A stretch of 64,000 nucleotides of DNA from Heteronotia binoei (lineage: Eukaryota), in contig NC_083237.1 of the NCBI RefSeq assembly GCF_032191835.1, forward strand, positions 66,464,001 through 66,528,000. Reading direction: 5' to 3'. The notes below the pieces were generated by a model that was not told the origin of the DNA, did not search any database, and saw nothing but the letters and a program-made list of their open reading frames with translations. Shown here in pieces: positions 1 through 64,000 of the stretch. Numbering within the stretch: position 1 is the first letter of the stretch; the number at the start of each line of letters is the position of its first letter. Both the position numbers and the translations under genes were made by a program.

Positions 1-299
1 ACCACAACAGTTCAACAGCAGAAGAAAGAACACCTGGGGTAGCTACAGGCACCTGCTCCCCCAGATGAAAAGTCCTGGTGATGAAGACGGCTGGTGCTTA
101 CCTGCTCCTAGCTGCCAGCAGCTCTCAAAAACTTGCAGAATTAGCACCTTCTTCAGGATGGTGGAGAGGACATTGTGCACCATCTTTCCCCCACTGCTCT
201 CAAAAGGTACCAGTGGTTAAAAAGTGAATCCATAACTTTCTCTAGTCTTTACCCAGCAGAAAGACAGAATATGTATCTCTGAAATTGTAGCTACTACCT

Positions 300-430
300 G
301 TGCCAGGGGCGCAACTCCATTGGCAGTCTTCAAAACGCAGCTGGATGATGATTTGTCGGAGACGCTTTAGGAGCAGGGGGTTGGACTAGATGGTCTGTAG
401 GGCCCGTTCGAACGCCATGATTCTATGATT
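300..430 (+). mobile_element. CR1 LINE 3' end fragment
   Basis: Ends ggactagatggtc...atgattctatgatt, the typical CR1 tail. Confidence 0.75.
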
Positions 431-2040
431 TCTCAGAGCCAAAGAGAACTTCCCTGCCAATTTAAAGGTTCAGAGGTTTCTCCTAAGAAACGGCTGAAGA
501 GCTGCCAGAAACAGCCCTGAGGTGGAAGAGAAATTACTTGTGGCTTCCATTAGTCAAGGATCTCTGAGGCTCTTCCTTACGTGAATTGCTTGGAACCGGG
601 AGGGAGGAATGCATGGTACTAAGAAGTACCTTGAGACAAGGGGGTGTGTGGAGTGCAGGATCTGCCTTTGACATGTGCAGAAGACTCTGCGGCAAACAGA
701 TGTTTTCTGTTCTCACAAGAGACCATGACTGAAAAGACCTTGTGATCTCCATTAAAAATTGTTTCCCCATCCCAAGAAACTCAGGCGGTACCTTTGTGTA
801 GGACCAGGCTCTGCAGAGCAGCAGGAGTAAAGCCGAACACAATGGAGGGAGGCTGCTTCCTCCTCCTTCTCTCAAAGACCTAACTGTGCTCTCTTGCCAG
901 GAGGTGGGGATAGCTGGCTGGCCACTCCGCATCTCCTCCTCTCCACCATCCTGAAGAAGGTGCTCTCATCAAGTGGGATGCATCCTCGCTTACCAAGAGA
1001 CTCCGTTCAAGCTTACGTGCTTAATAAACTGGCCACAATTTGTCAAGTCTTAATGGGCGGGGTTTGCTCCTACTTCCTTCTCTGGAAGTTTAAAAGAACT
1101 TGCCAGTGCTGTGCCCAGCTCTGGGTGGATTAGGCAGCACAGCAAGAGAGCAAACCCAGAGTCTGGAGTGTTGGATCCTGGCCTAACGAGAGAAAAGAGT
1201 ATTACAAGAGCTGAGCCCTGTGCTCCCGATGCAGAGCAAAGACTGGTAGTGATTGCAGGATGACACCAACAGGCTCTTTGGCAACTGGCTCCCTCTCTTT
1301 AAACACTGCTCACCGAGAAATCCTTCATTCATATGCACAGATTTGTTGTATCCGCAACCTGAAAATTTGGCAAGAGGAAGCCACAGAGAAGGAGCCATGG
1401 CACATTCAACATGCATTTGAAGCAGCGAAGGGGCACTTTTATTTTATGCCAGCTAAGTTCTAGCAGATGCCTCATTTCCCATCACCTGGAAGAAGCAACT
1501 GATGAGGCTGAAGATAAGAAGCTGCTTAAAAACATGCAGAAGGCAGAGAGAGAAGGGGGTCACAGCACTGACAGAGCTCAGGAGCCAAGAATGTAAAGCA
1601 GGAAGTCCCCAGCTCAAATATCCCCTTAGCCGTGAATGGAGCCAGTCCTTAAGCCAGCCCCCCCCCCCCTTCCCAGGCACCATCCAAGGGAAAATGACAT
1701 CCTTCTAACTCACCCGCATCCCATCCTGTTCTTATCCTACCCTGAAAGGATTTGTGAACACTGGAGATACAATATAAATGTGTGTGTGTGTAAGTATAAG
1801 GAAGACCAACTAGGTCTCATGGGGCTGTCTCCCCCTGAAAAAGCCTTCTCAGCTGTGCTCCCAGGGGGCTGAGGCTCTGACCGGGGGGGGGGGAGGGGGC
1901 AGAAGGGGGGCTTGCGTGGCACAGTCTTCAGAGTGCTGCTCACTGCTGCCGAAAGAGAAGGGCTGGGCATGAGATCCAAGTTGCCAACCTGCTCACACAC
2001 CGGGGGCATTAGTGAGGAAGAATTCAAAGTACCTACTACC

Positions 2041-2046
2041 TTTAAT
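2041..2046 (-). terminator. Candidate PSME3 poly(A) signal ATTAAA
   Basis: ATTAAA on the minus strand about 1.35 kb after the stop, preceded by a U-rich stretch. Cleavage site not demonstrable from sequence alone. Confidence 0.45.
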
Positions 2047-3395
2047 TTGTCAACATAATAAAAGTTGTACATACGTTCAATGTGGCAAGGACATATGAAC
2101 AATCCAACAAAGCAACAGATACAAGGGACAGGAGGGGGCAGGGCAGGCTGTTTTCCGACAGCGGCTAAGAGGTGGGGAGTTTAACCCAGATTCGACTCCG
2201 AGGAAGACCAAGGCTTGCCCAGCTACAAATGACCAAATGGCATGGAGGTGTTTGCAGGGAGAGTGTAAGAGAGTTGAGGGGGCCAGCGCTTCTTGCGCCC
2301 TTGGGGAGCTGGCAGCATTTGCAGCAGGAAGAATCAAACGCAACCCAGGGGAGAGGAGCTGAAGAATGTCATTCTGCCCGCCATGATTTTTACAAATCTA
2401 TCTACCACAACAGGGATAGAAAGGTTAAGGGAGGAAATTTCATGGGGAAATGCAGCATCTCAAGTTAGTTGGCACCTCCTTCCAGCTTTCCCGAAGACTA
2501 GAAAAGTAACCTCAAGGAGTCTAGCAGGACTCCTACAAACACAGGGGACCAAGACACTTCCCAGGGCCACAAGGGCCAGGTTCAGGGAGAGCTGCCAGGC
2601 ACATTCGAGGGGTCAAGGGAGCTCAGACTCTGAACTGTCAGTGCTTTGATCAGCCATGCCACTGCAGGATCGGCAAACCAAAGTCTGTTAGGCCACCTGG
2701 TTTGAACAGACCTGTCCACCCCATCCCAGACACTCTGGAAATGCCCACAGCCTTAAAAGGACAGACAGACAGACAAGTACCACAGCCAATAAGAAAAGTA
2801 CTGAGGAGTAGAACTGTGAACAAAAATCAACATGGCTTCAAAACAATGAGCAGGGAAGGATGGGAGGAAGAGAAATAACCTTAGCAGTGGTATTTGAATC
2901 CGCATGACTGGACAGGTCACTAGGAAGGATGCAGACAGCCCAGTGGAATGAGAAGGGCACTCCTTTTCATTTCCCTCCCCCGACTACATTCCCCAAGGGA
3001 AGGCTGCCATGGCTGGAGGGAAGGACCACATAAATCTGCAGCACTTGACTCAGCGCTGCTCTTGACTAGGGTCAAGGAATCAACCCCTGGGCACTCACAG
3101 CTGTTGACATCAGGGTAAAAACTACTCAGAACAGGCTGTCCGCTCATCCCTTTCCCACTTTAGCAAGAAGAAAACCTCCTGCCTTGTGCCTTCTGGATGT
3201 CAGAGATGGGTGCAAACCCCAAGACCAAAATAAAAACCAGCCAGAGAGAGCTAGGAGAGAGTTTCTTTAGACTTAACTAAAAGTGTGCCAAGAACTGTTT
3301 CCAGCCAGCTTCCCCATCTCAACAGTCACATAACAAACCGAGGCAAAGACTCTTGAGCCTACTGAACAGTTTGCGAGTTCAGAGTGTCGACGCGC

Positions 3396-3476
3396 TCAGT
3401 AGAGGGTTTCTGCATTGCTGCTTCGGGGTCGCTTGATCTTTTCAATGTTTTTCAGAATCATGTCATGCAGGGTCAC
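3396..3476 (-). CDS. PSME3: PSME3 exon 11 coding part (VTLHDMILKNIEKIKRPRSSNAETLY*)
   Basis: 81 nt; CAG acceptor; TGA at 3398-3396. Confidence 0.97.
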   Translation of the reverse strand: MTLHDMILKNIEKIKRPRSSNAETLY

Positions 3477-4279
3477 CTGGAAGAAGGAGGACCAGAGAGA
3501 GAAGGGGGGGGGGGTTGGTATCTTCACTCAGACAGAACTCGGCTTGCCAGACCACTGACCCTTGCAGAGGACAGTGAGCTCTTGTTTCTGAAGAACACTC
3601 CAGAAAGGAGAAGTAGTAACTGGGCCACAATTAAGCCAATATAATCTTCATGCAGCTTTCTTAAGTAACCCTCAGAGGACTCCAGCTCATTTTCAGGGAC
3701 CTACAAAGCCCAGTTGCTCCGCTGTGAACCAAGATGGTTAAACAAATAGCAGAGTAGCCTACGTCTGAGGCGTACATATAGCTTTGGAGTGATCGTGGCT
3801 GCCAAGCACACAGAGCCAAGGCCACCATCAGCTTCTGCACGGTCATAAGCTGAACCTTCTCCTCCAGCAAGTTTCACATCAGCCACATAATGTGCTGCTC
3901 ACCAGTTTGGGACGAGGACTTAGCCTTGAGAAAGATGCCCCACTTGGACTCCCTCACCAAGCTCTCACAGCATCTGTACCTGGTGAGAAAACAAATGGCC
4001 CCAGCTGCCTCTGCTTCTCCCCGCCGCCCTCCCAGACCAAAGGAGAACTGTGGGATGTGCTTTGCTGCAACAGTTAGCCTTTTCAAGTCATGAAAGGGAG
4101 TCAGGATAACCCTTCCCAGCCTAAACAAAAAGCAAAAAGCAATGCAGCATCCAACATCTTTCTTGACGAGGACACAGCACAGGAAGCCAAGACCAATCCC
4201 TTTCCCAGAAGGAGACAGGGATAAAGAGGGGGGCAGCCCCCAAACAAACCACAGAGGTGTTACGAAAAGACTGGCTTAC

Positions 4280-4366
4280 ATATTGATTTCTCAGTTCTGA
4301 TATGATGAGCCGCAGGCTGATGTATTCCTTTTCATCCATCTCAGTCACTGTGCGGCGATAATCTTC
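4280..4366 (-). CDS. PSME3: PSME3 exon 10 (EDYRRTVTEMDEKEYISLRLIISELRNQY)
   Basis: 87 nt; TAG acceptor, GTAAGC donor. Confidence 0.97.
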
Positions 4367-4626
4367 CTACAAAACCACAATTAAGCAGAAATGCTTTGTC
4401 ACCAATAAGCATTGAGCAGCGTTTGGCTCGTCTTCCGGCCAAGAGTCATCTGCAGCCACCCCATCTTTTCAGCATCTCCTGCCTGCCTACTATTCAGGAC
4501 CATCCATCCAAGATGGATGCTCTCAAATGCAGTCGTAAACGTGGTCTAGATATTATTCTCACACTTCCTATTGCTATAAAATACACAAGTATTATGAAGA
4601 CCAGAAAACCTGAGCTTCACACTTAC

Positions 4627-4681
4627 CACATGGGGGTATTTTGCAATCTTAGAGACCAGCTTTGCCCGTGTGATGTAGTAT
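4627..4681 (-). CDS. PSME3: PSME3 exon 9 (R/YYITRAKLVSKIAKYPHV)
   Basis: 55 nt; CAG acceptor, GTAAGT donor. Confidence 0.97.
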
Positions 4682-4772
4682 CTGAAAAGGAAGCAGAGAC
4701 TGGCTCAACGGGGTCCAAAACAACAAATTTTCTGGCACGTTTAGGGGAAGTCAGTCTTAGAAAAGGACTCAC

Positions 4773-4840
4773 CTAGAGATCTGGTCCAGGTATGAGGCTG
4801 CCTCACTCTCCACAGTACGGAGTTCAGCCACAGTCTCCTC
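4773..4840 (-). CDS. PSME3: PSME3 exon 8 (EETVAELRTVESEAASYLDQIS/R)
   Basis: 68 nt; CAG acceptor, GTGAGT donor. Confidence 0.97.
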
Positions 4841-5010
4841 CTGCAATGACAGGGACAGTCAAAGCAAGCATTAAGAGAACAGCCTCCAGGCTCACCTGTG
4901 CCTGGACATACTCGCCAACCCAGCAATCGGGTAGGTAGGCCATTTAAATCCAGCCATGTGTCGAGACTCTACCTTGGCACAAAACCATCTGAACCAAGGT
5001 TGTTGGGTAT

Positions 5011-5179
5011 AAGCAGGAATGCAGTTCCGGCTGGCTTGGCATCAGGGGTGTGTGGCTTAATATGCAAATGAGTTCCTGCTGGAAGTTTTCTCTGTGGGTA
5101 GCAATGGTGCCATCAGAGGGTGTGGCCTAATATGCAAATGAGTTCAGGCTGGACTTTTACTACCAAAAAAAGAGCCCTG
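5011..5179 (+). mobile_element. MITE (CAGGGCTTTTT-terminus family), truncated; two ATGCAAAT octamers
   Basis: Shares its body with 50629-50803 and 21811-21980. Confidence 0.7.
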
Positions 5180-5289
5180 GATATAAGTACAGACATGTTC
5201 CAAGAAGTGAAAGACCACACCTAGGAAAAAGAGCAATGATAAGGATGCTCCTTCTTAAGGGCAGGCAAGATCCATAGCAGAGCTACTGC

Positions 5290-5936
5290 CAGCCCCCGCC
5301 CAGAACTGTGCAGTATCCTACAGAATGCTGCTGCATGGATGCTGACTTTGTCACCTGTACGGGCACGGATCCATCCCGTGTTGTGTGAACTGCACGGCTA
5401 CCCACTGAGTACCAGATCCGGTTCAAGGTGTTTAAAGCCAGGTTAGGGCCGGGGGCCAGAACACCTTCGGGACCACCTCTCCCTGTATGAGCCCCGGAGG
5501 GCCTTACGATCAGCGACCCAACAACTTTGGGTAATACTCGGCCCCAGAGACGTCCATCTGGCCTCAACGAGGGTCAGGGCCTTTTCAGCCCTGGCCCCTG
5601 CCTGGTGAAATGAGCTCCCCCTGGAGATCCGGGCCTGCGGGGTCTGCTTCAATTTCGCAGGGCCTGTAAAACAGCTCTTTCGCCAGGCTTTCAACTGAGG
5701 CAGTGGACGTCACTTGCTACTGGCTTCCCACCCCCCCTCGTTCCATCCGAGTGCTACAAGACCTGCTGGACCTGGACTTGTCCGTGAGGCGGAATCTGCC
5801 ATCTTAGTCTTTGTAATTTTAGATTTTATGTATTTTAAATTGGTCTTTTACTGTTGACTGTTTTTATGATGTAACCTGCCCTGAGTCTGTTCTATGCGAA
5901 GAGCAGGCTAAAAATCAAATCAAATAAATAAATAAG
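5290..5936 (+). mobile_element. Older L2 LINE 3' fragment in PSME3 intron 7
   Basis: Degenerate match to the RT C-terminus of the 42-43 kb L2; ends in an (AATA)n tail. Confidence 0.75.
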
Positions 5937-6043
5937 GGTACTCCCTTGTCCCAGGTGTGAGAGGAACCAAGAGCTCCAAAGTTCCAGCTCACAGAAGACC
6001 TGAGCAAAGGGGCCTCAACCTCAGTCCCAAGTGGCTGATTTAC

Positions 6044-6112
6044 CTGAATTGAAACTCCAAAATTATTGCCATCCTCTATCCTGGGTATCAGCAGCTGTAC
6101 CCACATTTTGAC
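6044..6112 (-). CDS. PSME3: PSME3 exon 7 (VKMWVQLLIPRIEDGNNFGVSIQ)
   Basis: 69 nt; CAG acceptor, GTAAAT donor. An in-frame alternative acceptor lies 39 nt upstream (see findings). Confidence 0.97.
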
Positions 6113-6584
6113 CTGCAGGGCAAATGAACAGGACAAGGGGAAAAGTTCAGGCTGCTGTGCGAGCAAGCTTATAGAAACACCCACAAAGTCAGAGATCAGA
6201 GAAGGCTGAGAGAGGCTTGCTCCCAAACAGAGAACTCCAGAATGAACAGAGATTTGAATAGAGGATTCCAGCTTCCAAACCTCATGCCGGCCTAGCTCAT
6301 CACTGATGTCATAAACCTACTCAAGAGGACTTGGAAGTATACCACCTGAAACTAAGGGTGGGACACACACAAACGGATGCTTCTTCATTCAAAACATTCC
6401 TCCTCATTAAAGATAAAAAAGATGTCAAACAAAAGGATTCAAAGCACAGTCTTCTTCCCCACATACTAATTTCCTGTGTGGAGGAATGTTCTTGGGTATG
6501 GAGCAGCACCCATTCACGCAAGTCTCACCTTGCAGTCAGAAGCGGAACGGCCCAGATATTAGCTTCTCACCTCCATGACAACCA

Positions 6585-6826
6585 GAAGAGTTGATTTTTA
6601 TACTCCCACTTTTCTCTACCTTGCCTCAAAGACTTACAACCAACCTTCCCTTTCTCTCCCCACAACAGACATCCTGTGCGGCAGGTGGGGCTGAGAGAGT
6701 TCTGAGAAAACTGTGACTTGCCCAAGGTTACCCAGCAGGCTTCATGTGGAGGAGTGGGGAATTAAACCTGGTTCTCCAGATTAGAGTTTGCCACTCTTAC
6801 CACCCACTACACCACACTAGCTCTCC
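6585..6826 (-). mobile_element. Squam3-type tRNA-derived SINE (older copy)
   Basis: Reverse complement of the head tgtggtgtagtgg...ggagaaccaggtttaattcccc and an L2-like tail. Confidence 0.75.
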
Positions 6827-7249
6827 AGGCCCCTTTGCTTGCTGAAACAGTGATCTGCCAAAGGCTGCTGTAGTAAGATATAGGTTGTACAAAGCCCAGG
6901 TATATAGTAAAGCAAAAGGTTTTCTTCTCAAAATCTGATATATACGATGCGGCACTCTGTTCCACCAGGGGAAGCAGTGCAGGAAAGTGTGGGACTGGGA
7001 CATGGGAACTTGCCACGACGCCTTCGGTCATCACTCTCCCAACACAGCCTACTTTGCAGGGCTATTAATTTTCTAAAAATATATATTGAAAAACACACAC
7101 TGCCCTCATCTCTTTAAGGAAAGATGAGATTCAAACAAACTCTGTAAACAGGGAGCAGGCTAAAATGCGTGTTCGATTGTGCCTCCTCCGTTCCAGCCAA
7201 GCAAACGGCAAATCATTATCCAAAGAGAAAACAGCTGACCACCACTCAC

Positions 7250-7362
7250 TGTGTTGCACTTCTCGATCAACAGCCGGATCTCAGGTTTCACCTTCTCAAT
7301 TATGTCTACAAGCTGCTGGTTGCTCTTCAGCATCCCGTTAGGCATGACAAAGACTTTGGTAC
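7250..7362 (-). CDS. PSME3: PSME3 exon 6 (GTKVFVMPNGMLKSNQQLVDIIEKVKPEIRLLIEKCNT)
   Basis: 113 nt; CAG acceptor, GTGAGT donor. Confidence 0.97.
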
Positions 7363-8337
7363 CTGGTGCCACAAGAAGAGACAAGCCACTTATCCTTGGA
7401 AGGGGGCCAGGGCAAGCTGTCACTCAGGTTAAGCGCCTGCAGAAAACCCCTGGATGATTAACAGCATCATTTGAAGTAGAGTTACAGTATTCTAAACCCA
7501 CTTTATAGGACTCGGAAGGGTGTAACTCTGCTTAGGATAACACTGTTAAGACTCCCTGCTCTGTTCCCCAAAGCTCATCTGGCCCACATTTCAAAAACAA
7601 TCATGCACATATTTTCTCACATGTTCACGCATGTTCTTGTATTTTTACAAGAAGAAATGCTGGGATATATAACTTTTCACCCTACAGTACTTCATGGGTT
7701 TGAAAAACTACTGCCACACACCCTCCTTTACCCACTCATCCCCATTATAGAAACAGAAGTTCTACTGTGGAAAGTTTGATCATTTTGGTAACGTTACTAT
7801 CTTCCACAATATAATGCCCCACGAGTGAGTTTCAAAAGTCTGTTAGAGACTGCTTGTGCGGGTTTTGTTGTTGTTGTTCATTTCTAGTTTAACAGGTTTC
7901 TGCTCACTCGAATTTCCAAGCCCAAAGGACCACTTTTCTTTTTGAAAACAATGAACACCTGACTCTCTGCAAGGACAGAGTACTGAAAATACAAGTCAAA
8001 GCCACAAATGATGCATCATTTGAAAAACCAGAGTCACTTTCCCCTTCGTCTATCCCAGTCCTGTGCAGGATTTGGAAACAATTCCTACTACCGTCTGTTT
8101 ACCATTTAAAATCAGACAGGACTTCAGCCCCATCATTTGGGAGGAGCGGCATGAGCTGAAGCATCACACGCTTACAGTCCTTGGCACCAGTGTCAAACAT
8201 TTCAGACTTTGGGCTTTCCAAAACTGGATCCACTCTTAGGGCTCCTCGTTCCAGCAGGTCAGGTTTCACAAGGAAGAGTTCAAATCACTAATTCGAAGTG
8301 GCACCCTGGAGAAAACGGCTAAGCATTGGAAGCTTAC

Positions 8338-8386
8338 CTTGGAAAGTCTCTTCACAGTCCTCCAACTTTCTCTTTTTCATATTGGG
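8338..8386 (-). CDS. PSME3: PSME3 exon 5 (PNMKKRKLEDCEETFQ/G; basic NLS-like motif)
   Basis: 49 nt; CAG acceptor, GTAAGC donor. Confidence 0.96.
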
Positions 8387-8555
8387 CTGAAAGAAACACA
8401 AGTGGAAAACATTATTCATTCGCTGTGCACATACCATCAGGAGCTGGAGACAAGGAAGGATCTTGGAGCAGCAACTGTCTGTCTCCCATTTGAAGACAGG
8501 CTTCCCTGCCATTCAGAACCCATCAAGAGCCTCTGCACTTGGCAAGCAACCTTAC

Positions 8556-8660
8556 CCCATCAAGTCCATCATGGCTGTTTGTGAGCAGAATTGGGTCAGG
8601 GACGGGAAGGTTCATGTCTGAGTGGATCTGAGTGAGATCGTGAATGTTCAGAATAGGATC
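8556..8660 (-). CDS. PSME3: PSME3 exon 4 (DPILNIHDLTQIHSDMNLPVPDPILLTNSHDGLDG)
   Basis: 105 nt; CAG acceptor, GTAAGG donor. Confidence 0.97.
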
Positions 8661-8799
8661 CTGGGAAAGGGGTGGGGGGGAAGAACAGAGGAAGAAGGCT
8701 CAGCACCCACACAAGTTTCCAAAACAAAACTCAAACTGAACATATGAACTGCTAGAAAACGTTCTAAAGATTAAGTATTGTCCAGTAACCAGTACTTAC

Positions 8800-8862
8800 C
8801 TTGAGGAAAGCATCCAGTTCTAAAAGCTTCTTTGGAAAAAAATTTGCTACTAGATCCTCAGC
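8800..8862 (-). CDS. PSME3: PSME3 exon 3 (AEDLVANFFPKKLLELDAFLK)
   Basis: 63 nt; CAG acceptor, GTAAGT donor. Confidence 0.97.
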
Positions 8863-9156
8863 CTGGAGGGGAAAAAAACAGATGTGACGAATACAGTGCC
8901 ACAGTGAACCTTTAACTGGGTGTGCCTGTGGCCATGGAAATGGACCAGCACAAGCCAGGAGAAACCTCTTCAAAAGCTGAGGAGCCAACAGTGGCCTGGG
9001 ACAGCAGGACAACAGAGCTACTATCTTAGATTGCCTGGTGCTCTGAGATTCAAAGGGTTTCCCAAAAGGTCTTCATTATACTGTGACACGAAAGGTTCAC
9101 GTTCATGATAATCTTAAGCATAAGCTAAAGGTAGCAGGAATCTGTGACACACTTAC

Positions 9157-9189
9157 TTCACCTGTGATCCGCTCCCTGAAAGAGTCGAC
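9157..9189 (-). CDS. PSME3: PSME3 exon 2 (VDSFRERITGE)
   Basis: 33 nt; CAG acceptor, GTAAGT donor. Confidence 0.96.
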
Positions 9190-10310
9190 CTGCAGGAGAG
9201 AAAAGCAGCAGCAGCTCAGAACAAGAGCCAAGCTGAACAAATACAGAAACTGAGATTCATGTATAGTTGTGCAGTTCTCTGATGACCACAGAACTAAACA
9301 CACAGGAATTGGGTGACTTCAGGTCACGCATCGTGCAAAACTAAACAGAAATTCTGAACGTGTATGTATGGTTACTGACTTTGCTTAACATATTTATTTT
9401 ATCATCCCATCCTTTTCCCGAGGAATCTAGGATGGCATATATAGTTCTCCCCCCACCATTTTAGCATCACAATAATCCGCTGAAGTACGTAAGTCAGTGA
9501 TGGTGTCCACTGATCCAAGGTCACCCTGCAAGCATCCATGACAAGCAAGCTCTTGAACCTGGGTCACCCAAACCTAGTTCAAAATTCTAATCACTATAAC
9601 TGAACTGTACTAATGCTTTGATTATACACCACTGTAAAAATCACAGAGCTGTACTATGTGGCCACCTGTAAACTTAATGCTGCCCCAGAAAGAATCTCTA
9701 ATCACGTTTTCGTTTTTAGTACTTCAACCCACTCATCTCATCTAACTTTGTAAATGAACAGATAGAGAACTCTATTAAAAATTCAGGAGCTTGGGTTAGA
9801 TTACAAAGAACTGGCTATAAAAACTGCACTTATTTTAGCCAAAGCTCAGTAACTTGCAAGGACATTTTGTTATAAAACGCTCCTACACAACTCTCAGAGC
9901 TGCTTAATCACACAAGAAAGAGGAAGCATTACTATGCACTCAGAGTCCAAGGATGCCTTTAGGAGGGTGAACTAAGTCCCCATTTCCTGCAAAGTGGCCT
10001 CCCATCATGACAGGATTTGTTTACACTTTATGATGGCAACAGAAACGTCCAAACATTTTTTTCAGACCAATACTGTATGTACAAATGGTGCATGTGCACA
10101 CATATGGATTTCACACATGTACAGATTTCAGGCACTGGAAATTTAAGCGGTTTAAGTCACAAGATTAGTTACTAAGAATTTAAATTTGCAAAAGACTTCA
10201 CCACTGGGATAAAACACTGGCACATTCTTATCAGTCAGAAACGCAGACTATGAAATCTTGGGACAGAAACTGGTGGATAATTTATAAATTTATTAAAATA
10301 TTTACTCAGG

Positions 10311-10311
<1 letters not shown>

Positions 10312-10380
<69 letters not shown>
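10312..10380. repeat. (TA)n microsatellite, about 34 units
   Basis: Uninterrupted TA run in PSME3 intron 1. Confidence 0.97.
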
Positions 10381-10384
<4 letters not shown>

Positions 10385-10656
10385 GCTAACAGTATTTAAT
10401 GTTACAAAACCTGACGAGCACACACAAGTATTCTAAGCACCCATGCTGTAGTGCATTTAGATATATCTCAGCTTTGAGGCCTCAAAAGAGGTTTCCAACG
10501 TCTTGTTGAAACGGGGCAGATAAATTGTGAAAAAATCTAATGGAACGCATCAAAACGCTCCCAGAGAAGCAGTAATCTTAATCTGCTGCAACAAAACGAA
10601 ACAGAAATACAGAGACAACCTAGTTATCCTTTGATGGTTTTTGGAACTCTCCTAAT

Positions 10657-11557
10657 GGAGGGACGGTGGTTCAGTGGTAGAGCATCTGCTTGGGAAGCAG
10701 AAGGTCCCAGGTTCAATCCCTGGCATCTCCACTAAAAAAGGGTCCAGGCAAGTAGGCATGAAAACCTCAGCTGGAGACCCTGGAGAGCCGCTGCCAGTCT
10801 GAGTAGACAAGACTGACTTTGATGGACCAAGGGTCTGATTCAATAGAAGGCAGCTTCATATGTTTATATGTCTAAGGGGAGTGATGCTGGCTCAGTGGCA
10901 GAGCACCTGCTTGGGAAGCAGAAGGTCCCAGGTTCAATCCCTGGCATCTCCAAAAAAGGGTCCAGGCAAATAGGTGTGAAAAACCTCAGCTGGAGAGCCA
11001 TGAATGGGGCTGTGGCTCAGTGGTAGAGCATCTGCTTGGTAAGCAGAAGGTCCCAGGTTCAATCCCCGGCATCTCCAAAAAAGGGTCCAGGCAAATAGGT
11101 GTGAAAAACCTCAGCTTGAGACCCTGGAGAGCCATGAATGGGGCTGTGGCTCAGGGGTAGAGCATCTGCTTGGGAAGCAGAAGGTCCCACGTTCAGTCCC
11201 CGGCATCTCCAACTAAAAAGGGTCCAGGCAAATAGGTGTGAAAAACCTCAGCTGGAGACCCTGGAGAGCCGCTGCCAGTCTGAGAAGACAATACTGACTT
11301 TGATGGACCAAGGTTCTGATTCAGTAGAAGGCAGCTTCATATGTTGGGGAGGGACGGTGGCTCAGTGGTAGAGCATCTGCTTGGGAAGCAGAAGGTCCCA
11401 GGCTCAATCCCCGGCATCTCCAACTAAAAGGGTCCAGGCAAATAGATGTGAAAAACCTCAGCTTGAGACCCTGGAGAGCCGCTGCCAGTCTGAGAAGACA
11501 ATACTGACTTTGATGGACCGAGGGTCTGATTCAGTAGAAGGCAGCTTCATATGTTCA
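10657..11557 (+). mobile_element. Head-to-tail array of five tRNA(Ala)-derived SINE units with CR1-like tail
   Basis: Units start at about 10657, 10875, 11006, 11140 and 11346. Each has A box TGG(C/T)TCAGTGG (one copy TCAGGGG) and a B-box-like GTTCAATCC; full-length units end in gaaggcagcttcatatgtt. Confidence 0.88.
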
Positions 11558-11679
11558 ATGCAACATTTCATTGGCAAAACAACCGCTTTAGGCTGATGAA
11601 TGTGACTATTGCGCAAGCTGGCTGAATATACAAATGATGCTACACTCTTGTAAAGAAATGTAGAAGCTGCCATGCAAAA

Positions 11680-12840
11680 ACCGCAGGGCCCGTGTTCTGC
11701 AGCGCCAGGCCAGAGATTGCAATAGCGCGGCGGAAACCTCCACCCGCCACCTGGCGTCGCGCGTCACCCTGGGGAAGCCGGCAAGGGGCTTCTCGGCGGC
11801 GGCCCCAGCCTCCCCGCGTACCTTGAGCTTCACTTCCGGGTCCACCTTGAGGAGGGAGGCCATGGCGGGGCGCGGCGGGGGGGTCCGCGGCCGGCTCCGT
11901 CTCTCTCCGTCCCTCGCGCGCGACCACCCTCGCGAGCCGCCGGCTTGGCTGTCCCCGGAAGTGACGACATGGCGCCCCGCCGCCTCCACCAATGGCTGCA
12001 GCGCCTGCAGGCCACGTGACCGAACTGGCGGGCCGCCCTGCGTGGAGGAAGCCGCTTCCGGCCCAGGCGCGTCACTCGCGCTCCCCCTTCGCTCAGCGCC
12101 ACCGTCGCTTCGGCCGCTTCCGGGGACAGAGGCACGGCCGCCCTTGGAAACAAACCGGCGTCCCTCCTAAGAGCGCGGGCACGTGCCTCAGCAAGCCGGG
12201 CCCGGGAGCCCGAGTCCCCGCGGTTGTCATGGAGACAGTGAGGGAGGCGGCCATTTTTTCCGTGACGAGCGGTGACCTTTGCCCTATGGAAAGAGGCGCG
12301 GTTAAGAGGCGGGATTTCCGGTTACTTCCCGAGGTCACTTGTAACTCCTGCCTGTCAAAAAGTGCAGCCGTGTTGCTCCCGGGACTAGCGGAGAAGTCCG
12401 CGGTGGGGCGGGAGGATGGGGGGTTGGTTTGGAGCCCGTACAGGCCTGTCCGGTTTTCTAGGCCGGATATCCGGCTCTGAAAAGGCGGGGGGGGGGGAAT
12501 TAATCCCCGGAAGCCGCTAGATGTGTTCCGCTCTACACGCTCCGTCTCTATGGTTTGAGCCCGCAGAAAGACGACGGAGGAAAGAGCGGCGCGGAGCTGG
12601 AGGTCCCGGCCTCTCGTAGCCTCCACCCCGCCTGCGTGAAGCTCCCCGGAGTCCAGGAGGTGGGCCGGCCGGCCGGGAGGTTAGTCCCAAAGCAGCTGGG
12701 CGCCCTTCTCGCCTTCCCTTCCAAGCGCCCGGCTTCCCCGCAGACTCGGCCGTCCCGGCTTGAGGCGCAGCTTCTTGTCCGCGGCCTGAGTGGGGTGCAG
12801 CGCAGAGGCCTCTTTCTGACATGGCTGTTTTCCGTTCCAG
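11680..12840. promoter_or_regulatory. CpG island / bidirectional promoter shared by PSME3 and BECN1
   Basis: Dense CpG between divergent ATGs at 11863 and 12843. ETS CCGGAAGT 11955-11962; YY1-like ACATGGCG about 11967; E-boxes CACGTG at 12013-12018 and 12180-12185; YY1-like GGCGGCCATTTT about 12246-12257. Confidence 0.9.
11822..11863 (-). CDS. PSME3: PSME3 coding exon 1 (MASLLKVDPEVKLK)
   Basis: ATG at 11863 in gccATGG context; donor GT at 11821-11820. Confidence 0.97.
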
Positions 12841-12842
12841 GC

Positions 12843-12969
12843 ATGGAAGGGTCGAAGTCACCCACTTGCACCACGCAGGTCAGCTTTGTTTGCCAGCGTT
12901 GCAGCCAGCCCCTGAAACTGGACACTTCTTTCAAGGTCCTGGACAAAGTCACCATTCAAGAGCTGACAG
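12843..12969 (+). CDS. BECN1: BECN1 first coding exon (MEGSKSPT...TIQELT/A)
   Basis: Acceptor ttccgttccag at 12840 implies an upstream non-coding exon; 127 coding nt; GTAAAG donor. Confidence 0.96.
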
Positions 12970-13050
12970 GTAAAGAGGGACTGGAGGAAATTGCCGTGAG
13001 CTGTGATGAGTAGAGGCAGTTTCCCCCTGGAGCAGGAATCCCACGGGCAT

Positions 13051-13820
13051 GGAGCCAGTTTGGTGTAGTGGTTAAGTGTGCGGACTCTTATCTGGGAGAA
13101 CCGGGTTTGATTCCCCACTCCTCCACTTACACCTGCTGGAATGGCCTTGGCTCAGCCAGAGCTCTCTTCTCTGGGAGAACCGGGTTTGATTCCCCACTCC
13201 TCCACTTGCACCTGCTGGAATGGCTTTGGGTTAGCCATAGCTCTGGCAGAGGTTGTCCTTGAAAGGGCAGCTGCTGTGAGAGCCCTCTCCAGCCCCACCC
13301 AACTCACAGGGTGTCTGTTGTGGGGGAGGAAGGGAAAGGAGATTGTGAGCCGCTCTGAGACTCTTCGGAGTGGAGGGCGGGATATAAATCCAATATCTTC
13401 ATCTACCTCACAGGGTGTCTGTTGTGGGGGAGGAAGGGAAAGGAGATTGTGAGCCGCTCTGAGACTCTTTGGAGTGGAGGGCGGGATATTAATCCAATAT
13501 CTTCATCTACCTCACAGGGTGTCTGTTGTGGGGGAGGAAGGTAAAGGAGATTGTGAGCCGCTCTGAGACTCTTTGGAGTGGAGGGCGGGATATAAATCCA
13601 GTATCTTCATCTACCTCACAGGGTGTCTGTTGTGGGGGAGGAAGGTAAAGGCGATTGTGAGCCGCTCTGAGACTCTTCGGAGTGGAGGGCAGAATATAAA
13701 TCCAATATCTTCATCTACCTCACAGGGTGTCTGTTGTGGGGGAGGAAGGTAAAGGAGATTGTGAGCCGCTCTGAGACTCTTTGGAGTGGAGGGCGGGATA
13801 TAAATCCAATATCTTCTTTC
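13051..13820 (+). mobile_element. Squam3-type SINE with a 79-bp internal head duplication and five tandem 104-bp tail units
   Basis: Tail units start at 13303, 13407, 13511, 13615 and 13719; duplicated head segment at 13092 and 13171. Confidence 0.9.
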
Positions 13821-14372
13821 GGGAAATGTACCAACAAGGCTCCCTAGCCCTAAGCTGCAGAGCCTGGCACCCATATGCAGGCAATAGTTCAAGAAGGCTG
13901 GATTCAGCCAGCCAGTATAAGCCGCCTCAGGGACGCCCTACGACCAGCCTAAAAAAGCATTTCCAAAAATGCACATCTGGCTTCTGTCCCACTGCTGCCC
14001 TCACCCTGTCCTTACCTGTCGTTCTGCTGTCTCTAAAAACGATCACATACTAAGTGGTAGCAAACTGGTGAGGTGTTTCCAAGGTGCCTTTTCTGGCCAT
14101 CTGAAAAGCTGGGAAGTGCTTGGGCAGCAGCAGTAAGTTGCATGAGCGCCATGAATGCTCCTCTGGGGTGCCTCTGCCCCGACCCTGTTCCAGCGGTGGG
14201 CTGAGCACGCTCTGACCACCCCAGGGCACTTTTTAGGCCAACTCACTTCCAGGACAGGACACTGCTGCCCCAAGTATCCAGCCAAATAGTATCTGTATAA
14301 GTTTAGAATGTCCTGCCACTATCAGGTCTTGCGTATGGAGCAAAGTTTCAGTAACCCCTGTTTTCTGTTTAG

Positions 14373-14440
14373 CTCCTCTACTTACTGCTACTCCATCAAA
14401 ACCAGGGGATGCACAAGGGGAAGAGACAACTTTGACAGAG
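14373..14440 (+). CDS. BECN1: BECN1 coding exon 2 (A/PLLTATPSKPGDAQGEETTLTE)
   Basis: 68 nt; TAG acceptor, GTAAAA donor; phase-consistent. Confidence 0.92.
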
Positions 14441-14504
14441 GTAAAAAACCTTGCTTGTAGGGTAAAAATAAGCAGCCTTGTAATTTAGCCATTCTTTCTA
14501 AATA

Positions 14505-14735
14505 AGGGCTGTTTGGTTAAGCGCGTGGATGCTTATCTGGGAGAACCAGGTTTGATTCCCCACTCCTCCACATGCACCTGCTGATGTGACCATGAATCAT
14601 TCACAAGTTCTCACAGAGCTGTTCCTTTCAAGAGCAGTTTTGTTAGAGCTCTCTTAACTCCACCTACCACACAGGGTGTCTTTTGTGCGGAAAGGAAGGG
14701 AAAGGAGATTGTAAGCCTCCTTGAAACTCCTTCTA
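14505..14735 (+). mobile_element. Squam3-type SINE
   Basis: Same head and body as the 13051 copy. Confidence 0.8.
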
Positions 14736-14888
14736 CATAACTTGCCAAGCCTATTGTGATGCCTAGGTACTTGTATCTGGGTATGGTGGTAAAATTGGGG
14801 TGATTCAGGTTGTGTGCTAGAGGCAAGCAGGTTGATGCCTGTGTGGTGAGCAGCTATGTCCAAGTGTCATGCAGAGTTTCTTTCTCAG

Positions 14889-14947
14889 GAAGCCTTTGTT
14901 GAAAACCGCCAGGATGGCGTGTCCAGAAGATTTATTCCTCCTGCCAG
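14889..14947 (+). CDS. BECN1: BECN1 coding exon 3 (EAFVENRQDGVSRRFIPPA/R)
   Basis: 59 nt; CAG acceptor, GTATTT donor. Confidence 0.95.
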
Positions 14948-15761
14948 GTATTTACTGCTGTTGTGTTCTTGCCATAAATATTTCTTTTCAAATGTTGCAG
15001 ATCCTTCCATTGCCTCACCTGTGACACAGCTAGGTGCGCAATTGCAGGGGAAAGGGGTAGGGAATTAGAACTATTGTTTTCTTGTTTCCGCATTTTGTTA
15101 TGAAACAGGGTTGGGATCTGCAGGATCGAACACATGACAATGTAAACAAGTATCTATATTTTAATTCCTGCTTGCAGGTCTGTCCTCTTTAAAATATATG
15201 TTTTCAAGTATTGGCCAAAAGGTTAAGCTAGTTCCTTATGTACTTGTTGACTGCAGACTGTTGGCCTGTACCAACATATAGGTTGGACTCATATAGCTGA
15301 AAAGAAGCAAAAATGATTGCATCTGACTCCAGTGCTATGAGCCAGACCCTTCCGTCAGCCCTGACCGTGGTGTGTCCTCCGATGAGAAGTGTGATGCAAG
15401 ACTTGCTAATGGGATAGCTGTCCCAGATGCCTCAAGTAAACAAGAGAGGCTGCATGTGCACATTAGTGAAGGAAACGAAAAGATTTTATATCTGAAACCA
15501 TTTGAGTAAAAAAAAAGCAGATGTTCTCTCGTTTAGAGCCTAAGTAATGATTGAGAGTGGGGGGACCCAAAGTTTTAAGACTCCCTGGTCTGCCTTTTTT
15601 CTTTTTTCCAGCCAGCCAACTGGGGCCCCAAATACAAATCTGTTATGTGATGGGGAAGATTTAGACAAACCTCAGCAGGCTTTGCTCATAAGATATGGAA
15701 GGTAAACTGTCGCTTGCTCGTTTCCTACTCTGGGTACACCTTTTAAGTTTAGGACCAGTGA

Positions 15762-16016
<255 letters not shown>

Positions 16017-16160
16017 TGAAATATAAAATTCAGCTGTCTCGAACTTGGCTTTCCAACTGTGATGAGAGTGGTTTTGTTATGGGAATTTCATCTCTTAGTC
16101 ATAATCAGAGGAAATTCTTTCCCTCTGGTCCTTGTTAGAACAATTTCTCTTTCTCTCCAG

Positions 16161-16297
16161 GTTACAGGTGACCTGTTTGATATCATGTCTGGGCAGACTG
16201 ACGTGGATCACCCTCTGTGCGAAGAATGTACCGACACTCTTCTGGACCAGCTGGACACACAGCTAAATATCACTGAGAATGAATGTCAGAACTACAA
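16161..16297 (+). CDS. BECN1: BECN1 coding exon 5 ([25 protein letters not shown]...NY/K)
   Basis: 137 nt; CAG acceptor, GTATGT donor. Confidence 0.97.
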
Positions 16298-16580
16298 GTA
16301 TGTGGGGGTCAAACTGGATGTGCTTGAGATTGTAGTTATTTAAAGCCAAATTACATGGTGCTCCTTCCACCTCTTTGTTGTAGTACTAACAAAACTGCTG
16401 CTTTGGTTAGTGCTGTTGATGATTATTTAAAGGCAAAACCCAGAAATGCCTGAAAGGGATTAATCCCCTTTACACGGCTGTAGTCTAAATAAGGGCGATG
16501 TGCATCTTACAGCCTGATCACAACTCTTCCGTCATCTCCATCTGTTTAGAGTTTGTGAAGTAAATCCAGGCGCACTGCAG

Positions 16581-16636
16581 GGAGTGCAGTTTGGTGTAGT
16601 GGTTAAGCCATGTATAAATCCAATTTCTTCTTCTTC
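16581..16636 (+). mobile_element. Internally deleted Squam3-type SINE (head fused to tail)
   Basis: gtttggtgtagtggttaag joined directly to tataaatccaatttcttcttcttc. Confidence 0.55.
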
Positions 16637-16860
16637 ATGATGGAAGGAGGAGAGAAACTTTATTTCTTGGAACACATTTTGGACCTGTCATCATGCTGTG
16701 TAAATGCAAAGTCTTACCTTCTGCTTTAGAATTAAAAGCACAGGTGAATGAAACAAGTAACTGCTGCCTAAGACTTGAGTGCTTTGGGGCCAAGCATGAC
16801 GACTGTATGTTAGTTCCTTACCCCTCCCCAAAAAGCCTTGAACGGAGACCTTTCATGTAG

Positions 16861-17055
16861 GCGATGCTTGGAAATTCTGGAGCAGATGAATGAGGATGAC
16901 AAGGAGAAGCTGCAGCTGGAGCTAAAAGAACTTGCTTTTGAGGAGGAGAGGTTGATTGAGGAGCTGGAGGAAGTGGAGCAGAAACGCAGAACAATGGCTG
17001 AGGCCTTTGAGAAGGTCAGGGCTGAGGCAGAGCGGCTGGATCAAGAGGAAGTGGA
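16861..17055 (+). CDS. BECN1: BECN1 coding exon 6 ([13 protein letters not shown]...LDQEEV/E; coiled coil)
   Basis: 195 nt; TAG acceptor, GTGAGT donor. Confidence 0.96.
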
Positions 17056-18854
17056 GTGAGTGTTATTGTGATTCCCCGGCTAAATCTGTTTCTAAATCCT
17101 TGATTTTGTTTTTTTGCTTTTGTCCTCCTGCTTTCTGGCCTTTTCTCCTTTCACCTCCTGCCTTGGTCCACAATTCCTAAATTTAAACACATCTTACCTT
17201 CCTTTCTCATTTTCTGCATTGGCTCCCTGTACCTCACATGTAAAACTTTCCCTAACAACAAACCTAGTAAAGACTTTCCCTAACAGCAAGCCTAGTCAAA
17301 TATTGGGGAGGGTGGAGGAGAGAAAAGCAAGGTGCCCCCACAAACTGTGTTATGAATCTTAATGCTATGTGGGCTTATAGGTGGCTGGAGTTGGAGCTCT
17401 GGAAGCTCCACAGCATAGATTAAGCCTTCTGGGGGCGGGGGGCATATTGGGAATTAGGACTTTTTAAAATTGCTGCTTCTCTGTTTAGAAAGCATAGAGA
17501 GATTTTTCCCTCTACAGTTGCTCTTGAGCTCCTTGCCTTTTCCTGCAGTTTTTATGTTGTCCGTTTAATATTTGTAAACTGAGGGCCAGGATCTGAGAAG
17601 ACAGTTTCCATTATGATCTGATGTGTGTTTCATTGGGAATCAGCTCCTTTGAACATAAATTTAAAAAAAGCAGAAGGCTTTCTAATCCGCAGCTCCTTGC
17701 TGTGGATCCTTACTTATAAACAAGTTTCAGGGATTGGCCCTTTATATTGGTTTTTGGCTGCAAGAGAAGAATTACCCCTTCATCTGCTGATTCTTCTGTC
17801 CAAATCTTATTCCTGTCTCTCCTTTGAGAATTTCATCTGAGGCCCTGCTGCTCCTTTTTGGAAGTCAAACAGGGAGCAGCTGGCAGCAGGGCTTTTCAGT
17901 CGTGGCCCGGCACTGGATTGTAGATTTCCAGCACTGGCAAAGGCTTATTCTCCCAAGCTTTTAGGCAAGTTTTGTGGCTTTATTTAAATACCCTGATAAA
18001 GTTGGGAACAAAGGCAGATCAGGGCAATAAATACTGTAGGAAAGTAGCAATCTAAAGTAATTAAAGCCCATAATTAAAATGGTGGTCACATATGTAGTCT
18101 TCAAACTGCTCCCTAAAGTCTTTTAAATAGCTCTGTTTTGCACTTTGGCTGAAAGCCAAGTAGACACCTGCCTCATCCTTTATGGAGAGAGATGCTCTCC
18201 AGCAGCAAGGTAACAGAACCACTTTGGGCCTGTAGTGGATCATACTCTGGACAGCAAGACCCTGTTGTGAGAATTATATCAAGAATGTGGGCACCAAGTC
18301 ATAAAGGGTTTTAAAGGTGCTTACCAACTGAAGTTTCTGAATCGCCTTCAAGGTTCTATTTAAAGTAATCTAGCCTGGAAAATTACCTCAGCATGGTCAG
18401 ATTAGATACCTGCACATACAGAGACAACCTCTGAATTCAGTGCAAGAATGGCAAAAGCATTTTTTGCGAAAGCATATTTACTTCCCTACAAGAGTCTTGG
18501 ATCTAATTGAAGTTTGAGCCATGACATAAATAACATAATTTATTGAAGTGTAAGCGTTAACCAATGCAGCTACCTTTCTAGATCTAACAGGTATTCTAAA
18601 GTTTTTACCTAAGTCTGTCAATGACAATTGTGCTTCCATTCAGTGCAGACATGTTATCAGTCAGCACCACTTCCATCTGATTTTCAGTCTTGGTGATGTG
18701 GACTTGGGTTGTAAGCCTGCTTTTTATGATTGCTACTGAATCATTCCTTTTAATGATCTTCTTCCACCATTTTCAAAGTTTGTTCAATTGTATCCTGACT
18801 TAGCTGTTGTTGGTCCTAAAGTATTTTGTACAGAATTTTGGGGAGAGGTGGTAA

Positions 18855-19049
<195 letters not shown>

Positions 19050-19673
19050 TAAGTCCTAAATGGACTGGATGGGGTTTGTAGTGAAGGCATCAGCAGTAGA
19101 CCTAAGCTGTGCTCCCGCAGAACTGGATTCATCACATCTGTAGGAAATAAGGAAGCCTCAGAAAGGCTCTTTCAGGCTTGGCTCCCTTCCCTGGCTTAGC
19201 CTTACTACGTTTTTTTTTGTCCATTTCTGGATTTTTCTCATCTCCACTGCCAAGTTGGCCAATAGGAGACCCTTCTACCAGACAGCCCTTTTCAAGGGGC
19301 CTCTTTTCTCCCACAGCTAAAGACTTTTGTGTTACTCAGCCCAGCATGCCAGTCCTCATCCAGAGTACACTCTTTTCACAATCCATTTTATTGGTAGTTG
19401 GGCACCAAACCAAACTTGTGTCTACCTGTTGTTTTTTTTAAGGTGCCTAATTGAGCCAAAAAGCATTTGAATTGTAGTAGCGTGGGTGAGTAATCTGGGT
19501 TTGGAGTAAGCAGATGTGGTTGCAACAGCCAGGTGTTCTGCTGGTAGAACAGGTAGTGTTTTGAAAAGCAGGACGTGTTGTAGAGACGGTTCCACGAAGC
19601 TTTTAAGAAGCTCAGTTTAGCTCCTAGGTGTTTGAGAAACAGCCGGGGGAGGCCCCTGTGGGGTTTTCCCTAA

Positions 19674-19856
<183 letters not shown>

Positions 19857-19936
19857 TAGGTGTGGGGGCAAAAGCGCTCTCTTCTTGGGCACTCGGCTGT
19901 TCAGGCAGGAGTTCACCCATTTTTTCCCCCCCACAG

Positions 19937-19997
19937 ATACCGCCTCATCCCATACGGGAACCACTCTTATTTGGAGTCCCTCACAGACAAATCCAAG
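19937..19997 (+). CDS. BECN1: BECN1 coding exon 9 ([20 protein letters not shown])
   Basis: 61 nt after an 81-nt intron; CAG acceptor, GTAAGA donor. Confidence 0.97.
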
Positions 19998-20470
19998 GTA
20001 AGAAGTCTGGTTTCTTTAATTATTTGAAACTGCCTCGGGCTTTGAGGAGGCTCCAGGAGAAAAGGGAGGGTTTTTTTGTCGGACAGTTGCTCCTTCTGTG
20101 TTCTTGCCTGCAGGTGAAAGAACTGAAAAGACATGCTCAGGAAATCTGAATAATGGAACGTATTTTCATAAAACCTGTTTAGGAATAGGGTGAAAATTGC
20201 TTAGAAAAAATAAACTAATGGCAGTTCTTTTCCCCTCAGATACAGTGTGGTTTTCATAAGGCTTCCCTGTGCCTCCCATTTTTTACTTGGTGCTCTTTGC
20301 AAAATGGTTGGCTCCAGCCAGCTTTCCCCTTTGCTTAGTTCTAATGAAAGCCCAAGTCCTACATGGCTTTTTAAAAACGCAGTCTGATGATACCCTGTAT
20401 AGCTGTTTTAAGTGGTCAAAGGAGGACTCTTCCTCTTTTTTCCAGCAGCAACTAAGCTGGTTGGATCTGA

Positions 20471-20722
<252 letters not shown>

Positions 20723-20917
20723 TAAAAAAAAAAGTCTCATTGTTTCAAGGTAAATGAGAGTCCTTTCCTCAGTAGTAAATTGCACAGCGGTATAATCGGA
20801 ATAAAAATATGTGAATCCTTCACATTAGGCATAATTATGCCCCTAAATGATTTCATTGCCACAGGTTGCTTTTTTGGGCCTTTAGCAAGTGGCTTCCAAA
20901 GTGGCCACATCTTCCAT

Positions 20918-21200
20918 GAGAACCAGTTTGATGTAGTGGTTAAGTGTGTGGACTTTTATCTGGGAGAACTGCGTTTGATTCTCCACTCCTCTACATGCAC
21001 CTGCTGATGTGACCTTGAGTCAGTCAAAAGTTCTCACAGATGTTTCCTCCCAAGAGCAGTTTCTGTCAGAGCTCTTTCAGCTCCACCTACCTCACAGGGT
21101 GTCAGTTATGGGGAAGGAAAGAGAATGGAGATTTGTAAGCTGCTCTGAGACTCCTTCAGTTGGTGAATGGTGGGGTATAAATCCAATCTCCTCTTCTCTT
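20918..21200 (+). mobile_element. Squam3-type SINE
   Basis: Full head, body and tail. Confidence 0.82.
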
Positions 21201-21810
21201 CTATTCAAATATTGTTAAATTTTAGCTCTGATATCCAGTAGTGGAACCACTATGTTCAGAAGCAGCACTGATCTGTGATTTAGCCCGACAGTTGCCCTTT
21301 TGCTTTCTTTGCAAGTTGCTTTGTGAGCCCAGAAATGTGCCCATGTTGGAAACAATTCTTGTTGCTTTTAAGAAGACTTAATAAAATATCTATTGATGCA
21401 TGGAGAAGTGTGCAGAGAGGAATCATCACTTGGGTCCAATAGTTGTTAAATACCTAGTTGAGAAGGAGTCACGGCTGCTGTCTTAAAGAAAGCTTTCATA
21501 AAGCTGTTCCTTAAACTCTTCTTAGACCTGGTTGCAAGGTTATGATTCAGATTTTGGATCAGGTTGCACTTAGATGTATTTCCATTTGACACTGGAACTA
21601 TCTCATGGAGGGGAACCTAATTTAGGATCAAGCCTAGGCAGGTGACCTTGTGGGTTTTTCTGAACCTTCTGCCTGAGTGTGTGGTCAGAAGCTTCCCTAG
21701 AGGGTAGGTCCCAAGGAGATACTGGGGAGGATTCCCATTCACCCTTCTGACATTTGTACTTTCAGTGTGTTCTTTTTTGTCCCACATGCTTTAAAATACT
21801 TACATGAAAC

Positions 21811-21980
21811 AAGGGCTTTTTCTGTAGAAGCTCAGCAGGGACTCATTTGCATATTAGGCCACATCCCCTGACATCACCATTGTTTCACAGGGCTTTTTTG
21901 TTGAAAATAAGGCCACACCCCTTGGCATCAAGCCAGCCAGAACTGCGTTCCTGTGTGTTCCTGCTCAAAAAAAAGCCCTG
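21811..21980 (-). mobile_element. hAT MITE (CAGGGCTTTTT termini)
   Basis: Terminal inverted repeats; 8-bp TSD CATGAAAC at 21803-21810 and 21981-21988. Confidence 0.85.
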
Positions 21981-22424
21981 CATGAAACCACTGCATAAGA
22001 GGCTTCAGAGATCTGGAGTGAGATACCGTTAAGTCTGCTGATGACATCCGGCTGTCCCTCCTTTTCATCTGACTCAGAGGAGGCGAGGGAATGGAAGTGC
22101 TGAGCAGGTGCCTTGAATCGAGAATTGACTGTTTAAATGGTTCAGTGGCTTTGAAAAGTGGCATTCATCATGATCCTTCAAACAGAGTTCACAAGACATA
22201 GAACTTGCATTTGCTAGACAGAGAGCTCTGCTACAATTCTTGTTCTTGTCGTGTCTGGATTACTATCATTATACATGAGGCTGTCCTTCAGGACAATTTG
22301 GAATCTTTGCTTTACAACACAGAAGGTAGATCCAGGTAGACCAACAAAGGTTTCTTCAAGGTGTGAACACACACTTTCTCAGACACAATGAAATGGAATT
22401 TCATAGCTCATACATATAGTAGAG

Positions 22425-22724
22425 GGAAAAGGAAAGATCCTCTGTGCAAGCACCAGTCATTTCTGACTCTGGGGTGATATTGCTTTCACAACGTTTTCAC
22501 GGCAGACTTTTTACGGGGTGGTTTGCCATTGCCTTCCCTAGTCGTTTACACTTTCCTCCCAGCAAGCTGGGTACTCATTTTACCAACCCCAGAAGGATGG
22601 AAGGCTGTGTCAACCTCAAGCCAGCTACATGAAAACCCAGCTACTACCAGGGATCAAACGCAGGCCGTGAGCAGTTTAGGATTGCAGTACTGCAGTTTTA
22701 ACACTCTGCGCCACGGGGCTCTCC
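22425..22724 (-). mobile_element. Sauria-type SINE
   Basis: Reverse-complement match to the 29801-30102 copy. Confidence 0.8.
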
Positions 22725-23311
22725 TATATGGCAGAGGGTGAGCAGTAAATTAGCATGCAACAGAATGAAGATATTTATCAGATTCAGGAATAACAAGCTG
22801 AGTTTACATGGTTACCTGAGTCTACATGGTTACTAATTCTGGGTGCATAGTGAAGGAAACAAATATGTCTAAATTGGAGATTGATCTATCCTTAATTGTG
22901 GAATGCTGAGAGCAGTTAATTAATACTTTAACATCAGTCTCCTCTCAAGCATGGAGGTGACCTTACAGTACCATCTTCTTTGAAGTGGAGCGATTGGTTG
23001 CGTAGATTTAGCTCCCCTTTTCCCAGACCACAGAAATGCAATTTGCTCTACCATTCCAAATTACATTCTTACTATTGATTACATTACATTACAATTTACA
23101 TATCCAATCTGATATTACAAATAAGAAATAAAACGAAGAGGATGTATGGCCCAAAATGGTGAAAATATAGATGTTAGGGCTGAATGAGGGTAGTGTACAT
23201 TGTGAGATAAGAAACCAATATTCCTGTTAAGTCCTGGGAGTTCCATTGTTTTGAATCTTACATCCTCTTTATTTATCATCCATTGACTGAACTAGACTGC
23301 CAGGGGTAACT

Positions 23312-23568
23312 CAGGGGTGGCCAAACTGCGGGAGCCACATATGGCTCTTTTAGTCATATTGTGTAGTTCTCGAAGCCCCCACTGCCCCATCAGCTGACTT
23401 GGAGAAGGCATTTACCTTTTAAAATCACTTCTCCAAGCTAAGCCAGGCAGCGACTTGGAGAATGCATTTAAAGGTGCTTTCTTTCCACTTCTCCCTTTCC
23501 TTCCATGTTATGGCTCTCAAACATCTGATCTTCTTTATTCTTATGTTAAGCAAGTTTGGCCACCCCTG
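23312..23568. mobile_element. hAT MITE (CAGGGGTGGCCAAAC termini)
   Basis: 15-bp TIRs; TSD degraded. Confidence 0.75.
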
Positions 23569-23692
23569 GTTTAGCTAGATACCATTTTGTTTCCAAGCAG
23601 GATTCACAGTAATAGTTTTTGCCTCTGAACTCTTACTTTTGAAGCCACAATATTTGAAGGACTGTCTTCTCCACCTGCCAGATCTTTTAGAA

Positions 23693-24045
23693 GAAGAAGA
23701 CCGTAGATTTACACCCCACCCTTCTCTCTGAATCAGTCTCAGAGCAGCTCACAATCTCCTATATCTTCTTCCCTCACAACAAACACCCTGCGAGGTGGGT
23801 GGGGCTGAGAGAGGTCTCCCAGAAGCTGCCCTTTCAAGGACAACTCTTGCAAGAGCTCTGGCTGACCCAAGGCCATTCTGGCAGCTGCAAGTTGAAGAGT
23901 GGAGAATCAAACCTGGTTCTCCCAGATGAGAGAGCTCTGGCTGACTCAAGGCCATTCCAGCAGCTGCAAGTGGAAGAGTAGAGAATCAAACCTGGTTCTC
24001 CCAGATAAGAGTCTGCACACTTAACCACTACACCAAACTGGCTCT
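23693..24045 (-). mobile_element. Squam3-type SINE with the same 79-bp head duplication as the 13051 copy
   Basis: Repeated ggttctcccaga segments ending at 23925 and 24004 (79 bp apart). Confidence 0.85.
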
Positions 24046-24889
24046 TGGTGCAAGGAACCTGTTTTAAGTTCTGCTTCAGAGGCTGCTGCTTTCAGAAGTG
24101 AGGTGGGTTGTGATTGAGCAACCCAGTGGTAGCATTTTGTTTATGGAACATTACAGATGAGGAAGGTGCTAACATTGCATCTTTCAGATTGGAAAAATTT
24201 CCAAGGCTTAAAGGAGAGGACCGCTGGTTCAGTGATTTAGAACATTTGCTTTGCATGGTCCCAGATTCCATCCCCGGCATCTCCAAGTAAAAGGGTTAGG
24301 TAGGAGGCAATGTGAAAGACCTCTGCCTGAAATACTAAATAACGTAAATAAATTGACTTTGATAGATCAACTGGAACTCTAAGTTACTCTCTGATGCAGT
24401 TATAATGCAGCTTCACGTGTTAATGTGACTTGGTTACAGCTTCTCATTGCGTCTTGTTTTTTTAGTTTATTGCTTATCTGCCTATGTCTGGCTCTATTTT
24501 ACAGGGTTTTTTATGTTGCTTATAGTCTTTGTGGGTTTTGTATTTTAATGTAACTGAAGATTTTACATGGGAAAAAGATACATAAATGCTGTATTCATGC
24601 AGGGTAATTTGGACACAGACTAGCTGTAATACCAGGCCACCTAGAAACACCCCTTGTTTTTGCTTACTCGGTTCCGTGTAATAACAGGGTTTTGGATAGA
24701 TGTCACCAGGAACATTCTCATCCGTATCATAAACAGGGTGGTGCTGTGGCTCAGTGGTCACGCCTGTGCTTTGTGTGCGGATGATCCTGGGTTCAGTCCC
24801 CGGATCTTTAGCAGCAGCAGGTGCTGGAAAAAACCTTCCTCTGCCTAACATGATGGAAAATCCCTGGCCTGAGTGGCAGCCCTATATGG

Positions 24890-25345
24890 CTGAGGACCTG
24901 CCTACCTTAGGGACCGCCACTCTCCATATGTTCCTCAGAGAGCACTGAGATCTAGTTCCCAAAATCTTTTAAAAATCCCTGGACCAAGGGAGGCCAGACT
25001 GAAAACAATGAGGGAGCAAGCCTTCTCAATAATGGCTCCCCAATGGTGGAATCAACTACCAGAGGAGGTGCGAGCCCTGCGAGACCTGAATCAGTTTCGC
25101 AGGGCTTGCAAAATCGCCCTCTTTCAGCTCGCGTTTAAGATGGAACCCGGTTAATGACATCTAGCCATCCTATACGTATTCTGAATTGTAGCACCTTAAT
25201 TAATAATCTACAATGGTTTAACTGTTTTATTTAACTTTTAACTTAATCTATGAATGTAATTTAACTATATTTTAACTGTTTTTATAGTAATGATTGTATT
25301 TTACTGTAATCATGGTATACACCATGTCCTGTGAGCCACCCTGAG
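24890..25345 (+). mobile_element. L2 LINE 3' fragment
   Basis: GPAYLRDR...WWNQLPEEVRALRDL coding remnant plus 3'UTR. Confidence 0.82.
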
Positions 25346-25914
25346 CCTCCCTTCGGCACAAGCAAATTTATTATTTGCACAAGCAAATTTATTATTATTA
25401 GCTTTCATGTGTTCACCACTGTGGTGGGAGGTAAGGAGGCTGTGCTTGGGTTAGCAATTTGCTTGTGTGCACTGCTTGTAAAATAGATAGAAAGCAGAGT
25501 AGTCTGGGGGCAGGGCATGGCTCAATGGTCAAGCATTTCCTGTGCATACAGAAGGTTCCAGGCTAGATCCCTGGCATTTCCAGTTAAGACTATCAGTTAG
25601 CAGATGATGCCACTGATGTCTGCCTGGCCTCTCAGGAAGCCGCTGCTGGACTAGGCTGAGGGTCTGACTCACTATAAGACGGCTTGTAGTCAGTCATTCC
25701 AGTGCAAGGAACCTGTTTAGCGCTCTGATTCCTACAGCCATGAAGCTTCCTCTAGTTGCGTTCCTGTGTTTTAATTAGTGTAAGAGCTGGTTTGGCTCAT
25801 TCTACCCACCACCTTGTCAGAAGGTGGCAATTCAATTTGTTGGTAAACCTTATTAATATAAATGGGGAAGAGATGGTGGGCTCCTAGATCAGCTGCTTGC
25901 ACTTTCGGTTTTGA

Positions 25915-26115
<201 letters not shown>

Positions 26116-26903
26116 CTTGTGAGCAAAAGGGGGGAGGGAATCTCTCTCGGAGCAGATCCGCAGTTTGCTTTAAGGCTGCCAAAAGCAGAATTTGTCATGT
26201 AACCTCATTACACCGTGACTATACAACCAAAAATATCTGTAAAGGTTTCAAAAAATCTCACTATCAAGTATGAAACAAAATGGCTGGATTGTCTCTGCCA
26301 TGACATTGTGTCTCAGCAGCAGGAAGGAGGCTGGGCTCAGAAAAGGAGACGTAGCCCTTTCTGAGAAGCTGTGGCCTAATTAGTGCTGGCAGTCCGGTCG
26401 CTGCACAGAGATGCACAAGCAAAACAAAAGCAAATAAAACCCAGTTTGTAACCTGGAAAGAACTGCAGCATGTTTACTCAGGGCAGACGGCCTAAAGCAT
26501 TAAATGTTTCCCCATGACTTGTCAATTTCCTGCATCCCTTCTGAGGTTTAACTACTGAGAAGTCCTTCAAAGCAAGGGACTATAAGTACACAGCAGCTCC
26601 ACTTGGTAATTTTCCACTGCTGCTGAGACCATGAAAGGCTTCACTGTCAGTGCATCCAAGGCCCTGCCTGCAAGTCAGAGGCTGCCTCAGGTGTAAAGCA
26701 GGGGCAGAGGTGCGTTTCTTCGTAAATATTTCTTCCTTGTCCCATTTCAGATGCTTACAGTAGGTTGCAAAACATAAATCTGTCTGATTCCATGTAGCCC
26801 CTGTACCTCATTTCATTCTGAACAGACTCACCCTTTGAGCATCCCATGTTTTTAAGTATTACTATAAACTGCCCAGAACCACAAGGAAAGGTGATATAAA
26901 TGC

Positions 26904-26912
26904 TTTAATAAA
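26904..26912. terminator. Overlapping poly(A) signals: AATAAA on + (26907-26912, BECN1) and ATTAAA on - (26909-26904, CNTD1)
   Basis: The sequence TTTAATAAA lies about 50 nt beyond the CNTD1 stop and about 790 nt beyond the BECN1 stop. Another + AATAAA occurs at 26433-26438. Confidence 0.6.
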
Positions 26913-26959
26913 TGTGCATGTGGGAGATTGCAGGACACTGATGGTTACGGAGGAGCCTT

Positions 26960-27067
26960 TTAGCCATCATCAAGAGCGTAGTCCACGCTGTGCTTCAAGA
27001 TTGCATTGACTATCTCAACAATGCTTTGCGTGCTGATGCCGGTGGTGTCGCTGAGGTTCTCGGCAAC
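26960..27067 (-). CDS. CNTD1: CNTD1 last coding exon (VAENLSDTTGISTQSIVEIVNAILKHSVDYALDDG*)
   Basis: 108 nt; AAG acceptor; TAA at 26962-26960; aligns with recalled human VVGHLQSITGIALASIAEFSYAILTH. Confidence 0.88.
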   Translation of the reverse strand, partial: VAENLSDTTGISTQSIVEIVNAILKHSVDYALDDG

Positions 27068-27192
27068 CTTTCAAAAATAAGACAATCAGTGAGTGTGTTT
27101 AAGGGCAGGAAGAAGTTCTGGTGTCTATTTCATTACCTCGGTTACTAGAGCCTACTATAGAACATTGGCCTGAGCAAGAAGGGCACACGTAC

Positions 27193-27289
27193 CCGGCTCC
27201 AGTCTTCAGTGTGGAGCAGAAAAGCACTTGCCCCAATGACTCCCACAGCCAGCAGCATCAGATCTTCTTTCACTGCTGCAAACTTGGCA
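27193..27289 (-). CDS. CNTD1: CNTD1 coding exon 6 (AKFAAVKEDLMLLAVGVIGASAFLLHTEDWSR)
   Basis: 97 nt; TAG acceptor, GTACGT donor. Confidence 0.93.
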
Positions 27290-28761
27290 CTATACGTTTG
27301 AAACAGAGTGTAAAAAGCCTTTTTTCATTTTCCAGCCAACGTAATGGTACATCGTAAAGCATAACTCGTAAACACTTCAACATTGAGTTAATTTGGGCAA
27401 AAGGGTAAGACTATATTCACTGAGCTGATATCTGCTGTCTGAACACCTATTTTCCAGACCTTTCTTTGCAAGCCAGAACCGTGCTTATAGTAGATATTAC
27501 TAAGCACCAAGAGGGCAGAGGTTTAATCATCAGCCTACAGGAACCAAGGCATATTAGAGGGGATTGGAACACTCCGCCCTCAAACTTCTCCGCAACAGCA
27601 AAGAAACCCAGCGTTTTGCCCTTGGGACTTGGTGGCAGTACTAATATATCCTGTCTAGCTAGAATGAATTGAAAAAACCCTCTGGCACTCCACCACCAGA
27701 TCTCCCCTGCAGCACCAGACAAGAGGAAGCAAACATACTGTTTTAATGACTGCTTTGAGATATTTAATGACTGGTTTAGATATATGGGGTTTCATCACTG
27801 AGGAAAGAAGGGGTATCCTTGCTGCTGTTTGTTAATTTCTGCCCTTTTAAATTACTGCAAGGAGTACTTTAGAAACTAAGACGTAAAAAGCCTAAAGGCT
27901 CTAAAACCACTGGCAGGTGGGGAGGGAGCAGTCAGCTGGTCATTGGTTAAAAATGCCCACCAAAGCAGTGCTGCAGTTGCCAATGACCTGGCGGGGGGTT
28001 GCATTCGTCTGGCCATGGCGTATTACGATACAGAATTGTACTTTTGCAGGCGTTGTAAACAACAAGACTTATGAGATGCAGCATGTTTTTATGCTATGAA
28101 CTGATTAAGTGGAAGAAATCCACAAGGGCAGCTTAGAAATGTAATGGATCTAGTAAAGTGATCACTTACTAAGGTGATGTGTGGCTTTCTGTGGTCTGTA
28201 CAGCTTTGTTTTTAAACTGAAAAATTCTATAAAGAGGCACAGCACCGTACCTTTCTATAGTCTAGTCTTGACAGTACTGTTGTTTGGGATCCAGGCATCC
28301 CAATCAATTGTGTGAAGGCTATCTTGTAGGCTCCACCGAGTTGGAAGAATGTATGTGTGGGGGGTTGCAAATGTATTGACTTGCTTCCCCAGCAGCAATG
28401 CTGCATCCAGTATTCAGCTGTATAGCGCCAAGTTGGCAGCACGCTCCATCAAGGCTGCCTATGTACGGGCTAAAAAACACTAGGTGGAGTCCTGTGCAAA
28501 CTTTGCTGTTGCCAGTGCTTCAGTGTCAGACTGTCGCCTTGGAATCAGACTCCAGACCAAACGTCGTACTTGCAAAAGAGACTTCTGTTACGGGGTGCTA
28601 TGCAGAAAAGTGACTCAGATTTTCTTGGTTAGCAAAGAAAATCAAGTTAATACAACCTTAAACAGTAATTTCTGGCCTCGTTCTCCTCCAAGCCCCTCCC
28701 CCAACCCGAAGTTATTTCTTTTTTGCCTTTAGCGTAAATAGTGCTTTTTCCTAAAACTTAC

Positions 28762-28906
28762 AGCTGGAGTTTATTTGGTGACGTGTTTTCAATTGACGCC
28801 TTCAGCAGGGTGCTGTAGATGCTGACGCGCAGGAGGTATGTTAAAGCCAACAGATGTCGGCACATTGTATGCATCTGTTCCGTAGGAAGCAAGCAGCCAT
28901 TGTACC
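28762..28906 (-). CDS. CNTD1: CNTD1 coding exon 5 (G/YNGCLLPTEQMH...SIENTSPNKLQ/L)
   Basis: 145 nt; CAG acceptor, GTAAGT donor. Confidence 0.93.
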
Positions 28907-29800
28907 CTGTCAAGATGGAAAAACAGCTGCATCGCAGAGATACTTCAGGGCAGGGCTTCTTTTTCTGGGAAAAGAAGTGCTGGAACTCTCAAGAGGGAAA
29001 TGAAGGAGAAAACACACGGTGTCCCTCATTAAATATTTTTTGAGAACTGAGTAACCACAAAGAGGTGCTGGAACTCCATTCCGCCACATTCCCCAGGGGA
29101 AAAAAGCCCTGCTTTTTCTCTCCCCATATCTGCCAAGTACTATAAAATTTGTTCTCCTACATCTACCACTTTAAAGTGCAATCCAAACCAGAGTAACACT
29201 TTTCTAAGTCAGCTGACTTCACTGTTAATGCCTTGTTCTTTCAATAATTTGTACAACCCCGCCCCCCCCTTGCAAACCAACCTCAATCCAGTAAGGCAGT
29301 GATCCCCCGTTTGATGCCCAGGGGTGCCATAGCTCATGTTTCCACAGAAAAAACAGCTTCAGGTCACTTCTACAAGCTGTTTTACTGAAGAAACACCAAG
29401 CTCATCCTAGGCAAGTTATCAAGTTTTGAAACTTCTTACTGTTTCTTAAAGTGGAGGGCCCATTCCAGCTTTTCTTTACCTTCTTAGTGCAGGGTATCAG
29501 GGCATGTGTACTGGACTCTAAGGGTTGCCACTGGGATTTATCCTGTGGGGTTCCACCTAGCACAAACCTATTCCACATGCTTTTCAATCTCTAAGTAAAG
29601 CTTTTAGGACAAATCATTTGTAGTTTAAGTGTTGGCTGTATTCAACACGACTGATGATACCCAGTTTCTTATCCAAATCTCTTGGTGATAGAGGTAATGA
29701 GTTGCTGCCTGGCTGTTGTGGTTAATTGGCTAAGAGTGAACAAACTGAAACTAAACCCTGGAATGACAAGTAATGTTGGTTGTTAAGGCGCAGGTCTTGA

Positions 29801-30102
29801 AGGAAAGCCCCATGGCGCAGAGCGGAAAAGCGGCAGTACTGCAGTTGGAGCCCTTTGCTCATGACCTGAGTTCGATCCCAGCAAAAGCTGGTTCAGGTAG
29901 CTGGCTCCAGGTTGACTCAGCTTTCCATCCTTCCGAGGTTGGTAAAATGAGTCCCCAGCTTGCTGGGGGGAAAGTGTAGATGACTGGGGAAGGCAACGGC
30001 AAACCACCCCGTAAAAAGTCTGCCATGAAAACGTGAAAGCAACGTCACCCCAGAGTCGAAAACGACTGGTGCTTGCACAGGGGCTACCTTTACCTTTTTT
30101 AC
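29801..30102 (+). mobile_element. Sauria-type SINE, full length
   Basis: tRNA-like head; body ggggaaggcaacggcaaaccacccc; (ACCTTT)n-like tail. Confidence 0.82.
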
Positions 30103-31297
30103 CTTGAAGGACACCCTGCTTTCAACTTTTAATGGGGTTCAGCTCACCCTTGCTGGCTTGGTTAAGAGTGTAGGGGGTTATTGCTGCTGGAGAAGCAAGT
30201 TAATACACCTCCAACCCACCCACCCCTGTTTCTTTCCACTCAGTGTAGCCTGCAAGAGAGCCCCCTACCTTGACACAGCTGATTGGAATGCCTGGATCCC
30301 AACACCACAGTATTGTCAAGACTAGACTATTGAAATGCACTCTACATTGAACTCAACATGGAGATTCCAGTTGATGCAGAATTCTGCAGCTGGAGAGCAT
30401 ACACATCAACTCCTGCAGACATTCCATTGGCTGCCAATCAGTTACCAGGCTCAATCCAAAATATAACAGCTTTGCTCATTGGGGCAGAGCCTTCTACAGG
30501 TGCCAATCTGCAAATGGGCAAAATCAGTAATTCCTCACGCTTTTTATATTGTGGTTCTGACATTATGAAACGGCTCCTGTGATGAGGCCTGGAAGGTCTG
30601 CGGTCTCTTGGCTTTCTGCAAATTATGCAAACCTGAATTATTCAAGAGGGCCTTTCTAAGTAACTGGACTGCACGTAACAAAATGGTTCAGATAGATATT
30701 TTGGCAAAGGATTACGGACAGTGATCTACACTACCATATATAGCTCATGCTGCCTATTGCTGTGTCATGTTAATACTTATGCTTTGTTTCAGATTTCTGC
30801 CGAGTTCCTCTGCAATCTGCCTTGAGTGCCAGGGAGAAAGGCAGGTTATAACGTACATACATAACAAACAGAAGAACCCCAAAAGAATCCCTTTTGTGTC
30901 TGCAAGCCATGCCCCTTTGGAAGCAGGTGCTTCCATCGTAGGAAGATGCTTGGCTTGGAGCTTCCCAACAGTTAGTCATTGATTTCCAATGCAGCCATTT
31001 TGGGGTGGTTCCTCTGACAGATAGGCAGGCCAGCATAGTGAATGCTTGAGGGGAAAACGATCTGAGGGGAAGTGGCTCATGATATGTGGTTTCTGAGGAA
31101 CTTATATTTACACCTGGAGGATCCTGAGGTTCAAGGAAGGCCAGTCTTTACCTCAAGGGTAAAAGCTTGGCTGTTAACTGTTCTGTACACCCAGGAGTTG
31201 ACACTAAAATAGAATCCTTTGGTTAGCCCAGCAAAAGCTATATGTATCTGTAAATAGCTTTAAGCCTCATTGCTGAACCTCCTTATTTCTTCTATCC

Positions 31298-31426
31298 CAG
31301 GGGTGGCCAACGGTAGCTCTCCAGATGCTTTTTGCCTACAGCTCCCATCAGCCCCAGCCAGCATGGCCAATGGCTGATGGGAGTTGTAGGCAAAAAAACC
31401 CTGGAGATCTACATTGGCCATCCTTG
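31298..31426. mobile_element. Palindromic hAT MITE (CAGGGGTGGCCAACGGTAG...)
   Basis: Long TIRs; 8-bp TSD TTCTATCC at 31290-31297 and 31427-31434. Confidence 0.9.
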
Positions 31427-31728
31427 TTCTATCCCTATTAACGAATAAAAGTTATTCTTAATCCTGTTACCCCAATAATGTAAGAACTGCATTTGGGTTC
31501 AGTCTGTCAATAAAAGGCTGGGGTAGAGACCACCCTGGTTGAACTGCACAACACCATACAACTGTGGAAAACAGCATTTAAAACCTTGACTTTCACAGTG
31601 CCCACTAAAAATTCTAAAAATCCTTAAAATTCTAAAAGAGCTGACAGCCAAAGCCTCCCTGCTGCTCAGGGAAGAGAAACATTTTTACCAAAGCTCACCC
31701 AGGAGTGAATAGCGTTCCTGGCCCTTAC

Positions 31729-31891
31729 CTAAAACCTCCAAAAGCATCTCAGTGTAAGCTAAAGGGGTCGGAACATTGATCTGGAAATGCAGAGCCTTCA
31801 GAATAGCCAGTTCTGATTCTAGCAAGTCCTTGGCAGTATAGGAGAAGCCCATAGACTGAAGGAACTTCAGGACCACAGCATTGCTGACTAT
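31729..31891 (-). CDS. CNTD1: CNTD1 coding exon 4 (IVSNAVVLKFLQSMG...MLLEVL/G)
   Basis: 163 nt; CAG acceptor, GTAAGG donor. Confidence 0.94.
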
Positions 31892-32249
31892 CTGCATGAA
31901 GACAGAAAGGAGCAGATGAGTCTCCAAATGACAATTTGGTTTGCTTGTTCAACTTCACCGTGAACTGACATGAAGAGGGCTTTTGTTGCTGCTTGAAAGA
32001 AGAGCTAAAACCTATAAAAATAAATACTAGTAAATGGATAAAAAGCAAAGAACGCTTTTCTCCTTCTCCCAAAATACTAGAACTTGAGGGCATCCAATAA
32101 AGCTGATGGACAGTAGGTTCAGGACAGACAAAAGGAAATACTACATCCAGATTCAGGTGCGGTATCCGTGTGGCCTGAAGCAGCAGAACAAAGTGAGTCT
32201 AGTGGTGCCTTTTAAGACCAATAAAATTTTATTCAAGGTATAAGCTTTC

Positions 32250-33050
32250 ATAGAGTCGGAATGGACCTCTAGGGTCATCTAGTCCAACCCCCTTCACCAT
32301 GCAGGAAACACAAATACCTCCCCCTAAATGCGCAGGATCTTCATTGCTGTCAGATGGCCATCTAGCCTCTGTTTAAAAACCTCCGAGGAAGGAGAGCCCA
32401 CCACCTCCCGAGGAGGAAGCCTGTTCCACTGAGAAACCGCTCTAAACTCACAAACACCTCCCCCTAAATTCACAAGATCTTCATTGCTGTCAGATGGCCC
32501 TCTAGCCTCTCCTCCAAGGAAGGGGAGCCCACCACCTCCTGAGTTGGAATGGACCTCCAGGGTCATCCAGTCCAACCCCCTGCACAATGCAGGAAACTCA
32601 CAAATACCTCCCCCTAAATTCACAGGATCCTCATTGCTGTCAGATGGCCATCTAGCCTCTGTTTAGAAACCTCCAAGGAAGGAGAGCCCACCACCTCCTG
32701 AGGAGGAAGCCTGTTTCACTGAGGAACCGCTCTAAACTCACAAACACCTCCCCCTAAATTCACAGGATCCTCATTGCTGTCAGATGGCCATCTAGCCTCT
32801 GTTGAAAAACCTCCAAGGAAGGAGAGCCCACCACTTCCCGAGGAAGCCGGTTCCACTGAGGAACCGCTCTAACGGTTCTTCCTAATGTTGAGCCAGAAAC
32901 TCTTTTGATTTAATTTCAACCCATTTGTTCTGGTCCTACCTTCTGGGGTCACGGAAAACAATTCCACACCATCCTCTATATGACAGCTCTTCAAGTACTT
33001 GAAGATGGTGATCATAGCACCTCTCAGCTGCCTCCTCTCTTCATGTGCAA
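32250..33050 (-). mobile_element. CR1 LINE 3' end with several tandem partial duplications
   Basis: Translation ...ITIFKYLKSCHIEDGVELFSVTPEGRTRTNGLKL... is the CR1 ORF2 C-terminus; the ctgtcagatggccatctagcctct block recurs several times. Confidence 0.88.
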
Positions 33051-33815
33051 GCATACTTCCTCAAATACAGTAAAGCAGAATTTCCTCAACTATTACATAT
33101 AGGTGGGGGATTTTGTTCTCTGGAAGGGCTATTTAGAGTCAAGATGCAGAAGTACTGGATGATTATAGCTGAGATTGGATTAAGGTAGTTAGTAAGATCT
33201 GTGAATGGCAATAAAATAGCATACAAAGTTTCGGGGGGGAGGGAATTTGGCTCTTATTGGCAACAGCAATTCCTATGCAGAGTCTAGGAACAAAAGCTGC
33301 AGGATTCCAATTATTGAGGCTGATGAAAAAGAATGCAAAATGGTGTGCAAGTTTGCAGGTTCTGCAGAATTCTTCATCAAGCCGAAAGTTAAAGTGGGGA
33401 GGGGGGAGGATAGATTTCAGGCCCTGATATAAGTCCTCCCATCTACATCCTACGTAGAATGCTAAAGTCTGAATAAATGCAATTATAGTGGGTGGAGGAG
33501 GTGGCACCTTCAAGACAATGTTCAATTCGGTATAAGCAAGAACTGAGAGACTTAACACGTGTACATGTACTTATATCCAAAAATCAAACTGTGTTGGTCT
33601 TAAAGGTGCCACTGGACTCAAACTTAGTTCTCACATCTGTTCTTAACTCCATTATTATCTGTATTGCCAATTGACATATTCCAAACTCAGCTGCATTTAT
33701 TGCTCAGGCATCTTAACTCTAGCTCTTCCCGGCAACTAACCCCTTCCTACTTACATGTAATATTTAAGGAAATCTGTTTCAGTGAATTTGAAGGAGTGTG
33801 CATGTATGGTCTTAC

Positions 33816-33972
33816 ACTGTAGTGGAAGGAAAGTTTGCTGGCTAGCTGGATGCAGGAGATGAGGCGCAGCACACACGTGTCAACCATCTGCTGTCTCGCG
33901 AAGACACAGTTGCTTTCTTTGTCCTCGGCTCCCGTGGAAAAGGAGAACTCCTGAGTAAGTGTAAGCATGAAC
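33816..33972 (-). CDS. CNTD1: CNTD1 coding exon 3 (FMLTLTQEFS...CIQLASKLSFHYS)
   Basis: 157 nt; CAG acceptor, GTAAGA donor. Confidence 0.92.
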
Positions 33973-34328
33973 CTGAAAGGCACAAACAGAAAAGGCTTCC
34001 CAGGAGAAAAGAAAGCAGGTTAACTGCTTCCAGCAGGTAGTTTCAGTAGCTTTCTTCATACCCGTGTCAGCAAGAGGGGGTCCTGAAAGAAAATCGAAGG
34101 TCCTCTGACAAAGCCAATGCATTGAACAGCAATAACACGGGTAGCGTATTTCCTTAGAAACATTTAAATATGTTGGAGCTGTAGGGAAAAACAGGTTTGC
34201 TTTTTTCCTTACAGTATTGCATCTCTTGGCTCTGTCACTGGACTTTCTCTGCTCCACGTTGGGCTCTCGGAGAATCTCTAAACTGATAACTGGGAAGGGG
34301 TAGCTGTGTTAAGTCTTGTGACCTACAA

Positions 34329-34748
34329 TTTATTTATTTATTTATATTAAGATTTATACCCCGCCCTTCTCACCTAAGTGTCTCAGGGCGGCTTACAACA
34401 TAATAATTCAAACACTTCAGTTTAAAACATTTAAAATACAGTTGAACCATAAATTGATAAAAACAAGATAGAATAAAACCGGCGGTCTATAGCTACATTT
34501 TGTTCCATCCAAGATATTTTTCATAGTCAGTTAATGTCATAGGCCTGCCGGAAGAGGGCTGTCTTACAGGCCCTGCGGAATTGCCCTAGATCCCGCAGGG
34601 CCCGCACCTCTTCCGGCAGCTGGTTCCACCAATAAGGTGCCGTTATTGAGAAGGCCCGATCCCTGGTGGATTTTAGCCGGGCCTCCTTTGGCCCGGGGAC
34701 TACCAACAGGTTTTGTGAACCTGAGCGTAGTACTCTCTGGGGAACAAT
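34329..34748 (-). mobile_element. 5'-truncated young L2 LINE
   Basis: Highly similar to 41944-42360; 8-bp TSD ACCTACAA at 34321-34328 and 34749-34756; (AAAT)n tail. Confidence 0.9.
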
Positions 34749-35104
34749 ACCTACAAAAGCCCTTATTGAAATAAATGCTGTCTACATTCAAAGTACCACA
34801 AGATTTTTTCCCCTCTAAACTGATGGTTGTGACTAGTTCACAGTGCTGGAGGTAACCAGTTTCATTAATTTCAAAAAGGGAGGGAGAAAACCTTATGATA
34901 CAAAGGCTCTTGTGTTAAGGCTGATAACTTAGCTTTCATTAAGATTTGCCAGCTCAGGGATGACAGAGAAGGCTAAATTAAAGGTTTATTTATTCATTTT
35001 ATTTACCTTACATTTATATCCTGCCCTCTCCACAAGCGACTCAGGTTATCTTTAAGATAGCCTGGATAGTTCATCACCACTCAAGGAAGGCAGGGAAAAA
35101 ATAC

Positions 35105-35180
35105 CTTTCAAATATTTCAATTGCTTGGTATCTTGCAAATTCAGGCAGGCTCCATTTTTCAGACAAAAGCAGCACGAACT
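35105..35180 (-). CDS. CNTD1: CNTD1 coding exon 2 (E/FVLLLSEKWSLPEFARYQAIEIFE/R)
   Basis: 76 nt after a 91-nt intron; CAG acceptor, GT donor. Confidence 0.92.
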
Positions 35181-35271
35181 CTGCTAAGAAGGAAAAGAGA
35201 TACATGGAGAATCTGAGGACTCATAACCAAAGGCTCTTCCAGCTGAAGACTTTTCCAAGATCTGCTCTCAC

Positions 35272-35443
35272 CCACTATCTGTGTCTCCTTGAAGAAGCCC
35301 ATCTTGTCACACAGCTGTCGTAAACTCCTTTCATTCTCTTTGGCCATTTGCAGCAGAACATCTTCAAGGAGCTCTGGAGCTATCATCCCAAAGACAGGCT
35401 CTGAGGGTTGGTACCTGGCCACCGTCTGTGCTGGCAAACCCAT
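35272..35443 (-). CDS. CNTD1: CNTD1 first coding exon (MGLPAQTV...FFKETQIV/E)
   Basis: 172 nt; GTGAGA donor. ATG chosen by length match to the human protein. A strong acceptor at 35466-35465 suggests an upstream exon. Confidence 0.8.
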
Positions 35444-35556
35444 CTCAAGAGTGCTGCTGACACCCTGAATGGCAAGAAACGACAGCAGGATATGGCTCAC
35501 CTTGACAGCTATCTTGGATGGGGAAGCCCATTTGTTTTTTTTATTTATGGCCCAAC

Positions 35557-36067
35557 GAGGGTTGCCAATCCCCAGGTGGGGGCAGGGGCTCCCCCAGTTT
35601 GGAGGCCCTCCCCCTGCTTCAGGGTCGTCAGAAAGCGGGGAGAGGGGAGGGAAATGTCTGCTGGGAACTCTATTATACCCTATGGAGATTTATTCCCATA
35701 GAAAATCATGGAGAATTGATCCGTGGGTAGCTGGGGCTCGGGGGGGAGGGGCTGTTTTTTGGGGTAGAGGCACCAAATTTTCTGTATAGGATCTAGTACC
35801 TCTCCCCAAAATACCCCCCAAGTTTCAAAAAGATTGGACCAGGGGGTCCAATTCTATGAGCCCCAAAAGAAGGTGCCCCTATCCTTCATTATTTCCTATG
35901 GAAGGAAGGAATTGAAAAGGTGTGCCGTCCCTTTAAATGTGATGGCCAGAACTCCCTTGGAGTTCAATGATGCTTGTCACAGCCTTGTTCCTGGCTCCAC
36001 CCCCAAAGTCTCCTGGCTCCACCCCCAAAGTCCCCAGCTATTTCTTGCATTGGACTTGGCAACCCTA
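35557..36067 (+). mobile_element. hAT non-autonomous element (AGGGTTGCCAA termini, Blackjack-like)
   Basis: TIRs AGGGTTGCCAA / TTGGCAACCCT; perfect 8-bp TSD GGCCCAAC at 35549-35556 and 36068-36075. Confidence 0.9.
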
Positions 36068-36229
36068 GGCCCAACCACAATTCACAAAATTGTTCTCCCT
36101 CTAAATTTTTAACCTCAACCACCCTGCAGTGTAGGTTAGACAAAAAGGAACGTGCAGGGAATTACAGCTATGTTGTTTGCTTAGTAAAGAGTAATTCCCA
36201 TCAGTTATTGCTTTTATACAATGGACTTG

Positions 36230-36800
36230 ATTTCGATTTATATCTTTGCTTCGCGACCTCCTCTTGGTTTGGCTCCGCCTGGCCCAGGGTTGAGGGTTCC
36301 CGGCAAGCCCCGCGCTCCCCCGCTGCTCCACGCCGGCCCTCCTGGGCGGGCCAAACACCTCAGCTCGCTCGACCCGCCCTCACCTAAGATGGCGGCGGCA
36401 GCATCCGCGCTCCAGATCTCGCCCGCCCCTTCCGCCGCGCTCTCGCGAGAGTTCCGCGGGGCAAGATGTCGGTGCGTGCGCAGAGGGCTGGCGGCAGCGG
36501 AGGCTCCCGCGGAGAGGCCGGCTTCAGTGCCCGGCGGAGGTGGGCGACGACGCAGGCCGGAGCTCCCTCGAGGCCCGCCCAGGCCGCGGCCCAGCGGGGG
36601 CTGAAGGTCCGCAACGCCCTGACCGCCCTCGCCATCGGAGCCGTCGTCGCCGGCATCTGTATCCTTCCCTGGCCCTGCGCATGCGCGGCCCCTTCTCCCG
36701 CTCCGCCCTGCACGTGCCCGGAGGCCGCTTCGGCTGCAGGGAGGGGCTCCCGCGCTGGGACCAGCAGCCCGGCTCGAGCTGGAATTGAATGCAGGGCGTT
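36230..36800. promoter_or_regulatory. CpG island / bidirectional promoter of CNTD1 and COA3
   Basis: CpG-dense. YY1 AAGATGGCGGC 36386-36396; perfect TCTCGCGAGA palindrome (BANP/ZBTB33-type motif) 36441-36450; NRF1 TGCGCATGCGC 36676-36686; E-box CACGTG 36711-36716. Confidence 0.88.
36466..36658 (+). CDS. COA3: COA3 exon 1 coding part (cytochrome c oxidase assembly factor 3)
   Basis: MSVRAQ...RGEAGFSA...RNALTALAIGAVVAGI/Y; transmembrane segment similar to recalled human RNIVTGLGIGALVLAIY; donor GTATCCTT. Confidence 0.88.
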
Positions 36801-38201
36801 GGAATAACACCAAAAGGGGCTCCGGCTCAGCAGTAGGAAGAACTGCCGGACCGTCAGAGCGGTTCCTCGGTGGAACAGGCTTCCTCCTCGGGAGGTGGTG
36901 GGCTCTCCTTCCCTGGAGGTTTTTCAACAGAGGCTAGATGGCCATCTGACAGCTATGAAGATCCTGTGAATTTAGGGAGAGGGATTTGTGAGTTTCCTGC
37001 ATTGTTCAGGGGGTTGGACTAGATGACCCTAGAGGTCCCTTCCAACTCTATGATTCTATGAACTGCCTGAGCATTTGATTCCTCAGTGGAACAGGCTTCC
37101 TCCTTGGGAGGTGGTGGGCTCTCCTTCCTTGGAGGTTTTTAAACAGAGGCTGGATGGCCATCTGACAGCCATGAAGATCCTATGAGTTTAGGGGGCGGTG
37201 TTTGTGGATTTCCTGCATTGTGCAGGGGGTTGGACTAGATGACCCTGGAGATCCCTTCCAACTCCATGATTCTATGATTAACTTCCTGACCATTAAGCAA
37301 AGTTAAATGAAGGCAATGGACTTAGAAAGGGGCCAAGGATAGTACTGTCAATCAAGAATGAGGAAGCCTTGACCTCTGCCGGAATCACCTATATATTTAC
37401 TGTCATATGTATGTGTCATACAGAGGACCATGGCTGGAATGCACTGCAGCTCAGTAACAGGTGGCTAGCCCAGAATCGACCAGTTCACCTGTGGCTTGGA
37501 AATCTTATGCAGAGATAAAGTAAGGATTAATGCTCATAAGAACTGATGAGGATCCGGGCTGCCCTGGGATCATTTGGGTTAGGGGTGGCTTCAGAAGAAT
37601 GTTTCAGGGACTCCCCTCCGCTGTAGCGTGCTGCTACTGAGGCCAGGTCAGGCTCTTCCATTTTCAGACTCAGGCCTCAAGGTGCAAACAAGCAGATTTA
37701 GGGATGGCGTGTCCTTTGTGCCCTTGAGGCCAAGGCTGAAGAGAGGTGAACTACGGGCTGTTTGGTTCCCTTCAGCTCTACTCCCAGCCAGTTAAGAACT
37801 GGTGCTTTGACCCTGTTCTTTGGGAGCCTTCAAGCCTACTGTTTTCAGAGGAGTGTTTGTGTGTATGTGTGCTTTTGTTTCGTACAGAACTCACTCTCTC
37901 CCCATTTTTCTGAACAGTGTATCTGCACGCAGAGCTCTTACTTGGTTACTAAATTCGCCTAGGCTCTGCTTTGAACACACTTCTGGCATTGAGATGACCT
38001 TCCTGGGAGCACGCCTGTGTGCCTTCAGGTACAAGCAGCAGTGACATGTGGCTCAGGGGTCCTGCTTTTTCTCTTGGCTGGTTGCCTGGGTGATCAAAAA
38101 TAAAACGGGGCAGCATTGTACAGAATCCCTTGGCTGTTGCTGGGAACGACCAGGAGGGCCAGCGATTTTCCTCATTGTTTTCCTGAATGTGCTGTGCATA
38201 G
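36659..38201 (+). other. COA3: U12-type (minor spliceosome) GT-AG intron of COA3
   Basis: 5' site GTATCCTT; branch-like TTCCTGAAT ending about 13 nt before the AG; no polypyrimidine tract next to the acceptor. Confidence 0.88.
36845..37280 (+). mobile_element. Two tandem CR1 3' ends in the COA3 intron
   Basis: ggactagatgaccct...ccaactc(t/c)atgattctatga occurs twice. Confidence 0.85.
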
Positions 38202-38305
38202 ATGGCTACACCTTTTACTCTGTCTCCCAAGAGCACTTCCTGGATGAGTTGGAACTGGAGGCCAAAGCCGCACGGGCCCAAGCAGCAAAGACCTCTGCTA
38301 ACTGA
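38202..38305 (+). CDS. COA3: COA3 exon 2 coding part ([34 protein letters not shown])
   Basis: Closely matches recalled human [25 protein letters not shown]; TGA at 38303-38305. Confidence 0.95.
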
Positions 38306-38453
38306 GACCAGCTGAGTACAGGATTGGACAGTCTTCCCTAACCCTACATTGGGTCACGTCTGCTCCCTTCCTCCTGCTGTCAGTCTGCAACATTTGCTTT
38401 GTCTGGGCTCCCCCCCCCCCACTCCTTTCAGCTGTTTGATGTGGAGCAAGAGC

Positions 38454-38459
38454 AATAAA
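38454..38459 (+). terminator. COA3 poly(A) signal AATAAA
   Basis: First canonical hexamer, about 150 nt after the COA3 stop. Confidence 0.65.
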
Positions 38460-39130
38460 AGAGCTTTGTGAAGACGGATGGAAGCTTGTCTCTGAAGCTG
38501 CCTTTGGGGCCTGGTCAGGCAGGGTGGGGGAAGTAACGTAACGTTCAGTGACAGCAGCCTTGCCTGGTGGGCCTTTTACCTCCAGGAGTGGGCAGATGCT
38601 GCCCTTGAACTGTGGAACTGGCTCCTGCAAAGCCTTTTTTGTCCCTCCGGTTCTTCACTGCCCAGCTATTTGGCCATGTTCTGAGGGGGGTGGGGTGGGG
38701 AGCTTACTAATGTGTTGTGAGTGAAACTTCCCTACTTCAGAGGCAGCTTGGAGTAGCAAAGTGAGTGGGGAAGAAAATGCTGGTGTTTATGTGGGCCAGG
38801 ATCATCCTGGTACCTTCATTACTGTGGCACATGATTAGCTGGGCTGGAAGACTTCCTCCATCAGGTGGCTGTTGGTGGCGAGGTTAGTGGAAGAGAATGG
38901 AAAGGGGGGGATGATCAGGCCTTGAGCAGACAAAAGGAAAGGCTGCAGTGAAACATATCAGGGTCTGATTCAGGTGGGCAGCTGTGTTGGTCTGAAGTGG
39001 CAGAACAAAGTCTGAGTCCAGGGGTACCTTTAAGACCAACGAAGTTTTATTCAAGGTATAAGCTTCCATGTGCATGCATACTCTTTCAGATATATTTATT
39101 ATTCCTTCAACTTGATGGATCACCCTATTC

Positions 39131-39614
39131 CAACAGTTTGGTGTAGTGGTTAAGTGTGTGGACTCTTATCTGGGAGAACCGGGTTTGATCCCCACTCCTC
39201 CACTTGCACCTGCTGGAATGGCCTTGGGTCAGCCATAGCTCTGGCAAAGGTTGTCCTTGAAAGGGCAGCTGCTGTGAGAGCCCTCTCGGCCCCACCAACC
39301 TCACAGGGTGTCTGTTGTGGGGGAGGAAGGTAAAGGAGATTGTGAGCCCCTCTGAGACTCTTTGGAGTGGAGGGCGGGATATAAATCCAATATCTTCATC
39401 TACCTCACAGGGTGTCTGTTGTGGGGGAGGAAGGTAAAGGAGATTGTGAGCTGCTCTGAGACTCTTCGGAGTGGAGGGCGGGATATAAATCCAATATCTT
39501 CATCTACCTCACAGGGTGTCTGTTGTGGGGGAGGAAGGGAAAGGAGATTGTGAGCCGCTCTGAGACTCTTCGGAGTGGAGGGCAGGATATAAATCCAATA
39601 TCTTCTTCTTCTTC
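39131..39614 (+). mobile_element. Squam3-type SINE with three tandem 104-bp tail units
   Basis: Tail units at 39300, 39404 and 39508; same junction as the 13051 array. Confidence 0.9.
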
Positions 39615-39924
39615 AACAAATGCTGGGCTCTGGGTGATGTACAGCATAATGAATATATACAAACATTTAAAATCAACTGAAATAACAATTATAAAACCCG
39701 ATGACAACCTGTTTAAATTTTTCCAATCCAAATTTCCAGACACAGCATCGGAGGGGGGACCTGTTGCTGTCATGAATCAAAAGCCTGGCAGAACATCTCT
39801 GACTTACATGCCCTGTGGAACTGTGAAAGATCTCACAGGGCCCTGGCAGAGAGTTCCACCCGGTTGGGGGTCAGGACTGAAAAAGTTGAATATATTGAAA
39901 CAAGTCATCAACCATCACATATAG

Positions 39925-40265
39925 GTAGAAGGGGGAGGGGGTTGTCAGAAAAGGTTAGAGTCAAGTTGCATAAACGAACTGAGCCATAAATATAGCTAAG
40001 ATTGGATTAAAGCAGTTGGCAAAACCTGTGAAAACCAGTAAATTTGCATTCAGACAATAAGAGTTAACACAGAGTTATTACAAAAAAAAAAGAGTTAACA
40101 CAGAGATGCAAGAACTGAGTGACTTAGTATGTGTATGATATAAGAAGTCAGTAACTCTGTTAAGCCTTGGGGGTTCCATCGTCCCGAGTGTTTTAATTTG
40201 TAATTCAGCAATCTCCCACTCTAGTCTGCTTCTGAAATCCTTTGCAATAAAACAGCTACTTTGGG
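39925..40265 (-). mobile_element. Penelope-like element fragment (GIY-YIG C-terminus), family 2
   Basis: Translation ...FRSRLEWEIAELQ...PRLNRVTDFLYH resembles PLE endonuclease ends; inverted relative to 41237-41650. Confidence 0.6.
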
Positions 40266-40299
40266 GTCCTCCATTCAGTGTCCTGGGAGGCTGAAATGT

Positions 40300-40740
40300 T
40301 AGGGGTGTCAAACATGCAGCCCAGGGGCCTTATCAGGCCCCCGAACTGGCTTTTGTCTGCTTCCTTCCCCCTCGTTTTCTTCTGCATCTCAACTTGCTTT
40401 GCAAGGCTTGCTCAATCACACAGGAGCTACAGATCAAAACCTTGATTTTTCTCCATTGATTGAGGCTCCTCCCCCTCCTGGTCCCCTAGGGAAGGAAAGA
40501 GCCAGAGCTTCCTTTGCCCTGTTCCCTGGAACCCATGGGAGAGATACAAAGAAAGCACCTTCAAGACCAAGGAGCGCTGATGTTTTAAGCATGCTTTTTT
40601 TTTTAAATGTAGTGTTTGTGTCCTTTAAAAAGTTTATATCTCTGCTACCTAATCTTAAATAGGTACACACATGGCCCAGCCCAACAAAGTCTCATTTATG
40701 TGAGATCTGGCCCTCATAACAACGGAGCTTGACACCCCTG
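40300..40740. mobile_element. hAT MITE (AGGGGTGTCAAAC ... CTTGACACCCCTG)
   Basis: Terminal inverted repeats; no clear TSD. Confidence 0.7.
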
Positions 40741-40886
40741 GTCTACAGGTTATTCAGTTTTGTGATTCTTGATGTCAGATGTGTGTCCATGTATCCTTTG
40801 GTGTAGGGCTTGACCACACTGTTGATATTTATGGGATATTCAATGTTAGAAGATGAGCAAATGTATGAGCCTGAGATGATATAGTT

Positions 40887-41020
40887 CAGGGGTGGCCAAC
40901 GGTAGCTCTCCAGATGTTTTTAGCCTACAACTCCCATCAGCTCCAGCCATTGGCCGTACTGGCTGGGGCTGATGGAAGTTGTAGGCAAAAAACATCTGGA
41001 GAGCTACCGTTGGCCACCCG
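40887..41020. mobile_element. Palindromic hAT MITE, same family as 31298
   Basis: 8-bp TSD ATATAGTT at 40879-40886 and 41021-41028. Confidence 0.9.
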
Positions 41021-41236
41021 ATATAGTTGATGTTGTTAGGACTGTGTTGTCGGGGTGTATGTGGCAGTGAAGTTGGTATCTAGGTTTGTTACAAGCTCTG
41101 GTACCAGAGTCCATGTTCAAATTAGATGTTGTATTATTGTGGGTGAGGAGTTGTTCACGATTGGGAGACTGGCTGCAGGCAAGAAAAGGTCTATCCCCCA
41201 ATGCTTGTGACACACTTCACCCTTCCAGGACACTCA

Positions 41237-41650
41237 GTAGGACATCTCAAAGTAGCTGTTTTATTGCAAGAGAATTTCAGAAACAGACTAGCATGGGGAG
41301 ATTGCTGAATTACAAGTTACTACAAACACTCAGGATAAAGGAACCCCCAGGGCTTAATAGAGATACCAGGTTCTTATCTCATTACAAATGCTAGTATCAT
41401 TCAGTTCTCACATCTGTTTGTAAACTTTTATTATATTGTACGCTAATCTGCTGCTATTCACAGGCCTTAATCCAATCTTAGCTACATTTATGTTCCGTTA
41501 CGTATGCATCTTGACTCTAATTAACCTTTCCTGGCAACACCCGCCCCACCCTCTACCTATACGTAATGGTTGGTGACTATTTGAAGAATTGTGCATGCAC
41601 ACAAAAGCTTACACCCATCATAAAACTTTGTTGGTCTTAAACTTGCCACT
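41237..41650 (+). mobile_element. Penelope-like element 3' fragment, family 2, with decayed hammerhead motif
   Basis: Remnant ...LKVAVLLQENFRNRL...PGLNRDTRFLSHYKC*; TTGAAGAA-TTGTGCATGCACAC-AAAA-GCTT at about 41581-41610. Confidence 0.65.
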
Positions 41651-41943
41651 GAGGATCAGGATCTGGGTACTGCAGAGGAAGTCCAGCCAACCAGGATCCC
41701 CAAACATGATGGGGAAATTATCCCCCGTGAATTGCAAGCTCAGCCAGAAGGGACATCTCCAGGAGCCACTCAATGCCTGAACCCTCCCCGCCCCCATTGA
41801 GAAAGTTGCCACTCTGTGCCTGGGAAGCTGCTAAGGCCGTCCAGGGACAAATTCTGAGGCAGGTCTCAAGGGGCATGCCTGAGAAACTGGGCCAGGACTC
41901 AGTGACGCTGACCAGGTGAGTTGGGCCCAGTGTGATCCTTTAT

Positions 41944-43285
41944 TTTTATTTATTTATTTAATGGACTTATATCCCGCCCTTCTCACCGAAGTGTCTCAGG
42001 GCGGCTTACAACATAATAATTCATATAATTCAATTTAAAACATTTACAAGTACAGTTAAAACCATAATCAATAAAACAAGATAAAACAAAATCAGCGGTC
42101 TATAAAAGCATTTTGTTCCATCCAAAGATGTTCTCATTATCAGTTAGGTGTTGTAGGCCTGCCGGAAGAGGGCTGTCTTACAGGCCCTGCGGAACTGCCC
42201 TAGGTCCCGCAGGGCCCGCACCTCCTCCGGCAGCTGGTTCCACCAATAAGGTCCCGCTATTGAGAAGGCCCGATCCCTAGTGGATTTTAGACGGGCCTCC
42301 TTTGGCCCGGGGACTACCAACAGGTTTTGTGAACCCGAGCGCAGTACTCTCTGGGGAACGTGTGGGGAGAGACGGTCCCTAAGGTAGGCAGGTCCTAGGC
42401 CATATAGGGCTTTAAAGGTAATGACCAACACCTTGTACTGGACTCGGAATATTACTGGCAGCCAGTGCAGATCCCGGAGCCCCGGCCGAATGTGCTCCCG
42501 TCTTGGGAGCCCTAGTAGCAGCCGGGCAGCAGCCTTCTGCACTAACTGCAGCTTCCGGGTCCGGCACAAGGGTAGCCCCATGTAGAGGGCATTACAGTAG
42601 TCCAACCTCGAGGTGACCGTAGCATGGATCACTGTTGCTAGGTCGTCGCATTCCAGGAAGGGGGCCAGCTGCCTCGCCCGCCTAAGGTGAAAAAAAGCGG
42701 ACTTGGCAGTGGCTGCTATCTGAGCCTCCATCGTCAGAGAAGGCTCCAATAGCACCCCCAGGCTCTTGACCCTGCCCGACGCTGTCAGCGGCGCGCCGTC
42801 AAAAACTGGCAGGGGGATTTCCCTTCCCGGGGCGCAGCGACCCAAGCAAAGGACCTCTGTCTTCGCCGGATTCAGCTTCAGTCCGCTCAGCCTAAGCCAC
42901 CTAGCCACTGCCTGTAACGCCCGGTCCAGATTTTCTGGGGCGCAGGCGGGCCGGCCGTCCATAAGCAGATAGAGCTGGGTGTCATCAGCATATTGATGAC
43001 AACCCAGCCCATACCCTCGGGCAATCTGGGCAAGGGAGCGCATATAGATGTTGAATAACATCAGGGAAAGTACCGCCCCTTGAGGCACCCCACAATCAAG
43101 CGTGTGTCTCTGGGACAGTTCCTCCCCAATCGCCACCCTTTGTCCCCGACCGTCAAGGAAAGAGGAAAGCCATTGCAAGGCCAGCCCCTGAATCCCTGCG
43201 TCGGCAAGGCGGCACGCCAGGAGCCGATGGTCGACCGTATCGAACGCTGCCGATAGGTCTAACAGCATCAGCACTGCCGAGCCGC
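41944..43285 (-). mobile_element. 5'-truncated L2 LINE with uninterrupted 376-codon RT/C-terminal ORF (42144-43274)
   Basis: LLDLSAAFDTVDH, GVPQGAVLS, QYADDTQLY and SRLDYCN motifs typical of L2-clade RT; (AAAT)n tail; TTTAT duplicated at both ends (41939-41943, 43286-43290). Confidence 0.93.
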
Positions 43286-43450
43286 TTTATGGCTATCTTG
43301 ACCTGCCTGCTCGGCTTTGGAAAGAAGGTACCATGTTGATCTGCAGTAGAACAAGATGGGTCGCCATGTTTGCCTGTAGCAGCAGAAAAGAGCAGGCGTC
43401 CAGAAGCACCTTCTGGACTTAACACAATTTTTGGCAGGGGAGCAGCTTGG

Positions 43451-43924
43451 TAGGGTTGCCAAGTCCAATGCAAGAAATATGTGGGGACTTTGGGGGTGGA
43501 ACCAGGAGACGTTAGGGGTGGAGCTAAGATCAAGGCTGTGACAAGCATAATTGAACTCCAAGGAAGTCCTGGCCATCACATTTAAAGGGACGGCACACCT
43601 TTTCAATTCCTTCCTTCCATAGGAAATAATGAAGGATAGGGGCACCTTCTTTTGAAACTTGGGGGGTATTTTGGGGAGAGGCACTAGATGCTATACTGAA
43701 AATTTGGTGCCTCTAACCCAAAAAGCAGCCCCCCCCCCCCGAGCCCCAGATACCCGCGGATCAATTCTCCATGATTTTCTATGGGAATAAATCTCCATAG
43801 GGAATAATAGAGTTCCCAGCAGACATTTCCCTCCCCTCCCCCCCGCCTTCTGACGACCCTCAAGCGGGGGGAGGGTCTCCAAACCAGGGGATCCCCTGCC
43901 TCCACCTGGGGATTGGCAACCCTA
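43451..43924 (-). mobile_element. hAT element, same family as 35557-36067, inverted and internally deleted
   Basis: TAGGGTTGCCAA / TTGGCAACCCTA termini; imperfect TSD (cagcttgg vs agctttgg). Confidence 0.85.
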
Positions 43925-45557
43925 AGCTTTGGTGATCCGAAGGAGCGAGCGGTGACCCACGACAGACCCTCCCCTGCAGCCACAAATTTGTTACTCTTTA
44001 AGGTGTTGCTGGGCTTTCGCTCATTTCTGCTGCAATAGAGTGGAGTCCAGCATCTCTCTAGAGACCAGCAGGAGTTTCAGGGTGTCGGCTTCCGAGAATG
44101 AAAGCTCCCCTCATCAAGCACTGTCTGTCTGAGGTGCTGCTGGACTCAAGTCTAATATGCAGTCAGGATCTTTGCGTTCCTCCAGAAGGAATTTTGCCAC
44201 TTGTCTCTCTCTTGGCCACAAGAACCAACTCCATGAACAAGGAAAACTGGCAAACTTTGGCCCCATCTAGAATATTCTGCTTTTCCTGCCCATTTACTCC
44301 TGCTCACTAAATTACCGAGTTGAGTAAATCATTAAAGTGGCACTTGGCTGCGAACCAAATCTGGCATCTGTCCGTCAAATGCACATTTCCTTGCTGAGGA
44401 TTAAGGAAGGGAATTTTCCATTTTGTTCATGCTGGCTGGTCCTGGCTGCAATCCAGGCCTTGGAAGCACATGCCCAGGGGCAGTTTCCCCCCCACAGTGA
44501 GCTTGCCACAGTCATTGCCATTTCCTTTGACTCCTGCATCCTGTAAAACCATTAAGGGCATTTTTAACATTCAGAATAATGCTTAAAACTCTCTCTCAGC
44601 TTGACTTCGCGAATGAAGATTTAAGAAGGGTGCAGTAGTCCACGTCTGCTGCAGGCTCGCTGGTGGCTGACAAGACCAATGCGGGCAGGCAGATCCGGCC
44701 ACAGTGGCTGCAGGGAAAAGTCTGATTTGGGGTTGGTGCTGTAGCAGTGCGATTCTCCCTCAATCTCTTTGTGGTTATTTTTTGACCGCAAGTAAGGATG
44801 CCCGTTGACCGTGGCTAGCCAACTGGGGTGGGGGAGACGAGCTTTGTTTAGGCCACCTTTTCTAGGCCCCTCTCCGTGCGGAGCAAGTAGTGCTGTCCCT
44901 AGATAAGGCTGCTTGGTCGTTCAGGGTGCTGCCGAAAAATGCTTTCGTCTCCGGGTTAGCATCAGGCGACCAATACCCTGAACCGCCTACATGCAGGATC
45001 GGGACTGCGGCTTCCAGTGGCACCTTCCACCTGCCGTTTCACCCCTCGCCCATCACTGCAGGACTTGGTGTGTTGTGGGTTGTGGATGTGGATATGCCCT
45101 TCAGGCCTGCGCAGAGGAATTTTTAGGTGAGGCACAGTGTGCGCGGTACTGGCTCCACCCTTTCACCTTGGGGTCATCTGCCATGGCCCAGTAAGCCGGG
45201 ACGCCGGCAGCGAGTCCTCCAGGTGGTAGGTGTTACATTAACGAGCTCTATCTGCCCGGGTTTGATGTTAGAGTTTTCCTTTTCTAAAACTAAGTTGGTC
45301 TTAAAGGCGCAATCGACTCCTATTTTGTTCTACTACTTCAGACCAGCACAGCTGCCCACTTGGAGCCATAACCTGTGTTCCTGGGACTAGCAATGTGAGA
45401 TTTAGCTTTTGCCAAGTGTCCTAACCTTCTGGAGTTCCTCAGTGGGAATTTTCCGTCTGTCAATAAACACAAAACAAAACAAAACAAAAAAGGCAGCAAA
45501 TGTTCCTTATTCAAAGGAACATTTATATTTTTCCACGCACACACCAAGAAAGATTTG

Positions 45558-45563
45558 TTTATT
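45558..45563 (-). terminator. WNK4 poly(A) signal AATAAA
   Basis: Canonical hexamer on - followed by GU/U-rich sequence. Confidence 0.65.
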
Positions 45564-46315
45564 TTAAAAAATTATACCCAAGGATAAAAGCAACAGGGCT
45601 TGTTTCCAAACGGCAGATTCCCCTTTAGGTAAAAATAAATCACACACACCCCCAGCTAGGAAGGCAATTCCCATCACCATGGCAAGGTAAAAAGAGGAGG
45701 TGCCAAAGCTATCAAGAGCACAACCTGTGGGTTAAGGCAAGGGATGCAAGAAAGGGCCCCCAGTCCCTTTAATGTTCTGCAGGCTTGCTCCTTAGGGCAG
45801 CTGCAGCTGCTGAACGGTTTTGGCAAGCTCTGGGAACTAAGCCAAGCAAGGCACCTACATGGCTTGCCTTTACCAGCTTCCTCCTAGGCATCTGCGTCAA
45901 ACCGCCTTAATCTGGCTGGGAGCAGAAGGAGCTGCATCACAGTGCAACGGCTCTGATCTTAGGCACAAGTGGCCCTGCTTCTGTTACAGCATCACTCCCT
46001 TGAGAGTTCGCACTGCAGGCCCATGCACCCTGCCTTCTGTACACAGGATGTCCCTGAACAAAAGGGCAGCTTGCGGTAGGAAACTGTTCTCTCTTTGCTT
46101 GTTCAGGACGGGCAGCTTTCCTCAGGGGCTGTTCTGCCATTTCTAGGCTCCGTTCCTTCCCCTGCTCCAGCACAGTTGGTGGTGGCCAGTGGCTGAAGGC
46201 AGCTGCTGCATCCATCTCCTCCTGAGGAGGGCGTGGCTCATTAGCAGAGTCTCCTGTCCTTGGGTGGTGAGCAACAGGCTGAGGTAGTCCATGGAAGAGT
46301 CTACAGACAGGATGG

Positions 46316-46318
46316 CTA
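46316..46318 (-). CDS. WNK4: WNK4 terminal exon: stop codon only, followed by about 770 nt of 3'UTR
   Basis: Strong acceptor ctccccttctttctgcag followed directly by in-frame TAG; AATAAA downstream. Confidence 0.75.
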   Translation of the reverse strand, partial: 

Positions 46319-46719
46319 CTGCAGAAAGAAGGGGAGGTGTGTGAGAGGCGCACACTACACGAAGGACACACAAATTTGGCCCTTCTGCTGCCATAAGAGG
46401 CTGCAGAGCTAAGAGCTGGAGCACCTGCTTCGCGTGCCAGGTTGAATCCTGGACCCAGCTCACACTGAGAAGTCGAACTCAAGCTTCCCTCAAACAGAGA
46501 AGAGGCCGCAACAGTCACCCTTTCGTGCAACACTTTTATGGTTGACAATGTTTTCCCATGTTGGGAACAATTTAGTTGACAAGCAGACCCTGATTTAAAT
46601 CACCCCCTGGCAAATCTCATTGGCGGATACTGGGAAACAGGAGTGGGAGAGACCAAGGAGAGTTTCCACCAGAATGGACAGTCCATATGAAGCAGCTGGG
46701 AATGTGAATATGAAGCAGC

Positions 46720-47830
46720 TGGGGCCCATCCAGTCCAACGCTCTGTGTCACACAGTGGCCAAAAACCCAGGTGTCATCAGGAGGTCCACCAGTGGGGCCA
46801 GGACATTAGAAGCCCTCCCACTGATGCCCCTCCCAAGCACCAAGAATACAGAGCATCACTGCCCCAGACATAAGAACATAAGAGAAGCCATGTTGGATCA
46901 GGCCAATGGCCCCTCCAGTCCAACACCCTGTGTCACATAAGAGAAGCCATGTTGGATCAGGCCAGTGGCCCCTCCAGTCCAACACCCTGTGTCACACAGT
47001 GGCCAAAAAACCAGGTGCCATCAGGAGGTCCATCAGTGGAGCCAGGACACTAGAAGCCCTCGCACTGTTGTCCCCCACAAGATGAAGATGAAGAAGATAT
47101 TGGATTTATATCCCGCCCTCCACTCCGAAGAGTCTCAGAGCGGCTCACAATCTCCTTTCCCTTCCTCCCCCACAACAGACCCCCTGTGAGGTGGGCGGGG
47201 CTGGAGAGGGCTCTCACAGCAGCTGCCCTTTCAAGGACAACTCCAGCCAGAGCTATGGCTGACCCAAGGCCATGCTAGCAGGTGCAAGTGGAGGAGTGGG
47301 GAATCAAACCTGGTTCTCCCAGATAAGAGTCCGCTCACTTAACCACTGCACCAAACTGGCTCTCTTACAAACACCCTGTGGGGTGGGTGGGGCTGAGAGA
47401 GCGCTCACAGCAGCTACCCTTTCAAGGACAATTCCTGCCAGAGCTATGGCTGACCCAAGGCCATGCTAGCAGGTGCAAGTGGAGGAGTGGGGAATCAAAC
47501 CCGGTTCTCCCAGATAAGAGTCCGCACACTTAATCACTACACCAAACTGGCTCTCCACACCAAACTGGCTCTCCAGTATTCTTGGTGCTCACAAGCACCA
47601 AGAATACCGAGCATCACTGCCCCAAATGGAGAGTTCCACCTATACCCTGTGGCTAATAACCATGTATGCATGTAGTTGCCACCACCTGTGTGAAGGTGTA
47701 CTTTCTTTTATCCATTCTAACCCAACTGCTCAGCAATTTCATTGAATGTCCACAAGTTCTTGTATCGTGAGAAAAGGAGAAAAATCCTTCTTTCTCTACC
47801 TTCTCTATCCCAGGCATAATCTTGTCAACC
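46720..47830 (-). mobile_element. CR1 3' end with local duplications, interrupted by a Squam3-type SINE
   Basis: cataagaacataagagaagccatg is the reverse complement of a (TTCTTATG)n CR1 tail; the element resumes after the SINE at 47590. Confidence 0.8.
47082..47575 (-). mobile_element. Dimeric Squam3-type SINE nested in CR1
   Basis: Two heads; TSD CACAAG at 47076-47081 and 47590-47595. Confidence 0.85.
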
Positions 47831-48564
47831 AGGTGTCAGGCCTGACAATGGCTGCCAGAATAGTTTGTTCCCAACTTGGGAAGACTTTGGTTATGTCTGA
47901 TTAAGAAATGGCACACGGAGGACTTGCAACTAGCAGGAACTAATAACCTGATAGGTATCACGGTTGAAATTGTAGCCTTCAGCTTAACTGGAAAACAGTG
48001 GGCTTAATGTATATTTATTGGAACAAATATGAGGACTGGAAGAACCTCATATTTTGATATGTCAAAAGTATTAAATACTTTTATGTATTTATTATTTTCT
48101 TTCCATAAACATGTTTTTAGATAAACCACTCCCTGTTGGCGCGCCTTCATTTTGAGCAATTGTGGCTGAGGCAGCTGCATTTTAGCGTGCGACTGAAAAC
48201 ACTGCAGGGGCACCAGAAGGAGACCTGCAGGAGTCATCACAGTAGGAGGCTGCCAGCCTCAAGCCTCTCACAGGGCTCTGCAACTGGGCCCAGCAGCCAA
48301 TCATCACTTTCCCCAGCAAGGCTGTGTGCCTAGTCCCAGCTTCGCTTGCAAATGCTTCCCAGCTGACTGTATGGTGTGTGCGTGAACTCCCTATCTGGTT
48401 TAGGTCATCCTTGTGGGGACTGAACAAGTTTTGGAAAGCCACAGCTGTAAAGGATACCTGTTGTTCAGCATTCTCTCCCTAGAAAGCCTGATGATTTCAC
48501 AAGATCAGGGTGATTTATGTGCATATAATTTGGTCAGATTTTATAAGAAAACCTAATGAAGGCA

Positions 48565-48645
48565 GTAGAACACGGCACTTGATCCCGAAAGATTCTACAA
48601 ACCCTAATGATGTTACCAGCCGTGAAAGCCTGAAATCTTTGATAT
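48565..48645 (+). mobile_element. Penelope-like family 1 extreme 3' tail fragment
   Basis: gtagaacacggcacttga...aaccctaatgatgttaccagccgtgaaagcctgaaatct, matching the other copies. Confidence 0.7.
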
Positions 48646-49435
48646 CTCCCTTTAGCTCTCTTAAAGAAAATCCAGCATGTAGCTTTTCCTTAAGTTTGAA
48701 AGTCCCCAGTTTTAATTGGAAGGGAAACAGCAGCCAGTTATGCAAAGCTGATCAATGGTAGTGTTGAAAATCATCAGCGGGTCATACTTACCCACCCCCA
48801 AAAGGCCTCCAGGTACCTTCTGCTTTGGGGAATGGTCAGGGTAGGAGGGAGTGGGGGGGGGGAGAGGGACAGTTTTCGAGAGCCTCCAGTACGTTTACAG
48901 GAGCAAGAGCACAAAGAAGCTGTGCTCTGAGCTCTTGAGGCTGGATCATTTTGGGCACTTCCATTCGCTGTTGAAACAGCATGAGATTCTGGAAAGTAGA
49001 GCTGGCCTTGTGTCATGGACATCCTGCTTAGAATGACTCTGCCTAGCTCCTTGCTCAGGAGGGATAAGGTCCTCCACTGCCCACTAACCACAGCATCTAC
49101 GTGGGTTGCTTACATGGTGCTAGAGTCAAAATGAGCCTTCTTGCAAAGGGTAGATGGAATCCATAAGTGGCACAACTTGTCTCTGCTTGATCAGCCTCCT
49201 CGGGGCACAATGCCACCACCTTTCCTCCCAGGCCCAGGCCTGTCAGAAGAGGTTCCCTCTCTAGCTTGCCAGCAGAGGCAGACTTGGCCTCTTGCCACAG
49301 GCTCAGGTACGATAAGCCGAAGAACACTCTCCAGCGGGGAGTAAGCCCCACTGGACAAAACGGGGCCTCCTCCTGAGTAGATGCGTTTAGGCTTGCTCCC
49401 ACAGCCACCCAGTGACCCCAGCAGTCATGTCTCAC

Positions 49436-49536
49436 CAGGCATCCCACGTCACTGGCAAAGGTCACTCCCTTGCTTGGCCGCTGCTCCTGGGAGAGGCCGC
49501 TGCTCCCTCCGCTGACCGAATTCCTCCTCATGATCC
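49436..49536 (-). CDS. WNK4: WNK4 exon 18 (G/IMRRNSVSGGSSGLSQEQRPSKGVTFASDVGCL)
   Basis: 101 nt; RRNS site and KGVTF PP1-docking motif; GTGAGA donor. Confidence 0.95.
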
Positions 49537-50089
49537 CTGCAGGGGAGTCAAAGCAGAGGGTCACCAGCCAAAATGCACAAGGCAGCTGACCTCACTCGAG
49601 GACCTCTGCTGTTAACTAAATGCAGCATTTCTAGATGTCACATTTCCAGATATCCGTCACACAATGTTTTGAAAGCAGCTACTGAAGACCCCGTAAAAAG
49701 TCTGCCATGAAAACATCTTGATGCGACATCACCCCAGAGTTGGAAGCGACTGGTGCCTGCACACCAACCTACTCATGATGTACGCAGAGGACAGAACGCT
49801 TCCATTATCGGCACCCAATACGGGCCTTGAGCCAGTAAGAATTTTTACTTGCTCTGATCTGCACTGAAGTTATAGAAAGGCTATTTTTTTTTTGATTAAT
49901 CAATACCTTTAAGATTATCAATATATTTAACATAGCAAGTATTGTGTTTTCTTAAATAATGTCCCACATACGATCAGTCTTTGATACATATACAGATCTA
50001 TTCTATTGCTATATCTTTCTGAAATATTCTTAGAACGTATTGTCTGCCTTTTGTGATTACAGTTTGATTATGGTAACTATATCAAGATA

Positions 50090-50512
50090 AGATTTCAGGT
50101 TTTCACGGCTGGTAACATCATTTGGGACAACCAGCACATTCCACAGAACAATCAGCACAGTCAACAACCATCTTCCTTATCTTCACACCCCTTCCAACCC
50201 TCCCAGCAATTAACACAGAACAATGGTCAAATTCAACAGCCAGTTTCCTTATTACTACCCTTCCAGGAAGCCCCACGAAACAATGGGCACATCCACAAAC
50301 CTATTGCCCTTTCACCACACCCCCTCCAGCCTAGAAATAGCAGCTCTCCAGCAGCCCTGGCCTCACTCAATGCACAGCAGCCAAGAAGGTCAGAATGCCT
50401 GCTCCGGCTGCAACGCCACTGAGGATGTTCTCCGCAGCTGAGAACAAAACGTCTGGAAGAAAAACTTTCTCCAGTAGAACACGGCACTCGAGTCTGAAAG
50501 ATTCTACAAACC
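50090..50512 (+). mobile_element. Penelope-like element, family 1, with inverted tail segment at its 5' end
   Basis: 13-bp TSD CTATATCAAGATA at 50077-50089 and 50513-50525; 50090-50121 is the reverse complement of the family tail seen at about 48605-48640. Confidence 0.82.
50416..50456 (+). ncRNA. Minimal hammerhead ribozyme motif, core-mutated (GAAA to AAAA)
   Basis: CCA-CTGAGGA-T-GTTCTC-loop-GAGAAC-AAAA-CGTC-TGG. Confidence 0.65.
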
Positions 50513-50628
50513 CTATATCAAGATATATCAATATTCCAAATAAATATGAGATTAGTTTAAATTTTCGATATTTGATAGCTAAAGCTAATGTGAATGTTAA
50601 ACAACTTCTATGCCTTAGTGACGAGTTT

Positions 50629-50803
50629 CAGGGCTTTTTTTGAGCAGGAAGGCAGTTCCAGTTGGCTTGGCATCAGGAGGTGTGGCCTAATATGCAAATA
50701 AGTTCCTGCTGGGGTTTTCTGCGTGACACAATGGTGCCACCAGGGGGTGTGGCCTACTACGCAAATGAGTTCCTGCTGGGCTTTTTCTACAAAAAAAGCC
50801 CTG
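50629..50803 (+). mobile_element. hAT MITE (CAGGGCTTTTT termini)
   Basis: TSD ACGAGTTT / ACTAGTTT (7 of 8 match). Confidence 0.85.
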
Positions 50804-51295
50804 ACTAGTTTATATCATATATAAAGATTATTAAATATCTGTTGATTGAGAGGAAAAATATTTTTTGAATATTATAAATATGTTCTATGCATGTATTTTA
50901 AATACTTTTATGTCCACTGTATTGCTGATCATCCTGTTATGTATATGTTAAGTCTTTTTATCAAATTCTCCTTTCCCTGCCCCTATTTTATTCTGGGTCT
51001 TGGGCCACATCTTGACTCTCCAAGGCTTGCATGTGATCTCACAAACGGTTATTAGGAAGAGTGAGGCCAGCGTGAGGAAGCGAGAGGTCCCAGCCACCTG
51101 CACAACCCACACATGCCGAACACTTTTCCCAAGGCATGGATGTATCCAGAATGCACAGAGGGAGAGGGGGGGATTTCTGTGCCTCAAAAGCTTGTTTTCT
51201 GGAGCTGTGTAAGGCTGATCACTTTCCCAGCTTTTCTAACATTTGTAATTACAACTTCAGCCCAATGAGTCTGGCTTTCAAAGTGGCATGCCTTC

Positions 51296-51450
51296 ACTCA
51301 ACGCACAGCAGCCAAGAAGGTCAGAGCGCCTGCTCCGGCTGCAACGCCACTGAGGATGTTCTCCGCAGCCGAGAACGAAACGTCTGGAAGGAAAACTTTC
51401 TCCAGTAGAACACGGCACTTGAGCCCGAAAGATTCTACAAACCCTAATGA
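51296..51450 (+). mobile_element. Short Penelope-like family 1 insertion, consisting mostly of the ribozyme module
   Basis: 11-bp TSD GGCATGCCTTC at 51285-51295 and 51451-51461. Confidence 0.85.
51347..51387 (+). ncRNA. Minimal type I hammerhead ribozyme motif, intact core
   Basis: CCA-CTGAGGA-T-GTTCTC-cgcagcc-GAGAAC-GAAA-CGTC-TGG; predicted cleavage after C51384. Confidence 0.8.
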
Positions 51451-51530
51451 GGCATGCCTTCCGTCACACACCAACTGCAGGATGCAGCTTTCACTTGGCA
51501 TAGGATGGGGGGGGTATGGAAGCGGCTCAC

Positions 51531-51736
51531 CTTGGGGCTGCCCCATGTCCAGACGCTGCAGACTACTGCGCCGTGAGAAGGGGCTGAAGCTGCTCTTGGA
51601 GAAACGGCGCTGGCGGCTGGAGAGCATGGCAGCAGGGGACATGATGCCAGGAGGCGGCACCTTGCCCAGGCGGGCATAGAGTTCCTCAATCTCTTGCTTC
51701 TGCTGGGCCTGGAGCATCTCTACTTCAGACAGGTGC
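51531..51736 (-). CDS. WNK4: WNK4 exon 17 ([25 protein letters not shown]...[16 protein letters not shown])
   Basis: 206 nt after an 88-nt intron; CAG acceptor, GTGAGC donor. Confidence 0.95.
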
Positions 51737-51824
51737 CTGAGCAGAAGTGAGAGAAGGAAGAAAGCAGACATCAGTCGGGGTGGTCACGGAGCAGTGGGGA
51801 AGGGGGTCCTCGCCCTCCACTCAC

Positions 51825-52140
51825 TTCTGGCGCAAGAGCTGCAACTCCTCCCAGACGTCGTCGTCTTCAGCACTGTCTGTGTCGTCGCTGCTTGGATAAG
51901 AGGTGCTGTACAGATAGTTCACCCAGACGTGGGAGCCAGAATGGACCTCTCCTTCCCCTTCTCCTTCTGCCACCGGTGTGGTGCCCTCTTCTGCTTCCTG
52001 GACCAGCGTGCTGCCTGGAGACTCACTGTCCGACTCTGAGGCACAAGAGGAGTTGGGCCCGTCGCCCTTCAAGGGGATATCAGCAGCCACATCCTGTGTT
52101 GGTGTCACGCGGAAGCGGCCCAGAATCTGCGGCTTGCGCT
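51825..52140 (-). CDS. WNK4: WNK4 exon 16 (E/RKPQILGRFRVTP...VWEELQLLRQ/K)
   Basis: 316 nt; RFxV SPAK/OSR1-docking motif; GTGAGT donor. Confidence 0.93.
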
Positions 52141-52462
52141 CTGGAGTTTGAGGAGAGCAGATGGGCAGATTCATTGTGGGGAAGGGAGATGCGATCCCAT
52201 AGAACAATTGCTTTCCTTAGGCTTGCTATAATTTCAAAATAAATCTTCAACACATCTCCTACTGCATTTACCAGGAGCAAAAACTGTCTTGCTATCTATG
52301 TGGATTTTTAACGTGAAGCCCCTGGAAGACGTGAGACAGACTGCTGCCTGCAGTCCCCACATGTGAGCTGGCCGTTCGCCCTACCTAAGAGCTCTGTTAC
52401 CATTTGGCATTTTCTGGGGAACAGGAAAGGCCGCAGCCACACATCCTCCTGACCCGCCTCAC

Positions 52463-52547
52463 CTTCACTGATGGGGGAGAGCCGGGCAAGAGGGGAGGTG
52501 GGGGCAGGAGAATCCGACCCAAGCTGGGAGCAGGGAGAGGAAGGTGC
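52463..52547 (-). CDS. WNK4: WNK4 exon 15 (APSSPCSQLGSDSPAPTSPLARLSPISE/E)
   Basis: 85 nt; (TC)n polypyrimidine tract, CAG acceptor, GTGAGG donor; ARLSPISEE matches recalled human ARLAPISEE. Confidence 0.9.
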
Positions 52548-53495
52548 CTGTTGAGAGAGAGAGAGAGAGAGAGTGAGGGATCAGGGCACTCATACCTTGC
52601 TATGCCCTCTTCTGACTGCTTGACCCCTGCCCCAGTGCCCCCCCAGGACAGCAGACGGTCCCTGGGCAGCAGACTGGGAACAGGCTGAGGGCCTCTTGAG
52701 AGCCAGGCGCTCCCAGTCAGTTTGTGGATGAGGCTCAGGAACCAGAATGAAGAGATGCATCTACAGGATGTCCCCCCCGCCCCCGCCTGCCCATAGGCCA
52801 GTCAATAGCTTCAGATTACCGATGGAGATGTTCAGAGGCAAGCACGTTTCATTTCAGTTGCATTCTTAACAAGCAAATGTCGTGTACAGCCATAACCTCA
52901 GAGGCGCTCACGAGTGTGCCACCGAGTTCCACCTTCTGGGGTTTTCAAGGTGAGAGAGAGGTCATGGAGGTGTGCCATTGCCTTCCATTCCTCCCTCTTA
53001 GCTTCCAGATTCAGACAAGGTTAGGCTGGTCTGGGCTAGTAGAGCCGCTACCACAAGCAACCCACTAGATTAAAAACCTTGTTGAGGGGGGAGGACAAGA
53101 CGCTTCTCTCCTGAAGAGGCAGCAGCATCAACTTTTCAGGCACCAGCTTAAAAGATTTTAAAGTTCTAATATCAGAGGGAGGTTTTAGGATCCCCCAAAC
53201 CTTTAGAAGCCTTTATTCTCATCTCTGTTGTAGAGATGCAGGAATGAGGGTGACGGCGCTTCCCCACAGCCAGCCAAGCAGTTGCTGACTGCAGAGAAAC
53301 TTAAATCCTGTCCAAGCTCAGACACCTGGTCCCAATGGCCAGCAAGCAGACCAGCCCGGGAGACCCAATCTAATGGCAGAGCACCAACTCCCATTCCTGT
53401 GAATTGGCAACTGCTCTTTCCAAGTAGTCCGAGCCTGGGCAGCAGTCTCTGCACCTGCTCTGTCTGTCCCACCCACTACCCACAGGTGGAAATAC

Positions 53496-54001
53496 CTCCT
53501 TTCCAGGCTGGCTTACCAGGCAGTTGTCAGGACTCTCCAAGGCTGAGGTTCTGGAGGGCAGCGGAGATGCCTGTGACCCAAAGAGCTTGTTGACTAGCTG
53601 GGCTGGTTTAGTGGGAGGGGGCACCTCTGGGTAGATGAAATGGGCAGTGGCCTGGCTGGGTGGGCAAAGCCCCGGGGACTGTGAGACAGGGGAGGTGTAG
53701 ACAGGGCCCGTCTGGGCAGGGGCTCCAGAAACAGCTGGGAGAAGCGACTGGGCCACGCTCATTGCAGCTAGGGAGAAGACATTGGCAAGAGAGAACAGGG
53801 ATGGGGAGGGGGAAGGAGAGGAGGTCCAGAGGGGGATAAGGGGGGGCTGCCCAACAGATGGGACAGTAGGTGATGGGAGGGACAAGGGAGGAAGGAGGGC
53901 GCTTGGTGGGGAGGCTGGTTGGGACACTGGGAGCAGGTAGCAAGGAATCGTTGGCATCCTGGGGTAAGAGGACCAGGTCTGTGCAGCTATGTCAGGGACA
54001 C
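53496..54001 (-). CDS. WNK4: WNK4 exon 14 (Pro/Ser-rich; LFSLANVFSLAAMSVAQSLL)
   Basis: 506 nt open frame; strong ttttgcag acceptor, GTATTT donor; motif similar to recalled human [20 protein letters not shown]. Confidence 0.85.
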
Positions 54002-56252
54002 CTGCAAAAAGAAATGCAAAGTCCTAGATGAATGAATGCCCAGCTGGAAAGTGGGCAGGAAGGGAGGCTGAATCTCTCTGGCCCTATGGCAAAATGCATC
54101 CCCTGCCACACAGCTAAATCTGCACCCCAACTATATATTTTGTGTGCTGCAGCAGAATAAAAACTCTGCTACCAAATAATGCATATCCGGCATATTTGTG
54201 TGGAAGTATGTGAATGATCTCATACTAATTAAAATAATACATTCTGCTCCCGGAATTCTCAATTTTTTCAGTAACATGGACTATTTGGTAAAGAAAGAAG
54301 GGTACAGAAGGATGGATCAAGATGGATGGGGAACTACAGAATCCACTGAAATCCTTCCCCAGTGCAGGCTAAGCCACTGTTAACATGACCCAACCATTTG
54401 ATTTCTGAGCTTAATACGCAGTTCTGTGCAGTTATTTCTATCTGTTCATTTCAGTCATCTTAGACTGGAGTAATTCTGCATAGGACCGTTCTGTTCGCCA
54501 GGCTCTATATATTTTCAAAAGTTTCTCCAACCCATGTGGACCAAACAAACAAGTGTAAACCCATATGGACAATTCCCCCCCCCCAACATGAACATTTGAG
54601 GATGTCAGAATCTGTAGATGTGCCAAACACACATCTCCCTGAAACCAGCAGTTTGCAATGTGCCATCAGCTGTCCTGGCCCCTGGATTCGGCAATTACAA
54701 AACATCAAAGTTCCACAGACTAGCAGGAGAGATCAAAGAGAATCCATTTCTAATTCCTGCCCTGCTGGGCCCTTTCTTCTGAATGGGAATTGCTCACTTC
54801 TAACCTTTGGGTGGCAACGAAAGCAGAGGAAACCCCAAGGCCTCCGTGCTTGTTGGGCTGAAGAGCTCATTCTCAGTCAGGGACCCCACCAACGATGCCT
54901 GACCAAGGGGTGAGATGGACTGGCCAGGGCTCGAGCAGCTCAGATCTGAAATAAAGGAAGCATCAAGTCTTGGGATGTAATTTCACAATTTCTTCTTGCA
55001 AATCAGGCATCTTTTCCAGGATTACCAGAACCATTTCTAGATTAAGCACCTCCTGATGTTACGTGGCCCCCTTTCATACACCTGCCTTCTAAGTAGTTTC
55101 TGAAGAAACTGCAGTTCTTTGAATGTGTGATTCAGCTCTAATATGGAATGCTCAATACCCACTAAAACACTGGGGGGAATGCACCCTTCTATCTCATTCT
55201 ATCAACATGACATGACTATTTTTTTTAAAGTAAAAGTCAAAACTATGGCAAACATGCAAAAACAATACATCATAAAATACAACAGCAAGAAGACAAATCT
55301 CATTTAGCCCAAAGGACAATCCCCAGGCATCAGCAACTGGAGTTTGCTTCTGTTCTGATTATACTGTGGCACAAAAGCCACTTCAGCAACTAACATTCAT
55401 AAGCACAAGGACTCACAATAATGGGTTTAAATTATGGATGGAATAGTACCAGTTGGGTATTAGGAAAAGAGTTTTTACAGTGAAGGTTGTTCAACAGTGG
55501 AATCAGTCGCCGAGGGAGGTGGTGAGCTCTCCCTCACTCGCAATCAGCTACACAGGGATGCTCCAGGCCAGGCGTGGGGAACATCTGGCCCATGGGCCGT
55601 TTTCCCTTGGTCTGTCCCACAGGGATTGCAGGGCTAAGCTGCACTGGGACCTCCTGCAGGGCTGAGCAATGCTGCGGCCTCCCCGAGGCCAGTTGGCCAG
55701 CAGGGATTGTGGGGCCCAGTTGCACTACACGGTGGCCTCCCCAAGACCTGGCTGGCTGGCCATGATCACTGCAGGGCGTAGAAGAGTCACTGTGGCAGTT
55801 CAGGTAAGTTTCCCCCTTATTTCTTTATTTCCCTTTCTTTCTATTCCCCACATTTCTTTGTTTCCCTTTATTTCCATTTCTTCCCCGCATTTCTTTATTT
55901 CCCTTTCTTTACTGTCATTAGGTACCAGCAATAAATAAGCTTGTACTGAGCTTCTCTTGAAGAAGAGCTAAGGGAACAATCTCTAATTATACTTTTAATC
56001 CAAGTATTTCGAAGATGGCAAACCCATAGTTCATAATTCAGCTGAACTGAATGTATCTCCTTGGTAGTATGTGTTTGTATGTGTTCTATTGTTACGTATA
56101 CACACATTTTAAATGCTGTTTTAATGTTTAAATGTTTTAATGCATGATGTCTGCTACCCTGGGGACACTATTTGGGTGGAAAGGCAGCATGTAAGTGTTT
56201 TAAATAAGAAATCAGTTTTAATGGGACAAACTACTGGATTGTTTTAATATGA

Positions 56253-56708
56253 TTAGGGTTTGTACAATCTTTCGGGCTCAAGTGCCGTGTTCTACTGGAG
56301 AAAGTTTTTCTTCCAGACGTTTCGTTCTCAGCTGCAGAGAACATCATCAGTGGCGTTGCAGCCGGAGCAGGCGCTCTGACCTTGACTGCTGTGCATTGAG
56401 TGAGGCCAGGGCTGCTGGAGAGCTGCTGTTTCTAGGCTGGAGGGGGTGTGGTGAGAGGGCAATTGGTTTGTGGATGTGCCCATTGTTTGGTGGGGCTTCC
56501 TGGAAGGGTAGTGATAAGGAAACTGGCTGTTGAATGTGGCCATTGTTCTGTGTTAATTGCTGGGAGGGTTGGAAGGGGTGTGAAGATAAGGAAGATGGTT
56601 GTTGACTGTGCTGATTGTTCTGTGGAATTTGCTGGTTGTTCTGAGACTTTCTGCAATTTATAGTCTGTAGGGTGTGTTGCAGAGCTGGGTACCAAGATTG
56701 GTGGATTT
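56253..56708 (-). mobile_element. Penelope-like element, family 1, sense to WNK4
   Basis: Inverted copy of 50122-50512; 12-bp flanking duplication GTTTTAATATGA at 56241-56252 and 56709-56720; ORF remnant ...QIHQSWYPAL resembles PLE C-termini. Confidence 0.82.
56313..56353 (-). ncRNA. Minimal type I hammerhead ribozyme motif with canonical CUGAUGA core, sense to WNK4 pre-mRNA
   Basis: CCA-CTGATGA-T-GTTCTC-tgcagct-GAGAAC-GAAA-CGTC-TGG; predicted cleavage between 56316 and 56315. Confidence 0.82.
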
Positions 56709-57288
56709 GTTTTAATATGAGTGGAGAAAATGCCAGGTGCAGTTTTGTCCTCAGTGTGGAGAAACCATCAGGAACTTTATTCCAAGATGCAATAAACAAC
56801 CCAGCAGGAATAAAATAGACATAAAGGAATATGTATTTTTTCATTCTCCCTCCTGCCTGTTTTCTTTGGCAAGTTTTATTTCTGTTCTTTCAAACTATTT
56901 TTACATTAGCTACCATTTTATGTCATTTACTGGCAACTCGTACAAAATAAGAAATGAGTTTTAATGGCACAAACTTCTGGATTGTATTAATATGAGTGGA
57001 GAAAATGACAGCTGCAGTTCTGTCCCAAGTGTGGAGAAACCATTTTTTTTTGTAGCAGGAACTCTTTTGTATATTAGGCTACATCAGAGAGTGTAGCCTA
57101 ATATGCAAAGGAGTTCCTGCCACAAAAAAAGCCCTGGAAGCGACAAAACTGAACCAGAGTGGTCATAAAATACAGGGAGATCCCTACTGTAAAACTATCA
57201 TCATTCCATTTCCAGATAAGCAGCTGCATGCAGTCTTGGAAAAGAACATATGAATGTTGGGATAGGGTCAGGTTGTGGGGCTACATAC

Positions 57289-57340
57289 CACTCAAAGAGG
57301 AGGATGAGGAGATGGAACGCGAAAGCCCTTGTAGCTGGCT
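57289..57340 (-). CDS. WNK4: WNK4 exon 13 (SQLQGLSRSISSSSSLS/G)
   Basis: 52 nt; polypyrimidine tract plus CAG acceptor, GTATGT donor. Supplies the phase 0 to 1 link; sequence homology is weak. Confidence 0.75.
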
Positions 57341-57588
57341 CTGAAAGGAGACAAGGAGGTTGTTTTGGTTGGTATTCAGAGAATGGAGAAGCCACAACTG
57401 CCTCCTCCAACCCCACAGTGGCGAGAGCCTGAAATCTCAAAAACAATCTGAACATGCAAAGTGCTTTTCCTTTCTAGGGGGAGATCATAACTACTCCCAT
57501 CCCTCCGATTCCCCCACTCGAGGCATGTGACTTCCTGGCCATCTTTCTTTTATTTAAAGCCTCTGTTGACAGGAAAGGAGGAGAGGCA

Positions 57589-57866
57589 GAAGAAGATGAT
57601 GATATTGGATTTATATCCCGCCCTCCTCCGAAGAGTCTCAGAGCGGCTCACCATCTCCTTTCCCTTCCTCCCCCACAACAGACACCCTGTGAGGTGGGTG
57701 GAGCTGGAGAGGTCTCTCACAGCAGCTGTCCTTTCAAGGACAACTCCTGAGAGAGCTATGGCTGACCTGAGGCCATGCTAGCAGGTGCAAGTGGAGGAGT
57801 GGGGAATCAAACCCGGTTCTCCCAGATAAGAGTCTGCACACTTAACCACTATACCAAACTGGCTCT
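57589..57866 (-). mobile_element. Squam3-type SINE
   Basis: Full-length reverse-complement copy. Confidence 0.85.
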
Positions 57867-58035
57867 GGCAGTGAAGGAAAGAGAAGGCATTGGGAGAGTT
57901 GGGTTCCTCTTGGTTGGTGGGGGCACGGAAAGGCCTCTTTTAAAAATCCCTGCACTTCTGGCTCCCAAAAGGGATCCCAGCTGGGATTCCTTGCGACCAC
58001 TGAAGGGCAGAGCGTTTGCCAGCTGTGTCACTCAC

Positions 58036-58203
58036 ATCACCCAGGAGAGGAGAGGAGAGGCCCTGCATCTCTCGGCTGCCCACAGCCTCCTGGGCTTTGC
58101 TCTTCCCATCTTTGTGCAGGAGGGTCTCCACATGTTGGACGATGTCATGGATTCGTCGGATGAATCCATCCTGCTCTGATTTCAGGATAAACTCCTTGGC
58201 AAC
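58036..58203 (-). CDS. WNK4: WNK4 exon 12 (VAKEFILKSEQDGFIRRIHDIVQHVETLLHKDG...LLGD)
   Basis: 168 nt; CAG acceptor, GTGAGT donor. Confidence 0.9.
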
Positions 58204-58257
58204 CTGGGGGTGACAGGAATGGAGTGTACATATGTTGGGGGGAAGAGTCAAAACAGA

Positions 58258-58483
58258 ACTGGGGTCCACTTCTGCCGCAGCCCCTCACCTCTTCCCCAAC
58301 CCTCACAGGCTTACCATGACAGCGGCAATCTCCTCGGCACTGTCCCCATCCAGGTCAAACTTAAAGGTGACTGGGGTCCACTTCTGCCGCAGCCCCTCAC
58401 CTCTTCCCCAACCCTCACAGGCTTACCATGACAGCGGCAATCTCCTCGGCACTGTCCCCATCCAGGTCAAACTTAAAGGTGAC
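58258..58483. repeat. Perfect 112-bp tandem duplication spanning WNK4 exon 11 3' half and splice donor
   Basis: 58258-58369 is identical to 58370-58481; 2-bp AC microhomology at the ends. Confidence 0.95.
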
Positions 58484-58543
58484 CATCTTGCTGTTGTAAG
58501 TTTGGAGTTGGCACTCAACCACACGATCGTTTTGGTTTGAGAA
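58427..58543 (-). CDS. WNK4: WNK4 exon 11 ([39 protein letters not shown])
   Basis: 117 nt; CAG acceptor, GTAAGC donor. Its 3' half and donor are duplicated immediately downstream. Confidence 0.93.
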
Positions 58544-59366
58544 CTGCACACAGGAAAGAGTTGAAATTAGGGTGGCAAGTGGACAGGTGACTCAACTTGG
58601 CTGAATCAGCAGCAAAAGATAAGTAAAGACATCAGGATTTGGGACTCCTGAAGGGCATACAGCCACAAAGATGGAACTCTCTTCCATTAATCCAGTGGAT
58701 GAACAGAGAGGACCTTTCATTAAAATATTTATTATTTATTTACTTCATTTATACCTTGCTTTCCCTCCCAATGGAGGCTCAAAGCGGTTTTCATTGTTCT
58801 CTTCTTCATTTTATCCTCCAACAGGTTAGGCTGAGAGAGACCGACTACAAGGCACAAGGGGTCACCCACCAAGGCCTTTCAGGGCAGAGGGGGGATTCGA
58901 ACTTGGATCTCCCAGATCCTAGTCTGATACTCTAACCACTCCACAACACTGAGTCTCCAGAGGTAGCCAATGATTTGTCTTGAAGCCTAAAAATATTATG
59001 GCTCTCCTTTAAAAGCAATTATTACAGAAGTAACAGAACTTGTTTAAAGCATACGTTTATATTCTAAAAGCAGGGTTTTCCACAGAACTAATGAGTCTTG
59101 AACTTGTTTTGTTTTAAAGTCTTCCCTCCACCCCAGTTCAAGCGATATGCTCTAACAGGGAATATTCTATATCCTTAAGCATCGTGCAAAAAAACAATCT
59201 TTGTGACAGCCTTTCCTTTTAACATCAAGAGTTCGTTCAACTTGTCGGCTGCCCAAATCTGAACAGCTGCCTCATGCTTAAATGAAAGTCATTCACCTAA
59301 TTCAAAGAAACCCGACCCTTGGATAGCCCTCGTCTCCTCAGGAGCCCACAGAGATGATTCATATGA

Positions 59367-59578
59367 AGGGGAGGGACGGTGGCTCAGTGGTAGAGCATCT
59401 GCTTGGGAAGCAGAAGGTCCCAGGTTCAATCCCTGGCATCTCCAAAAAAGGGTCCAGGCAAATAGGTGTGAAAAACCTCAGCTTGAGACCCTGGAGAGCC
59501 GCTGCCAGTCTGAGAAGACAATACTGACTTCGATGGACCAAGGGTCTGATTCAGTATAAGGCAGCTTCATATGTTCAT
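59367..59578 (+). mobile_element. Solitary tRNA(Ala)-derived SINE, same family as the 10657-11557 array
   Basis: Near-identical to array units 1 and 5. Confidence 0.88.
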
Positions 59579-59654
59579 CAGTTCCCACTAATTAGGGCTC
59601 ATGTGAGCGTGTGCGCAGAAACCACAAAGCTGTCGCAACATGGAGGGCACTCAC

Positions 59655-59799
59655 ATTTGTGATGCGTAAGCGAGAACGAGCACGTCGTCTCAGCAGCCTC
59701 CCAGACCCCCGTTTGACCGAAGGCTTCATCACTCTGCATTCTCCAGCAGACAGACCTTCACAGCCGTCACTCAATCCAGATGCCACATCTGATGGGTAG
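59655..59799 (-). CDS. WNK4: WNK4 exon 10 (YPSDVASGLSDGCEG...RRRARSRLRITN)
   Basis: 145 nt; CAG acceptor, GTGAGT donor. Confidence 0.93.
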
Positions 59800-59989
59800 C
59801 TGTTTCAAAGGCATCAGAGCATTACGAACAGAAGGAGAGCCCTGCTGTACACAGACCTGTTTCAGAGTGGCCAACCAGTTGCCCTTCAGGGCCACCAAAC
59901 AGGACTCACAGGTCAAGCCCCCCCCTCCCCCCCCCCCAGCACTGCATCCTTGCACCAGGTTTCAGAGGTTTACTGCCTCAAAATGTGGA

Positions 59990-60650
59990 ACTAGAAGCCA
60001 TGGAAAGTCCTCCATTCATCTTTCTAACCCTCTTTTAAAGCTGTCTATGCTTGCGACCATCGCTATGTCCATTGGCAGTAGACTCTGCAATTTCATTACT
60101 TGGCGAGTAAAAAAGTATTTCTGTCCTTTCGTTTGTCCTAAATCTACTGCTCATCAGCTTCCTTGGGTTCCAGTACTATGGCAGAGGGGAAAAAAACAAT
60201 CCTCTCCCTCCACTCCATGCATAATTTTATAATCCTCTGTCATGTTTCCCCATCAGCCATCTTTCTCTAGATTGAAATTTCCAGATTTTCCAGCCTTTCC
60301 TCATAGAAAAGGTTCCCTGATCATCTTGAGTCTCTTCCTTTGTACTTTTCCAGCTCTGCAATACCCTTTTTGAGATATGGAGTCCAGAATTACATGAAGT
60401 CAGGGCCAGATCAAAGGGGGGGGGGGGAAGGCAGAAGGAGGTGCTTGACCCTGGGTGCCAAATTGGGTATGGAGTCCATTGTATTCTATGGGACCATAAG
60501 ATATAATGGCCCATAAGGGGGGCGCCATTTTTTAATTTTGCCACCCCTCAAAAAACACGTAGATCCGGTCCTGCATGAAGTACAGACAGTATCCCAAATG
60601 AGGCTGCACCATAGCTTTTATAATATAGACTGTTTTGTTTTCAATTCTTT
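59990..60650 (-). mobile_element. CR1 fragment interrupted by a hAT MITE
   Basis: CR1 RT C-terminal remnant continues on both sides of 60401-60573. Confidence 0.65.
60401..60573. mobile_element. hAT MITE (CAGGGCCAGATC / GATCCGGTCCTG termini)
   Basis: Perfect 8-bp TSD CATGAAGT at 60393-60400 and 60574-60581. Confidence 0.85.
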
Positions 60651-60716
60651 TCTTAATAACGTCCAGCAAAGAATAATAGAATCATAGAGTTGGAAGGGAC
60701 CTCTAACCTTCTCCTC

Positions 60717-61121
60717 AACCTCTCCTTGTTGTCCCCGGGCCAAAGGAAGCCCGTTTGAAATCTACGAGGGATAGGGCCTTTTCCGTAATGGCCCCTTCCT
60801 GGTGGAACCAGCTGCCAGAAGAGGTAAGGGCCCTGCGGGATCTTGCTCAATTCCGCAGGGCCTGTAAGACAGCCCTCATCCGGCTGGCTTACAACTAACC
60901 GGCACTGAAATTTGAAATCGAGTGTAGTTTTATAAGATTGCTGTATGTTTTAATATTTTAGTTAAGTAAATTGTGTGAATTGTTTAAATTTTAATCATGT
61001 AAACTGTACGAAATGTTTAAACTTTTATATTTTTATGTTAGATTTTATATGCTGTAAGCTGCCCTGAGCCACTTGGTGGGAAGGGCAGGATACAAACTAC
61101 AAATAAATAAATAAAATAAAT
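60717..61121 (+). mobile_element. L2 LINE 3' fragment inserted among CR1 3'-end pieces (about 60670-61430)
   Basis: WWNQLPEEVRALRDLAQFRRACKTAL remnant; (AAAT)n tail. Confidence 0.82.
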
Positions 61122-61583
61122 AACTCTCTGCACAATGCAGGAAACGCACAAATACCTCCTCCTAAATTCACAGGGTCTTCATTGCTGCCAGATGGCCATC
61201 TAGCCTCTGTTTAAAAACCTCCAAGGAAGGAGAGCCCACCACCTCCCGAGGAAGCCTGTTCCACTGAGGAATCGCTCTAACGGTCAGGAAGTTCTTCCTA
61301 ATGTTGAGCCAGAAACTCTTTTGATTTGATTTAAGATCCTGTGAATATAGGGGGAGGTATTTGTGAGTTTCCTGCATTGTGCAGGGGGTTGGACTAGATT
61401 ACCCTGGAGGTCCCTTCCATGATTCTATGAAAGTGGCCAGAAACATCCCACTTTCTTCAGTCACCCAAGTGTGTTTGTGTGGATGAAAATTCATGCGCCA
61501 CCGCACAATCTACTCATTTCAAGCATCCTTGGGTATGTCATGCCAATAAACCCCATTGCCAACTCCAGCCCCACTCTTTTTAC

Positions 61584-61642
61584 CTGTCCAAGGGGGAAGA
61601 GAAGTCACTAGTGGAGACAGGGTGCAGGCTCACTGCAATGCT
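61584..61642 (-). CDS. WNK4: WNK4 exon 9 (SIAVSLHPVSTSDFSSPLD/S)
   Basis: 59 nt; CAG acceptor, GTAAAA donor; phase and size match the recalled human exon. Confidence 0.88.
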
Positions 61643-61752
61643 CTGTGGAGATAAAGAAGAAGGGCCTGTTCTAACACTCCCCAGCTCCGGGCACCAGGGT
61701 AGGGGAATCCTCTCACATCATAGCTTGCTCCAGAAAGAGCACTTGGACTCAC

Positions 61753-61862
61753 AGAAGTGAAGGAGGGCTCCGGGGCAGCTACTGGGCTGGGGAGACTCTG
61801 GGGGACATCAGGCAAGTCCACAAATCCAGAGGAACTGAGGTAGCCATCAGTCTCACAGTCCG
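61753..61862 (-). CDS. WNK4: WNK4 exon 8 (S/DCETDGYLSSSGFVD...PSFTS)
   Basis: 110 nt; CAG acceptor, GTGAGT donor. Confidence 0.92.
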
Positions 61863-62304
61863 CTGAAGCAGCAACAGAGAAGAAGGTCAGAAAGTGAAAT
61901 GGGAGGCCACAGAATCCTCTCTGCAGCTCACTGCAAACTGAGTCCCACCATCCCAGCAAGTTTCCTTCAGGGATCCGTAGTTTTAAAATGGCAAAGAAGT
62001 TGATCTAGGACATCAGGCTTCCACTAGCCATGGAGAAAGGCAAAACGCTGGCTAGCCTCTGACTTCAGGAAGGTCAGGGTGTCCCTAAGTTATAAGGAGT
62101 GTTGCCTACACTTCACCCAGTTTCACAAGAGTGGCTAATCTAATTTGGAAATTCATGTGCTCTCCTCAAGGTGATCAAACTCCACAGCCTATACAAATAT
62201 TGTGTGGTGACACTCTGGGAATATGCACCAGCTTATGGTATCTAGCTGCTGTTCCCAGGGGGCAGCGAGTGAGGGGATCTGGGAGGAAAGAAGAGGGAAC
62301 ATAC

Positions 62305-62641
62305 ATGTGGCAGAAGAATAGCCATGCCGGTACAGGAAGGGCTGGTGTTGGTCAACCTCAGGTTCTTCTGGCTCTGGAGGGAAAGTTGACCCAAGTGCCG
62401 AATCCCGGGATCCAGGTGTTGTAGGTGTGGAGGCCTGGGTGGGGCTGAGAAGGGGGGAGGAGCCAAGCTCCAGCAGATGTAGGATATTTGGAGGGGGTGT
62501 GGAGAACACCATCTCCTGTCTCTTCTGCTCCTCCTGAGCCCGCCTGGCCTTCTCCCGCTGGCGCTTGATAGAAAGGACCCTCTCACGAACTGCTCTGGCC
62601 ACCAGTTTGTAGTCTGCCTCACAAACAAAGCCCAGCGTTAC
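62305..62641 (-). CDS. WNK4: WNK4 exon 7 ([22 protein letters not shown]...[11 protein letters not shown]...YSSAT/S)
   Basis: 337 nt; CAG acceptor, GTATGT donor; KLHL3-binding acidic motif at 62374-62342. Confidence 0.94.
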
Positions 62642-64000
62642 CTGTTGAGAGGGGAGATGGAGTGGAAAGGAGCAGAGCTGCCTCCTTCTCAGTTCACTGA
62701 GTTCCCCACCCCCACCCCCACCCAGCAGCTAGTTGCAGGGCCCTTCAAAGCACGGGCTGTGTTCTTCTCCCTTGGCCAAGACCAGGCTGGTGAATCAGAA
62801 GGTGTGTGGGCTGCCCACTCTGGGCTGGGCTGGGCTGAGGAGGAGAGGAGAGGGGCCTCAGCAGGTCATAAGGCCATATAGGCCACTTTCCAAAGCAGCC
62901 CTTTTCTTCAGAGAAATTAATCTTAATCATCTGGAGATCAACTGTGATAGCAGGAGATCTCCAGGTACCACCTGGAGGTTGGCAGCCTGGCCTACTCTGG
63001 GAACCCAAAGTTGCCAGCAAAACACTTCTGCGCTCACCCTCCCCCCACCCCATTATTAGTATAATCTACCTATTATTTATTTCCTAATCTTATTTCCTGT
63101 TTGCAACCACAGCTGCTTAAAGACAACAGGTAAGGAGCCACACTCTGTGGCATTTTAAGAGGAAGGGCTGGATCAGCCAGGCTGGCAACCGAACCACTCC
63201 TTTGGCCTGGGCACCAGCAGCTGAGACGACACAGCACTGTGCCTCCATTCACATTCAAAGCTCCATCACAAAGAAGACCTGGGGAAAGGGCGTTGCTCTC
63301 TCCCCCCTTCGATTGACCCTCACAAAAGCTCCGTGAGGTGTCTTGGGGGGAGAGGGGAGTACATATCTGGCCCAAGGTCACTCAGCAAGCTTTCATGGCA
63401 GGGTGGAAATTTGAACCAGAGTCTCCCACATCCATCACTCTAACTTTTCCCTTCAACCATCGAAGCTCGCAGGTATCTAATATCAAGCAGCAGAAAAATT
63501 CCAGATATTCTAGCTGGAGTCGAGATAAAAGGACTGGTACATATAGAACTACGTCCAATGTAATTTTCAGCTCATTGTCTTTAAGCAAGAAGAGAACAGT
63601 TTGCAGAGAGTAGGGAGCAGGCCCACAGCTACAGCAGGGCCATTTGGGGGCCATGCCCCCTCGGGTGTGAGCCGTACCCCACCACCCCTGCCCCACGCCT
63701 TGCCCAAAAGACCAGCTTGTGCAGGAGCACCACAGGCCACATGATTGCGGCGCATGACTCCCCACTGCAGAGAGGCCGGCCAACCTACCTGCCTGCCTGA
63801 TCTGCCCACGCCTCAGACACCTACTTGGCTCACCTGCCTGCTGAAGAGCCTCGCATTTGTTCACAAGGCTGGAGCGTGCTTTCTTTTCTTTCTTAAAGGA
63901 TGTTTGTGTGTGGAGAGGGCTTCAGCTGAAGTTCCCCACTCCCTTGTCCCAGCACCCAAAAGGGTTGCTTAACAGGAGCGTAACAGAGGGTTCCTGCACT

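Follow-up and report, generated by a model that had tools for sequence, protein, structure and literature searches.

Minimal hammerhead motif in a WNK4 intron of the gecko Heteronotia binoei, very probably a passenger of a truncated Poseidon-type Penelope-like insertion

The window analyzed here, a 64,000-nt stretch of Heteronotia binoei contig NC_083237.1 (assembly GCF_032191835.1, positions 66,464,001 to 66,528,000 of the forward strand), contains WNK4 coding sequence on its minus strand and, between two coding regions of that gene, a 454-bp insertion bearing a minimal hammerhead ribozyme motif; all positions below are those of the window. WNK4 was identified by searching one exon, followed by local tblastn of the returned proteins. 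Exon 51484-51738 (minus strand), compared with protein representatives, gave its best full-length matches at the C-terminal end of 1016-1261-aa proteins with about 70-75% identity, all named WNK4 by their source, and weaker matches to 2000-2800-aa proteins named WNK1. In local tblastn, WNK4 matches on the minus strand began at 62671 with about aa 489 and reached the C-terminal end of the protein at 49370, the 5' exons falling outside the window; no WNK4 similarity was detected between 57883 and 53861. Because the gene runs on the minus strand and this interval lacks WNK4 similarity, the insertion is intronic and its motif is sense to WNK4, and both searches agreed in this respect with an earlier sequence-only reading of the same DNA. 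The locus is organized as follows.

58108-58564, minus strand: closest WNK4 coding exons on the upstream side, CCT-like 2 domain (guinea-pig WNK4, about aa 694-771)
56945-57043, unstranded: intact neighbouring copy of an older repeat, from repeat search and alignment
56707-56720, unstranded: right copy of the target-site duplication, 14 bp, identical to the left copy
56253-56706, minus strand: 5'-truncated copy of a Penelope-like element of Poseidon type, 454 bp, made up of the pLTR/3' region, the hammerhead and 92 nt from the start of the element ORF
56453-56635, unstranded: three degenerate repeats of about 60-72 bp each, within the non-coding part of the insertion
56342-56344, minus strand: presumed start codon of the element ORF (A9-U-G10.1, read as ATG)
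56239-56252, unstranded: left copy of the target-site duplication, TTGTTTTAATATGA
53700-53798, minus strand: closest WNK4 coding match on the downstream side, at about aa 916-948

The CCT-like 2 exon region is overlapped by a perfect 112-bp tandem duplication (58258-58481). Far downstream of WNK4, an isolated tblastn match of 60.5 bits at 31718-31876 (minus strand) was obtained with one WNK4-sized protein, and may represent a neighbouring gene fused in that protein's gene model.

The insertion interrupted an older repeat, whose halves at 56202-56252 and 56707-56768 were recovered by repeat search and alignment as split at 56252/56707, with TTGTTTTAATATGA on either side. The flanking duplication described by the sequence-only reading is therefore real and perfect, its length being 14 bp rather than the 12 bp given there. 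The hammerhead sits 60 nt from the 3' end of the insertion, and the element ORF frame is open for 30 codons from the ATG at 56344 to the insertion end, with the cut site 26 nt past the ATG. Beside the intact copy of the older repeat lies a near-perfect hairpin (57041-57134; 39-nt arms, 92% complementary, 8-nt loop), which matched Rfam miRNA precursors below threshold on either strand (mir-2778 scored 42.6 bits, the gathering score being 86) and is probably a foldback or MITE-like repeat.

The motif is a complete minimal type-I hammerhead read on the minus strand from 56353 to 56313 as CCA / CUGAUGA / U / GUUCUC / UGCAGCU / GAGAAC / GAA / ACGU / C / UGG, with the following parts, all on the minus strand.

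56313-56353: minimal type-I hammerhead motif, from sequence, pattern and descriptor matches
56353-56351 and 56315-56313: helix I, 3 bp, CCA/UGG
56350-56344: hammerhead core C3-A9, CUGAUGA
56343: extra unpaired U between A9 and G10.1
56342-56337 and 56329-56324: helix II, 6 bp, GUUCUC/GAGAAC, closed by G10.1-C11.1
56336-56330: loop 2, 7 nt, UGCAGCU
56323-56321: G12-A13-A14
56320-56317: ACGU palindrome, A15.1-C15.2-G16.2-U16.1
56316: C17
56315-56316: predicted scissile bond 3' of C17, from hammerhead numbering

All conserved core positions are present (C3 U4 G5 A6 N7 G8 A9, G12 A13 A14, A15.1/U16.1 and H17). Helix I is open, as in type I, the next positions (G/A) being unpaired. There is no helix III hairpin; the palindromic 15.2-16.2 positions (A-CG-U) permit a helix III shared between two molecules in a dimer. 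A loose hammerhead pattern matched once in comparison with 0.12 matches expected by chance. The full descriptor of the minimal hammerhead, demanding the core, G10.1-C11.1, a helix II of at least 4 bp, GAAA, palindromic 15.2/16.2, U-H and a helix I of at least 3 bp, matched twice in the window (at 56350 on the minus strand and at 51350 on the plus strand) and never in 300 dinucleotide-preserving shuffles. These matches and the sequence itself bore out the minus-strand core with its 3-bp stem I and 6-bp stem II that had been read from the letters, and the cleavage predicted there between 56316 and 56315 agrees with hammerhead numbering. The outcome of the proposed hammerhead search was nevertheless divided: the descriptor recovered the motif, whereas the Rfam 15 covariance models Hammerhead_1, Hammerhead_3, Hammerhead_II, HH9 and HH10 gave zero matches in 5 kb or in 201 nt even at E<=10, presumably because hammerhead models expect the helix III hairpin that the minimal form lacks. 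Another hammerhead geometry, with a long "helix II" extending to 56295, was rejected, since only 4 weak pairs would support it.

Several features mark the insertion as the terminal fragment of a Penelope-like element (PLE) of the Poseidon type. Minimal hammerheads of metazoan PLEs are characterized by a long helix II, a short helix I, an unpaired nucleotide separating position 9 from 10.1, a G10.1-C11.1 pair and a palindromic 15.2-16.2; they have been reported in reptiles, reside in the terminal repeat and are scattered mainly as single motifs in truncated copies (PMC4209133). Every one of these traits is shared by the gecko motif, and comparison with this class (PMC4209133; Lunse et al. 2017, as cited in PMC6765202) revealed no substantial difference, the gecko family having its own sequence version with N7 as U in this copy and G in two related ones. 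Variable 5' truncation, a target-site duplication and an AT-rich target, all typical of PLEs, were also found.

The closest parallel is Poseidon of Anolis carolinensis. The ORF of the Anolis element PAc begins at stem II, with the cut site 26 bp after the start codon; Poseidon copies terminate where reverse transcription starts, a region in the ORF's 5' portion, with an optional "tail" of 30-40 bp; and both DNA strands are cleaved and extended, two reverse-transcription start sites bounding the tail (PMC11167929). Across its unit junction the Poseidon_Ac consensus (supplement to PMC11167929), which was compared by eye and over short stretches, reads CCU / CUGAGGA / U / 6-bp helix II with a 7-nt loop / GAAACGUC / AGG. 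The gecko copy and Poseidon_Ac have in common a 3-bp helix I, a 6-bp helix II, a 7-nt loop 2, the AUG at A9-U-G10.1 with the cut 26 nt further on, a motif straddling the unit junction, and homology over roughly the first 90 nt of the ORF, where, by eye, ETSG and SPKD recur as peptide motifs and one 11-mer, AGCCCGAAAGA, is identical. Gecko and Anolis copies likewise share an end at the first reverse-transcription start region, an optional tail of about 32 nt and an AT-rich target. The gecko copies stop at CCCTA(A), at the point where Poseidon_Ac has ...AACCCTG near +88. The two differ in 6 extra nt between the gecko motif and the conserved AGCCCGAAAGA and in a much longer non-coding region upstream of the motif in the gecko, whose family is known here from truncated copies. 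The helix II sequences also differ, in a compensatory manner: by eye, 3 helix II pairs and 1 helix I pair were changed on both sides and are still paired. The Penelope-like origin proposed by the sequence-only reading is thus corroborated by the motif traits, the Poseidon_Ac geometry, the homologous 3' end and the PLE tail present among related copies.

Local blastn with 56253-56706 uncovered three further copies of the family in the window, all on the plus strand and consequently antisense to WNK4.

51295-51450, plus strand: sibling with intact core (CUGAGGA; hammerhead at 51347-51387)
51285-51294 and 51451-51460: 10-bp duplication flanking this sibling
50090-50515, plus strand: sibling with the core inactivated by G12A
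50080-50089 and 50516-50525: 10-bp duplication flanking this sibling
48563-48639, plus strand: short sibling without the hammerhead, with a 32-nt PLE tail extension beyond CCCTAA

The aligned portions were 94.6% identical at 50127-50515 and 93.5% at 51294-51447, with a short end piece at 48563-48607; the insertion is thus 93-95% identical to its siblings. The 5' starts of the copies differ and their 3' end is common to all, three copies terminating at CCCTA(A), +92 from the AUG. Since the copies at 51 and 50 kb each have their own 10-bp duplication, they represent independent insertions. The 50-kb copy also carries a 37-nt inverted tail piece (50090-50126), joined head-to-head at its 5' end within the single 10-bp duplication; this piece is the reverse complement of the tail of the 48.5-kb copy, making the whole a small fold-back insertion.

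Instead of a truncated autonomous element, could the insertion be a non-autonomous derivative, retrozyme- or SINE-like, that Penelope elements mobilise? When the larger ORFs were scanned with Pfam, the only reverse transcriptase (RT) detected was of LINE type, and the window showed no RT/GIY-YIG ORF of the insertion's family; upstream of the motif, at least 350 nt are non-coding and contain internal repeats; and a 2026 preprint traces animal retrozymes to the PLE pLTR (bioRxiv 10.64898/2026.07.22.740005). Animal non-LTR retrozymes are built from units repeated in tandem, with a canonical type-I hammerhead in every unit, and they yield circRNAs (PMC7229834; bioRxiv 10.64898/2026.07.22.740005). 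The gecko insertion resembles them in carrying a hammerhead within sequence akin to the PLE terminal region; unlike them, it has one motif, no unit-length tandem repeat and the remnant of an ORF start. The match of its 3' 92 nt to the start of the Poseidon ORF, and 5' truncation points that differ among copies as suits truncated long elements, argue further against a derivative, which we consider unlikely. The only RT ORF of the window (42144-43274, minus strand; 376 aa, RVT_1, E 1.4e-23) is unlike the Penelope insertion and, judged from its C-terminal region, looks like an L2/CR1-type LINE.

Hammerheads do reside in introns of amniote genes. Those of RECK, CTCL and DTNB (Rfam HH9/HH10; PMC6155905) are likewise type-I, sense within an intron of a protein-coding gene and probably derived from retroelements. 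They are canonical, with loop-loop tertiary contacts and a helix III, and are kept at orthologous sites of birds and mammals (De la Pena & Garcia-Robles 2010, as reported in PMC6155905). The WNK4 motif differs from these domesticated hammerheads in lacking canonical helices with tertiary loop contacts: it is minimal, matches no Rfam model, belongs to a young dispersed repeat and has diverged neutrally.

Divergence was assessed against the two siblings that cover the motif. In both, the core is CUGAGGA, the free position N7 being G; the 51-kb sibling is otherwise intact, and the 50-kb sibling has lost an essential base to G12A, a CpG transition. The WNK4 copy differs from each sibling at 3 of 41 motif positions, compared with 5.2-6.2% outside the motif, and one of its motif differences is a CpG-to-TpG change in loop 2. 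The motif is thus decaying neutrally, at the pace of its flanks, and under such decay an intact core does not speak for host selection. In the Poseidon_Ac comparison, compensatory changes have accumulated in helices I and II with the core still enclosing the start codon, a pattern that supports selection for the ribozyme fold acting on the element and not on the host gene.

The prospects for cleavage were judged from nearest-neighbour energies, which leave tertiary contacts and proteins out of account. For the isolated 41-mer, ViennaRNA predicted a minimum free energy structure of -11.8 kcal/mol in which core GAUG pairs with the cleavage-site CGUC, whereas the hammerhead-competent structure, at -7.8 kcal/mol, made up about 0.14% of the monomer ensemble (about 1% for the sibling with G7). 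The intermolecular ACGU/ACGU helix III alone would contribute about -1.7 to -3.1 kcal/mol, corresponding to a Kd of about 6-60 mM, which on this model is far above any nascent-RNA concentration. A stable homodimer was predicted (-32.4 kcal/mol), but as an extended duplex with the helix II strands swapped through the CUGCAG palindrome and not as an active dimer.

An incidental, non-adaptive cleavage of WNK4 pre-mRNA might still occur if an active Penelope protein or abundant sense transcripts helped the motif, so that a small fraction of the pre-mRNA was cut. The intact core of the WNK4 copy is compatible with such an event, and for cleavage the Anolis Poseidon hammerhead requires addition of the protein encoded by the element (PMC11167929). 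The region bound by the Anolis protein, however, lies in the ORF's first 172 nt, of which the WNK4 copy retains only 92 nt, and even at the hammerhead site of the Anolis element itself RNA-seq reads neither begin nor end (PMC11167929). Incidental cutting is accordingly improbable. Still less can be said for a broader version, to which we would give very little credence: occasional activation of the motif in vivo by Penelope protein or family transcripts that would cut some WNK4 pre-mRNA and tie WNK4 output to transposon activity, and separately a long intramolecular dsRNA formed around the last WNK4 exons with the inverted siblings 5-6 kb downstream.

The sequence-only reading had gone further, suggesting that two nascent WNK4 RNAs, or one WNK4 RNA and another transcript of the family, dimerise via ACGU and cleave the intron during transcription, which would give a concentration-dependent brake on WNK4; as a rival explanation this means a brake kept by selection. 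The core is indeed intact and sense to WNK4, and the statement that minimal PLE hammerheads work as dimers holds as a view of the literature, in which they are "thought to" do so (PMC4209133, PMC6765202). Published experiments nevertheless detected no cleavage by a single PLE motif and poor cleavage by tandem dimers, even in cis (PMC4209133). The millimolar Kd of helix III, the inactive stem-II-swapped duplex as the predicted stable dimer and the small competent monomer fraction all argue against the brake, as do motif conservation that does not exceed that of the flanks and the history of the insertion, nested with its perfect duplication in an older repeat and closely similar to its siblings. 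Only one sense copy of the motif-bearing element was found in the portion of WNK4 within the window, where the gene is seen up to position 64000; its upstream remainder could carry another. The brake is therefore unsupported and extremely improbable. Finally, a chance resemblance to the hammerhead consensus, for which the silence of the Rfam hammerhead families might speak, is already refuted by the family context, given the two descriptor matches against none in the shuffles and the same placement of the motif across the repeat family and in Anolis Poseidon_Ac, and its probability is vanishingly small.

The best overall explanation, which we hold with high confidence, is a truncated copy of a Poseidon-type PLE whose hammerhead is a passenger in a WNK4 intron. 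The 3' end of such an element would have been inserted by target-primed reverse transcription at an AT-rich site in the older repeat within the intron, and an early stop of reverse transcription would have left the 454-bp 5'-truncated copy with its 14-bp target duplication. Copies of the element would each carry their own minimal hammerhead straddling the ORF start codon, with motif integrity presumably maintained at the level of active master elements, and the WNK4 copy would be a passenger whose core positions have so far escaped mutation. Transcribed within the WNK4 intron, the motif RNA would most likely adopt an extended, inactive hairpin or, at a later stage, pair as dsRNA with the inverted siblings, and would leave with the excised intron without measurable self-cleavage. 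What the analysis establishes is the anatomy of the locus, its gene and strand, its kinship with the family, the neutral divergence and the predicted energetics; that the motif neither cleaves in vivo nor serves a host function is what we infer. The locus is of a kind already known, a truncated Poseidon-type PLE with a standard minimal hammerhead; it has little consequence for WNK4 biology, and its value lies in classification. Minimal intronic hammerheads of this gecko genome are best read as the passenger ends of Poseidon-type Penelope elements unless conservation or RNA ends indicate otherwise.

The inverted arrangement of the copies is a separate matter. The insertion at 56253-56706 (minus strand) and the siblings at 50090-50515 and 51295-51450 (both plus strand) bracket the WNK4 exons at about 51.5-53.9 kb. 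Pairing of the motif region with these antisense siblings, 5-6 kb downstream in the same pre-mRNA, was predicted at about -169 kcal/mol per 86 nt compared with -22.5 kcal/mol for its own fold, and inverted sibling pairs of this type could, on these modelled energies, favour dsRNA editing or back-splicing.
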